Positions 1 through 64,000 of a stretch of DNA of 64,000 bases are shown here, one piece after another. A program made the translations under genes and the position numbers. The stretch is taken from NCBI RefSeq assembly GCF_041956535.1, contig NW_027192193.1:1045192-1109191 (forward strand). Reading direction: 5' to 3'. The first letter of the stretch is position 1, and the number at the start of each line of letters is the position of its first letter. The notes under the pieces are model-generated. The model did no database searches, was not told the origin of the DNA, and was given only the letters and a program-made list of their open reading frames with translations. Source of the stretch: Calcarisporiella thermophila CBS 279.70. Lineage: Eukaryota; Fungi; Calcarisporiellomycota.

Positions 1-498
1 ACTTGATTGGAAGGGTTATCCACTCATTCCATCTTTACATGATACGATTAGAAGATGAAGAATAAGAAGGGGAAAAAAGCTAGCCAGAAAAGTCGACTTA
101 CATCCAGTGATTTTTGAAACTCTTGTATGAAGTTCGTTCCGCTACTGTAAGAGGTTTATTGTCGCCATAGAGCTGGACCGTGACATAGAGATCGGAATAG
201 TTACTAAAAAATTATGGAAATTCTAGCCGAGATGTTCACACCCAGTAACTAGCAATCTATGTATTTAAACCTCTGCTGCAGCCCAGTAAATTTCAGTTCG
301 GGGTTGTCTAGCAGGACAGATAGCGGTTTCTTTTCGCGCACGCCTTCAAGCGAGGAACTGGATATCAAAATCAGAGGACATCCCCCTCAAAAAGCAAGAA
401 TTTGCCATCGACACTTACATTCGAAGACTTACAAAAAGATCGAGATCTTTCGTCATACAATAGGAGAAGTCTTTGAATTGAGCATCCCCGTAATCCAT
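1..498 (-). CDS. VPS34: Class III PI3-kinase Vps34, 5' exons (C2 domain); gene continues off the left edge
   Basis: Spliced minus-strand translation MDYGDAQFKDFSYCMTKDLDLF / SSLEGVREKKPLSVLLDNPELKFTGLQQ / SDLYVTVQLYGDNKPLTVAERTSYKSFKNH / WNEWITLPIK matches the Vps34 N-terminal C2 region; GT-AG introns. Confidence 0.88.
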
Positions 499-919
499 CT
501 TGCTAAATGCCACTTCAATCCACGTCAATGCTGAGTTTGCCGCCTTCACGCTTAATATTCGTGACTTGATGTCAGCTTTGACAGTCACAAGGGGGCACTA
601 GGCGGGAATTGTAGGCCAGATTAGATTTTTGAGGATGATGTTTCGTAGATTCGATAGAATCGATAGCTAGATTTCAGCCTAGTTCTCATAGAGAATTTGG
701 ATTGCACCCTCGATCTAATCCTTTATCATACTCACGCCAAGAGTTGCTGCTGTTGGAGCGCGCGTGTATTGAATGATGTTTCAGGTTAGGCTTTAAGCTA
801 CTAATCCTAATCCAGCGATTGAATGTTGAGGGCGAAGGGGTCCTCGAAAGTGGAGAGAAACATATTTAATATACTCTCGGATGAATAAGGGGAAACGAGC
901 CGGATTACCGCCGCTGACA

Positions 920-1264
920 CTTATCGCTCGCTCTTGCACAAGCGCAAACCACAAGAGAGTGGTCGTGAGAAAAGCTAGGTTACCAGTGGCCCCGCGCCTC
1001 CGGTAGGCGATTTGTGTCGATTTGTGAGGAAAGGCCGTCTTGTATGGTTGCAGCCCGCCATTGGTGCGAATATGGAAATTCAGCCTCGGCTGCCCAGAGC
1101 AAGCCGTCAATACGCAGTGCACGGCCGAGACAGCTGCAGCGGCAAGGGGAGCCCCTCGAACACCCTTTGTTTTCAGCACTAGCAGGACGGAGGCAAGCTT
1201 GAGGGTCTCGCGCCAGACCAGCCTTGGCTACATGGGCTGATGCGGACGGGGACGCTAGCTTTTT
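920..1264 (+). ncRNA. Putative unassigned structured RNA (multi-branched fold ending at a T-run)
   Basis: Nested complementary segments including G-U pairs on the + strand; closing AGCTAG/CTAGCT helix followed by TTTTT; no family motif recognised. Confidence 0.3.
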
Positions 1265-1639
1265 GTTTAGGGTTCTCAGATCTTGCTCCAACCAATGGGG
1301 GGCGGGCTGAGCAGTCTTCCGATAATTCGGACTGTCAACTGTCTTTTTGGGAAACATATTTAATAATCCTTAAGTGAAATGAAACAGTGCTGCGACTTTG
1401 TTGGTTACAGAAGAGCACCCCTTTCCTGCTTTCTTGGCTGACTTCAGAGCGGGCAATATATACTTGCCACGAAGCGTGTCGGCTTTCTCTTAAGAATTCC
1501 CTTCGCCCTTGCCATTTGTTTTGTTCATTCAAGCATCTCCCGCCTTTTTGCATTCTTCCTGCTCCTCCCTGTTTACCCCTTGTCACTTTCCCTCTAGCTT
1601 CCCCCTCGCACTCTATCCCGCCCCGCCCCCCCCCCCTCC

Positions 1640-1693
1640 CCCATCTCGCCCAACCCATCTCGCCCAACCCATCTCGCCCAACCCATCTCGCCC
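1640..1693 (+). repeat. Tandem repeat (CCCATCTCGCCCAA) x ~3.9 just upstream of the NoxR ATG
   Basis: Three perfect 14-nt units plus a 12-nt partial unit, preceded by a poly-C tract. Confidence 0.95.
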
Positions 1694-1699
1694 GTTTAA

Positions 1700-3699
1700 A
1701 TGTCGCTCAAGGTAAGTCCAGTAACAATGGACATTGTCGCTCGGACCTATGTGCTTATCAACCTATGCTGCCTTTAATATAGTACGAGATAGAAACATGG
1801 CACGAAGCTGTGGTGGCCTTTGAGAACAAAGACTATGAAAAGTCGATCGAGATATTTAGTGTAAGGACGGATAGATATCCTATTGTTTGCAACCTTCTCT
1901 CAATCCCAGCCCTTCCTCTAGAGTATTGCAGGCCATAGCAAGATATTTTTCAACATAGGATTGATTCTCTCCAACATGAACCAACTGGAGGAAGCGGTAA
2001 ATCAAATACGGACGCTAAGCAAATTGCGTCGATGTATTCTTACAAGTCTATTGTCTTGTTTTCCCTCGTGCTTAGGTATTGTGGTTCAACAATGCAGTCG
2101 AGCTTGATCAGTACCATGCCATTGCGCAATTCCAGCTCGGTATCACCTATTACCTATTGGGTAACATGATTGAGGCAGAGCGCTTCTTCGACATTGCGCT
2201 CCATGTGATGCGCGGAAACACTTGCATCGATTACACTCAGCTGGGGCTTAATCACAAATTGTACACATGTGAAGTGATCTTCAATCGGGGCCTCACCAGG
2301 CTGAACAGAGGCGACTTCGCAGGGGGAATGGATGATCTGCGCTATGCGCAGCTAAATAAGGAGACGGAAGAGCATGAAATCATCGACAGAGCGCTCGAGA
2401 ATGAAGGACTCGTAAGTCTTTTCTATTGGGCCATCTCTGAATTTACTAAAACTCTCTTTTTTAATGTTGCATAGGGATTTACAGTAATATCCATTCCACC
2501 CGGAAAGTTGTACCGTCCCCCCGAGTATAAGGTCAAAAACACTAAAAGGGTGGATTATCTGGGCAATGCTCAGGTCATTGCAAACATCGACGAAGGAGAC
2601 ACCACCACTGGATTCCAACCACAGAAGCCCAGCGAGCTTAATAGCAACAATATAACTATTGAGGATGGGCCATTCGGCAAATCCGCGATCCTCCCGCCTA
2701 GTGATCAGGATGCAGTATCCGCATTCGCCGAAGAAAAGTGCAGCCCAAATGCTCTATTGCTCTCGCGGGCTAACACGGTGCACACCCTACCCTCTCTCGC
2801 TAAAAAACCCATGGTTGAAACCTCTGAGCTGAAGCGCCTCAAGACAGTGGCGGGTGTGACCACCGTCAGGCAGGATACGTTTGGGATGAGCCGTCCTCCG
2901 CCGCCACGGGATCATGGCTCCTTGAAGGACGCCTTTAGCTCGCTCTCGCTCAACGATTCCCTTCCACAACGCACCACCTCTATGGGCAAGAATCACAACC
3001 TGATCCGCCAAAATACCCTTCCACCCTCCTTCTCCTCCCGTGCTCTACTCTATCGCCAGAACACTATGCCCAACATGAAGAAATCGCCTCTCAAAGACTT
3101 GTATTCTACTAGCCGAAACGGCGCAGATCACGATGGGAGTGTACAGGACCTATACACACAACCCAAGTCGTTGGGTATGGATGACTATACCAATAACTAC
3201 AACCAAGTCGAACATGAGAGTTTCTCCGAACCTAACGATGACTATTTCCCGTACATACCCCCTCAACCGCCGCAAATTGGTTTGCAAAGAAGACCACCGC
3301 TCGGTTTGGAACGAGAAGTCTCCCTTCGCTCTTTGCGTTCGATAAATATCGAAGGAAAGGTAGGCGACAATTTTTATTCTCCTTATGATCACTCTGGTTA
3401 CAATGAATTTCTCTTTTTTTTTTTGCATGTATCTATTTTAGACCAGAGTGAAATGCTATCTCCAGTCTGAGCCAGACACAGCGCGTGCTTTCCTACTGGA
3501 TGATGAGGCAACCTTTGCTGACCTCGTTACACTAATTCAAAAGAAGTTTAATACTACTTCCACGCCTTTGATAAAATATCGCGATGATGAGGGCGAATTG
3601 GTGTTAATAGTGGATGACTCTGATTTACTGCTGGCGAGGAATGTCGCAGTGGAAATGTATGGCGGCGTCAAGCTGGAGCTGTTTATCTCAATTGACTGA
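1700..3699 (+). CDS. noxR: NADPH oxidase regulator NoxR (p67phox-like; TPR + PB1)
   Basis: MSLK|YEIETWHEAV start; TPR region with MRGNTCIDYTQLGLNHKLYTCEVIFNRGL; YRPPEYKVKNTKRVDYLGNAQVI; C-terminal PB1 IKYRDDEGELVLIVDDSDL; several introns. Confidence 0.92.
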
Positions 3700-4284
3700 A
3701 AGTGACGGAAGGATTTAGATAGAACCTGCATCAAATACATTGATTTCCCTTCTCTCTCACCCCCTCCTTATTTACCTGGACTAACCTTCCTATATTCGTT
3801 ATTGCAAGTGCTGGACGCTTGCCTTCGAGAGGAGATTTGCTCCACTCAAATAATTTCGCACATTGTATATGACCTTTTTATCCTCTAATATATTTATTAG
3901 CGCCAAAACAAATCCCTCCCGCCCCTAATTAAGCCGGCGGAAGGTTTAGCTGAAAGCGACTCTCGAATGATAAGAGATCGAGGAACACGGGGAACCCTTT
4001 GAAAATTGAATTATCACCGTTTTCAAAGTATAATGGTCAACAGGTTGAATGCATCTTGGTATTCAAATGTTAAAGGGAGAGCAGAATAAAAAAAAACGAT
4101 ACAGGAAAAATTAGTAGGTTTAATATTGAAAAGACATTGTACATGGAAAGAGGTATTAGAACTATATCGAAATCAAGGCGAGGTATTAGATTTATAGCCG
4201 CCCCTTCATCACCCTTGCTCTCGATGACTAAAGTAGGGCTATATCTATGGCCCTCGAAGTCGCAATATAATACAATCCGACTGT

Positions 4285-5129
4285 TTAGCCTTGTCCCTCA
4301 AGCTCGGATTGAACAAACTGTGGTGGCCCTCCAAACAACTCCTCCTCTACTTCATCTATTTTACGCTCAATTATTTTGGATCCAAGCGGAACCCGATTGC
4401 GCCGTAAGGGCTCATTTTCGTCTGGCACAGGCGGAGGGGCCATTGGCAATAGGAGAGGTCCGCCAGGGGATTTCTGCTTGGGGGCCAGAGGCTGCCGCTT
4501 GACCGGCTCATTCTCATCACGGAAGATAGTCATTTTCCCATTTCCAACAGGGGCATTCTCATCGCGGAATATGGAGACATTCTCATCCCGAAATACTTGC
4601 AGTTTCTCGGCCGGTTTCCGTGAGGCACTCATGAAATTGGGTTGTTCGAACTGGTCAGCCTCCTCGTCTTCATCTTCATCTTCCGATGAGAACTGTTCGT
4701 GCTTGAGAGGCTGGTTAAAAATCTCCATGATATCCGCAAGGGCCGCCTTGGTGTTGATGGTAGGCGAGGAAATTCCACGGCTTAATTTACTCGATGCTAG
4801 CAGAAGTATGAAGAGATGAGCTTCAAAGAAGGGATGCTGAATCGCTGATTAGAACAATTACATTTCACCGGTGTGCTAGGTAATCCATTGATGGTCATAT
4901 CAAGCTCATCCTCCAATTTTATGTTGTTTTTCCTGGGCTCGTTGATTTCTTCGCGCAGAAGCGCAGCAGGTGGCTCCTCCTTGTAGCGGTATTGAGCAAG
5001 ACTAGCACGGAGCTCTTCGAGGCTATATTCAATGTCGTTAACATACACAAGTCGGGCATCGACTATCCAACGTTCGGGTCGGGCATGGGGCTGCTGGGTA
5101 GTTGGGACGGTGAAGGTTGCTTGGCTCAT
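4285..5129 (-). CDS. Truncated Bub1/Mad3-family protein (~259 aa; GLEBS + CD1 + ABBA-like motifs; no TPR, no kinase)
   Basis: Exons 5129-4862 and 4796-4285, intron 4861-4797 (GT-AG). EYSLEELRA is the Bub3-binding motif; SPTINTKAALADIMEIFNQPL is Bub1 CD1; FRDEN occurs three times. An alternative in-frame ATG lies at 5174. Confidence 0.75.
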
Positions 5130-5201
5130 GACTACGACGGAGCTGGAGTTGGATTTGAATGGACGTGAGCCCATAATATAACTCAATTTTGAAGCCACAG
5201 T

Positions 5202-5225
5202 ACGCGTGACGTATAATTAACGCGT
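5202..5225. promoter_or_regulatory. Two MCB (ACGCGT) cell-cycle boxes upstream of the mini-Bub1 gene
   Basis: ACGCGT at 5202-5207 and 5220-5225. Confidence 0.55.
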
Positions 5226-5430
5226 TTCTATTTTGTGAATATGGTGACTTTGCAAACATAACCCTATAATTTACTATTAGAGAGAGGGAAAGAGGGAGAG
5301 GGAAAGAATAAAGAGACGAAAAGAACAGAAAAGAAAAACTAAGGAAAGAGAACCCAAGTACAAAAAAAAAGTTAGATCAAAAGATATCACTGCTATTAAG
5401 CTTGCGCTGTAGATGATTGATTTGTATAAA

Positions 5431-6229
5431 CTATTCATCCTCATCATCAGGATCAGGTCCGAAGCGAGAGAAGTCGATCTTTTTACCACGCGTGCGCCTA
5501 GATCCCGTAATAATATTAGAGGTGTCGAGACCTTCAAGTTCGTTATCTTTATAGTTGGTGTAAAAAAAAAAATAAACAAGTGAGCAAGGATGAAGTGACA
5601 ACAATCGGTTCACGTACCAATATCGTCCTCGCTCTCCGATGGTTCATCCTCGCTTTCGTTCTTCTTTTTCTTCTTCTTCTATTAGAGGCGCATGATGTAT
5701 TCATCAGTCTCTCTGCTACAAAAAAATACACGGAGCCACACCAGGAGCATACCTCGGGCTGTTTTCCCTTTGCCTTGACATCCTTTTTCTTGGGGCGTCT
5801 CTCCTCTTCCTCCTCCTCCTCTTCCTCCGAAACGTCCTCGTCCTCTTGTTCCCCCTCTTCCTCTTCTGTGTTATCCATAACCAATTTTCAGTTTCAACTA
5901 TATCCACTAAGAAGGGCCCAAACAAATTGCCCAAACAAGCACTTACCAACTTCATCGTCTCCTACAATGAATCCATCATCTTCATACTCATCCAATCTAC
6001 CACTCCCACGGCGGCGTGGAGGGGATTCGGGCTCCCGCTTTGCAGGCACCTTTTCAACCGGCTTCGTCTTCTTCACTTCAGCTCTAATTTCGCAGGAATT
6101 TAGGTTATTCTGAAAAAACACTCGAGCAAGCAAAAATCTCTACTTTTTTGGCTGGGGTTTCTCTTGATCTTCGAGCTGCACCTTCCGTTTTGCCGCGAGC
6201 TCCGCTAGCTTTCTCTTCCGATCCGACAT
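5431..6229 (-). CDS. Acidic histone chaperone with C-terminal CHZ domain (Chz1/HIRIP3-like)
   Basis: MSDRKRKLAELAAKRK start, YEDDGFIVGDDE, E/D-rich tracts, final exon ELEGLDTSNIITGSRRTRGKKIDFS (CHZ motif). Confidence 0.75.
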
Positions 6230-6671
6230 GTTTATTAGTGTTTTACGTGTTTCCTGGATGCAAGCAACACGGACTTGAAGGATCTTGGAGAGCAAAAATT
6301 TTCTACCAAATCATGGTAATAAACTGCGCCGCCGATTGACGGGGAATGATGCTACAATTTCGAATCTTCGGCAAGTCAAATTCAAGCCTGTGATAGCCGC
6401 ACTTTGAGCCAGCTTTCATATACATATTTTTCTCTCGTGCACGAGCAAACTACCGCAGGGAAGCTCTACCTGAATCAGGTAAGAGTTTGAATGTATGAAT
6501 GTTTACAACATTGATGGTCCAAAAATCGAATGGAAGAGAAAGAATTCAAGTTTGAGTTGAGATTATGCTTCGAAGCAGTGCATTTCACTCATTGTAAAAA
6601 ATAAAAATAAAACTCCAACAAGTATGTGGACAAACTTAGAGAGTTTATTGTTGAAATGGGAAGAAGATCGT

Positions 6672-7321
<650 letters not shown>

Positions 7322-7996
7322 TATGGATGGATGGCTATCCTAGACCGTGATTTGGTTAAAGATTAGGGAGGAGGAACAAAATCTCAATGCGGATGCTGGA
7401 GATATAGGAAATCGATGTGACTGCTGACCCCCCCCCCAATATTCTCGAGAGGGAAATTAACTTGCATTCTGAAATGCAGACTTCACAATGCCCATAGTGC
7501 AAGGAAATAAATCTTCCACAGATAGCACCCGATCCCTACCATCGGGACAGATCATGCGTAAAATATGGGTTGAGCTTGCTTGATTTTGAATAGGGGTTGA
7601 ATCTACAATTATCCTACCTTGTAGCAGGTAGGGTGCCTTTCTCACCTACTGAATCTTTGGGACATCCTTTTTGGTTTATAGTTTATGGTTTAAATGGGAG
7701 TCGTAGGCTGTTTATACTGCAGAATCTATCCATGATGCAGATGATGCGTCCATAGAATGACATCCGATGTTTGTGGCTGTATATTGATAGTTACCGAACC
7801 AAACGGGCATAGCACATGGGAATGGGTAAGAGTACAATGAACCGGTAGGGAAAAAAGAAATATAAAAAAACACATGGAAGAGAGGAAAAGAAAAATCATA
7901 ATGCATATAATTATCCAAAAAAAAAGCATAGTAAAATGGATATTCACAATGCCACGTTCGTGGAGGACGGTGAGCGGAAAATAGACTGGGGTTCGA

Positions 7997-8860
7997 TCAT
8001 AGTCGCTCCTCCAGCTTTTCCATTTCTCTTCTCAATTCTTCCACCTTGGCGGCTATATCTTTAATCTCCCTTAACACCGTCTTCCATATTTCGTCTCCCG
8101 TCGAAACTTCCTCCCTCCTGCTCGGTCTGTCCTGCGCCCCTTGGTTAAACGGATCAATGGGCGACTCATCCTCGTCTGGAGAACGTTTGGGTTGGTGGGG
8201 TTCCTGCGGGGAGGGCGTAGAATAGGCAGGGTGTATCGGCTTAGCCTCAGGCTCGTTCATATGGGCCGCCGTTGAAGAACTTCGGCTGGATTCCGGTTTT
8301 CGCCTGCGCTCCCTACCTCTTGCCCAGAACACGGGATGGGGGAGGGGCGGTGGCAGCGGAGGCTCGCCTCGGATCCAGTGGGGATAGGGTGGTAATGGGA
8401 AAGATCTCCAAACGTATCGAGACGGAGCCATCCTCATTGCCACTGGCATCGCCGGCGGTGGCCTTTGGCTCTCTTGGTACCCGGTCCTCTCGCGTACTTT
8501 ATGGGGCGGGCCTCTCCTCGTGGAAAACCTCCACCGTAGCCACCCAATCTCCTCCTCCTGCTCCCTCATCACCGCCCTCAACCACCTGACCTCTTTCCAG
8601 AGACGCCGCTCCATCCTCTCCCTGGCTTCAAGGGCAGAATGAAGCGCGCTAAGCTCGGCTTGGACTCGGGCACTGGCGCGTTCCAGCCTGGCTATTTCGT
8701 CTCCATGCTTGGTTCTCCTGGATGGAGGCTGGACTTTGGATCCGGATGGCACAGGTGGGGGCGAATGAGGATGCGGCGAGAGGGGGATATCCATCAAGTC
8801 CTCCGGGCCGTAGTTCGTGGTGGTGTCGTCGTAATGGAGCAATGAGCGGTCCACGCTCAT
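7997..8860 (-). CDS. Hypothetical intronless coiled-coil/proline-rich protein
   Basis: ~287-aa ORF from MSVDRS with two predicted coiled coils; no family recognised. Confidence 0.55.
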   Translation of the reverse strand: MSVDRSLLHYDDTTTNYGPEDLMDIPLSPHPHSPPPVPSGSKVQPPSRRTKHGDEIARLERASARVQAELSALHSALEARERMERRLWKEVRWLRAVMREQEEEIGWLRWRFSTRRGPPHKVRERTGYQESQRPPPAMPVAMRMAPSRYVWRSFPLPPYPHWIRGEPPLPPPLPHPVFWARGRERRRKPESSRSSSTAAHMNEPEAKPIHPAYSTPSPQEPHQPKRSPDEDESPIDPFNQGAQDRPSRREEVSTGDEIWKTVLREIKDIAAKVEELRREMEKLEERL

Positions 8861-9337
8861 CGTCGGCTGATACGTCTTCGCGTGCACTAACAGGGGGAGA
8901 TTAGGGGGTGAGCAGAGGAGAGAAACGCGTCATTAGCGCGAGACTCAGACAAGATCGATTCGCGATTGGATGACAAGACCGATGGATATCAACTTAGAAC
9001 ACCGGAAGAAAAATTCCAAGCAGTATGGGCTTTCCGGCCCGCTTTATTTTATTTTCAGCCATTGTGCGAGGGTCAGTGCATTTGCGACACCATCGCCCCG
9101 AATTTAGGGTTGCAGGGGAAACCATCTTCTCGTCATTAGACTTTATTTCCTGTGCAATGTGGAATCCGGAAATAACACTTAAATAGTGTATGGAAATGTC
9201 TATATAGAGAGTGTATAATGGATGGGTGCTCTATGAAATAAAAGAAAAGTGGGGAGGCAGTGCATGAACAGGTGTACAATACTCAGTATACAAAGACGGT
9301 GAAGGGTGATATACTCGGCGAGCGCCACGGATATCCT

Positions 9338-12300
9338 CTACCATGCGACCTTGGCAACCACGCTGCCGGGGAAGAGCCGAACGACAAGCTTTCGCATTTC
9401 GTCCATAACCACAATCCCTAGAGCCAGCGCGGCGGGGATCAGCCAGTGTTCCCACGGAACTGGCCGCGTGTTGAACACCTGGTTGAAGATGGGGAGAAGG
9501 GTCAGGAGCAGGGCGATACAGAGCGAACCAAGCATGGCCCCGAAAAGATACAGATTGCGCGTGGGGGCCACAAAGGGGGGGGCTTGGAGGAGGGAGAGAC
9601 GGCGTGTGCGAACCGCCAGGAGATTTCCGAACTGGAGGATAACCAGCGTTACGAAGCTATCAGGGTGGCAGAAGAAAGTCAGCTTAGCCGTTCAAGTCTT
9701 TGACTCTCCATGGAAATCCATCGGCTTCTACTCACTATACAGACTGACCCGTGTAGACTAGTTCGTTGAGTTCCTCCCGCGTCTTGCCCATGAACCCTTC
9801 GTCGAACTTGTCAAAGGCCAGGACCAAATCCAGGAATCCGATCCCTCCCGCTCGCTTCATGTACCAAAAGTACATACTCATGGAGGTGATCATTTCCATC
9901 AGCCCATTCCACCCATACGCGTGTAGCAACAGGCGAGAGTTCACAAGGCGGTCACGCTTCGGGCTGCGTGGAAGACGACGGAGAAGGTCTGATTCGGGAT
10001 TTTCCTTCATCAAGGCAACAGAGGGCAACATGTCGGTGAGAACACAAATACAAATCATCTCTAGGTAAAAGAAGGCAAGGTAAATTTCCGTGAGTTCCGT
10101 GAGCAACAACAATAACAACAACGGCAACCACAAAAGAGCTCCCTATGGTCGACCACCACTTACGGAAGGTGGAGAGCGGAAGTGGGACTCCAAGGAATAC
10201 ATTGACCAGGACAGGCCAGAGCTCGGACCACGATCCAGCCGGCAATAAATACATGATGACTAGAGAGAAACCCAGTGTCAGACCAGTCTCCTTCGCCCAA
10301 GATTTCCCCACCTTCACTCACCTTTCTTTAAATTATCATACACCAATCGCCCACACTCGATGGCATACACAATACTTTCGAACCGATCCAGCAGCACCAT
10401 GTCGGCCGCCTCCATGGCCACGTCCGAGCCACTCCCCACCGCAATGCCTACGTCGGCCGCCTTCAAACTTGGGGAGTCATTGACGCCATCGCCCGTCATT
10501 CCAACGACGTTATCCCGGCGCTGGAACTCGCGCACAATCCGGAGCTTCTGCTCGGGCGTGGTGCGAGCGAACACAACCTCGGTGTACTGAACGACCTGGG
10601 CCCACTGGTTATCGTTCAGGGTGACAAGGTCTTGTCCCGTGAGAATGAGCGAGGTGGTGGGCGCATTGGGATCATGGGGGTTGTACGCTTGGACGCGGGA
10701 GGGGTCCAGGTTGGGGTCGAGCTGCTCGATGGTGTGGGTCTTGGACGCGCAATTGGTAAGGATCCCGATTTGGCGAGCGATCGCGGCGGCGGTCCCCGCA
10801 AAGTCCCCCGTCACCATGTGGAAGCGAATGCCCGCCCCGCGGCAGATCTGGACTACCTCGGGAATCTCCTCTCGAGGGGGATCCACAATGCCCACCATGC
10901 CGAGCACGGTTAGACTCGTGTTCATCTCCAACACCTTCTCCGCGAGGGTTCCGTGGCCCACTTCGGGTTTGTTGGGCGACAGCTCGAGGTCAGAGAGGTG
11001 GCGTCTCGCGAGGAGGATCACACGCTGACCATTGTCGCTCCACCGGTTCTGGATGGCCGAGAGTTGGGCCTGAATCTCGGGGGTGAGGGCGATGTCTTCG
11101 CCCGTGGAGGGGTCCAAGATGGAGGAGCAGCGAGGCAGGAGCACGTCGGGCGCCCCTTTCACCAACAACACCGCCTTGCCCATGTCACCCTTCTCAGAGG
11201 GAGCCTCGCCATGGGCGGCGTCGACCTTCTCGTATCTTCCCCGAAACAGCCTCAGCATCCACTTGTTTTTCGAGTTGAATGGAACCTCCCACAACATCTC
11301 GAAGGCGTCTCGTATCTCGCTGACCGGGCGGAGACCCTCTGCAAAGCGAAGAATCGCACTGTCCGTCGCATCCCCGTGCACCTTGCGCTGATCGACGGGA
11401 TAGTCAAGGGTGGCGGCGTCGAAGGAGGAGGCGTTGCAGAGCGCAGCACAGAGCTGCAGCTGGTGCATACTTGTACGAAGGGTTTCGTTGGAAGCGCTCA
11501 CGAGGGCGTCGTAGCACTGCTGCGGGGTAAACTCTTTGTCCAGAAGGGCCGCGGTGGTGACGAACATTTTATTTTGGGTCAGGGTCCCCGTCTTGTCCGA
11601 GCAAAGGACGTTCACGCTCCCCAGGGTTTCCACGGTGGTCAGCACCTTGCAGAGCACGCGGTTCTTTTGCATGCTTCGGGCGATGAGGGTCAGGCAGAGG
11701 GTCACCGCCACGGGGAGCCCGACGGGAACGTAGCCGACGATGATCCCAATCACATTCACGAGAATCCCCGAGAGTGATAGGAAGGAGGGATACGAGGTAT
11801 GGAGCCAGGCCGCCCATACCACGATGCAAAGGATCCCTACAAAGAGTGGATTCCACCCATTAAAACAGTATGCTGAAGCATCGACGCAACAAGTGGTCTT
11901 TACCGGTGGACAACGAAAGGCTGGCAATGATGACGACGAATCGCGTGATCTCCACCTGCAAGGTCGTCGAGCGATTCGAGTTGGCCGAGCTCAAGCTTGC
12001 AATCCGCCCCATAATGGTTTTCTCGCCGGTTGAAATCACCACCCCAATGGCGCTCCCGTTGGTGACGTGGGTGCCCATGAGGGCAATGTTTTTTGTCTCG
12101 AGGAAGTTTTGGTCGGTAGCGTCGGTGGTGCCCGCAATAGCCTCCGACTCGCCCGTGAGGATGGAGCGGTCGAACTTGAGGTCGCTCGAGACTTGGACCA
12201 GCCGAATATCCGCCGGCACCTAAAATAGCGCGTCCCGTCCCGCCACGTTGGAGTGGATGAGATGGGAATGCCGAAGGGTGGGAATGGCTCTTGCTTACCT

Positions 12301-13192
12301 TGTTTCCAAGATTCAGGTATACAATGTCTCCGGTGACGAGTTCGCTCGCGGGGATCTGCATTTTCTTGCCGCCACGCAAAACCAGCGTCTCCGTCGGCAA
12401 CATGTTATTTATCGATGCCATGACCTTGGCGGTAGTCCAGTCTTGCCAGGCATTGAATGCGGCCTGGACGAAAACCACGACTAACAGCAGGATTGCCAGG
12501 GCAAGATTCAGCGGATCGGGCGGATTCCCTATCGGCTTCCAGGCCAACCTATAGTGGAAAAGAGGGGGGGGGGGGATCTACTCTAGTCGAAGGGAAAACG
12601 GCTCATTGGTAATATACATTCTCACCAACAGATAAGGCTAGCACACCACATCAAAACATTGAAGCCGCCAAAAAAGAAGCTTGCGAGCTTCCCCAGGTAG
12701 TTGTTGCGCGGAGGACTGATGGCATTCTTGCCACTTTGCTGCAGCCGTTTCAGCGCCTGCTCGGGGCTCAAGCCCTCGACGAACGAGGTCGTAAACCGAA
12801 CGAAGATCTCGTTGACGGGGATGGTGTGGAAATCGACCTCGGCAATTTCTGTCATCCACAGTCCATGGTTAGCGCATCCTCTACATTACCAGCTCGCAAT
12901 GCAACATCAAACCTTGGGCAGCCTGAATTTTGATGGGGGGCGCCCTCGCCTGCTGAGTCTCAGTGACATGGATACTCAGCGTCCTGTAGGTGATAGGGAT
13001 TCTGGTCTCCAGCGTCGAAGTCCGGAAGCGGATTTCGGTTTCCCGCTGGCGCTCTGCGGATGTAAGGTTCGAGGCGGATGCATGCGATGTTAGAGTGCGA
13101 CGAAGGGAAAGACGGCGATCTTCGCTGCCCCCGTAGGTGCGAACACGCCGCAAATCGAGGTCGTTGTGGCCGGAATTGGGATGGCTGTCCAT
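9338..13192 (-). CDS. Na+/K+-ATPase-like P-type ATPase (fungal ACU type)
   Basis: ILTGESE, CSDKTGTLTQN, KGAPD, MVTGD, MTGDGVNDSPSLKAADVG and YLLPAGSWSE motifs; multi-exon. Confidence 0.9.
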
Positions 13193-14409
13193 TTTTTGCG
13201 ATCAAGGGCAAGATGCCGTTTGCCAGCGACGTCGTGAAGGCTTGCTGGGAAAAGAGCGAAAGGCAAGCGCAACAAAAACAAACGAAGGACGATGCGCCCT
13301 ATCAGCATAGAAAAAATACCTTGCAATGTTTTTACGGACTTGTAACTGAAAATCAACCAATGATTTTCATTACAGCAAAAAGGGATGGCTTTCAGATCGC
13401 TCTCACCTCTTAGACGAGATGGATGAAACCGTTGCAAACAACCCCAGGGGTGGTGAGGGCTCCAATGCCCTTTGATCCGCGTGTTTGCGGCGGGGATCGC
13501 ATGGGCGGCGGCCTTGCTTGAATCGGCCCAGCGAGCGACGGCGACGCTCGCCCACGGCCTGCTTCGCTTGCTCTGTTCCGCCGACCGCGCTGATTGAATG
13601 GATTCCCGCCGAGTTCTTGGCAACGGAGCTTTGCGAGAGCCCGGGCATGGAAGTGCTGCGCGGCGACGATGGAGCCGCGCTGTACAGCCATCACCTAAGC
13701 TGTACTGCAGATCTGTCGAGCGAGGCAGCCCTGCTACTTTGGAAGGTTCCGGGCGACCAGGTGGCCCTGAAAGCCTCTTCGTCGTGAATCTTCTTCCTGG
13801 CCGGGTGATCCCAGCATCGGCTCAATCGATGGGAACCACATGCATTTGATCGATGGCCAATCGCATCTTCTCCGCCACGGCTTAGACCCATTTTCGGCAA
13901 TCCAATCTGGCTCCGTCATCAAGCATGAAGCGGCTCCGCACTGTCCAAGCCTCCCATGCAGCTCTCTTCACGCTACCCATCGGAGGGGCCCGCATGCAGC
14001 CTGTGTAGCCGATTTGCAGCGCAAGCCCCCGGCCTTACGGAGGACAGAAACTTCCAGAATGGAAGCCTTCTCCTTCCTTGCCCAAGGCTGGGGAGCGAGG
14101 GCCCATCGGCCTTACACTTCTTGGATAGTCCATTCCCCTCGGCAAACGGGTGGGGCATGGAGCATTCTTCTCCGAAAACGATGGAAAGAAAGTATATTGG
14201 CCTTTCCAATTTACAAAAAATAGGTTGGAGCGGAACAGGCACCAAGTTAACAACAAAAGCAAAAGTGAAATAGTATTATATGGTATTGATAGGAGGAGTA
14301 AATACAGGTAACATGGTCATATGCTATTAACAGGGATGCAACAGGTGCGGGATATACAGGTACTTAGAGTAGATATCTTGCTTTCAAGCCTATTCACAAG
14401 CGTGGAGCC

Positions 14410-15663
14410 TCACGACGCCCTCACCGCCCTCAAGCACTTGGGAGAACACGTCTTCAACCGCTGAATTGCCTTGGGATGGCCCGGAACTCCTCCTTGTCGC
14501 ATCGTTCGCCAGTACTCCCCCACAACCACGCCGTCGCATCCTGCGCAGGAGCAAGCCCGCTTGATATAATTCTCCAGGTGTGGGGGCAGATGTGTGGGGC
14601 GGCGACGGGGAGCTGAGGAGAAGGAGTGGGCGAGAAAGCGGCGGAGAGCAAGCTCGAGGAGAGAGAGCACTGGCCTGGGCGGGTCCAGCTCGTCATTCTC
14701 GTCGTCAGAGGCATCGTAGCGGAATGAGGAGGAATCTAGGCCCCCCTCAAGGGAGGGGTGGCCTTGTGGCGACCGGGGCAGAGCGTGGGGTGCCTCTTCG
14801 CTGCAAGAGACCGTATCCATGGCCACATCCTTCGTTGGCTCAGGCCCTCGCTCCGAAGCCAGCACGACCTTCAGCCTCTTACCCTCGTGGCTCTCCTCTC
14901 TGCTGAACGGATTCCCAGTGACAACCCACCCACGGCTCCTAAACCACTGCACCACCTCTGCTCCCAGCACCCATAGCTCATTCTCGTCCAGCTCGATGCC
15001 ACCCACCGCCTCTAGCGCCCGTATTTCCGTGGGCAATCTTGTCAGCCGATTGCCTCGCAAGTTTAACCACCGTAGCCGGTGGAGAGATCCAATGGCGGAG
15101 GGCAAATGCTGAAGTCGGTTGTGCGAGAGATTAAGCGACTCTACACTTGATAGATACGCTATTGTCGGAGGGAGAGAGAGAAGGCGGTTGTGGGAAAGGT
15201 CCAATTCTCGTAACGCTCCCCACCCCACAAAGCATTCCTCGGGGATGGCGGCTATGTGGTTTCCCCCATACACCGAGCCTAGGATCAAACACTCCATCGC
15301 CCCCAGTGCGCACATTGTTTCCGGCAGCGTGGTTATCTTGTTTCCACAGAGCCTTAGCGCCTTCAGTCTGCCCAAATGTAAGAACCGGTCGGGATGGAGG
15401 AACTCGAGCCGATTGTGAGACATATCCAGAGAGGTGAGAGAGGGGGGAAGCTCGGGCAGAACGAGGAACGCATTGTTGGCAAGATTGAGATGCGTGAGGT
15501 GTGCTAGCCGGCCAAGCGAGGGAAGCGCGTCGAGCTGGTTGCGAGAGAGATCGAGATGCGTTATAGTGTGAGGAATGAGGGGAGGAGAAGTAAGCCGGCG
15601 TCTGCGGAGAATTAGGCTAGTCGACGTCTCATTATCGTGTTGCGTGGAATTAGCACTAAGCAT
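14410..15663 (-). CDS. Leucine-rich repeat protein with C-terminal SLLELA box and Cys-rich motif
   Basis: Repeated LxxLDLSxNxLxxLP; C-terminal CxCxxC...CSxxC (LRRC58-like tail). Confidence 0.85.
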   Translation of the reverse strand: MLSANSTQHDNETSTSLILRRRRLTSPPLIPHTITHLDLSRNQLDALPSLGRLAHLTHLNLANNAFLVLPELPPSLTSLDMSHNRLEFLHPDRFLHLGRLKALRLCGNKITTLPETMCALGAMECLILGSVYGGNHIAAIPEECFVGWGALRELDLSHNRLLSLPPTIAYLSSVESLNLSHNRLQHLPSAIGSLHRLRWLNLRGNRLTRLPTEIRALEAVGGIELDENELWVLGAEVVQWFRSRGWVVTGNPFSREESHEGKRLKVVLASERGPEPTKDVAMDTVSCSEEAPHALPRSPQGHPSLEGGLDSSSFRYDASDDENDELDPPRPVLSLLELALRRFLAHSFSSAPRRRPTHLPPHLENYIKRACSCAGCDGVVVGEYWRTMRQGGVPGHPKAIQRLKTCSPKCLRAVRAS

Positions 15664-16213
15664 GGAGTAGGGTGGAGTGGGATGGGTGAACGGGTATAGC
15701 TTGATAAATAGTCATGGAGAGGGGGGAGGGGTATGGGCGCTAGAAACGACACTATAAAAATGCAGCTGCAAAGATCATGCGATGTTCGTTTTCAAACTCA
15801 AATAGTGTGACTTGTTGCATTATCAGTTCGAAAAAAAATATCCGCGATAGAAAATACAATCAAAAAAGGAACAAAAAAAAAGCACACACACAGGACTTTT
15901 CATCATCAACGCCGGTAAAAGCATAAATAAGAGAACAAAAACAAGGAAAGAAACACGCTCGAGGTCAAATAGAACGAAAGACAAGAGAAGACACGAAAAG
16001 AAAAGAAAAACACGCTACTCAACGAAACAAAACGCAAAGGCAAAAAATGCAACTAGCAAAAAGTCGCTCACAATAATTTCCCCCCCCCCCCCCTATATAT
16101 ATATAAAATATAAAAGAGACTTGCCACACGCGAAAGAGAGAGAGAGAGAGAAAGAGATGAAACAAAAGAAAATTAAAAATCATCCAAAACCTATCCTTGC
16201 CATCTCGAGCCCT

Positions 16214-18402
16214 TCATTTCGAATCTATCCTATTTTCTTGTCTGGGCTCTCCAATCATCAGCTTTCCCTCCAGAAGCCCCGAAATGTCTTCCTCCTCGCC
16301 ATCTCCATCATCGTCCCCTCCTCGGCCTCCCTCCTCCTCCTCTCCAGAGGTGGAGTAGGAGCTCGTCGGGGTGGTTCGCCCAGAACTATCCAAATTCAAG
16401 CTCGATGTCTCATCGCTTACAGAGCTGGCGTACCCAAAGGGATGCGGCGATGCAAAGTAGATCGGATGCATTGCGGGGTAGGCTGCTGCGGCAGTGGAGG
16501 ACGCGCCCTGAGGAGCAATCGGAACCGCGTAATAAGGATAATAGCCTTGTGGGAGCGAGGACAGACTTGAGGAGTCGTGCGATTGGACCAACGTCTGCAC
16601 CATGGGCTGGGGTTGAAGTGGCGCGTTGATGGCCGAGGCCCCAACGCCTAGAACCGATTCGGGAGTCACGGGACCGGTGGTAAATTGAGGCTAAAGGCAA
16701 GCATGAGAAGGAAAGTTATTAAAAGTACTGAAATGAGTATGAATCAAGAGTGGAAGGAGGAAGGGGGTGTTGAGGTTCTCCCAGCGGCTAGCCGGCTGGT
16801 ACATCCACTCTGCGTGGGGTTAAAGAGCAATGAGGGGGAGGGGGGAGAGGGGGAAGGGAAAAAGTGGTGTGACATACGGTATAATAGCTCACACGAAGAG
16901 TCTTTTGCTTTTTTCCTGTTTTAGTTTTGTGCTGTGTTTCCACGTGGGCAAACCGCACTTGCAGAGGGCCAGTGCACCCCGCGATAAGGGAGTTATTGAA
17001 CTTGGTGATGCATGCCTCTGCTGACTGCCGATCGCTCATTCTAATAGGAAACAAAAAAGCAAACCCCCATTAGCGCTGATGCAATGGTAATCCTTCTCTG
17101 GCAGTAAGGGGTGCGATATACTTTGCCCATCCTATGCCACGGCTGACATTGGTTTCAGGGTGTCTAAATATTTGCGACTTTTCTGTTTTGTAGGGAAGAA
17201 GCATCTCCTCTAATTTCTAACATGGAAAAAAGAGAGGGGTTCATTTGCATCCATTGCTCTGAAAAAGAAAGAAAAAAAACCCGGCTCAACAGCGACCTTA
17301 CCTGTTCGTCCATGTCTAAGGGTAAATTCGCAAAATATAGATTGGTTGAGCCAAACTCTTGCATCCCTCGCATTCTCAAGCCAAACGAGTCCTTCAATGG
17401 AGAGCACAGTTAAGATCCTTCTCAACCGGTGGGCATGGGAAATAACCCAAAACACTACTGACCTTGGCAAAGGACACCTGGAATCCCATCTGATTGAGGG
17501 CATGAATGGCCTTTTTTGCCTCCTCCTCTGTTTCATACATGACAAATCCATAGCCCTTGCAGCTGTCATTTTTGGAATCAATGATAGCTTTGGAGGAATT
17601 GATCTTGCCATAACTATTTGGGATAAAATAAGGAACGAAAAACAAAAAAAGGATGTCTCTTTCTTAATATGGAAAAGAGGGAGACATGGACAGTCCAGAG
17701 ATAAACTTACGCGCAACACATATTGTAGAACGAATCGTCCGTCGTCGAGGGCGGCAATCCACGCACGTAAATGTTCGTCACGTGCAATGGGTTGTAGAAT
17801 GGATCGCTTTGAGCGTGCAGCGATGGCGACTGCATTGGCCCAGGCTCTGGCTGTTGCGGCTGCTGCTGATGCTGCAGCTGCTGGTGATGGTGGTGGTGGT
17901 TTGATACTCGCTGACTTTGGTGGGAAGCACTTGAAGTAGAGGATTGAGAGGAGGTGGAGTTTCGTTTATACGCGTCTGGCCTCGGTAGTGGAGACGCGAC
18001 CGCGGCAGCCGCGTTTCCCTGCGTACTGGCATACCGTCCTGCTACAGGATAATAATATGGAGATACTGCGGGCACTAGTACCATGGCGGGTGCAGTATGG
18101 GATGGGTGAACCTGTGGGTTCTGCGGGGAGGGGGCAGGAGCAGCAGGATGGAAATAGGCCTGCATGGGTGGATAGGATGAGGGCCGAACCGCGGTGGGCG
18201 AGCCATGAAGAGGCGGACTCATCATCACCGCGGCGGGATTGGCAGGCGTCGTGGGGTAAGTAGGGAGGGCGTAGTAGGCATACTGGGTTGGCACGGCACG
18301 AGGATACTCGTACTGGGGTTGCTGGTGGTGTTGTGGAGGCAGCTGCGGATGATGTTGGTGCTCGGCGCGGCCTTGGTGATAATAATGTTTTCTATTGTCC
18401 AT
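16214..18402 (-). CDS. Two-RRM RNA-binding protein (RBMS/MSSP/Sup-26-like) with low-complexity termini
   Basis: TNIYVRGLPPSTTDD, CKGYGFV, STNLYFANLPLDMDEQ, SRGIG, PLQVRFA; multi-exon; 3' exon structure uncertain. Confidence 0.85.
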
Positions 18403-19096
18403 AATGCGAAGGTTTTTTCAAAACTTGCTTCGCCCCCGTTTTCTTTTTTAGCTGGTACCAGTTTGTGTTGGCGAAGGGGGAAAAAAATGGAAAAAAGGGC
18501 AAGGAGCTCTAGGGAAAGGATAGGGTATCGATGTGGGGAGAGGATTAAAAATATGGGGAGAAAAGGATATAGAATGGGGGGAATCTAGTGTTATGTAAAT
18601 AAGAAACCAGTAGGTAAGAAGCAAGAAGGAAGGAGAAAGAAAACAATAAATAGAATTCCAGTTCTTTTCCCTACCTATGCGTGGGGGTTGGATCTCACTC
18701 GCCGATGGGTACTCCTTCGCCGTCTCTACAAGGGCTACAATCGCGGCCAACAATGCTGATGAACGCGTCCAATTCGGGGGGAGCCGAGGGAAGGAGGAAT
18801 GGAGCAAATAAGAAAGGCAAGCTATAGGAGAATATAAGAATTCGAAACTCGTGGGTGTGGCGATTGGGGGGGTGGAAAATTGAAACGCATCTCACAACCG
18901 GAAGCGATCCACAAAATCCAACGGCTCCTTTCCCTCCACGGCCAAATTGCTCGGATCCCGCTGTCCTGCTGGCTGAGGGCCATGTTGGATTCTAACAGGA
19001 GGGTGAGGCGCAGCATCCCCCCTGCTTTCGGCTAGAAATACAAACACACTCTAGGATCTTACGATTGGAAGGTTTTACAATCCATCGACCTATACC

Positions 19097-19829
19097 ATGA
19101 ACGCCATTTTCAGGACTGCACGTGCGGCCGCTGTGCTGCGTCCATCTCAATACGGTAGGTTTAGTGTGGAATACTGCAGCCACTGGCAAGGATGAAAACT
19201 CACGATCGTCTTTAGTCCGTACCTATGCCACCGAAGCACCCGCATCGGGCAAACTTCGCCTCAACTTTGCACTTCCTCACGAGGTAGGTGATCCAGACGC
19301 TTGCTCTCCTCCCCAACCCCTTTCTCGTTATCTTTTATTTACATTCATTAACTTCCCTGTATTTCTTCAAACAATTAGACCATTTACAAGAATGCCGAGG
19401 TTCAACAAGTCAATCTCGCAGCCACTACCGGTGACATGGGTGTTCTGGCCAACCATGTTCCGAGTATTGAACAGCTTCTTCCCGGTGTAGTGGAAGTGCT
19501 CGAGGCAAGCGGATCGAAGAAGTACTTTGGTAAATATTCAATATCCATTTTTTTTTTCCTTCGGCGGCGATGAGAATAAAGCCCATAATTAATGAATGGC
19601 ATTGATCAATTTAGTATCGGGTGGTTTCGCTGTCATCAACCCCGATTCAACTCTTAACATTAATGCCGTCGAGGCCTTCCCTCTTGAGGACTTCTCCGTT
19701 GAGGCAGTCAAGTCCAATCTTGCCGAGGCTCAACGACTCTCGGCTGCTGCCACAACAGAAGAGGAGCGCGCTGCCGCCAAGGTTGAGGTGGAAGTGTATG
19801 AAGCATTGCAGTCGGCCCTATCGAAGTAA
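19097..19829 (+). CDS. ATP16: Mitochondrial F1 ATP synthase subunit delta
   Basis: Presequence, KLRLNFALPHE, TGDMGVLANHVPSIEQL, SGGFAVINPDSTLNINAVEAFPLEDF; 3 introns. Confidence 0.95.
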
Positions 19830-20116
19830 AGGGTGAGGCCATCTCGATAGCTATCATTTATTTATAGAAGGATAAAAAATGCCAAGAATAAAAACACGAA
19901 AAATACGCAAAGGTCCTTCCCCCCTCCCCCCATTGTTTTGTTTCAAAAGATGGAGCAGATCCGAATATAGAAAGACATGCATGGATAAAGCAGTAGGACT
20001 TTTATTTACAAAAAACACATGCGCGCGACTCAGGAGAAATAAGAAAAAAAAATATAGAAGCGAAAAATAAGAGAAGCCTTCAAAATACAATGGATAGGTA
20101 TAGTCCTGTAAATGAT

Positions 20117-21230
20117 TTATGCCCTTCTACTGGATGAGTGTCCCGCCCAATGACCCCCCACCTCCATCTCATACTCCATGGATAATTTTTTCTCGTGTCT
20201 TGCCTCTAGGGGTCGGGCCACATGACTCCTGCCCTCCTCCTCTGCGTGCTCATCTTCTTCATCCGAATGCAGTGCGAGGAACTCGTTGAAAGCCTCTTCG
20301 TCCTCCTTCTCGAGCCGAATATCCTTCCTCGTTTTCTTCTTCACAATCTGATCCACAAGCCAAAACTGAACAATGTTCATGATCAGGGGGAAACTATCAT
20401 TGCCAAGAGAGAATTAAATAAGCCGAAACGAACGTAAACCCACAGGACCTCCTAAATGTATCACGCCAACTTACATTAACATCACGAACACCACTTGGAG
20501 TTTTGTGTTGCCCATGCTCCATGCTAGTGACCACCGCCCAAAGTCGACCAGGAAGGGCATTAGGCTGAATAACAGCAGGACGACCGCCTTCATAATAATC
20601 AGTGCCACAATAAATAGAGCGCACTGTTTCGACCAGCGCGCCAATTGGGCACGCAGAGGCGGCTCGCCGTATTCGCCCGATCGCAAGTCTTTGATGCCAA
20701 AATAAAGAACAATCTGATTGAGCCCTTGAATAATGCACCAGAGAATAAACACCCCAATGGTTGTGTCGATGAGAATATTAAGGAAATACCTAACGGGCAA
20801 GCCATGGTTAGGGCAATTAATTGCATGAGCGGTCAGGCTAGAGCGCTTACCAAACACAGGGATTCGACCCTTTGATTGCCTCTCCATTGATATAGGATAG
20901 GGCAATATTTAAGATGTGAATAACTCCAGCCCCGATGACCTGTTTTGAAACGTCAAACCCCCTGAATTGAAGAGGATCACATCAATGGCACAGGAAACAT
21001 AATCTCTAAATCGTCTTCGCTGCTTACCAGATTAGGAGTGGCCGCCTAGGATCTTCGCGTTGTCTCTTGTAGATGAGTGTGGAGAAAGCCAGCGCCGCCA
21101 GAAAGATTTGAACGATCACAGCAAACTCGTCCATCAATTTGCATCCTGCCTGGTCATCAGCAGGTGCTGCGGGTGCATCTGAGGCCTGGCGTGGTTGCAG
21201 CGAGGCAAACATGGAGCCAGATGGGATCAT
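20117..21230 (-). CDS. STIMATE/TMEM110 (YPL162C-like) membrane protein
   Basis: CKLMDEFAVIVQ, KRQREDPRRPLLIW, FDVSKQ, YFLNILIDTTIG, SGEYGEPP, PLIMNIVQFWLVDQIVK. Confidence 0.85.
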
Positions 21231-22738
21231 AATTTAAATCAAGCCAAGAGAGTGGGAGGATAGAGGGCTATTTTATTTTTTCAACTTAACACTATATGAT
21301 TGGCAAATTTCGAGAATAACCTAACCTAATATCCAATTTTCCATCACGAGGCATTGATGAGAAAATGAAAGGTTTTTCAGTCAGGAAATAATTAAGTGGT
21401 GCTGGCTTTGATTGATTATGGAAACTTCAAATTGCTACTCCCTCAACGCGCAAAACTATAACTCAAGACAGCTTAACTATACCAACCCTGAAAAATTGCA
21501 TTTTCTTATAGGTCGTTCACACAGAGGGCTCGTCACATCGGACACCACGTCGTTACTTTACGCCTGCCCACCTCCCCAACCTCTGCTGGAAAATGGAGAC
21601 TACTCTCACTCGCAACACCTCCCTCTCTATGCTGAACTGATAAATGAGATTTTCTTTCTGCGCGATTGCAGTGAAACCTTCGTCATGGAAACCACGCGTG
21701 ACGTGATCTGGGATATCCATCCCAAATTTCTATCCCACGATCTCTCCAACAAGGTCCCCTCTTGCGTATCTGCACTATCCACATCGTGTTTCGGGTGCCA
21801 ATCACGATTCGAAATCTGGGTGATGATCTGAGTGGCCATATATGGAAACGCGGTGTTAGAGTTGGACTCTTTTGTTAATATGTCTCAGTTTGGGAAGAGC
21901 GATCGCAGCATCCAAGTTTTGTTGGGAAGGATCCAAAACAAACGGAGCGGCAGAGGCCTCGCCTCAGAGCGCGCAGCCGCGGCTACGGCCTTTTTTGCCG
22001 CGCGGCCAAGAGGGAAATAGAATTGGTCGAGGCGGGGGAAAAATCATGCCATGGCGGTAGTCACTCGGAAGCTTGTTCTCCACATTTTCTCAACTAAGGT
22101 TAAATGGATGGTTTGCAGAGGGAGGGCCGGAGGGTGGGGATTGAATTTTCGTTATGTGCAATTAGGGTTTCCCATCCTGCTGAGAAGCAATTCATTTCCC
22201 CACGTCCTGTTTATCGCATTCTCCCTCTGCGCAATCCGCGCGGGCCGCCATTGGCCTGATCGCATGATATCATTGCCGGAGGCCCTTGCGCTGTGCCGCG
22301 GCAGGGGGCGGCGAGGGAGGCAGGGGCGTGCCTTAGGGCCACGGCGCTTGTGTTGGGGGAAGAGGTTGAAACACGCTGATAAACAAAAAGAAAAATTAGG
22401 CTTGATATGAATCAACACGAAATAAGTTAAGCGAACAAGTTCTTGGTTCTTCTCAATTCAAAACCTAATATATATCCACCCGCGATCTCTTATCTCTAAT
22501 GATAGCCGTAGTTTTTTTTTCTTATTTAATATAATTTTTTCCACTTCATCCTCTCTTTTACCATCGCATGAGGGTGTGAGAATTCCGTATCCCTTGCTTG
22601 CATTTGATGATTCCCCCTTCCTAATCCCTTTCCCATCTGCTCTGTTATCCCCCATTCTTCTTCTCCACCACCTCTGCTGACTCACCATTCCCATTGATTT
22701 CGCTTCACACGCATACTTAACTATCCATTTCTACTCTA

Positions 22739-24028
22739 ATGCCATATTGCCCTCCAAATCAACCCACACTCCTCTTATCACACCACTCACATCATGCGCC
22801 TTCGCAGCCAAGGCTCTCTTCCTGGCCTCGCTTCCTCGTGGTCTCCTCCCCAGACGCGACAGGGATTGCCACCCAGAAGAAGGGCTTTTGGTCTGGAAAT
22901 GACTCTGCATACTTGCCTCTTTCCACGCGTGAGATGACGCATCCCAATTTGGGCGAGAATATAATGATTTCGCCCAAGCTGGAGCCCCATGAAGTGCGGA
23001 AGAAGAGCGGAGAAATTGTGCGCCCTGTACTAAAAAGATCCAAGAGCGAGCCCACTCCATTTTTAAAGAAGTCGGTGCATTTTGACGCACAGCTGGAGTA
23101 CGTCCGCTTTTTCAAAGAAATACGAGAGAATAAGATAAAAAATGGCGGAAAAAGCAACCATATTGGAAAGTTAGGGGATTTTGAAGGAGCGGTAGCCAAG
23201 GAGGAGGATGGCGAGGAGGAAGAAGAAGAGGACGAGGAGGACGAGGAAGGAGAGGGCGAGGGAGAGGAAGAAGAGGATGAAGAAGAGGGAGAAAATGAAG
23301 AAGGAGTTGAAAAAAAGGAGGACCTTAACCTCTCGCTTCCTAACTTTCCTCCCTATACCGCTTTGTCTACCTCCTCCCCGGTCCACATTGAATCCATCCA
23401 ACTCCGTGGCCATATTCTCCTCGGGCTTGTTCAGGTTCAGAATATGGCCTTCAGCAAGCAGGTTACTGTTCGCTACACACGCGACTATTGGGCAACGGTA
23501 AACGATATCGAAGCAGAATACTTTGATTCACAGACCTCTGGGCCTTGTGGGAGAACCGCCCTGGATCGCTTCAAATTCAAACTGCGTGTGAGTGCGGGGG
23601 ATGAGATGTTCCTGGCAATCCGATATTGTGTGATGGGGAAAGAATACTGGGCCAACAACGGAGGAATGAATTACCACGTCCGCGTCGAGTCCAAACCCGG
23701 TCATGAGAAAAAGAAAAAGCTGCGAAGAGGAGCGACGCAGCTGGATGGTGAGGAGCCCGCTGCCTTCAGCCCCGAGTACCTATTAAAGTCCAGCCTCTCG
23801 AAATATGATCTTGGCGCTTCTCTCAATGCGGCGCTTTTGCTCCATAAACCTGTCCGACGCTCTTCCCCCCTGCCGATTCCAAAAACTCCCATGGCTCTTA
23901 AGCCACACTCGCCTGTCGACTCGGAGGACTATCTGAATCTCGTGTCAAACTACTGTTTTTACCGGCCCTCGTCTCCACGGGTCGTGTATTCTAGTTCGCC
24001 TCCCACCTCTGTGTGTATCAATGGATGA
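22739..24028 (+). CDS. Protein phosphatase 1 glycogen-targeting subunit (CBM21; Gac1/Gip2-like)
   Basis: RVxF motif KKSVHF; VQNMAFSKQVTVRYT and YWANNGGMNY of CBM21; intronless. Confidence 0.9.
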   Translation: MPYCPPNQPTLLLSHHSHHAPSQPRLSSWPRFLVVSSPDATGIATQKKGFWSGNDSAYLPLSTREMTHPNLGENIMISPKLEPHEVRKKSGEIVRPVLKRSKSEPTPFLKKSVHFDAQLEYVRFFKEIRENKIKNGGKSNHIGKLGDFEGAVAKEEDGEEEEEEDEEDEEGEGEGEEEEDEEEGENEEGVEKKEDLNLSLPNFPPYTALSTSSPVHIESIQLRGHILLGLVQVQNMAFSKQVTVRYTRDYWATVNDIEAEYFDSQTSGPCGRTALDRFKFKLRVSAGDEMFLAIRYCVMGKEYWANNGGMNYHVRVESKPGHEKKKKLRRGATQLDGEEPAAFSPEYLLKSSLSKYDLGASLNAALLLHKPVRRSSPLPIPKTPMALKPHSPVDSEDYLNLVSNYCFYRPSSPRVVYSSSPPTSVCING

Positions 24029-24439
24029 GGAGCGTAGTTTGCTTGCGAGGAGTTATAATGAATTGTATATACATATATATATAACATATTCTATCTTTGA
24101 TTTTTTTTTCCATTGCTATTCGATGGACTTATATTGCTTAACACGGATATGTGAATTGAAAATGCTATTTCTTGTATTCTCTTTGTAGTTTAAATAGTCT
24201 TATACTATTTGTCATATGGTCTATTGTGTGGATTATATTCTCTGTGGATTATCTTTTTCTCCTCTTCTCTTTTTTTACTTTTCTTTTTTCGTCACCCTGT
24301 TATTTCTTGATCAAAAGACACAAAATTGTTCTCACTTATTCTATTGTTTGTTTCTATTCGTCATTGGTTTGTCACCCTCGTTGCTTGTTTTTTATAATCC
24401 AAAATAAAAGCTACATTATTCCCACTGAATATTAAAGTT

Positions 24440-24645
24440 GCTTCCGGCAGGCTTGAGAGTTTATCCCGCCCTGTCATTTCTTCCACATGGGCCCAGCGCT
24501 GAATGGGTCGTACCCCCGGGGCGGTGTCGGGGAAGAAAGCATCCTGTGGATCGAAATAGTCACCAAAAGCGGTGCTCAACAGTGTACCCCATTAGGCTCG
24601 GATCTGGCTCAGCCTGATCCACAGGCAGTCGAGCACGATGCCAAA
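24440..24645 (-). ncRNA. Putative unassigned structured element
   Basis: Perfect 10-bp and 8-bp inverted repeats enclosing inner hairpins, in a GC-rich island within AT-rich intergenic DNA. Confidence 0.3.
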
Positions 24646-24969
24646 GAGCTTGTGAAAAATAAGAAATAAATAAAAAAAGCTTATTGCATACGTAATCTTG
24701 GTGCTCACCATCATGCCTCCATTCATGGCTCCACGATTTTTCGCATTTTCCCGCTCCTATGCAGATTGGTATGACGATTTCACCTTCTTTTCATTTAAGC
24801 ATATGCGCATGTTGTTTGTTAAAGTTAAAAAAGAGTTTTAGTTGAAAAGGGAGGCGGGGTTATACAAAATAATTTCCAGAACGATGAGAAGATAAGACAC
24901 ATTTGAAAGCATTAATGAGGAGAAATATGTATATATAGAAAAAAGTTGTACAAGGGAAAAACTGTTCAT

Positions 24970-27900
24970 TCACGGCTCCTGAATCAAAAACTGTGCGATT
25001 TGGGGGGTATTGCTGGGTGCTTGTGTCTGAGGCAACGATGGCAGCTCAATGCCCTAAACATAAATAGGATTCCTCTTCGATTAGGGTGCCATTGGCAAAT
25101 CGATTATAAAAACGAAACCTACCACAGCATTGAGAACTTCATCCTTCACATACCAGCATGGTTTCTGGTGGGTTAATAAAAAAAGAGAATAACCCAGACA
25201 GATATAAATAATGAGCAAATAAAACATGCAACGCAAAACAACATTTACCGGCCCGTGACGCTTTTCTTTCACCGCCACCTCCTTCAGCTTTACTTCAAGC
25301 TGTGTTTTGGAGATGCTCTGGAAGAGTTGGCTACAGAGAGTAGGACTGTCAGTGATGTCTATAGAGGTGGTTCGAGATGAAATACATACTTTGTCTTGAT
25401 CTCATCCACCAATTTCGATATGGACAGCGGACTTCCATTGACCATCTAAGGAGAGCAAGGTGGAAAAAGCATTTGTAAAACGTACTATCGAAAATGGGCA
25501 AAATAAAAATAATCTTCACCTTGATGAATTGCGGAATCAGGTCGTCTGGCACCGATCTTTTCTGGGACGTTGCTGAAGCCGACGCATTGGGCTTCTTATC
25601 CTCCTCGGCGGTGGTGTCAATGGCCATTGAATCACCATATAGATTATCGGCGAAGGGATTGATAGGGAATGGAGTGTCTAGAGAGATAGAAGCCATTTAG
25701 TGCCGGAGAAAAGTGAAGAAAAGTGATCGGGACTATCTCTTTGAGCTAGCCTTACCGCAAAGCATTTCCAATCGATAGCTAGACAAACTAGGATGTTTGG
25801 TAGGCTCATCGAATTTCTCATTGAAAGTAGGCGAGACAATGGTGGGCACAAGCGATACAAGGGCTTTCGGCTTTTTTTCATTCTTCTCGGGCTTTTCAGC
25901 CTTGGCAGCGACGACGTCACCATCCTTTTCGATACCCTCATCTTCCGAGAGGTATCCTTCTGGGACAAGCCAATCGTCTTGCTAAGAATTTTTGGAAGAG
26001 GGTTAGATTCAAGCAGCTGGCAAGTTCACTGCGAAAGAGTACCTCTTCTTCGTCTTGCTGGCTCGTAGCCTCTTCATCCTCTTCGTCTTCACTCTTCAGC
26101 TCTTCGCCTTCTTCGTCTCGTTCCCACTCTGCCTCACTGTCATATTCGTAGTCAAGTTGATCTGGATCTTTGTTATGCGGTCTCCGTTGGGAGATGTGTT
26201 TACTACTCTTTGTCCAGGTACCTATGCGATAGTGGCCATGAATAACGAGCGGATAAAAGGGAGGAAGCAGATCAGATCATACCAAAATAAGGCGGACGAA
26301 CATCCTCATAAAACTGCAGGAGTTTCATCTTGTACAACTGCGTCACGCTCTCTGGCTCTTGGGAGGTGGAAACGGTGGGCGTTTCCAAATCATACACCAT
26401 CATGTCTGAATCAGACTCTTGGGGCCGCCGGTTTGGAACAGAGAGCCCCAGTACATCGCTGATTTTCTTGACGGGGACACCTCTTTTTCGGAGGACGCTA
26501 GGTGGTAGTCTCGATTTAAAATCTTGGAGATATTTAAGAGATTCTATCAAAAGGCCTCCAGTGGTTAATAAGAGGGAAGCTTGAAATCAAAATCCAAAAG
26601 CAGAGCAGACCTTCACAAACTTGTGGGATTTCGGTTAAATCCGGTTGTGAACTTGCCAAATTTTTATCCATTTCGGCGGCCACATCCCGATAGAACCTAT
26701 TGATCGGTGCAACAGACACATGTTGTTTCACGTGGAATGGTGGAAATTCCCTGTTGAAAGCATGCAACTGCGCGTCCTCCTGCTTGACAGTGATAGCCGG
26801 TTCCTCGGCAGACTTATCGCGTGGTTTTCGATGGAAAAACCCTGATAATCGTGTTTGAGCACGTTCTTTTTTCTCCTTTTCCTCGTCTTTACGACGCTTC
26901 TCCTCCAGCTTCGCTATGCGCTCTTTATTCTTGCGTTCCTTTTCTGCTGCCTTTTCCGCGGTAACTCGCTCCCTTTCTGCGGCCTTTTCGGCCGCGATCC
27001 GCTCCTTCTCAAGCTTTTCGCGTTCATTATTCGGAGAGACCGGAGTCGGCTCGATTTTTCGTTTTTTCCCGGCGGAAGTGGTGCGAGAGAGGAGCTCTTG
27101 CTTTTTATCGTCGGGCAAGCTCAAGTATATATTAGCCATTTCTTGTGTAGCTTGCTCTCGCTTTAGCCGCCTCTTTTTTACGATCTCTCTCAAATCTTTA
27201 GGAAGCATTGCATCAAGATCTTTCACTTCCCATCTCCATATACACAAATTCTAAATAATAAAGAGGTTGGAAGTTAGCCAGGGTGAACATGATGAGGCAA
27301 ATAAAACAGCCAATAAACCTCGGGAGTTAACGGATTTGAATTGTCATCGTGACCCAATATATTCTGCGGGAGTCCATAATTTCGCCTCTCTGCAATGCTT
27401 ACAACGGCTTCTCGGATGCTTTTCAAATCAACTGAAACTAAACAAAACGCGTGTATGTGTAAACTTGTTGGATTCTCTGATTTCAAGCAGTAAACGAACC
27501 TTCTTCCTCCGCATCATCATCTATATACATTGTAGGGCACAGAAGCTTTTTGATGCGTTGTGAAAGCTGTTCCAAGGTTTCGGCGCTATTTTCAAACTAT
27601 TAGCTAACATTTCTGGAATGAAATTATCACAGGCTCGATCACCTCTCCTGTGCGAGTTTAGCAATGGCCGGGAGGTGCTCGTCAGGAATTTGAGATATGA
27701 CCTTGTCTGAATGTGTTTCTGCATAGCTTCCTCTATACGAGTGGAATTTCGCCAGATCTAGTAGAAGTGGAATATTCAGTATTCAATAATTGATTATAGC
27801 AATTCGATGGCGATCATTGGTACCTGATATAGTCGAAGGATGTGTCTCAAAAGACATCTTCTTTTCGTCTATTACAAATTTCCCATTCTTGAGAGAAACC

Positions 27901-28313
27901 AGCTCCTTGAAACATACGCGGTGGAATTTTGTCAGCTGCACATATCCATATTCCAAAACAAAATAAGAACCTACTTTTGGGGCGGATGGAGTTTTAATTC
28001 TCTTGCTTTTCGGCGAAGAAACGTTTGCTTGCTCAGCTCCTAATGTGTTTCGGTTGGCTATAGAGTGAAGAAAGGATCATGATTACACCGAGTAATGAGT
28101 AAAGCTATTGAATACACGAAGCGGTTTCCGATATACCTTCCGCTTTCCTTTTGCGAGGTGATTGAAGTGGGGAGGATTCTAATATAATTTAAAATTGAGA
28201 ATGGAGATATTACACAAACACATCGGAAATGCAAAGTATATACCCGGATCAGACGTATTGGTCTGTTTTATTCGCGATGCTTTTGGTGTGAGCAGTCGCT
28301 CCATCGTGTCCAT
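24970..28313 (-). CDS. RLF2: Chromatin assembly factor 1 subunit A (Cac1/Rlf2/p150)
   Basis: KER coiled coil, PIP box QTRLSGFF, KMKLLQFYEDVRPPYFG|TW, DYEYDSEAEWE, C-terminal WYV winged-helix motif; multi-exon. Confidence 0.9.
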
Positions 28314-28449
28314 AATTTAAATATCGCGATTAAAAAGAAAATTGGAAATCTTTTCTTTCGTGAAAATTAGGGGGAAAACGCGTTAGAAATGTGACTTGCA
28401 AATTTCATTTGACTTTATCCATCTTTTCCCCTCCTCAAGAAGCAGAGTT

Positions 28450-30670
28450 ATGCATCAGCCTAAAGATCGACATTCACAGACAAAAGCATTCCATGAATGT
28501 TATTTTGCAAAACTAAAGAAGTCAAGAGCGTATGTTTACCCGCTGTGTATTTCAATTGTTCACTTCTGACCGTGGTGTGAATCGACGTTCGTGATTTTAT
28601 TAGGAACATATATGGAATTGCAAAATTGAAATCGAGACTCCCAACGTTCCTACCACGCCCCAAATCCTTCCCTTCTCATGTTTGTTCACGGCTGCCGTAT
28701 CTACCTCGAGAAACGGGTACTACAAACTTGATTGGCTCCTTCCATTCTTATTATATTTGATTTTAATGCATCAATGCAGCTGCCCTACTTGACGAGCCAA
28801 TGGAGCACGCTATACTGGCTTTCAACCAGGAGGTGCGATGTTTAGTGGCAGGAGAGGGCTACTGGAATTCTGCAATAGTACATTTAAAAAAAGGGGATGA
28901 TGGTTAGTTTTGCACATTCAGGTCCCGTACGGATCCATTATCTTAGCTCTTTGGTGAAATATAGTTGAATTTATATCTATCGATGCCTTCGAACGCACCA
29001 TAATACGCCCCGCACTGGATGATGGCACTGAAAGTTTTCAACAAAAGACCAATTTAATTCTCGCGATTACCACTGCCAAAGTAAGATAGAGGAAGTTTAT
29101 TAATTTTTAATCTGGTGATATTCCATTGCAAACATACCTTTCTAGCAAATTTTACAAGGGCATGCAGAAGGTGACTGCCATTACGAGTATGCACTAAGAA
29201 TATATGGCGCAACCTCGAAGCCAAATGCCTACTTTGAGGAAGCTTTATTTAATCTTGAAGGTACATCTTTATCGGCAGCGCACTTTTGCCTGTTTTCGTA
29301 TGCTTCAGCTATTTTTGAATGTGGATAGATTCGATGGCAGTCATCCCAATAAATTATACACCAATGCAGCTTGCACATGCAACAGTGCGACATTCTGGGA
29401 TGTCGCAGATTGCTTTATTACTCAGCGGGAGGGATGGCCGAGTCCATATGTTCCTCGAGGTTTGAGAATAGCATTCAGTAGTATTGTATAAGTCGTTTTG
29501 TAACCATTTGATTTGTTAGGATGAATCGACTAACCAGTTCAGAGAGCATGATATTGCGAATTACTTTCCTTTCCTGGCAAAATTTAAAGAAGTGCCCTCC
29601 AGGTAAATCATATTCTTCCTTATTTCTTGCCGCCTTCTAACATCGTAATCCAGCATTTTGTGCTTCGATATTTATGAAAAATACAACACCCAGATCATCA
29701 CCGCTGGTTGCCAAGATGGGTCAGTCCATCTTGCCGTATACACTCGCAGCAGCGAGAGGGATAATTTTTGCACAGAGACAGCGACACATACCATAAAAAC
29801 ATTTGGCCCAGTTTCCTCTTTGAATCTCTTCGACCCAGTAACGAAGCTCACTTCAGATGGTAAATCTTTTGTTATTCCCCTGACAAATTTGGTCCGGGCT
29901 GACATATATATTTGCGCTTTATATCCCGTGCAGCTTCTCAGGTTAACTTATTGGTAACATTTGCTATCGAAGAGGCACTAATATTTCAGTATGCATTTAA
30001 ATATTCATATCTCCGAGCGAACCGTTATTAATTTTTCTCCTCTCGAATGGTGTAGTGGCGTGACCATCAACGGTCTTTCCAAATCTGTCATGCTGCCCCA
30101 GTCAACTTATCATGACTCCATCCTCTGCTCGCACGTGCTGGATTTCGATTACGATGGTGAGAACGAGATCTTCCTTGGAACCTATGGTAGAGAGTTGCTA
30201 GCGTATAAGAGAGGTGGGTAGCCACTCCGCCGAGGAGATTGTAGCCAAATTTTAAGAACTGATGAATTCAATTATAAATTTAATCAAGCACGCGGGACCT
30301 CGCACAAGTATAGTCTGCTCTGGAAGCGTACGTTTGCCTACCCCATCTATGGTATCACGAGTCTTGATCTTAATCTAGACGGAGTGGATGAGGTGGTGGT
30401 TCAGACAATATTTGGCGTTCACATATTCCAGGTTTGTATCCTCGTTCTGAGCGAAAATAGAGTAAGTATTTTTATTAAACTCCGCATATCTTTTTTTTTC
30501 CACTTTAGCCCAATCTTGAAAATGCAAGGTCAAGATTGACCGATGTGCTGCGCTATTTAGAGGAGGTCGGCAAGACAAAACGGGAGCTTGAGCTGCGACA
30601 GGTGCAGGGTAAAATCGGTGAAGGAAAAAAAGAGGAGGAAGCGGTGGAGGAGGAAGCTAGCTCAGTATGA
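28450..30670 (+). CDS. KPTN: Kaptin homolog (KICSTOR subunit; FG-GAP-like repeats)
   Basis: NIYG near the N-terminus; DSILCSHVLDFDYDGENEIFLGTYGRELLAYK; WKRTFAYPIYGITSLDLNLDGVDEVVVQTIFGVHIFQ; many introns. Confidence 0.8.
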
Positions 30671-30859
30671 TATTCCTTTTCTCCCCATTTAAAACTCAAC
30701 TCGAAATCCATTTTCAAGAATAAAGGAAAATATCATTGCTTAAAAAAGAATATCGAATCCGCTCCACTTGGGTTTCGGGATAAGGAAAAAGAATGACAAA
30801 ACATAAAGGCAAACATGTGTGAGATTTTATACAAAAATATATCGCGAGATCAAGTGTTG

Positions 30860-33800
30860 CTATTCTACGAGTATCTCCAAGCAGCTCAGCACACTAGGAA
30901 CCCCAGATACAAAGAATTTTGCCTCCGATGACTTTGACCCTACGGTTACTGTGATCGCCTGATGAAGCTCGCCTCGCTCCTGTGCCTTGTTAAGAACATC
31001 GAACATATCCTCGTCAGAGCGATCATCGCCTATGCAAATTATGAAATCGGGTGGAGAGCCATGGGTACGTGTTATATCAGAGAGGATACGATTAACGGCG
31101 GAAGATTTGCTGACATCTCGCGGGAGAACCTACACAAAAGTTTTAGAATGGGAAAAGCACTACTGATGGTGATTGCATTTACCTCCACATTCTTGTTTCC
31201 AGAGAATGCATGGATGGGATAGACAGTCAAGGAATCGCTAATGTGGTTCAGACACTCGCTAGCCTGCCATGCTCCATAGGTAGGATGGTCCGCTTTACGA
31301 TAGTGCCATACGACAGATGCGTTCTTTTCCTCGATGAACGATCCAGGGGTCCGCTCAGTATAATACTCGAACACACGCAGGACCTCTTTTTTCCAGCCTA
31401 TGTCCATATCTGGGACAAGGCATTCCCACTTCTGGGCAACCGCACCAGGATGTTGCAAATACGCGCCATTCTCGGCGACCAAACCGATACTTGGGAGATC
31501 TGAAAATCTTTCTTCGAGTGATGCGGTTGTACGGCCAGAGAGGATCCAAACCTCATTACGTTTATCAGCAGTAAGGCTTTTGAGCAGATTAAACAGTCGA
31601 TGGGAAGCGTTTTCCATGGCGCTAGGGTCCTTTTCGTAGGGAACAATAGTTCCATCATAGTCGAGCAGGAAGAGGCGACGTTTCGCCTTTTGAAACTCCG
31701 CAATGAAGGATCGGGGATTTAGGTGTGGGATGTGAATTGAGCAGCGGCGTTGCATATCAGTATGGATTTTCTCACACTCGGATATAAAGGATTCTGTCCA
31801 GTATTGAGCTATCAGAGAGAATAAAAAATCACGCGTTGTTAATGGAAACAAAATAGGCCATAGGCACACAAAACCTACCTGTATTAGTAGTCACATTCTT
31901 GTACAGCTCTTTCCACCGTGCTTCGCGCTCTTCTGCATTGATCGTGAGCGCTTCTTCAATTGCCTCTGCAACGCTTCTATAATCCCATGGATTTACTCTG
32001 AAGCAAGCACCGAAACTTCCATAAGTTCCAGCAAACTAGGAATAAATAAACCACCAATTAACATCGATGCTTGAACCACTTCAAAGGCTAGCCTTGGGCG
32101 AATGAAGATACGTACCTCACTCAAGATCAGGGGGGCGTATTTCCCCTCCTGACACACCACGTACTCGTGCGATGTTAAATTCATCCCATCTCTAAGTGGA
32201 GTGATTAGGCAACAATCGGCAGCCGTGAGGAGTGCTAGATATTGACTGAAGCTGATGTCTATACAGGCATGAGAATAAGTAAGCAGAAATAACAGGATTA
32301 TTGTCATAAAATAGATTTACCTTGATGAAGATAAATAACAGGCTGATAGGCCAGATTAGAAAATCGGTGGTTTATCCTTGAAATTACGTCAGTCAGCTGT
32401 GCCTGTAGCTCATTCTGCTCAGATGTCGAAAGAGCAACCTGAATCAGTACAACTTTGCCCTGCCACTCAGGATATCGAATTAAGAACTGTTCGAATGCGA
32501 GTAGCTTCTGCCGTATGCCTTTGATGTAGTCAAGCTTATCGCGCGCAACGATCAAAGTTTTGCCTGCGTATTTTTCCTTAAGGACTTTTATCCAGTCGGC
32601 TACTTCAGGATTTCGGCGTTTCTCATTGAGAGAAACCAGGTCAATTCCGATAGGGAAGATGCCAACGCTTACAAAGTTATTCTCCATCTGGATTCCTTTG
32701 GGAGATGTCTCAAGAGAAAGTATGCGTGAGCAGGTTTGCAGAAAATGACGTGCGAAGCTATAGAGAAGCATGGTCGAGATAAGTGTTAAGTATGCTAGAT
32801 TTGCAATTCCATATAATACCTGTAGGTTTGGAATCCAATTAAATCAGATCCGAGGATTCCCTTTAAAAGCTCTTCTCGTACTAAAGCGGCATAAAGAGGT
32901 TAATAGACTCGAACGGCGGAAGATAAAAAAGTAAAAAAAGTAGGGTAGTATTTCATACCTGCCAGACAACGGAACAATTCCGAACTTGGGAATGGAACAT
33001 GGAGGAAAAACCCAATAATCGCATTGGGAAGCTTCTTGCGGAGCAATTCAGGCACAAGCATTAGGTGATAATCGTTGATCCATACTACAGGAGTAAGATT
33101 ATATGAGTGAATCTGATAAATTGGCAAGCCACATGTCATTGACATTGCAAAATGTACTCACTGATATCACCGGGTTGGTAATGTGCAACAATCGTGTCGG
33201 CAAAATGTTGATTCAATGTGACATAGTGGTTCCAGGCATGGTCATCCTCGAATACTTTGCTCTTTGGGTTATCTAGGACAACATAGTGGAATGTCGGCCA
33301 GAGTACCTAGCAAGGCAGAAATAGAGATTGTCATTCATAAAATATATAAACTTTAGAAATAAAAATCCTTACCTGCTTGCAATAAGCATTGTAGTGCCCG
33401 TCAAATTCTATGTCAGTTACTCCATCAATAACTGGTATACAGTCGTACTCCGCAAAGCGCATTTTTATATCGCCTTTCATTTTATCATTGAGTGCGTCGG
33501 TTGACATCCCAAGAGTCCCAACCCACACTTGTTTTGTCAAGTTTTGCTTGACAGAATTGATAGCATTCACCAGACCCCCATTTCCTTGGCGTGCGGGGAC
33601 TATTGACCACGGCGCGTCCGCAAAGATTTTTGAGCTATCTATCGAAGCTCGCCGTGCCTGGTGCACTATATTATCAATTATAACCTTGGTGGGCTCACCA
33701 GGATGCCGGTGTGAACGGAGAGTTGGCTGAACCAGGCGAGTTGTGGGCTGAGTCTCGTTCTGACCTGAGAAGAGCTGATCAGAGAGCTCCTCCAGCTTTT

Positions 33801-34050
33801 TATCGCGTGCTGAGACCGAGGTTCTGGATTTTAATGGGGATAAGGACTGTGGCTGTTGGTCTTGTTTTTCCTGTTGCTGCTGTGGATTCGCTTTTGAAGC
33901 CAATCCCTCGATAAGGTTGGGAATGGGGGCCGTGCAGAGTTCGTCAGCCTTTTTGAGCTTCGCGTCGCGATCCTTTTCGATATTGAAACTGACAGTATAT
34001 GGGAGGAATATCGAGGCAACAACGACGCGATGTATAGTAAGAGGTGCCAT
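30860..34050 (-). CDS. Trehalose-6-phosphate synthase/phosphatase (GT20 + HAD; Tps2-like)
   Basis: [51 protein letters not shown]; intact HAD motif LDYDGT; [10 protein letters not shown]. Confidence 0.92.
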
Positions 34051-34417
34051 TGTAGCTTTGTAGAGTGATGCGAGGGAGATAAAACAATTCGATTTTCGAT
34101 TTTCGAAGAAAGACAAAAAAGACCGAAAAAAATTTGCGAACGCCCTAGCTCGTGCGAACAATTAAACCTCAGCAGTCACGAATTACAGCAGCCCTAGGTT
34201 TATATGGAAAGAAAATGATAGAAACGCGAAAGAAGCTTTTATGATATACAGCTCGCTTCCACTTCGAGACCAGAATAATTATGGAAATTTAAACATATTA
34301 TTGAATGGTGGACAACGATACTAAGAGATACTATCACATACACTGAGAACCCATACAAGAGGCAGATATTAATTTAGCCAAAGTATACACAGAAATAAGT
34401 TAATATATTTTTGAATG

Positions 34418-36613
34418 CTAACAATTTCTATACTCGGGTTCGATCCAAGGGAGTCCAAGGACCTCAAACAACTCCCGCTCACTTCGTATAGGGATACGCT
34501 CACGTGGTTGAGTGTCAGTGAAGAGGCCGTGGCTCGCGAAAATCATTCTTTTTTCCTTTTTTTAAGCAAAAGAGTTAAAAATGTAACTAGTCGGTTAATT
34601 TATTCCAAACTCACTTTCGTGGCATACGCTTTTAAGGATCTTTCAAATTGCCTCGATCCTGTCCACCCAACTATTGCTGTTGCGTACTCAGAGGGAAACG
34701 CAACGATAATATCCAGCTGACGATATATGCCAGTAGATGGCTGCCGAATTGCTACAAAGCACTATAAAGGAGGAAATTTAATTTTCAAATTCTTTGGATA
34801 TAATAAACCGTGACTACTTTGTCCAAGTTATCAAAGCTTTGTCTACCAGTCTCTTCCGAATCGTATCTCAATATATCGCCCTTTAAATGCCGGCTTGGCT
34901 TGCCATACCATAGTTTATATTTTAGTATGCCTGTAAAAAAAAACTCTAATTATTTATCCATGTCTTACAACTAAATCAATTGTCAGTCTCACCTGCATCT
35001 GTCAATCGCTCAAGAATATCACTAAGCAAATGTTCGCACACATCGTCCACTGGATGACTTATGACCATATCAACATCGCCTCCCAACTCTTTTCCACGAC
35101 TATGATCGATGAGAAATATTAGAATAAATGTAATATTTTTATCAATGATTCTGTACCGATATCCGCCCACAACTGTATAGACACACTGCGGGTCAATAGC
35201 TTCCAAATGGTTGGCGACAATTGTAGTTATTTCTTCGACATCTTTTCGGGATAATCTAATTAACAGTAACGTTTAAAGAGAGGTTAAAGTGTCCAGATAT
35301 CCCCCACCTACTTTTTTATAAAATCTTCATATAATTCTAGCCCTACTCGTTGAGTTTGCGATGAAAGCTTCACAAACTGCCGGATGTCATCAATAGTGCG
35401 ATGGCCCTGTTCATACCATACATTTGCTGTCTTGGCGCCAACCCCTATTGTATATCTCTTTGAGCGAGAAATTTTTAAATCCGTTTTCGAAAGCAATATA
35501 CCAAAGATGCCGCAGAATTCATTCAGTGCTTTGAATCGTTCATCATGCTGGAGCTGCTCCGCTTCGGGAATGACACCTGTTTCCAGATATACGCGAATAT
35601 GCTCACCAATAGTTGATCCCACACCTATATTAGAAACCATCTTTATTTTGCTTCGGCTAAATAAAACAGGATTAAAAAGGCACCTCGTATTTTGAGAGCT
35701 TCTTTGTATGATTTTATTTTGGCTGGATAGGCCTAGGAGATGGATTATATTATTCAAAATCAATTCACTATAAGAATTCATCATTGTGTAACTAATACCT
35801 TGAGGGCAGAAATGGCATGTCTGTAACTAAGCGCTCGCTTTTCTTCCACCATCACTTCTCGTGCACGTTCTATTATCTCCAACTGCTCAATGAGCTCATG
35901 GTTCTCTCTAGGGATTAGAGGGGTTGGGCGCTGACATTCATACTTGACATTTAAAAAGCCTCGAGCAAGAGGGGCATCTAGAATATATACGAAGACAAAT
36001 AAGAGAAAAAATCAAAATTTCAGTGAAATATACTAATACCTTCTTCATCACTTGTTTCTCGCGAAGAAGTATGTGCTTGTGGCTCAGAGTGCTCATATGG
36101 ACGTGTTGAAACCAAGTTGCTAAAATCAAGACGATACTCGCTCACGTCAACATTCAATCGTTTGCCGGATTTAAAACTTTGGACTCTTAGATTAGCATAA
36201 AATAATTAGTAGCATTTATCTTTTAATTAATTCACCACCTTTTATCAACCCATTCCTTGTGGATGACTGGAACCTAATATTCTTGGTAATAGCGGTAAAC
36301 TACGGCTGGATAAAAAAAATTGAATTCTGTGAAAAAGCGCTCAATTAACCTTGACAGAGTGTATATGTCTTAGAACTCTTGCGGGGGCTCTCAGTGCTGT
36401 TATTATCAGATTGGCCTTTCGTTGATTTCTTTCAATGTTGCCACCTGTAGATAATTTTCGAAATTACAAACTTGGATCATGCCATAGACTCTTTTACTAA
36501 CCATTATTCTCGATTATTGTTTTCAAACGGTTTTCCTCTTTTGGATCTAATTTTGGTTTTAATATGTGAATGTGTAGACCATCAAATATATTCTTTTTGA
36601 TTGAACTCGACAT
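34418..36613 (-). CDS. X-family DNA polymerase, Pol mu/Pol4-like, with N-terminal BRCT-like region
   Basis: GVGAKTA, VVGGYR|RGKELGGDVDMVISHP, RQLDIIV, VGWTGSRQFER, EPEYRNC end; many introns. Confidence 0.88.
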
Positions 36614-36941
36614 ATTCTCGAGTGTGGACTCTGATAATGTAAATGGTTTCATTAAAATTAGTTGCCACCGATACTTTAGATAAGAGATAAGCCACTGGCA
36701 GGAGTATTAGAAGGTAGGATGCAATTACTTGAATCCTTGCATCCAAGTTTGCCGCACAGATAATCCAATTCATAAAAATGTTGGAAATTTTATCTATAAA
36801 ATCGGTACAAGTAGAAAAAATGTTGATATAAGGTAATACATGCCGATATTTAGAAATTTTGAACAAATAATTGTGATCTACAAACGAGTTTTTATCTTTA
36901 CAATATTTCTCTAATAAAGGGTAGAATATTGTAAAAGGGGC

Positions 36942-39590
36942 CTACTTTTCATCTCCTTCCTCTTGCTGATGTGCAGCAGCAGCAGCCGCTGCAGCCCACA
37001 TGGCAAGCATTACTTCGTTCCCTTCTTGGCCTCTTCCCGTTCTTCCCTCCGAAATAGGCTGAGAATGTTCTGCCGTAGATGAGCTAGGGTGATAGGTAAA
37101 TGTGTGTGACGACGTAGATGAGGACGTGGTTTGTCGGTGAAATTCTGGTGGCTGATTGATATTGGATGGCTCGTGGGAATGCTCAGAAGAACGGGGCGGT
37201 AGTACAGGAAAGACTGGCTGGGGAACGTTGTAATATTTAATATCAAGTCCCTCAATTATCTCTTTTAGCGCAAATAGCAGCTAGAAGTATTTAAAATGCA
37301 GTCAATTCTAGGAGCTTCTTCAAATATGCATCTCTAATTATTACCCTTGTCCTTCGTCCATATCGCGCACCCATATCTTGCCAATTTGATTTGTGCTCAA
37401 AACTTATTAAGAGCTCAAGTTTGTTCATATTGAACATGTCATTAAACAGCACATTGCCTGATCCAGCCGTAAAATCACGTGCGCCCTCAGTTTTAATCCA
37501 CTCGTTTAACCGATCTTTAAGCGTGTAGAGCTTATGCGAGGGGGTGTCAAGAGCAATTTGCAATTCTATCATATAATCCAATAAGAGTTAAATGATAGTG
37601 CAATTGGAAGGAAGAAAATTGCAATATACATACTAATAACTTCAGATTGATGGCCACTCCTACGAATGTTTTCGATGTTCTGAGTTGAGAGTTGGAAATT
37701 AGGGATGTAAATCATAGTCCTATATAAAATCGGTTGTTATTTCACTTGTGTCTGATAGTAGATCAAGAGGCATAGAAATTTACCCATCCCAGCGCGCAAA
37801 CAATGTTGTCAACAATCCAATGTGCTTCACCACCATGTGTGTCCCGTTCAAAAATATACGGTCACCAGCATCAAATGGATGTGTTACAAAAACAAATATG
37901 ACACTCTCAAACCATTCTTTTGCAGTTTGTCCAAAAACAAAACTCAATGCTAATAGAGCCGACCAAACAGGCAAAAGCCCGCTCAATGCAATGTCAAAGC
38001 TACTCAGCACGAGGAGCAACCATATGCTTGTCGCTACAACCAGCAGGATCACATTGAGTTTTCCGGTACATTGCGACAAGTCTCGTAATGCTGTTGCAAT
38101 CGCTTTGCGGTCACGATATATGTTAACAACCGCACTTCGCATTTCCTTTTTGCTGATGTCCCCGTTGCCATCCTTATCGAAAATTGAAAATGCATTGCGC
38201 GCTTCCTCCTCTGTATGGAAGTAAGGGATGAAATCTTCAGGCAAAAGCACATCTCGCGGGCCAGTTAGTTTTGCAGGTTTTGTGCGTCGTTCATCTGAGT
38301 GTTCTACATCATCGTGAATTAAAGCCTCAAAGAGTTTGCGAGCAAGTTTCTTCGCTCGATATATCGTCTCATCCTCATCTGACTTAATTCCAGGGGGGGC
38401 GACCAAACCAAATAAATTTGTGTCCGGAAGACTTATGTTCTGAAAAGGGTTATGGCGCTTATTAAAGGGAGAAAAGGTGCTTCCTTCTGTATAAGTACGC
38501 TCAATTTTGCCAAACTGACTTTTCTCGTGCATTGGCGTATCAATGTGTGGATAATCGGAAATAGAGTTGCGTGGGCTATTTTCTCCTTGAGTCCGTCTGC
38601 GCAAGCGATCGACCAAATTAGAGTCCTCGTACCGCTTGATCACCTTTTTAAACCGATCCAACACTAATTTAACACAAGTGATTAGCTTAATAAACGCCAT
38701 CTGAAAACAGACGTTATATTACCCCACAACGCGTACTCATTATCTCTGATCCGAGATTCATAAGCCTTTTGGTGGAAACGGGTTGTAATGATTTGAAGCA
38801 GGATCTTTTCTACTAACAATAATAGGGCACCATAAAACACGCATTGCAAAATACGGTTGGGAACGAATTTGTAATGCGATGGTGGGATATTGAACAGTTG
38901 TTGGCATACTGCAAAACCTCCCCACGCCCATGAAGAAATTATCAGTAATTTGATGTAAAAAGATAGAGTGATATAGTGCTAAATAGAATGGAATTAATAC
39001 ACCGTAAGGTATAAAACGCACATTTCTACCAACCTCCAGCCTAGTCATTACTCGTTCGGTTTTCTTTGGGCTAAACCAAAGCGTTAGCTTGCGTACTGCC
39101 CAAGGAATCAAGTAAATTCCCACATCCGTCAGCCCTTGCATAACAAAAACAAATGCCAGCCAAGTAAACCATAAGCGCAAATGAGAATTCGCATCCTTAA
39201 TACCAAGCACCACTGACGAAGCAACTAATCCCAAAGTGACGAGAATAACAAATGTAGGCCAGAGGAGAGAATAGAAGATAGAGCGAGAAGAAGCCGGAAT
39301 TGTCGGGTGGGCATTATTGATCATAGACTCATCGTCCTCATTCCAATCGAAATCGTCATCCTCATGGTGCTCATTTTCATGATCTTGGTGCATTACAGTC
39401 TTTTCTTTCGACAATACTTCCGGCTTCGGCTCTTCGATGGATATAATGGAATCTCCAGCATTAATATGCGGGCGGTGTGTGCCTTTGAGCGGGGCCTACA
39501 AAGTACACAAGTAAGCAGGTGGATAGGTGGGACAGTAAATCAATATAAAGCCATTACCGCATTATCGACGGTGGGTTTAGTGTTAGACAT
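36942..39590 (-). CDS. MscS-family mechanosensitive channel with EF-hand (Msy1/2-like)
   Basis: AFSIFDKDGNGDISKKEM, FVFVTHPFDAGDRI, IENIRRS, HKSNWQD. Confidence 0.9.
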
Positions 39591-39889
39591 TTCGCATGAT
39601 TTGCTTATTGCAAAGGAGATAGAGAGCGGATTAGCCACAGAGCAACTTCTGTTGTCAATGAAGCTCGGGACCTCAGGGATTCAAAATAAAATCGGGAAAA
39701 AAATGAGAAAAAAATAGAAACCCTCCCGTGTGGGAGCATTTTGGAAGGTGCTGTTTGAGAACGATCCACGTTTAACACAAATTAAGTTACACAAATACAT
39801 TGATAATGAAGATACTGACCGAGTATGATTTAGTGGAATGCAATCTAAACTCAGGCCAAGATATAGCAAGATATATTTACAGTCTATAA

Positions 39890-41716
39890 TTATAGAACAG
39901 CTTGAAAAATGGAGATTGCCCGATTAGCAATGCTGTCGTCCTCGTAATCCCATGTGAACTGTAATCCCGTTGCCCGCTCCTCGGGATCCTCGGGCACGCG
40001 TATACTCAAGCTATTTAACCTCAGTTCTGAAGAGCTGGCAACCTCGATCGAAACCACACCCTCCATTGCTCTCTGCAGCGCATCTTTAAGCAGGTGGAGA
40101 GCTTGATGTCCAGCGGAATCCCCATTGCCTAATAAAGCTGCCCTGTTGAACCGTTTAATTGTACTAAAGGTTAGCTTATGTCGCGGTAGAGCTGGATCGT
40201 CCACCGCATTTTCTGCCTCCAGTAGCTTCGGTCGCCCATCCCGCATAACTAATACCCCATGAACTTCAACACCCTCCGTTGGGCCTTCTGCCGAATATTT
40301 TGCAGCCATATTCAACGATTGCTTCAATAATTGTGTCGACACATCTACGGGAACTTTGCGCGATGTTTCTAAACTAATCGTTGTCCCATTTGCCGGGTAA
40401 AAGCAATCAATCCCGAATTCTTTGACTATTTTAGTCCGTAAAAATCCCATCTTATCCTTTTCACCATGCACAAGCACAACATTCCGCGGTTCGCATTGTC
40501 TAATGAGTTGCATAATGCCTTTTGCGTCTGCATGGGCGCTAAACGAAAGGTTTCTTACTTGCAAATTGACACGAATTGGGGGAGCGTTGTAATGGCCCTG
40601 TGGATCAGGAATCTCTTTGGCTCCTTTGAGAACTTTGCTGCCTACGGTTCCAGCCACGCAAAACCCGGGCATAATCACCATGTTTTTCGGGTCAGGTGCC
40701 CATTTCTTAAAGACCTCGAGGGATACTCCGATATGTAGCATTCCGGGCGTAGCAAATAGTACCATCGGTCCAGGCTGATCGGCATAGGCACGATCCCATG
40801 CAGATATGTGCTTGAAATCAAACATGTTTCGCTCCACGAAGGTGGATTTAATCTTCTCGTTCGTCCACCCTATGAATAGCTTGTAATAGTGATTTGCTCG
40901 CTCAGTTAGTCCCGCTGAGAAATAAATTGGCACTCGAAGGTCCATCCGCTCCCAGTAAGTTTCGAGAAGGATACACAATTCTTGAGCACGTCCAAGAGCA
41001 AACACAGGGATGATTACTTTTCCTCCTTGTGAAACGCAGTCGTGTACCTGCTTAATGAAATCGCGCTCACGGCTCCGTTTAGAATCGCGTATTGTTGTGG
41101 CATAGGTACTTTCAGTAATTAATACATCTGGCTGCACTTTATCAATCCATGCACTACCTAGGTGTCTATCAGGTGTCATATTATAATCACCAGTATAGAC
41201 AACTGATTCTTGACCGACCCGTACGTAGAACATAGCCGCTCCAAGCACATGACCTGCATAGTATGCTTTAATCTCCAGCTCCTCATCGACTTTTACCGTC
41301 TGATGCAAATTGACCGGAATAACTTTTTTCATACAGTCTTTGATATGCTGCGAGGTAAAAAAGTTGGTCTCTCCTTTACGATCCACTGTGATTTTACGGT
41401 AATCCTCGAGCAATAGTGGACAGATCGCCTTGGTTGGATGTGTCATATAAACAGGTCCATTATATCCACACATCTCAGTGAAAAAAGGGAGAGCTCCACA
41501 GTGATCGAGATGGAAATGTGATATAATAACACAGTCGAGCAATTCATCGAAATTCCCCTGCTTTGAAATATATGTGAAATCGGGAAAACGCCGTTCATCA
41601 TTATATCCCATGTGCATTCCACAGTCAAACATTATATTGCGGCCACCTATTGTCACCAGAACACAGCTACGACCTACATCCTGTCCTGCTCCTAAAGGGA
41701 CAATTTTGATCGCCAT
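39890..41716 (-). CDS. INTS11: Integrator complex subunit 11 (CPSF3L; MBL/beta-CASP endonuclease)
   Basis: [62 protein letters not shown]: INTS11-type rather than CPSF73-type signatures; intronless 608 aa. Confidence 0.93.
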
Positions 41717-41858
41717 AGCTAAATGAGCTTTGTTTCCAATGGAATTTAATCGTCCCTAGCGGCAAACCACTTATTAAATAAACTATAACCTAACCTAATA
41801 CTATCTCAAAAAGTTCATTCCAAAATTATTTATCGACTCGACGCGATCTCATTTTGCT

Positions 41859-44068
41859 ATGAAAGATTGCAACGAAACCAGAGATATAGATACTTTAATA
41901 ATCTCAGACCGGGATACTGATAGTGTCGTTGTAATTTCTGATTCTGACTCTAAGTTTCCAGCTTCTCCTTTGAATACACAATCACATTCGAGGAACCAAT
42001 CTCGCAGAGGCAAAAAGGGAAAACATAATAAACCAAAGATGCAAGATTCAAGTAAGAATTTGAGAGAATATATTACGCATAAGCGCCATAGTCACAGAGG
42101 AACTTCCACCGGACCTTCCTCAGTACAACATAAAACAGGTGATAATGTTGATTGGGGAAACTTAGAAGTTCATAATAATCTGGAGACCGAGAATATCAGA
42201 ACAGATAACAAAAGCAAAAAAAGACCGGTAGTTTATATATATTTTTTTTCTTAAACATTCTCTCTAATACATGTGCCCTTTTTTACTTTTATTCTCAATA
42301 GGCAGCGTTCCCATCGCAAAATATCCCACCCAAAACACGTCGAGTAGAAACTTTATCGCCCGATAATAGTAATAAAGGTGTGACGATAGCATGTTTTTTT
42401 TTTTCATTATGCAATATTTTCTCATCTATATCTACTTCTGCGACCACTAAAGGTAAATCCAGTCTTCAAGACAAAGCAGATACAAATACCGCAATCACAA
42501 CATCTCATGAAGTGTCACAAGCAACTAATTCTGCAATACCCACTTTAAAAAACGTTGCGAATAAAGAACAAGCAAACGAAGAATGGTCTAAATCATTGAA
42601 AAAAACAGCATCAATAGCATCTACGGATATTTTGAATAATTCACCACAAAGTTCCGCTCCTTTGGAGATCTTGCCAGCAACACACCATATCGTAATTCCT
42701 ACTGATGATTTATCAGGCAGATACCAGATTCGAGACCGGTGCGTAGAACTTTCTATTCACATTAATAATTGAGGAAACTCATAATCATTCACTCATTATA
42801 ACTTCATATTTTGTATAGATTTTTTCCTCATATTATACATATTTTGTTAGAGGACGCTCAAAGGTTCATTAAAAGCGAGGAATTGAAACTCGAATTGAAA
42901 TCTTTTCTCCTTACTCCTAACTGTAAACCTGGTAATTTCATGAGCTTGCAATTTGGATAGACACCGATTGTTTATTTTTAGTGCATCAAATGTAGGACCG
43001 GTCCTATCGAAATGTGACAACTGGATATTTCGTTGCTCCTTGATAACTATACTTCACGAATCTCCAATACCTAAAGTATCAATACTGTGTTTAGATCTCC
43101 AAAATGAAAGAATGGAAATTGCACTGGTAGATCAACCTACCGTGGACATGGTTAAGAACAGCGTAACTAATAAATGGGACTCAGCGGGTGAGGGATTTGG
43201 CGGCGGTGTACTGTTAAATCGAGTAATGTATGTGGGATTTTTGCGCGAAAGTGTTCTTTCTACTGGAGGTATTCCACGATCCAAACCTGCACAGCGTAAC
43301 ACCGCGGAAACAGAGTTTTCCAACGAGTCTCTCTGGGCGAAAGCAATTAGTATAATAGAGATTCCTAAGTGCAACATGTCCACAACATCTGCAATTATAC
43401 ATCACTCTCAATCATCCCTTCCTTATCCAACAAGTGAAATGCAAAACCAACACGCGGTGGGCGAAAGAGGACGGATTGAACATATGACGACAGATAAATT
43501 GGACGTTCAGGCACGGCTTGAGCTAGCAAATAAACTGAGTGTTACTGATGAAAAACTACAAAATTTAGACTTCTCGAGGAGTCAATCAGTACCTCCTTCA
43601 ACTACCAGCATGGCATCCCCTACAATCCATTCACTTTCACATAAAAACAATCTTGACCTCCCCGAGATACTAAAGTTTTTCGATGCACGTGTGCACGAGG
43701 TTGAAGCACAAAATATCGCCTTAAAACGCCAGAACTCGGAAATTTTGCAGCGCCTAGACCATATTGAAGAACGACATTCTCGCCAGTTAGCAATGCGAGA
43801 TATAGTTGCTCGCGAAATGGTACGCGAATATGATGAAAAACATGAGCGAACCGTATCCATGCTTCGAGTGCTACAGCACCAAAACAAGAGGACCGACGAT
43901 CTGTACAGGCGACGGCTGGCCAAACACCAGAAGAGAGAAGAGATGGAAAATATGAGGGCCGAAGAAGATGAAGAGAAATTTATTTGCCAGTATGGAGAAT
44001 GTCGAAAGGATTTTGAGACAATTGATGCTCTGCATGCACATATTGTTGCAGAGCATGTTCAATTCTGA
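41859..44068 (+). CDS. Hypothetical protein with coiled coil and C-terminal C2H2 zinc finger
   Basis: Multi-exon ORFs; C-terminal CQYGECRKDFETIDALHAHIVAEH. Confidence 0.6.
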
Positions 44069-44391
44069 AAGTTTCCAATGCCTTCAATTATCTTAGTAAT
44101 TAAAATTACTAAGTTGAGCTTTATGCTGCTTTAATTTAAAGTGTAACTGTGAATAGTTAATATTTGGTTCATCAAATATCTTGCGGTGTAAATAAATTTG
44201 TCCACTATTAATAATTCAATAGTTGAGGTTTTTCAATGTTATTATTCTCGGCGCAAGTATTTCGTATATTGTTTCAAGCACTTTCAAAATAGGAAAAATC
44301 TCGCTGAATACTCTTGAGATGAATGGATATAAAAATTGCGACCATTTTTATTCAAACAATATAACAAGATAACGTGAAATCCCCCCACAAT

Positions 44392-45703
44392 TTACTTTTG
44401 CAGTTCCCCTGCTAAATACAGTTTAGAAAGAGAAGGTCCCACAAATTGATTAATCTGCCGGCAGTACTGGTGAATCTGAGCGTTAATTAGCAGAGAATCA
44501 AGTCGTGAAGGCTCGGGGGGTATGCGGAACATCTGACTGACATCTTCCTCAGGAAGCGGAGGCAAACCCTGTGCTTGTCGCTGAACGTTTTCTTGCCTCT
44601 GAATAAAAAAAACAGCTTAAATAAGCAACATAAAGGAAAACAGGAGTTAAAGTAAAAACATACTCTCTTCTGCAGGTACTGTTGAATTTTGGCCTGCTCA
44701 CGAGCAACAGATCGCTGCCAATACTGGTGGTTGTTCTGATCACTTTGGTGCTCATCGATGCTCTCCATCAAAAGCTCCAAGTTTTTCTCAATATAAGGAT
44801 CAAGGGATAACTCCAACATGTCGAAGTTAGGCGCTAGGGGCGTGGGGAGATCATCGTCAGCACGTAGAGCAGAGGTACCTTCAATTGGCTGGCCAGTTTT
44901 AAGTGAGAGATCTTCAAGCTCATAAAGCATGGCTGTCAGCAGGTGGGAGTTGTGGATTTGAATAGGAAGCTCCTCGAAAATGTTGCTGAAATTGAGTTTG
45001 GCCTTAGCCAGACTAAAATGAAGATTGAAAGAGTGGAGTAAGGGTTAATATGCCGGTTATAAACTTCACCAAATATATATCATAATTAAATACCTCTCAG
45101 TAGTGAATTTCTTCTCTTTATATGCTTCCATAAACGAGTTTTTCAATCTGAAAGCACGCAATGACAAATTGCCTTGCGCTGAACGCGATACATCATGTAC
45201 GATTACAATGCTCTTGTTGCCCAATCCTTTCTGGTAGTTGAATTGTGTGTCGATCAAGGATTGATTCATGGATGAACCAAGATAAGTAGAGTAGTACCAT
45301 CCAACAGTATTGTTATCAACATTAATTTCACGAAGACACCGGAGCATATCGAGCTGATATTGTGCTCCATCAACATTTTCATCATCGTCTTCCTTGCTCC
45401 CTGGGAACGGGAAACAGTTTGTTACTTCAAGCACACCATCAACATCAAGGCCAAGGAGTTGACCAGTGACAGAAGATGGGAACGATTCACGACAATGCTT
45501 AATGATTTTAAGGACAACCTGTATCAAAAGAGCGAATTAAAATTAATCTAAAAAAGAACTTGATTGTAACTGCTTACCAGACCATCCAATTGTACGCTGG
45601 TCAGAGGAGTGGAGCCCTCCACATCTAAGGCGGCGGTGAAATTTTTTTCAGACAGCTTGCTATCTTTGCCCTTACCGACAGTTGATGATGCTACAGCGGC
45701 CAT
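44392..45703 (-). CDS. eIF3h: Translation initiation factor 3 subunit H (MPN)
   Basis: VVLKIIKHCRE, GQLLGLD, MLRCLREINVDNNTVGWY, GNLSLRAFRL, FEELPIQIHNSHL. Confidence 0.93.
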
Positions 45704-47588
45704 TTTTTTATCCAGTATAAACTTGATCAAACCACAAGTATTGTTTACAAAAAATAATCTAGCAATTCGCGAGGCGCAGTTATTTTAGATTCATATTTTG
45801 AATTATTTATAGAATTTACCTACCTCCATCAATCACATAAAATCATTAGGGATAAATCTGTTTAAATAAGAAGAATATTTCTTCCAAGGATTCATAACCA
45901 ACGATACCGCTTAATAATCATGGCTTTGTATCTTACTTCAGAAGCACGATAGTATTGCAATGTAGATAGATTCCAACTGATCCAAACTAATTCTTATATT
46001 GCTCGTTAAGAGACAATAGTTATTCATAATATCTGGAAGCCTTTGACCACACTTATGCTATTGGATAGCTCATTCTAAAAATACAACTCTCTCTTTTTCT
46101 TTTATTTATAATTGTCTTTTTTCTCATTTAAAAAAAGACTGACAAAAAATTGCCTAAAGCCCTTATCGAGCGCAAAACACGGTATTCTTTAGTAAAAGGC
46201 GAAAGAATAATATCGTTATGCTTTGCGCTCAGGCTCGTGAGTGAAGAAATATTTCAATGGAAGCTATTATGCTCTTTTATATTTATAGCTGAGTTAGAAT
46301 TATTGAAATACATAGCAAAACTGGATTTGAAATACTTATGGGATACGATAAATGAAAACAATGTTAGTAGCGTATTTGATTTATTAATTTTGATATAATT
46401 TACAATTGGCTTACTTAGGCTCGTTTTATTCCCTTATACCATTTATTGATTACTTATATCTTTATGGTTTATAACTTTATAGTGAATATTGAATATCGTC
46501 TTAATTTTCCAGGAGGTGTATTGTAAAATCAGCATGCTATTCAGATTAAAATTGTACTTGAATAAATGCATAGAATTTTCCAAACGGATCTTTAATTCAT
46601 CCTTTATATTAATAATTAGCCATTGCTTATAAAAAAAAAGCTTAATATTGTATTGAACATTGTACAAGAAAGCATTATATGATCAATAATTTAAAAGAAT
46701 CATGAATGTTATATTCTAGACTTCTAACTTTTTTCCAATTCATCAATTTTTTTCAAACAGGTCTATCCACTTTTACAAAAATTTAAATCTACATATCAGT
46801 CATAGAGCCTTACTCTTTGAATAGAATTAGTCGGCATAGCATACTGTATGCACAGATATTCTGAAATATGCGTTATAATGTCCATGGTGTATAATGGCGA
46901 AACGACTGTTAAATATTAACATAATTTGAAGTATTTAGCAGAGTTCAAATTCCTACATTTGGGTTTAATAACGTGTTTTGAATTAACACGCTGAATTCGC
47001 ATATATCAGTATAAAGGGAGGAGGCACTAGTTAGGAAATATCACTTTAGAAATACACTTTTTGCGTATAAGTTCTCAATTATTAATAATTTTGAAACGCT
47101 TTTATATATCAGGATGATAACACAAAATTGGGTGGTAATAAGCAACCAGAAAGTGTGTGGTTCCGCCACTTGTTTAAATGGCAGATCCATACGTACAATG
47201 TATTGAATCAATCAGTATTGGGAAAGATTATTATGGACGACATATATCTCTACACTATTAACTAGTTAGAGCGAGAGCGTTATAAAATTCTCTATATCCT
47301 GTTTTCTTTTCTCATTGGCTTGTTGTTGACTCCCGCGAAAATTGCTGTATATAAAAACACGTACATATATGAATATCATTGTAATATATGAATTTCTTCA
47401 TGCAAATTAATGTGGGGATGAATTAAAGTCGAATAGTCGTCACTGCTATTTCTACCTAGATTTCTTCAGTTTAAGTCCTATGTCAGAGAATTAGGTTGGG
47501 GACTAGACTATACTTTCAAATGCCAGCATTTCTCTAAGTAATTTGGGAAAATTAACTAAGATTCAATTAGCGAGGACGATTCTACTTA

Positions 47589-50500
47589 ATGGCTCATTTA
47601 AAGCCTTCTCGCCCTTTAAGCCTCCAGCAGCAAACGATGCGTGTCGCGTCAGAGAAAGATGGGGTTGTTCGCAGACTACGCGAAGAGCAACTTCTCAAGA
47701 ACGAAGCAGCAGCACGTGAATTCATTGAAAGAACATTAGATATACGTCTTAATGAAAATTTGCAACAGGCTCTTAAAGATGGTACTGTACTCTGCAAGTA
47801 AGTATTTTAGGGATTGAAATCGATATCAATTACGAAACTGATTGAAACTGATTTGTGTGCATAGTTTAGTAAATGCATTGCGACCCGGCACGATCCCCCC
47901 ACGAAAGGCAAAGACTATGGCGTGGGAGCAAGTAGTTTGAAGTACAATTTGAGATTGCAATTGCAAAAATCTGATGTATTTTTGATCATCATAAATTAGT
48001 TGGATTCAATTAATTTGTTTCTCAAAGGTGCTCAACAGATCGGATTAAAGAGTTCAGAGTTGTTTCAACCTCCAGACCTTTTCGAGGACAAGAATATGGT
48101 ACAGGTAGTAGCTTGGTATTTAATTTCAATGATATGTGAACACGTAAAAATTGATAAAATTTAAAGGTGGTCAATACTCTTTTAACTCTTGAGAGGCTCG
48201 TTACCAGGAATCAGCCAATATCCGCTAGCAGACGACAACGTTCATATTCCCAAGTACAACTGCGGAGCAACCATAGCTACACTAAAGAGTTCCAGCATGA
48301 GCTTCAAGCAAATTGTCTCTCACCTTCTCCCTCTTCATCTTCCTCTTCCTCCTCTTCGCCATCCTCCTCTCCCCCACCCTCGGGATTAAAGAACTCTCGC
48401 GAAGCTAGCAATGATGCAGAAAATCAATCCCGTCAACCATACAAAAATCGACGCCGTCTAATATCTTTTCGCCACAAAGAACTTTTTGGTTTAAGCACTC
48501 CCAGAAAGAGCCAAACTATGACCGAGATTGAAACAGAGGCATCAAAAGAAGAGCCAAGCACCCCAGCAAAACAACTACAGAAAGCAAATACGCCAAAGTC
48601 CGCACCGCCCCCTCATCGCATCTCACAAGTAGGAGCTTTACCAACAGAACTAGCAGATGTATTGGCGAACACGCGGCACAAAAACACGGCCCCACGCGAG
48701 GTTTTACGATTATATTCAGAGAACGGAAAACTATTATCACAATATGTAAATACATTTCTTACACCTCCATCAAGTTCACTCATACAATATTTATTTAGCA
48801 AATTGGCAACTGCATTGGAAGGGGACAATTTGGTGCCGTTTATAGGTATTTATTTTAAATTTAGCCTGTTAAACCGAATTTTTATTAACTAGCTCGCATG
48901 TATCTTTTAGGGCTTTGAACCTCGGTACTGGGCAAATGGTTGCTGTGAAGAGAATTAAATTAGATAAAGACAATGAAGATCAAATCGATTCTGTGATGGT
49001 AATCAAGCTTTTATTTTCAATATATATAATACCATACTGGATAATTAATTTCTGTTCATAACATTAGCAAGAAATTGAGCTACTCCAAACACTTTCACAT
49101 CCGAGCATTGTAAGATACGAAGGTTTTATAAAATCTGGTGGATATCTTAACCTAATATTAGAGTATATCTGTGCTTTCAGATTTTATCGTATATATTGAA
49201 AGCTAATAGTATATTATTTAAAGGTACGCGGAAAATGGGTCCTTGCTGAATGTACTCAAAGCCTTTGGTAATCTGCCAGAGAGATTAGTCGCTTCTTATA
49301 GTGCAAGAATATTGGACGGTCTGATATATTTGCATGAAAAACAGGTTAGTAACTTGAGATATGTTGTCTCTGATTTTGTAATAATAATATCATAAAACAA
49401 AGGTTGTTCATTGCGATTTAAAAGCTGCGAATTTACTCACCACGAAATATGGAAACGTCAAAGTGGCAGACTTTGGAGTTTCTCTTAACATGAAGTTGCG
49501 TCATACTGAGGGCGACAAGATGGCAGGAACCCCTTACTGGAGTGAGCTTTCCTTTTCTATTAATATGTATGAGCGAGGCTTTAACTTCTTATATATAGTG
49601 GCGCCGGAAATTATTGAGCTGCGTGGTGCGTCACCAAAATCTGATATTTGGGCATTTGGGTGCACCATCGTTGAACTAATAACAGGCTCACCTCCATATT
49701 CTGATATGTCACCGCTTTCGGCAATGTATCGCATAGTGGAGGATCCGAATCCACCAATACCTACTAGTGTGTCAAACGTGAGCACTTAACAGATTTTGTA
49801 GGGTTATTATAATTTAATGATTCACTCGTATTTTAGGAGCTCCGTGATTTTTTATTGAAGTGTTTCCAAAAGGACCCAGTAAATAGACCAACGGCAAAGG
49901 AGCTCCTACAACATGCTTGGATCAAGAAACACTGGGATCCCAAGGTACGCACACAATCTCAAGGAAAGAGAATAGACCATTTTGCAAATAAGATATATTT
50001 CTATAGACTTTAAGTCGCAATGAGAGCCTCTCTTATAGCGAAAATTTTCGCCGGAAACAGGTCGATACATCAACAACTACTCTTCCTGAGTTTACGCCTA
50101 CCCCTCCTCGAAGACGATGTAGTACATCGGATTCACCGACAAAGGAGCTTTCTGAGAAACCAAAGACACCTTCACCAATGCGGCATTCAGCCGATCTCTC
50201 TGCTGCTACTGCCTGCCTCTCCCTTAATTCGAACACTTTGCAGGAACATCGACTCGTGAAGACAAGTTTTGATAAACGTAAGCAAAACTGACTTTCTCCA
50301 TAATGAATTGGTATACCAATAATTACTTTTTAATAGTGATCGAATGTAAAATCTGTAAGCAGTTGATGAAGAAACATGCTGTCCTCTGTGAAGGTGAGTT
50401 GTCCATTATTGGGAATATAGAACAAAGTATTTATATTTTTCTATATAACAAAGTTTGCGGCTTAATATGCCATGAACGATGTATCGCTGGACAAGAGTGC

Positions 50501-50811
50501 CAGCATCGGACTACCATTACACAAGCAAGTTTATTTTATTTTCGAAATTTATGAATTTATTTACTAATTGACTTATATAGGCTGCGTTGCCCTCGACAAT
50601 ATCTGATTCGGCTATTATGCTTTCGAGCTCGGAGAGATTGCCTTCTAAGACTCATACTAGAAGTGTTACTAAAATGCAGAGCAGTTTAGAGGAGCCACCT
50701 AGCTTCTCAATCTATACAGGGGATGGTTTAGAGTCTAAAGAAAGGCGACGACGAAGACTAAGAAGGAGAGAGCGAACAAAAAGTGAGGGAAAAGACTGCT
50801 CCTTCCAATGA
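47589..50811 (+). CDS. CH domain + Cdc15/SepH-like STE kinase + C1 domain, ending in CAAX
   Basis: LQQALKDGTVLC and ELFQPPDLFE (CH); IGRGQFGAVY, HCDLKAANLL, ADFGVS, AGTPYW, APE (kinase); CKICKQ...CGLICHERC (C1); ends KDCSFQ*. Confidence 0.88.
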
Positions 50812-51038
50812 GCTGTTTAAATGGAGGACTTTTGACCTTGGATTTCTTTGAATGGCAGAGAAATCATTTATACCCTTACATTGTTCTCACCTATTTTACG
50901 CATCAAAATATCCAATAATATATATAATCATCCATTTTCACATATGACTTCCAGAAAAGGAAACGGACTTGTGGCAAACCACTTATCTAGAATTTCAGAA
51001 AGAAATAGCCTGGTATTTCTTTTAATTACATCATACTA

Positions 51039-53544
51039 ATGGATGAGACTGAAAGACTTTTGCCTCGGGAAAACACTCTACCTTCCCCTTCTGAAATCGC
51101 GACTGTTATTCGTAAAACGGTTTATACGATAAATGCACTTATCACCGTCCCTATAAAATCAGGTGCTTTACTCTACTTCAATGAGGACTTAATCTTTTAG
51201 CTGATTTCATCAGTGACTAGGTGACATACTGCGACCACAAAAGACGCCGATTTCGGATCGAGCTGTAAAATACATACACAGCCTAGGTGGTGATGCTTCA
51301 GTTTATTGTGCATTGCGAGCAATAGGAGAGTTCAGAATTTTGGCCAATGCTGACTCTGCCAATTTCGAATTATTCCAACAGAGAGCCCTCGGGTGCCAAT
51401 ATTTGGCCAGGAGTTTGTAAGAAATCTACACGTTATATACGCCCTGTGTCATCCCTTTACCAAAATTTCGATTTCTTGGTTGTTTAGGCTGCATACGTAT
51501 CAAGATAAAGAAACGCTATTTCTTCGGGTTCTTACCAATCGGTTTGGGACCGACTTGGACGACAAAGATGATTACGAGAGTGGTAGGCTACATTTATATG
51601 ATTCTCCTTGTATCGCTATTATTGACACATTAGACTGTCAAATTTCTTCGCCGCATTTATTGTTTAGCATTAGAATTGGCGGTCTCCTATCATGCAACTG
51701 CTTTTCTCTCACATCCCTTGGTAATGCAATGCGTGTTTGCACTTTGGGACGGTACTCTCATGTTGAACGACGATGAAGAGCATGAGGATTTCATATTTTA
51801 TCGGAAATTGCACGACAACTCCTTTTGGAACCGCGTGGATCCTATTCGTTTGGTAGTCCCAAAGTATCTAATCTATTTTTTTGTTATTCAGACTTTATTT
51901 CTTATGCTCTTTTTTTGCTTCTTTTAGATATATGAATGCAATCAACCTATTTATTTCATTTCTCTATCTTGCCCTTTTCACTTGGGTTGTTAACGACCGG
52001 CGAAGTTATCCTTCCGTTGCTGAATGGATGCTTTACGTGTTCATTGCTGGCTACATATTGGTAAAATCTTCGCTAATTCATCTCACCAATGTTATTTCCT
52101 AACATACTATTAATTTAATGCAACGCTTTATTAGGAGGATATTCGTCAACTTTGGAATGAATGGAGGTTTTATTTCCGTTCGATTTGGAATTGGATCACA
52201 ATCGCATTGAATATTCTTTACTTAACCTCATTTTGCTATCGAATGTATGCGCTATATGGGAATCATAATGTAATCATTTTCTTCTATAGTACCATGCTAT
52301 CAAACTGGCAATCTTAATTTGCTCTTTATAGGATATGGCTCATTACAACGACGTAGCTTACGACGTGTAAATAGAAAATATGAAAATGCTTTATATGAAG
52401 CTTTTTTAATTTGAAAATTCCATACGTATAGCCTAGCTACATCTGCCATCTTTCTCTGGATTCGTGTATTGTCCATTCTCGATGGCTTCCGTTTCTTCGG
52501 CACCATGGTGCTCATTCTTCAAGCAATGTTGAAAGACGGATTTCTATTCTTTTTCATGGTCAGCCAAGTGTTTAAAATCCACATTGAATGGCTGAGAGAA
52601 CTGAGAATTTCTCTTTGATTTACAGCTTGCCTGGGTATTTATCGGGTTCGCGCAGTCATTCTATGCACTTGGTGATGACAAAACGGAATTGAAGGGGGTG
52701 GCAGAAATGTTGGCTAGAGCATTTTTCCAGGACCCCGACTTCGATAAAGCAGAGAGCTATCATCTAGTTCTTGGTCGTGGACTCTTTATGCTCTACATGC
52801 TGATAAGGTGAGTGGACGTTTTTCCTTGTTAAAGCTGAAACTAATGAGATATTCTATTAGCTCCGTTATCCTCCTCAATCTGTTAATTGCACTCTTTAAC
52901 GATTCTTATCAGGTAAATGAACGCGTTAGCTTGGGATTCTTTATCAACTGATTCAAAACATTTTTTCACTTTAGAACATTGTCGAGGGGGCCAACTCGGA
53001 ATACTTTTGCTTTTTCACCTTTAAAGTTATACGATACTTAAAGATTCCTGATCACTATCCTTTTGCTCCTCCTTTCAATATAATCGAGATCTTCCTGATT
53101 CTTCCGCTAAAGCCTTGCATTTCCAAGCACACGTATCGCCAAATAAATCGCATGGTGTTGATAGCAATATTTTGGCCAGCCCTTTTCGCCATAGCTTCAT
53201 ACGAGATACTACAGCTTCGGATATCAACCCTAAAAGCTAGACCACAAGAGCAAGATGGCGTAGGAAGAGATCGAGCAAACGATAATATTATTCATTTGGG
53301 TAGACAGCAATTTGGTTGGGATATGCTCACGCGACCGCTGGTTCATAATTCGATCGTGTTTTTGAATGAGCTGGAGCAGGGTGTTTTAGATGAAGAGATA
53401 CGCCTAGCATTGTTTGGAGAAGACGATGGGGATGGAGGAGAACAGACAAAAATAATGGTGGAAAAGCTCTTGGATTTGGTGCAAGAATTGAGAGAAGACC
53501 AGAAGAAACTGAGAGCAGAGGTAGAGCGATTGGGGAAGAAGTAA
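51039..53544 (+). CDS. Fungal TRP cation channel (Yvc1/TRPF-like)
   Basis: FLSHPLV..ALWDG, RLVVPKY, LLNLLIALFNDSY, YPFAPPFNIIE; many introns. Confidence 0.85.
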
Positions 53545-53715
53545 TTTACTTTGTGTATTAATATATTTTCGAAGAAATAAATGCATTTTTCATAAACTCC
53601 AATAAAGGCAGTCACATTTGCCCTCAACAATTTTAATCACGAATAAGCGCGTAAACAAGGCAGCTTCGAGATCAAAGGGACGACTCCAAGAGATCGGAAT
53701 AAAAATCCCAAGAAA

Positions 53716-56700
53716 ATGACGAGGTCCTTTTGGTGGTATAAAGAAGTGCCCGTCCACCTCGACACTTTTTCGCCTCTAGAACCGCCCATCGTTCATCGCA
53801 TTCCCAAGGATGGTCGTGATGCATCTATTCTTGAGGCAAACACTCGCGCACGCGAGACACAGCCTCAGGGTGGTGTCCACCACCTCGTCTCCGACCCTGA
53901 AGCCTTCATTTATTGGCGTGTAATCGATCATGACCGTGTGCTCGAGCTTCGGCATCTTTCCACGAACAGCCCGTCTCTCGATGATCAACATGGCTCGAAT
54001 GAAGTCTTAAGCATGATGGCGCCTGTCCGTTTCGTATTTCCAGCACCCATTGTGCCTGATGTATATTTCTTCGAAATCGAACAGAGCTTGTTTGTGTATC
54101 TTGTTCTGACCACAGGCGTCTTCTACCGACTAAAATTCACTGCACCATCATACTTTTCAACAAGGAGTATCCCTAAAAATTATTGCTCCTATTTTCGGCT
54201 GAGACATCTAGAGAATAAGCGCCCCGTGGTGGTTCATGCAGTAAATAAAGATGTAATAATCATTGGATGCCATGACGGATCGCTGGTGGAGCTTTCAGCC
54301 TCTGGAAGAGACGAAGGAGATATGGATACTGATGAAATAAGAGGTATTATCCTAATTTTTGGTTTTTCTTTAAATATGAATTTAATCAACAATTTCCGCA
54401 AAGATTTCGAAGAGAATGAACTGGTGGAGAACAACTTTTTAAGCCAAGTTAAGAGCCTTCCCAGATTTCTTTCGAGCGCATTTCGTCGGAGTGGAAATGA
54501 GACGTCTACATTTGGCGACCTTGACTCTTCTCTCTCTCAACCCATCGCTTTGACATCATACCAGCACTCCTCTAATACATACGTCTTTGCTATATGTCGA
54601 GATAGAAAGTTGAGAGTATGGTCACTCGCATCTAAACTCTGCGTCAAGACAATTCCATTGCCATCCTCTTCTGGAAGCCAGACAACGAGTGCACGAGAGG
54701 TCGGTAGCAATGGCCTCCTACAAACCGGTGAATTCCCATTTTCTGCTGCGCCTAAACGGTACATCCAAATTTTAGAACACGACGTTGTCCCCAATTCAGC
54801 ATCGTTTTGTATCATCACATTTGTTCCTACTGAGCCTGATCCGTTTTTCGCGCTATATTTGTGCGAGCTCGATCCCATGAGTCGCACTATCAAAACTCTG
54901 GCATTGGAATACAGCAAGTTTTGTGATGCCAGCCAATGGAGTCTTTCTGGTCTGCTTCCGGAGGATCTGGTGCAATTTCATGTCTTGAAGGTGCCGGTCG
55001 GTGAAGTGGATGACGAAGGCGAAATAACAACCTCACAAAAACCCGCGTTATGGACGCTTTGGACATTATGGCGCAGGCAGCATGAAGCCGTAATTCGTTA
55101 TAGCAATCTTCAGGCTACGAAGGAACTACAACAGCAAGGCGCCGGTGAAATCCAGGCTGAAATGGTGTTTAAGGCGAATACAATAGGAGAACGCTGGCAC
55201 AACATAGTACTTCCAAATCGTGTCAATGTCGACGCAGCCTATTTCGATAACTTACTTGCAACCACGTCCAAAGATGTGCCTGAACTGTTCTGCGAATATA
55301 TATTCGAGCCGGGACGTTTTTCGCGTACTCAGATTTTACAGGCATTGCTGGCATATAGAAATAGCTCTGCTTCAAAGTCTGGAGATGCATCGCTTCAAAC
55401 GCCGACAAGACGTGAGCAGGATTTAAGAGAACAAGTGGCAGAAGCAGTTGCTCAACACACTCACCTAGAATTCCATTCCGATTCGGGTGTTCCACAATAT
55501 GACGAACATCGCCGCCTTGTCAAGACTGAGTGGCTCCGCTTTCTTGCCCTGTGTATTCACTATCGACATGAGGCTGATTTGCCCGTTGGCATGGCGTTTG
55601 ATCCACGCACTAATATGTTCACTGTCGTGAAGAGGAATTGCCTTTCAGCCATACGTGTTTGTGACGAGCTCGAAGTGCTACATCACCACTTTAACGGCGA
55701 TTTTGACCTGGCAGAGCTTTATATTGTTCCCCGTTACTTGCTTACACAATCTTACCCACATCTGGCGAGTGATGAGACCGCACGTGCGCTGCTTTCCCTT
55801 GTAAAGTCGATGCGATTTTTAGTTGCAGGAATTCCCCAGGGAATGATGATACAGATAGAAGAGGAATTGACTGTGTTGCTGAATAGCCCGTCTTATGTAT
55901 CAGCTGTGTCTGAGGCTCAAGATTACTTTGACCGCAATTTACAGGAGATAGTAACCGGAACCTTGCGGCGTCGACTGGTCAACGCTCTAAGAGAGTGCTC
56001 TAAATTGGGAGATTCAATTAGCCTGTTGTTTGATCTTTTGAACAGCTCTGAGGGAATTGAGCGGCCACCAGCCAACAATCAGCTACAGAAAACTAGCATC
56101 TATGTTGACGCACTTATTTCTGAAGGAGTCTATCAGACGATACAGTCTCGTTATACACTTGCTCGTGATTTGTTCCTACTTATCAGCACCATCCTTGGCC
56201 TTGAGCTCAGTGTAGTTAATATAAGCGAAGGTGCATTGCTTTATTCAACGGGTGCCGCTACACTACGTTGTTATCAAATGCTCAGATGGGTATGCAGTCA
56301 AAGTGTACCTTCGGCAGAAACTTCTCTACCCCACATCGCATCACACCCAGTGGAGGACAATGCAATTGTGCGCAAATTCACCGGTCTCCAGGTATCAGAA
56401 ACAAGTGTCAATACAGCAAATGCAATGTCGTTCCTCGACTACAGCCTAATCCATACGCTTCTGCACCACCATTATCCCACCTATCTTGATCTCGTAACTC
56501 AGCCCGCTTCGATATACATCCAGCTCGGGGTAACACATTTCCTAAAAGCATCTGGATTCCTTTCCCGACGGTCCTACACTGAAACTACATTAGAGCATGT
56601 GCTCTTTGTTCACCGACTGGAGGCGTTCGGAAAAACAGAACTTGCATTGGATTTTGCCAGGTTTTTAGCGAAGCTTCCTTCAGTGCAGTACGTGGTCGGA

Positions 56701-58492
56701 AGAGCATACGTTAAGGAAGGAGACTATGAGCGGGCTGCCGACTGTTTCCTAGATGCCAGTGTTGCTTTCAGTAAGAATCGGCTTCTTGAATTTGCATTAC
56801 TTTTTGGACACTAAGAATCCTGCTCTTTTATTAGTTGGAAAAACCGGTGATAAGTATCTAGAGCAAATTCTCCCCGCAGGGTTGTATCGTTCCGGCCTTC
56901 CTTTCTATTATCAGCATGTGATGGAGCTATTTGAGGAGTACAGCGTGGCAGATCATTCAGTCGAGTTTGCTCGCCTCGCCTTGCGTTCAATTGACGACGA
57001 TATTTCCGACGCCACAAAAGATATCGTGCCGGTTCTTTGGTTCAAGATCTTCAAGAACAGTCTTGATCAGCTTCGTTTCGATGATGCGTACACTGCGATG
57101 ATGGCCAACCCAGACTCGACCACTCAGCGGGACTCTCTCCGCCACTTGATTGCAGTGCTATGTGAAACTGGTCGGGCAGCGAAGTTGACTGAATTCTCAT
57201 TTTCTGGACTGCAGCACGAGGTTGAACGGACACTGTTGTTTAAGGCTCGGAACTCGAGCGCTTTGGAAAAGCCAAACTACTACAACGTGCTCTATTCATA
57301 TCACGTTTTTCGAGGTGACTATCGCAACGCAGCATCTGTGATGTACCAATATGCACGCAGATTGGGCGCACTAGTCAAGCCCAAGAGCTTTGTGGATGTG
57401 GTGGCGGAGCAGGCGAAGGCATTATTGGCGGCCATCAATTCATTGGCGATGGTGGATGATCCCTACGGCTGGATCGTGATACCCAAGGGAAATGCAGAGG
57501 GGGAAAAGGAGGGCGAGTTGGAGCGAAAACGAAAGACGTTCAATTTAGATGCCACTACTGAGGGAGAGAAGAGTAGTACCGCTAATAAGCGCCACTTGGA
57601 TATTGCTCAGCGAGAAGACTTGCAGCGTGAATATATGCTTGCGCTTGCACGATTGCAACTGGTGCAAAAATATCCAAATCTGCGCAACACGGGTGCTCTC
57701 ACGGCGGAGGAGAGCGTCTCTCTCTATACTCAGGCTGGCCTGTACGATTATGCGATCTCGACCGCGCTTGCCTTCAGTGTAGATCTGCGTGGGGTATTTG
57801 AAAGCCTTGTAGTGCGCTGCGTTAGACTTGCGGCTGCCGAGAAATCCAACCGTCCGCTGGAGGCGGAAGAAGACTGGCTATTTGCGAACGAGATTGTGAT
57901 GGCTGGAACAGCATCTCAACGCGCGTGGAAACTTTTGCAAGGGCTGCTGGAACAATACGACACACAGGAGACCAACTACCGCTATCGTGCATGCGTTCTC
58001 GAGAAACTCTTGAGTACGGACCCTAACTCGAAGATCCCCGCGTGGCTATCGGCGTTTTATAAGAAGCATAATCTGGAGGATCTTGCGCGCGTCTGCCTGA
58101 GCCATGGCCTCCTGGAAGAGGCGACCAATTTCCTGCTGCAGCAGATAGACCGCGAAAGCGAAACAAAACCGGTCAGCCTCCTCGTTTCCTCGCGCTGGCT
58201 TCCCTATTCGCTTATAGATTTACTGCTCGCTACAATCGAGGAGGCGATAACGGAGGCCGCAGCCGACGAAACCACTACTCGCCGCCGAGGTTTCTCCGCA
58301 CCAACGGAGGAGGAATCCCGTAGAGAGCGGTTGGTTGAATTACAGAGTGCATTACAGCGGAAATTACGGTCCTATCTTGCGAAGGTGGACGAGGACTACC
58401 AGAATTTCGTCTGTGCAGAGCGAGAAGATCTCGAGGAGGAGCGGCGGCGAGGGACTTTTGGGAGGGAGATCGATATGGAGGCGTCGTCATAA
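53716..58492 (+). CDS. NUP160: Nucleoporin Nup160/Nup120
   Basis: FIYWR, CRDRKLRVWSL, YNVLYSYHVFRGDYRNAASVMYQ, WLPYSLID; introns near 54344-54403 and ~56771-56840. Confidence 0.9.
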
Positions 58493-58735
58493 GGAGCGTA
58501 TTCTTTTCCTTTACATATATATTTTTTTTTCTTGCCAGAGTAAAATAAAAACCAATATCTCTTTTGTCATTATCCGATCTACCATTGAAAAATCTTCAAA
58601 TGGTGTGTTGCTCTACTGAGTCGGAGTTTGATTTTTTTCGTCCGGCAAAGACTAATTGAGTGGAGGAAGGATTTTATTCTCTCCCCCTCTTTCATCCTTG
58701 AAATACTTCATTTCATATCCCATCCATCGATCAAC

Positions 58736-59396
58736 ATGGTGAGTATATCCATCCATTCATCCATCCCATATCTCTTTGCTGCATCCAGCCAGCTGCTCTT
58801 CGTGTCGATGCATGCCTTCTGAAAATTGTTTGCTTATCCATCATTGGGAACGCGTCCCATCATTTTTGATCCTACCCTTTTTCGATTTCTGCTTTTGATT
58901 GTTTCTGAAGTCTCGAAATTGATTCCACAATACCAATGCTGTTAACTAGCCTTTTTCCAACATCGCTGATCTTTTACTTTTATTGGTATTTCTAGCCCAA
59001 GCAGGTCACTGACATCAAACAATTCCTCGAGATCGCGCGGAGAAAGGATGCCAAATGTGAGTGCTTTGAAGGAGATATTAGAGATAATCTACCACCCATC
59101 TTTTTTGCTCACTGCTGATATATTTCTGGTTTTTTTTTTTTTTGCACAGCCGCCTGTATCAAGAAGAATGGCAAGCAAATGAAGTTCAAGGTTCGCTGCT
59201 CCCGTTTCCTCTACACTCTCGTTGTCAATGACACCGAGAAGGGAGCTAAGCTGAAGCAGTCTCTTCCCCCTGGTAAGCAAATGTTTTATTCCTTCTTTTT
59301 ATATCCTTTTCCTTTATTTTCCACTTTTTACAGTGATTAACCACGATAATTTACGTTTTCTATTGTTATTTAGGTCTTACTCTTAAGGAGATCTAA
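58736..59396 (+). CDS. RPL38: 60S ribosomal protein L38 (eL38)
   Basis: ATG-only exon 1, then [20 protein letters not shown]...[14 protein letters not shown]...[10 protein letters not shown]. Confidence 0.97.
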
Positions 59397-59696
59397 AGGA
59401 ATCAACAGTTGAGACGTTAATTTGCTTCTTTTTCGTGCTCTTTTAAAGAAAAAAATAAATTGCTTTTTATTTGCTTTAAAAGACTAAACGCTGATAAAGC
59501 TTTGATGCAATAAATCTACGTATAAAGAACTTAGATATAAAACTATGGAAACTTACCTTCCGGCAACACCCAAATTGGCAGTCACATTTGAAGTCACATT
59601 AAGTCACTTCGTAAACATGATAAATTTCTTTCCGCTTCTCTTCATTAAATATTGCTTCTTAGTTTAATATCCATAATATCAATACATCTCTATACA

Positions 59697-60627
59697 ATGG
59701 TCTCCTTCTCTTGTGACGCCTGCCAGGACGTTATTAAAAAACCTAAGCTCGACCAGCACCGAAATCGGTGCCATGCCACTTTCACATGCATCGACTGCAA
59801 CACCACATTCCAAGGTACAGAGTATCGAACACATACTCAATGTATCAGCGAAGCTGAAAAATACGAGAAGAGTCTTTACAAAGGCAACAAGAAGGTAAGC
59901 CCACAAGCAATGGCTCTTTTTTGTCTCCACGGTATGCTCTAATGCTCCTCTCGGTAGGGCAATAAACAAAATGGCGCCAATGGTAAAGCCAATGGTGTAA
60001 AGAATACTCAGGAAAATACCCCTGCCGCAGTAAAGCAGCCGGAGCCCATCGTGAGCGAGATTGAAAAAGGACTGAAGAGAAAGGCCGAAAAGGGGTCGGA
60101 GGAGGCAGAGAAGAAAGAAAAGAAGCAGAAGAAGGAGAAGAAGGAAAAGAAGGACAAAAAAGATAAGAAGGAGGAAGAGAAATCCGAAGAGACCAAGGTA
60201 GAAGAGAAGGAGAAGGAGGAGAAGGAGAAGAAGGAGAAGGAGGAGAAGGAGAAGAAGAAGGAGAAGAAGGAGAAGAAGGAGAAAAAGAAAGAGAAGAAGG
60301 ACAAAAAGTCGAAGGAGAGCGAAGACAAAATGGAGACTGATGAATCCGACACTGGGAAGACGGCTTACTCCGAGATCATACCGAAAACTGTAAGGAAGCT
60401 GTTAGAAAAGGTAAATTTCTGCTCTATGATGATTATTTGATACTTGAAAAAGTGAAACGACGATATTCTATGGCGATCATTAGGAGTCTGAGTTGTCACT
60501 CAAAGCGCTGCGTGAAAAGACGGTTGAAATGCTTGCCAAGGAGGGTGAGTCACGCGAGGAGATTTCCACGAATTTTGAAGAGCACCTTCAACTTAAGATG
60601 GAGAATGGTGTTGTGCTCTTAAACTAA
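59697..60627 (+). CDS. LYAR-type C2HC zinc-finger nucleolar protein
   Basis: MVSFSCDACQDVIKKPKLDQH...FTCIDC...HTQCISEAEKY; K/E-rich tract. Confidence 0.9.
60100..60305 (+). repeat. GAG/AAG purine low-complexity coding repeat (KE-rich)
   Basis: Repeated GAGAAGAAG/GAGAAGGAG units. Confidence 0.85.
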
Positions 60628-60869
60628 TAGATATTTTCATTTTTATTGTATAAAACCTTTATTTTTCTCACCTTGACCTTTAGCCTCTTCTAAATAAATC
60701 GTCCATCTCGTTACTATAATACAAAAATGTACATCTGAGTCCATTTTGTGTCCGATTTCGATTACGCCTTGGCTTTTCTTGGCTCAATCCAATGGAAATT
60801 ATAGAAATAAGGAGGATTCGGTGGCAATTCCATAGAATTTACGCCTTTCGAATTTTGATCATTCAAAGC

Positions 60870-63292
60870 ATGTCATTCACCGCTAAAGGTGCATTACGCA
60901 CAGTGTAGGTCTTATCTTATACCTTGAATGAGCCGTTATTACTTTTGCATTCCCATATTAAAGACAAAGGATTTACAAACCTTCTGGCTTTATGTTTAAA
61001 ATGCAACCTTTTCATCTCGATTAGACTTTTTTTTTTCGTTTTCAACTTGACAACTAAGATCAGTATCACTAATTGTATATCTGAGCTGATAGGAAAAATT
61101 ACACCAAAGGTTATTCGGACGTTCAAACGAAAGTAAGAGAGGCGACATCTAATGACGGGCACCCTCCTTCCGCTATTCTAATGAGCGAGATCGCTCGACT
61201 TACCTATAACGAGTAGGTTCCCTTGAATTGAACAGACTAGTTCTTTAATTAACTATTTGGTCACATTCAGAGTTGCCGTACTCGAAATTCTCGACACAAT
61301 TGATAAGCGGCTTAATGACAAAGGTAGTGGGGAATCTATTCTTTTTTCATGAAATTTGCTAACATAGCTTCTTTTATCGAATAATACAGGGAAAAACTGG
61401 CGGCACGTCTATAAGTCCTTGTCTCTGCTTGAATACTGTCTTATATGGGGCTCTGAGAGAGTGATTGCCTTTGCCAAGGGGAATCTTTACATCATCTCGA
61501 CACTTCGGCAATTCCAGCATATAGATGAACATGGGAGAGACGTGGGAGCAAATGGTAAAGCATGGTTTTGATGTATACATTTTTATTTAAACTTAACGCC
61601 TGTTTGCTCCCTTAGTGCGTGAGAAGGCCAAAGATGTCACTAACTTATTGCTCGACGGTTCCAAGCTCATGAATCAGCGACGTAACCGACAATGGAATCA
61701 AAGTGTGCCGGTGAACAATGGTATTGCATACTCTCCTCCAGCACCAGCACCAGCACCAGCACCCTATTATCCAGGTCACCCTGTGAATCCTTATTCAAAC
61801 GTCAGCCATGGTGGCTTAAATGACACTCAGGTGGACGAGGATTTGGCACTTCAACAGGCGATTGAGGAGAGTAAGCGGTCGGCATTTGAGCATGAACAGA
61901 GAATGCGGGCAAAGTACCTCATCAAGGTTCATTTGTATGGAGAATATAATCACAATGATCCCCTCTTTTCTTGGTAGTGATGTTGAATTGAGCAGAGTAC
62001 TTGAACTTAGCGAACGCGAAGCCATGCTTAAAGATTCCTCTCTAAGACGACGGAAGGAGGAGGAAGCAGCCGTATTTGCGGAGCAAGCGCGCAGCGAACA
62101 AGAAAAGAAATCATCCCAGCAACAGTCGCAGCCTCAGGACTCGACAAACGATTCTCTCCTCTTTGATATCTCCGATTCTCAGCCTGTCCCCTTGAACACA
62201 CCATCACATTTCATGATGCCACAGCCCCATAATATTAGCTCTAATTACGGCGTCCCAACCCCACTATCGATCAATACTGCTGGAGGGTACGGACTTAACT
62301 CACCCGGCCCCCTGAGCGCTCAACCGTCGCCCTATATTGGTGCTCTTCCTGGACAAAACCAGTTCTCGGCGTCCATTCCCTACACACAGTTCTCTTCCTC
62401 CGCTTCGAATAATCCTTTTGCTGTATCAAACAATACGAACAATGGTGGGTTCGCTTCGGGGCAAAATTTCAGCAATATGGGATCAGCTGTGGCTGGCACG
62501 AGTGGACAAGGGAATGGCTTCATGCCCTCAATTTCAACTTCCTATGGAGAGGCTGTACCGGGATCCCAAAGCCAGGTAAGATTTCATTCATTTTTCCATT
62601 ATTTGAGAATTGGAACTAATGCTTTAGATATACAGCCTTATGGCAATAATACCCTTAGACTGGCCGACAAACGACATGAAAATCTTGCCAATTTGCTGGC
62701 CAACAAGGGTGAAGGCGTCGACACTTTTGGGAACGTAGGAAACCTTCGCATTCCTAGGTGAGGGATAACTGCATTCATCGGTTGCCCATTTGAATTTTAT
62801 AATGTACTCAAGTAAAAATAGTGGCACTGGTTTCAATTCAAGAATTGCGTCCAAAGAGGATAACATTCATGCTGAGAATCACGCTAATAATCCTTTCAGC
62901 CTTTCAGTCGGAACAGGTGCATTTCAGCAGAATAATAGCGCTGGATCGGATTATATGGGAACTTCTAGCGAGTACCAGGGCGTAAGTGTCCATTCGAATG
63001 GGGTGGATTTTTGTAATAACAAATTTTCTGTTATTCGCAGATCACTAGCCCTGCCACTTTACCATCCTCTCACACTCCTTATAGCAGTATGAATCTTAAT
63101 CCTTCGATTGGCTTTGACCAACCGTCTCCTCAGTCCAACAACCCATTTCAGAGTTCCTCTTGGTCGAACAAGGGACTGGACACACCGGCAGATGCACAAG
63201 GAAATCGCCCGCTGGGAATCATGCCCAACTCGCAAAACATTCAAAGCTCGAATATGAGGCAATATGGTGGCACATCTGAGCCATTTTTTTAA
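60870..63292 (+). CDS. Epsin (ENTH + UIMs + NPF motifs)
   Basis: KNYTKGYSDVQTKVREATSND, GKNWRHVYKSL, VREKAK, DLALQQAIEES (UIM), DTFGNVGNLRIP, several NPF motifs. Confidence 0.92.
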
Positions 63293-63581
63293 TAGGTTGC
63301 TTAAGTGGCCTATTTTCCATCCCACTTTAATTACTTCCAGCTCGCAATTCCACTATCTGAGCGGGCTTTCTCTACACTCCCCTATTCTCTACATTCCTGG
63401 CCCTCATTATTGTACTAGTCGCGTTAATTGTATATATTCTATTTTTCCTCATTGTTGCCATGAATGAATTACATTCAATTACACCAATAGAATGAAAAGC
63501 CACTTAGAAAAAAAAGAATTCAACGCGCTTATTTACAACCCTGGACTAGTGCGATTCTCTCTCTCTCTTTTTTATTTTAAC

Positions 63582-63959
63582 TTAATGCCGTACTTCAAAA
63601 TCCTCATACTCGAGCTCTTCTATTTCTTTCTCCTCAAATTTAGCATCAGTTACCTCGCTCTTCGGACTGCCTTCGTATCGTAGCCAATGCTTATATTCCT
63701 GTATTTTTTTGTGCTCGCCTTGGGCCACTCCTTCGACGGTGTCCCGAGAGGTATTCCGCACCCAACCCACCAGTTTGTAGCCGCGTGCTTTGCCGACGGC
63801 GTACTTACGGAAGAAAACCCCTAATTTCAGAAATTGGGGATTAACAATGATTAGATGCCGGTGTTGAGCTAACCGAACATTGGCATCACAAAGGGGATTC
63901 GAAGGGATACCTTGGACACGGCCAAAAACTTCAAATTTGAGCGACACGAGCTTTGTCAT
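63582..63959 (-). CDS. Acylphosphatase
   Basis: FEVFGRVQG|VFFRKY, GWVRNT, GSPKS; intron 63910-63821. Confidence 0.93.
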   Translation of the reverse strand: MTKLVSLKFEVFGRVQGIPSNPLCDANVRLAQHRHLIIVNPQFLKLGVFFRKYAVGKARGYKLVGWVRNTSRDTVEGVAQGEHKKIQEYKHWLRYEGSPKSEVTDAKFEEKEIEELEYEDFEVRH

Positions 63960-64000
63960 GGAGAGAGAGAACAAAATTGGGCTACAGGTTTGCGACGAGA

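Follow-up and report, generated by a model that had tools for sequence, protein, structure and literature searches.

MadBub genes have subfunctionalised repeatedly and in parallel, a textbook example, and descriptions of the family make the TPR the one domain that every member keeps. The sequence-only reading that preceded this analysis stated the same rule, that MadBub paralogs normally keep the N-terminal TPR, which agrees with Tromer et al. A division of labour among three paralogs has been described in Arabidopsis, where BMF1, BMF2 and BMF3 share out the kinase, KEN/APC-C-inhibitor and Cdc20-recruiting scaffold roles, with a TPR in all three proteins and GLEBS in none (PMC10963012). In human cells the checkpoint is fully supported by a kinase-less Bub1 (residues 1-553), with an essential role for CD1 and a contribution from ABBA (PMC5472792). 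When the human BUB1 CD1 peptide is bound to Mad1 (7B1F), phospho-T461 contacts R617 of the Mad1 RLK motif; Cdk priming takes place at S459-P (PMC8391104).

The fungus Calcarisporiella thermophila represents a more extreme outcome. Its genome contains three MadBub-derived genes on three contigs (C2, the contig of the gene studied here, and C27), and the MadBub modules are spread over them as KEN1-TPR-ABBA-KEN2-ABBA, GLEBS-CD1-ABBAx3-D-box and GLEBS-kinase. Two of the three genes are TPR-less, and scaffold docking is isolated in a protein made of linear motifs only, which we call mini-Bub1. Like the Arabidopsis BMFs, these are three MadBub paralogs with a probable division of functions; unlike the BMFs, two of the three have lost the TPR and retain GLEBS. 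The two three-way splits are independent events. Mini-Bub1 also resembles human Bub1 1-553 in being kinase-less and in carrying GLEBS, CD1 and ABBA, but the human protein is engineered and still has its TPR, whereas mini-Bub1 is natural and smaller. A literature search for this three-gene arrangement found no description of it. The subfunctionalisation of MadBub is itself known; the three-way partition with two TPR-less members is a newly recognised arrangement.

Structure and surroundings of the mini-Bub1 gene

We mapped mini-Bub1 to the minus strand of the window, by which we mean the whole 64-kb stretch of DNA that was analysed. The gene and its promoter sites are as follows.

4285..5174, minus strand: mini-Bub1 gene, start to stop codon; 274 aa, equal to P0001 / VTP21DRAFT_7319
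4862..5174, minus strand: exon 1, 104 codons plus 1 nt; a second ATG (M16) lies at 5129
4797..4861, minus strand: intron of 65 nt, GT..AG, phase 1, directly after the TPVK codons
4285..4796, minus strand: exon 2, stop codon included; C-terminus ELEGQG
5202-5207 and 5220-5225, no strand assigned: two ACGCGT (MCB-type) sites, 18 bp apart, 28-51 nt before the mini-Bub1 ATG

Joining exon 1, the junction serine and exon 2 gives the database record P0001 (VTP21DRAFT_7319, deposited for C. thermophila), with which our model shares 100% identity; the exons were searched singly, and a word search with exon 2 retrieved this record. The product is 274 aa long from the first ATG (5174) and 259 aa from M16, and the two-exon gene of ~259 aa ending in ELEGQG that had been proposed from the sequence alone corresponds to the shorter form. 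Which start codon is chosen is irrelevant to the interpretation because every motif lies past residue 33. Transcription, the intron and the start codon are predicted from the deposited annotation and from a conserved intron position; a look for RNA sequencing runs over 3700-5700 listed none.

The neighbouring genes lie close by. Upstream and on the same strand, the last exon of a gene with a CHZ domain (Pfam E 2e-14) reaches 5431, leaving 257 nt to mini-Bub1. Downstream, a PB1-domain exon on the plus strand is convergent and stops at 3699, with 585 nt between it and the mini-Bub1 stop codon; the earlier reader assigned this gene to NoxR. These distances are close to the ~300 and ~590 nt first estimated and, with genes on both sides, there is no space for TPR or kinase exons at this locus. 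Searching the whole window with Bub1-specific TPR and kinase HMMs gave no match, and a CD1 HMM matched the CD1 alone.

The twin-MCB promoter noted by the sequence-only reading corresponds to the two ACGCGT sites listed above. The window contains 16 copies of ACGCGT versus 6.3 expected. Because KilA-N/APSES genes are present in the C. thermophila genome, an MBF-type reader of these sites is plausible.

As a separate observation, Calcarisporiella is placed in a phylum of its own.

Linear motifs shared with Bub1

We searched 1.84 billion representative proteins with HMMER and obtained 41 matches at E <= 0.001. Mini-Bub1, at 274 aa, is far shorter than these relatives, which are mostly 900-1500 aa long and match it with a stretch in mid-protein. 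About ten of the matches were scanned for domains. Six contained the Mad3/BUB1 TPR, GLEBS and kinase; among the others, P0018 had the TPR only, P0005 had TPR and GLEBS, P0008 and P0023 had GLEBS and kinase, and P0003, a partial CDS, had GLEBS only. Four proteins (P0002, P0008, P0017 and P0040) were considered as TPR-less relatives and rejected as ORF-calling artefacts, with TPR exons directly upstream of each.

The motifs of mini-Bub1 are listed in order along the protein.

5004..5078, minus strand: GLEBS / Bub3-binding motif, residues 33-57 (PERWIVDARLVYVNDIEYSLEELRA); Pfam PF08171, profile matches, AF2 pLDDT 85-94
4705..4767, minus strand: CD1/CMI Mad1-binding motif, residues 115-135 (SPTINTKAALADIMEIFNQPL); family-profile match to 7B1F_C
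4510..4602, minus strand: three ABBA motifs, residues 170-200, fitting [ILVM]-x-[ILV]-F-x-D
4375..4497, minus strand: two D-box-like R-x-P-L-[AG]-x-K motifs with PDENEP between them; from motif inspection and comparison with 43 sequences

All the motifs that the sequence-only reading had picked out were recovered. The GLEBS core, EYSLEELRA, occupies residues 49-57, and PF08171 (Mad3_BUB1_II) scores 24.8 bits on P0001, above its cut-off of 21. A six-frame search of the genome with PF08171 gave no match, even to mini-Bub1, because the motif is too short for such a search. The segment proposed to bind Mad1 is a CD1/CMI motif with full conservation, in which S115-P-T117 aligns with human BUB1 S459-P-T461. 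The three ABBA-like repeats (LQVFRDEN, 170-177; VSIFRDEN, 178-185; MTIFRDEN, 193-200), the further DEN (in PDENEP, 229-234) and the two RxxL motifs (RQPLAPK, 205-211; RVPLGSK, 239-245) follow between residues 170 and 245.

To compare these regions across the family, we built alignment A1 from P0001 and the GLEBS-CD1 regions of 19 relatives (20 sequences). Ten columns are invariant (E49, S115, P116, T117, I118, T120, K121, A123, D126 and F131), and all of them fall inside the GLEBS and CD1 of P0001. A profile made from A1 matched yeast Bub1 GLEBS in its structures with Bub3 (4BL0_B, E 1.6e-5; 2I3S_B), as well as human BubR1 GLEBS and yeast Mad3 GLEBS (2I3T_B). The same profile matched the human BUB1 CD1 peptide bound to the Mad1 C-terminal domain (7B1F_C, E 5e-5).

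Mini-Bub1 has GLEBS, CD1/CMI with its S-P-T and then ABBA in the identical order to human BUB1 and yeast Bub1. It differs from them in having no N-terminal Mad3/BUB1 TPR, no CDII, no kinase domain (the chain ends at residue 274) and no folded domain of any kind. A KEN box was looked for in P0001 and is absent, and the BubR1/Mad3-type cassette (KEN1, ABBA1-KEN2-ABBA2) is found in the C2 gene and not in mini-Bub1. Membership of the MadBub family is defined by a PF08311-type TPR, which mini-Bub1 does not have; the homology of its non-TPR parts indicates that it descends from this family all the same.

GLEBS, CD1 and the ABBA repeat exceed what is expected by chance; the two RxxL motifs, taken alone, are near chance. 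At least one ABBA motif follows CD1 in 33 of the 43 sequences compared (mini-Bub1 counted), and some of these carry as many as five. The longer form R-x-P-[LF]-[AG]-x-K occurs after the ABBA motifs in seven of the 43, namely six relatives and mini-Bub1 itself. Since the ABBA arrays and the D-box-like motif recur in full-length relatives, they are inherited and not special to mini-Bub1.

An AF2 model computed on A1 had a mean pLDDT of 59 and a pTM of 0.25. The prediction was confident only at residues ~31-70 (GLEBS) and ~111-135 (CD1, with a helix modelled at residues 120-131), and no secondary structure was predicted elsewhere. Because confidence is limited to GLEBS and CD1, the earlier description of a protein 'made only of linear motifs' is a fair one.

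MadBub modules on three contigs and in one gene

A search of the genome for other MadBub copies, as the sequence-only reading had advised, traced the TPR to a Mad3-like gene on C2 and the kinase to a gene on C27 that has no TPR. The C2 gene is the single PF08311 TPR locus in the 28-Mb genome. It encodes, in order, KEN1 (HQKENILPLRQGRSA), the TPR, ABBA1 (KISIFVDPD), KEN2 (RRKENRVEATQW) and ABBA2 (RIEVYRDE) and then stops. This gene model is our own reading, and our models of mini-Bub1 and the C27 gene agree with the deposited annotation. No GLEBS or CD1 was found within 5 kb downstream of the C2 gene. It lies at 1.25 Mb of a 1.57 Mb contig, after an HSP90-like gene (read by eye), and has an ACGCGT ~90 nt before its ATG. 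The C2 tail (GEEMSEAEMLIKNPF) was considered as a decayed GLEBS and rejected; it aligns to an L023 motif that lies upstream of GLEBS, and Pfam is blank there.

The C27 locus was found with the full-length relative P0011 as query. It is an intronless frame of 625 aa, deposited as VTP21DRAFT_6525 (P0046). P0046 begins with its own GLEBS, in which GEFSFEEIRA is identical to human BubR1 at 10/10 positions. Its pre-kinase region and Bub1-type kinase match P0011 residues 499-959 (E 3e-52), and HGD and DFG are present. On its 0.42-Mb contig the gene is at 0.34 Mb; ~0.4 kb upstream is a divergently transcribed gene, by eye a Vac14-like one, so that no room is left for a TPR. Its promoter was searched for ACGCGT and none was found. 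The kinase gene, too, is without a TPR and carries a GLEBS of its own, which makes this a three-way split and goes beyond the paralog first envisaged. Mini-Bub1 itself is at 1.05 Mb of its contig (C3), which is listed as 1.38 Mb for P0001, and it contains the only CD1 found in the genome. A stretch of P0046 (PTPSVITS...IWQ) was considered as a decayed CD1 and discarded: the HMM gave -3.5 bits elsewhere, and 79/300 shuffles did as well.

The closest recognisable relative is locus L023, on a 9.5-kb contig from a public run. This locus holds all modules in one gene of ~4 kb, in the order KEN1, TPR, ABBA1, KEN2, ABBA2, SETELLKNNPLKNF, GLEBS, intron, CD1, ABBA, CDII and kinase. The module order of such unduplicated fungal MadBub genes (L023, P0011) equals that of the three C. 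thermophila genes placed end to end, and mini-Bub1 is the middle segment, GLEBS to D-box, of the ancestral MadBub protein. In L023 the parts form a single gene, whereas in C. thermophila they are divided among three contigs and there are two copies of GLEBS. Identity between L023 and the C. thermophila proteins is 61% for the TPR (C2 gene) and 35% for the kinase (P0046), and the L023 CD1 matches that of mini-Bub1 at 22/22 residues.

Two further comparisons with L023 bear on the origin of mini-Bub1. The intron after TPVK plus one nucleotide is in the identical place and phase in both genes. This backs the splice call at 4797-4861, which had been made from the sequence alone and which the deposited model also contains, and it points to duplication or fission at the DNA level, not retroposition. 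In addition, the C2 gene stops 8 codons past SEAEMLIKNPFKNY, whose counterpart in L023 lies roughly 60 codons before the GLEBS core, so the C2 gene's end nearly complements the beginning of mini-Bub1.

The CD1 codons of mini-Bub1 and L023 differ at 10/22 positions, all of them synonymously, and the three FRDEN copies of mini-Bub1 show synonymous differences plus one V/I change. These data indicate purifying selection on the peptide motifs.

We then surveyed 19 CD1-bearing loci of other organisms (4 found earlier and 15 from a metagenome scan) with home-made TPR, kinase and CD1 HMMs. A TPR was present upstream on the same strand at 16/16 loci with enough DNA; the other three have <0.85 kb upstream. 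A kinase was present downstream at 15/15 loci with enough DNA, and in the other four the DNA runs out no more than 0.75 kb from CD1.

Proposed function, partners and competing explanations

We consider it probable that mini-Bub1 is a stand-alone, disordered Bub1 scaffold module, docked on Bub3 and engaging Mad1 and Cdc20, that arose by three-way MadBub subfunctionalisation. This is the interpretation that the sequence-only reading had put first, in which a MadBub paralog has subfunctionalised into a Bub3-docked scaffold for Mad1 and Cdc20, and it is supported by a complete gene, conserved motifs and missing domains that are present elsewhere in the genome. GLEBS would bind Bub3, which would dock on Mps1-phosphorylated MELT repeats of Knl1/Spc105 at unattached kinetochores. 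S115-P would be the Cdk priming site and T117 the Mps1 site, and phospho-T117 together with the CD1 helix would bind the RLK motif and the head of the Mad1 C-terminal domain. The ABBA and D-box-like motifs would hold Cdc20 beside Mad1-Mad2, so that Mad2-Cdc20 and the checkpoint complex could form. The C27 protein, through its own GLEBS, may separately supply the kinase function (H2A phosphorylation and shugoshin recruitment), and the GLEBS-less Mad3-like protein from C2 may supply APC/C inhibition. Mini-Bub1 would have originated when a MadBub gene was duplicated or split at the DNA level and its parts were then lost in a complementary way.

Bub1 can be targeted to kinetochores without its TPR-Knl1 contacts. 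In animals, Knl1 binding is owed in part to the Bub1 TPR; a TPR-less protein such as mini-Bub1 may localise more poorly. The scaffold reading fits the human-cell experiments, in which kinase-less Bub1 1-553 is sufficient, CD1 is essential and ABBA contributes (PMC5472792).

If mini-Bub1 is functional, it is a natural separation-of-function allele, and would show that no single chain has to combine Mad1 recruitment with kinase activity and APC/C inhibition. Our judgement is evenly balanced on a stronger proposal, that the checkpoint is run with MadBub over three polypeptides, that mini-Bub1 is the sole Mad1 receptor and kinetochore Cdc20 recruiter, and that the near-complementary C2 end and mini-Bub1 start reflect true fission rather than duplication and loss. 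Were the three-polypeptide reading true, mini-Bub1 would be a natural, thermophilic 'minimal Bub1' with neither TPR nor kinase in the same chain. It is also a small protein from a thermophile that could be used for reconstituting or imaging the Bub3-Bub1-Mad1-Cdc20 catalytic platform.

The candidate partners were sought in the same genome. Mad1 is encoded on contig C23; its RLK motif (MMRLKEV) is closely followed by an intron, beyond which the head domain is encoded. The genome also has an ortholog of Cdc20/Slp1 (E 7e-156 with S. pombe Slp1) and, as a gene of its own, Cdh1; four genes of the Cdc20/Fizzy family were found in all. Contig C18 carries a Bub3-like WD40 gene. By likeness to BUB3 it is a candidate Bub3, which is only a lead, and PDB and Atlas searches with this gene did not separate Bub3 from Rae1.

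We modelled the Cdc20 WD40 domain (residues 85-424, L026 frame) with P0001 residues 160-215, which contain the ABBA region. The complex scored 0.34 versus 0.01 for the best of three controls, which counts as weak support. Most passes at or below 0.60 are wrong, except for pairs that were likely beforehand. The runs agreed in at least 77% of contacts, with a partner pLDDT of at least 45. In calibration, 51/78 solved pairs and 2/108 mismatched pairs reached the mark; at scores of 0.60 or less only 5/78 solved pairs did so, and all 4 passing mismatches fell in this range. The pass may also come from ABBA-Cdc20 complexes that have been solved and that the predictor already knew.

The sequence-only reading had offered a second possibility, an inhibitor like Acm1 or Mes1, which are disordered proteins of ABBA and D-box type motifs that engage Cdc20/Cdh1. 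Mini-Bub1 would then be mainly a soluble APC/C-Cdc20/Cdh1 pseudosubstrate inhibitor or a Cdc20 sponge, with GLEBS and CD1 secondary. The shared motif types are dense in mini-Bub1, which packs two R-x-P-L-[AG]-x-K motifs and three ABBA motifs in tandem into 80 residues and has four DEN triplets; the predicted Cdc20 complex and the four Cdc20/Fizzy-family genes would also suit an inhibitor. We nevertheless judge this to be unlikely as the main role. The strongest conservation is in GLEBS and CD1, which an inhibitor does not need and which Acm1/Mes1 do not have, and the KEN box is missing. Mini-Bub1 is not homologous to Acm1/Mes1 and has no sequence similarity to them; the relatives of it that could be recognised proved, in each case examined, to be of the MadBub/Bub1 type. 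Finding ABBA arrays and the D-box-like motif downstream of CD1 is ordinary for full-length MadBub/Bub1 relatives, so pseudosubstrate inhibition is not needed to account for them; it may be a side activity.

The scaffold interpretation also has to be weighed against two explanations in which mini-Bub1 is not a complete, working gene. It could be a decaying, non-functional fragment (a pseudogene) left by MadBub duplication or rearrangement, whose open frame happened to survive. The short architecture is seen in one genome and one assembly, and a metagenome scan with P0001 alone for a close Calcarisporiella relative found none. However, the 274-codon frame is intact with a correctly phased, conserved intron, CD1 has stayed identical to that of L023 despite its synonymous codon differences while the TPR has fallen to 61%, and the ABBA copies differ almost only synonymously. 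Mini-Bub1 also holds the only CD1 found in a genome that retains a Mad1 with an RLK motif, and its ACGCGT pair lies directly before the ATG. We regard a pseudogene as very unlikely. The other explanation, that the model is incomplete and its TPR and kinase exons lie elsewhere (through distant or trans-splicing, or through mis-assembly over C2, C3 and C27), draws on the fact that the parts sit in one gene in most other organisms examined and on the near-complementary ends of the C2 gene and mini-Bub1 relative to L023. This seems to us highly improbable, given that all three genes are deep inside large contigs and bounded by unrelated genes, and that the deposited annotation has the same 274-aa and 625-aa models. 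Unlike the product of a simple split of one gene, the C27 protein also has its own GLEBS and its own start codon.

The Mad3-like and Bub1 kinase genes

Besides mini-Bub1, two MadBub-derived genes lie elsewhere in the C. thermophila genome.

C2:1253031-1254370 (L002 5032..6371), plus strand: Mad3-like gene, ~413 aa
C27:335128-337004 (L005 1480..3357), minus strand: Bub1 kinase gene VTP21DRAFT_6525, intronless 625-aa frame

The Mad3-like gene has a single intron (L002 5523-5620) and carries KEN1, TPR, ABBA1, KEN2 and ABBA2; GLEBS is absent from its ~413 aa. It stops 8 codons past the motif SEAEMLIKNPFKNY, whose counterpart in the closest relative is located upstream of GLEBS. One ACGCGT, an MCB-type promoter site, is found ~90 nt 5' of the ATG.

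VTP21DRAFT_6525 is without a TPR and begins at its N terminus with a GLEBS of its own (GEFSFEEIRA). At its C-terminal end is a kinase of the Bub1 type, in which both HGD and DFG are present. CD1 is absent from the 625-aa frame. A divergent neighbour, which we read by eye as Vac14-like, is located 0.4 kb upstream.

Outgroup and a database relative

We found a complete MadBub encoded by a single gene on a 9.5-kb contig (L023) from a public run, the source being a GC-rich fungal relative.

L023 4275..8253: complete single-gene MadBub

For each of the three MadBub-derived genes of C. thermophila, it was the best outgroup we found.

The annotated 562-aa protein P0005 of Basidiobolus meristosporus, a database relative of mini-Bub1, has TPR, GLEBS, CD1 and ABBA motifs, and the kinase domain is absent from it. 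Judging from this annotated model, P0005 may be another Bub1 scaffold without a kinase, this one with the TPR retained.

Bub3/Rae1- and Cdc20/Fizzy-family genes

C18:170900-172000 (L030): multi-exon WD40 gene, Bub3/Rae1 family
C7:1209955-1210824: Cdc20/Slp1 ortholog
C8:1108793-1109683: Cdh1/Fzr
C43:69618-70484: Cdc20/Fizzy-family WD40 gene
C26:322870-323845: Cdc20/Fizzy-family WD40 gene

The C18 gene, located through the pattern AFKCHR, is probably Bub3; with one exon as query, no further Bub3/Rae1-family member was detected in the genome at E <= 1e-6. The Cdc20/Fizzy family of WD40 genes has four members, Cdc20/Slp1 and Cdh1/Fzr among them.

The CHZ neighbour of mini-Bub1

Window 5431-6300, minus strand: multi-exon CHZ gene, upstream neighbour of mini-Bub1

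This gene encodes a very acidic product, and its last exon holds both the CHZ histone-chaperone motif (Pfam E 2e-14) and an ACGCGT at 5488-5493.
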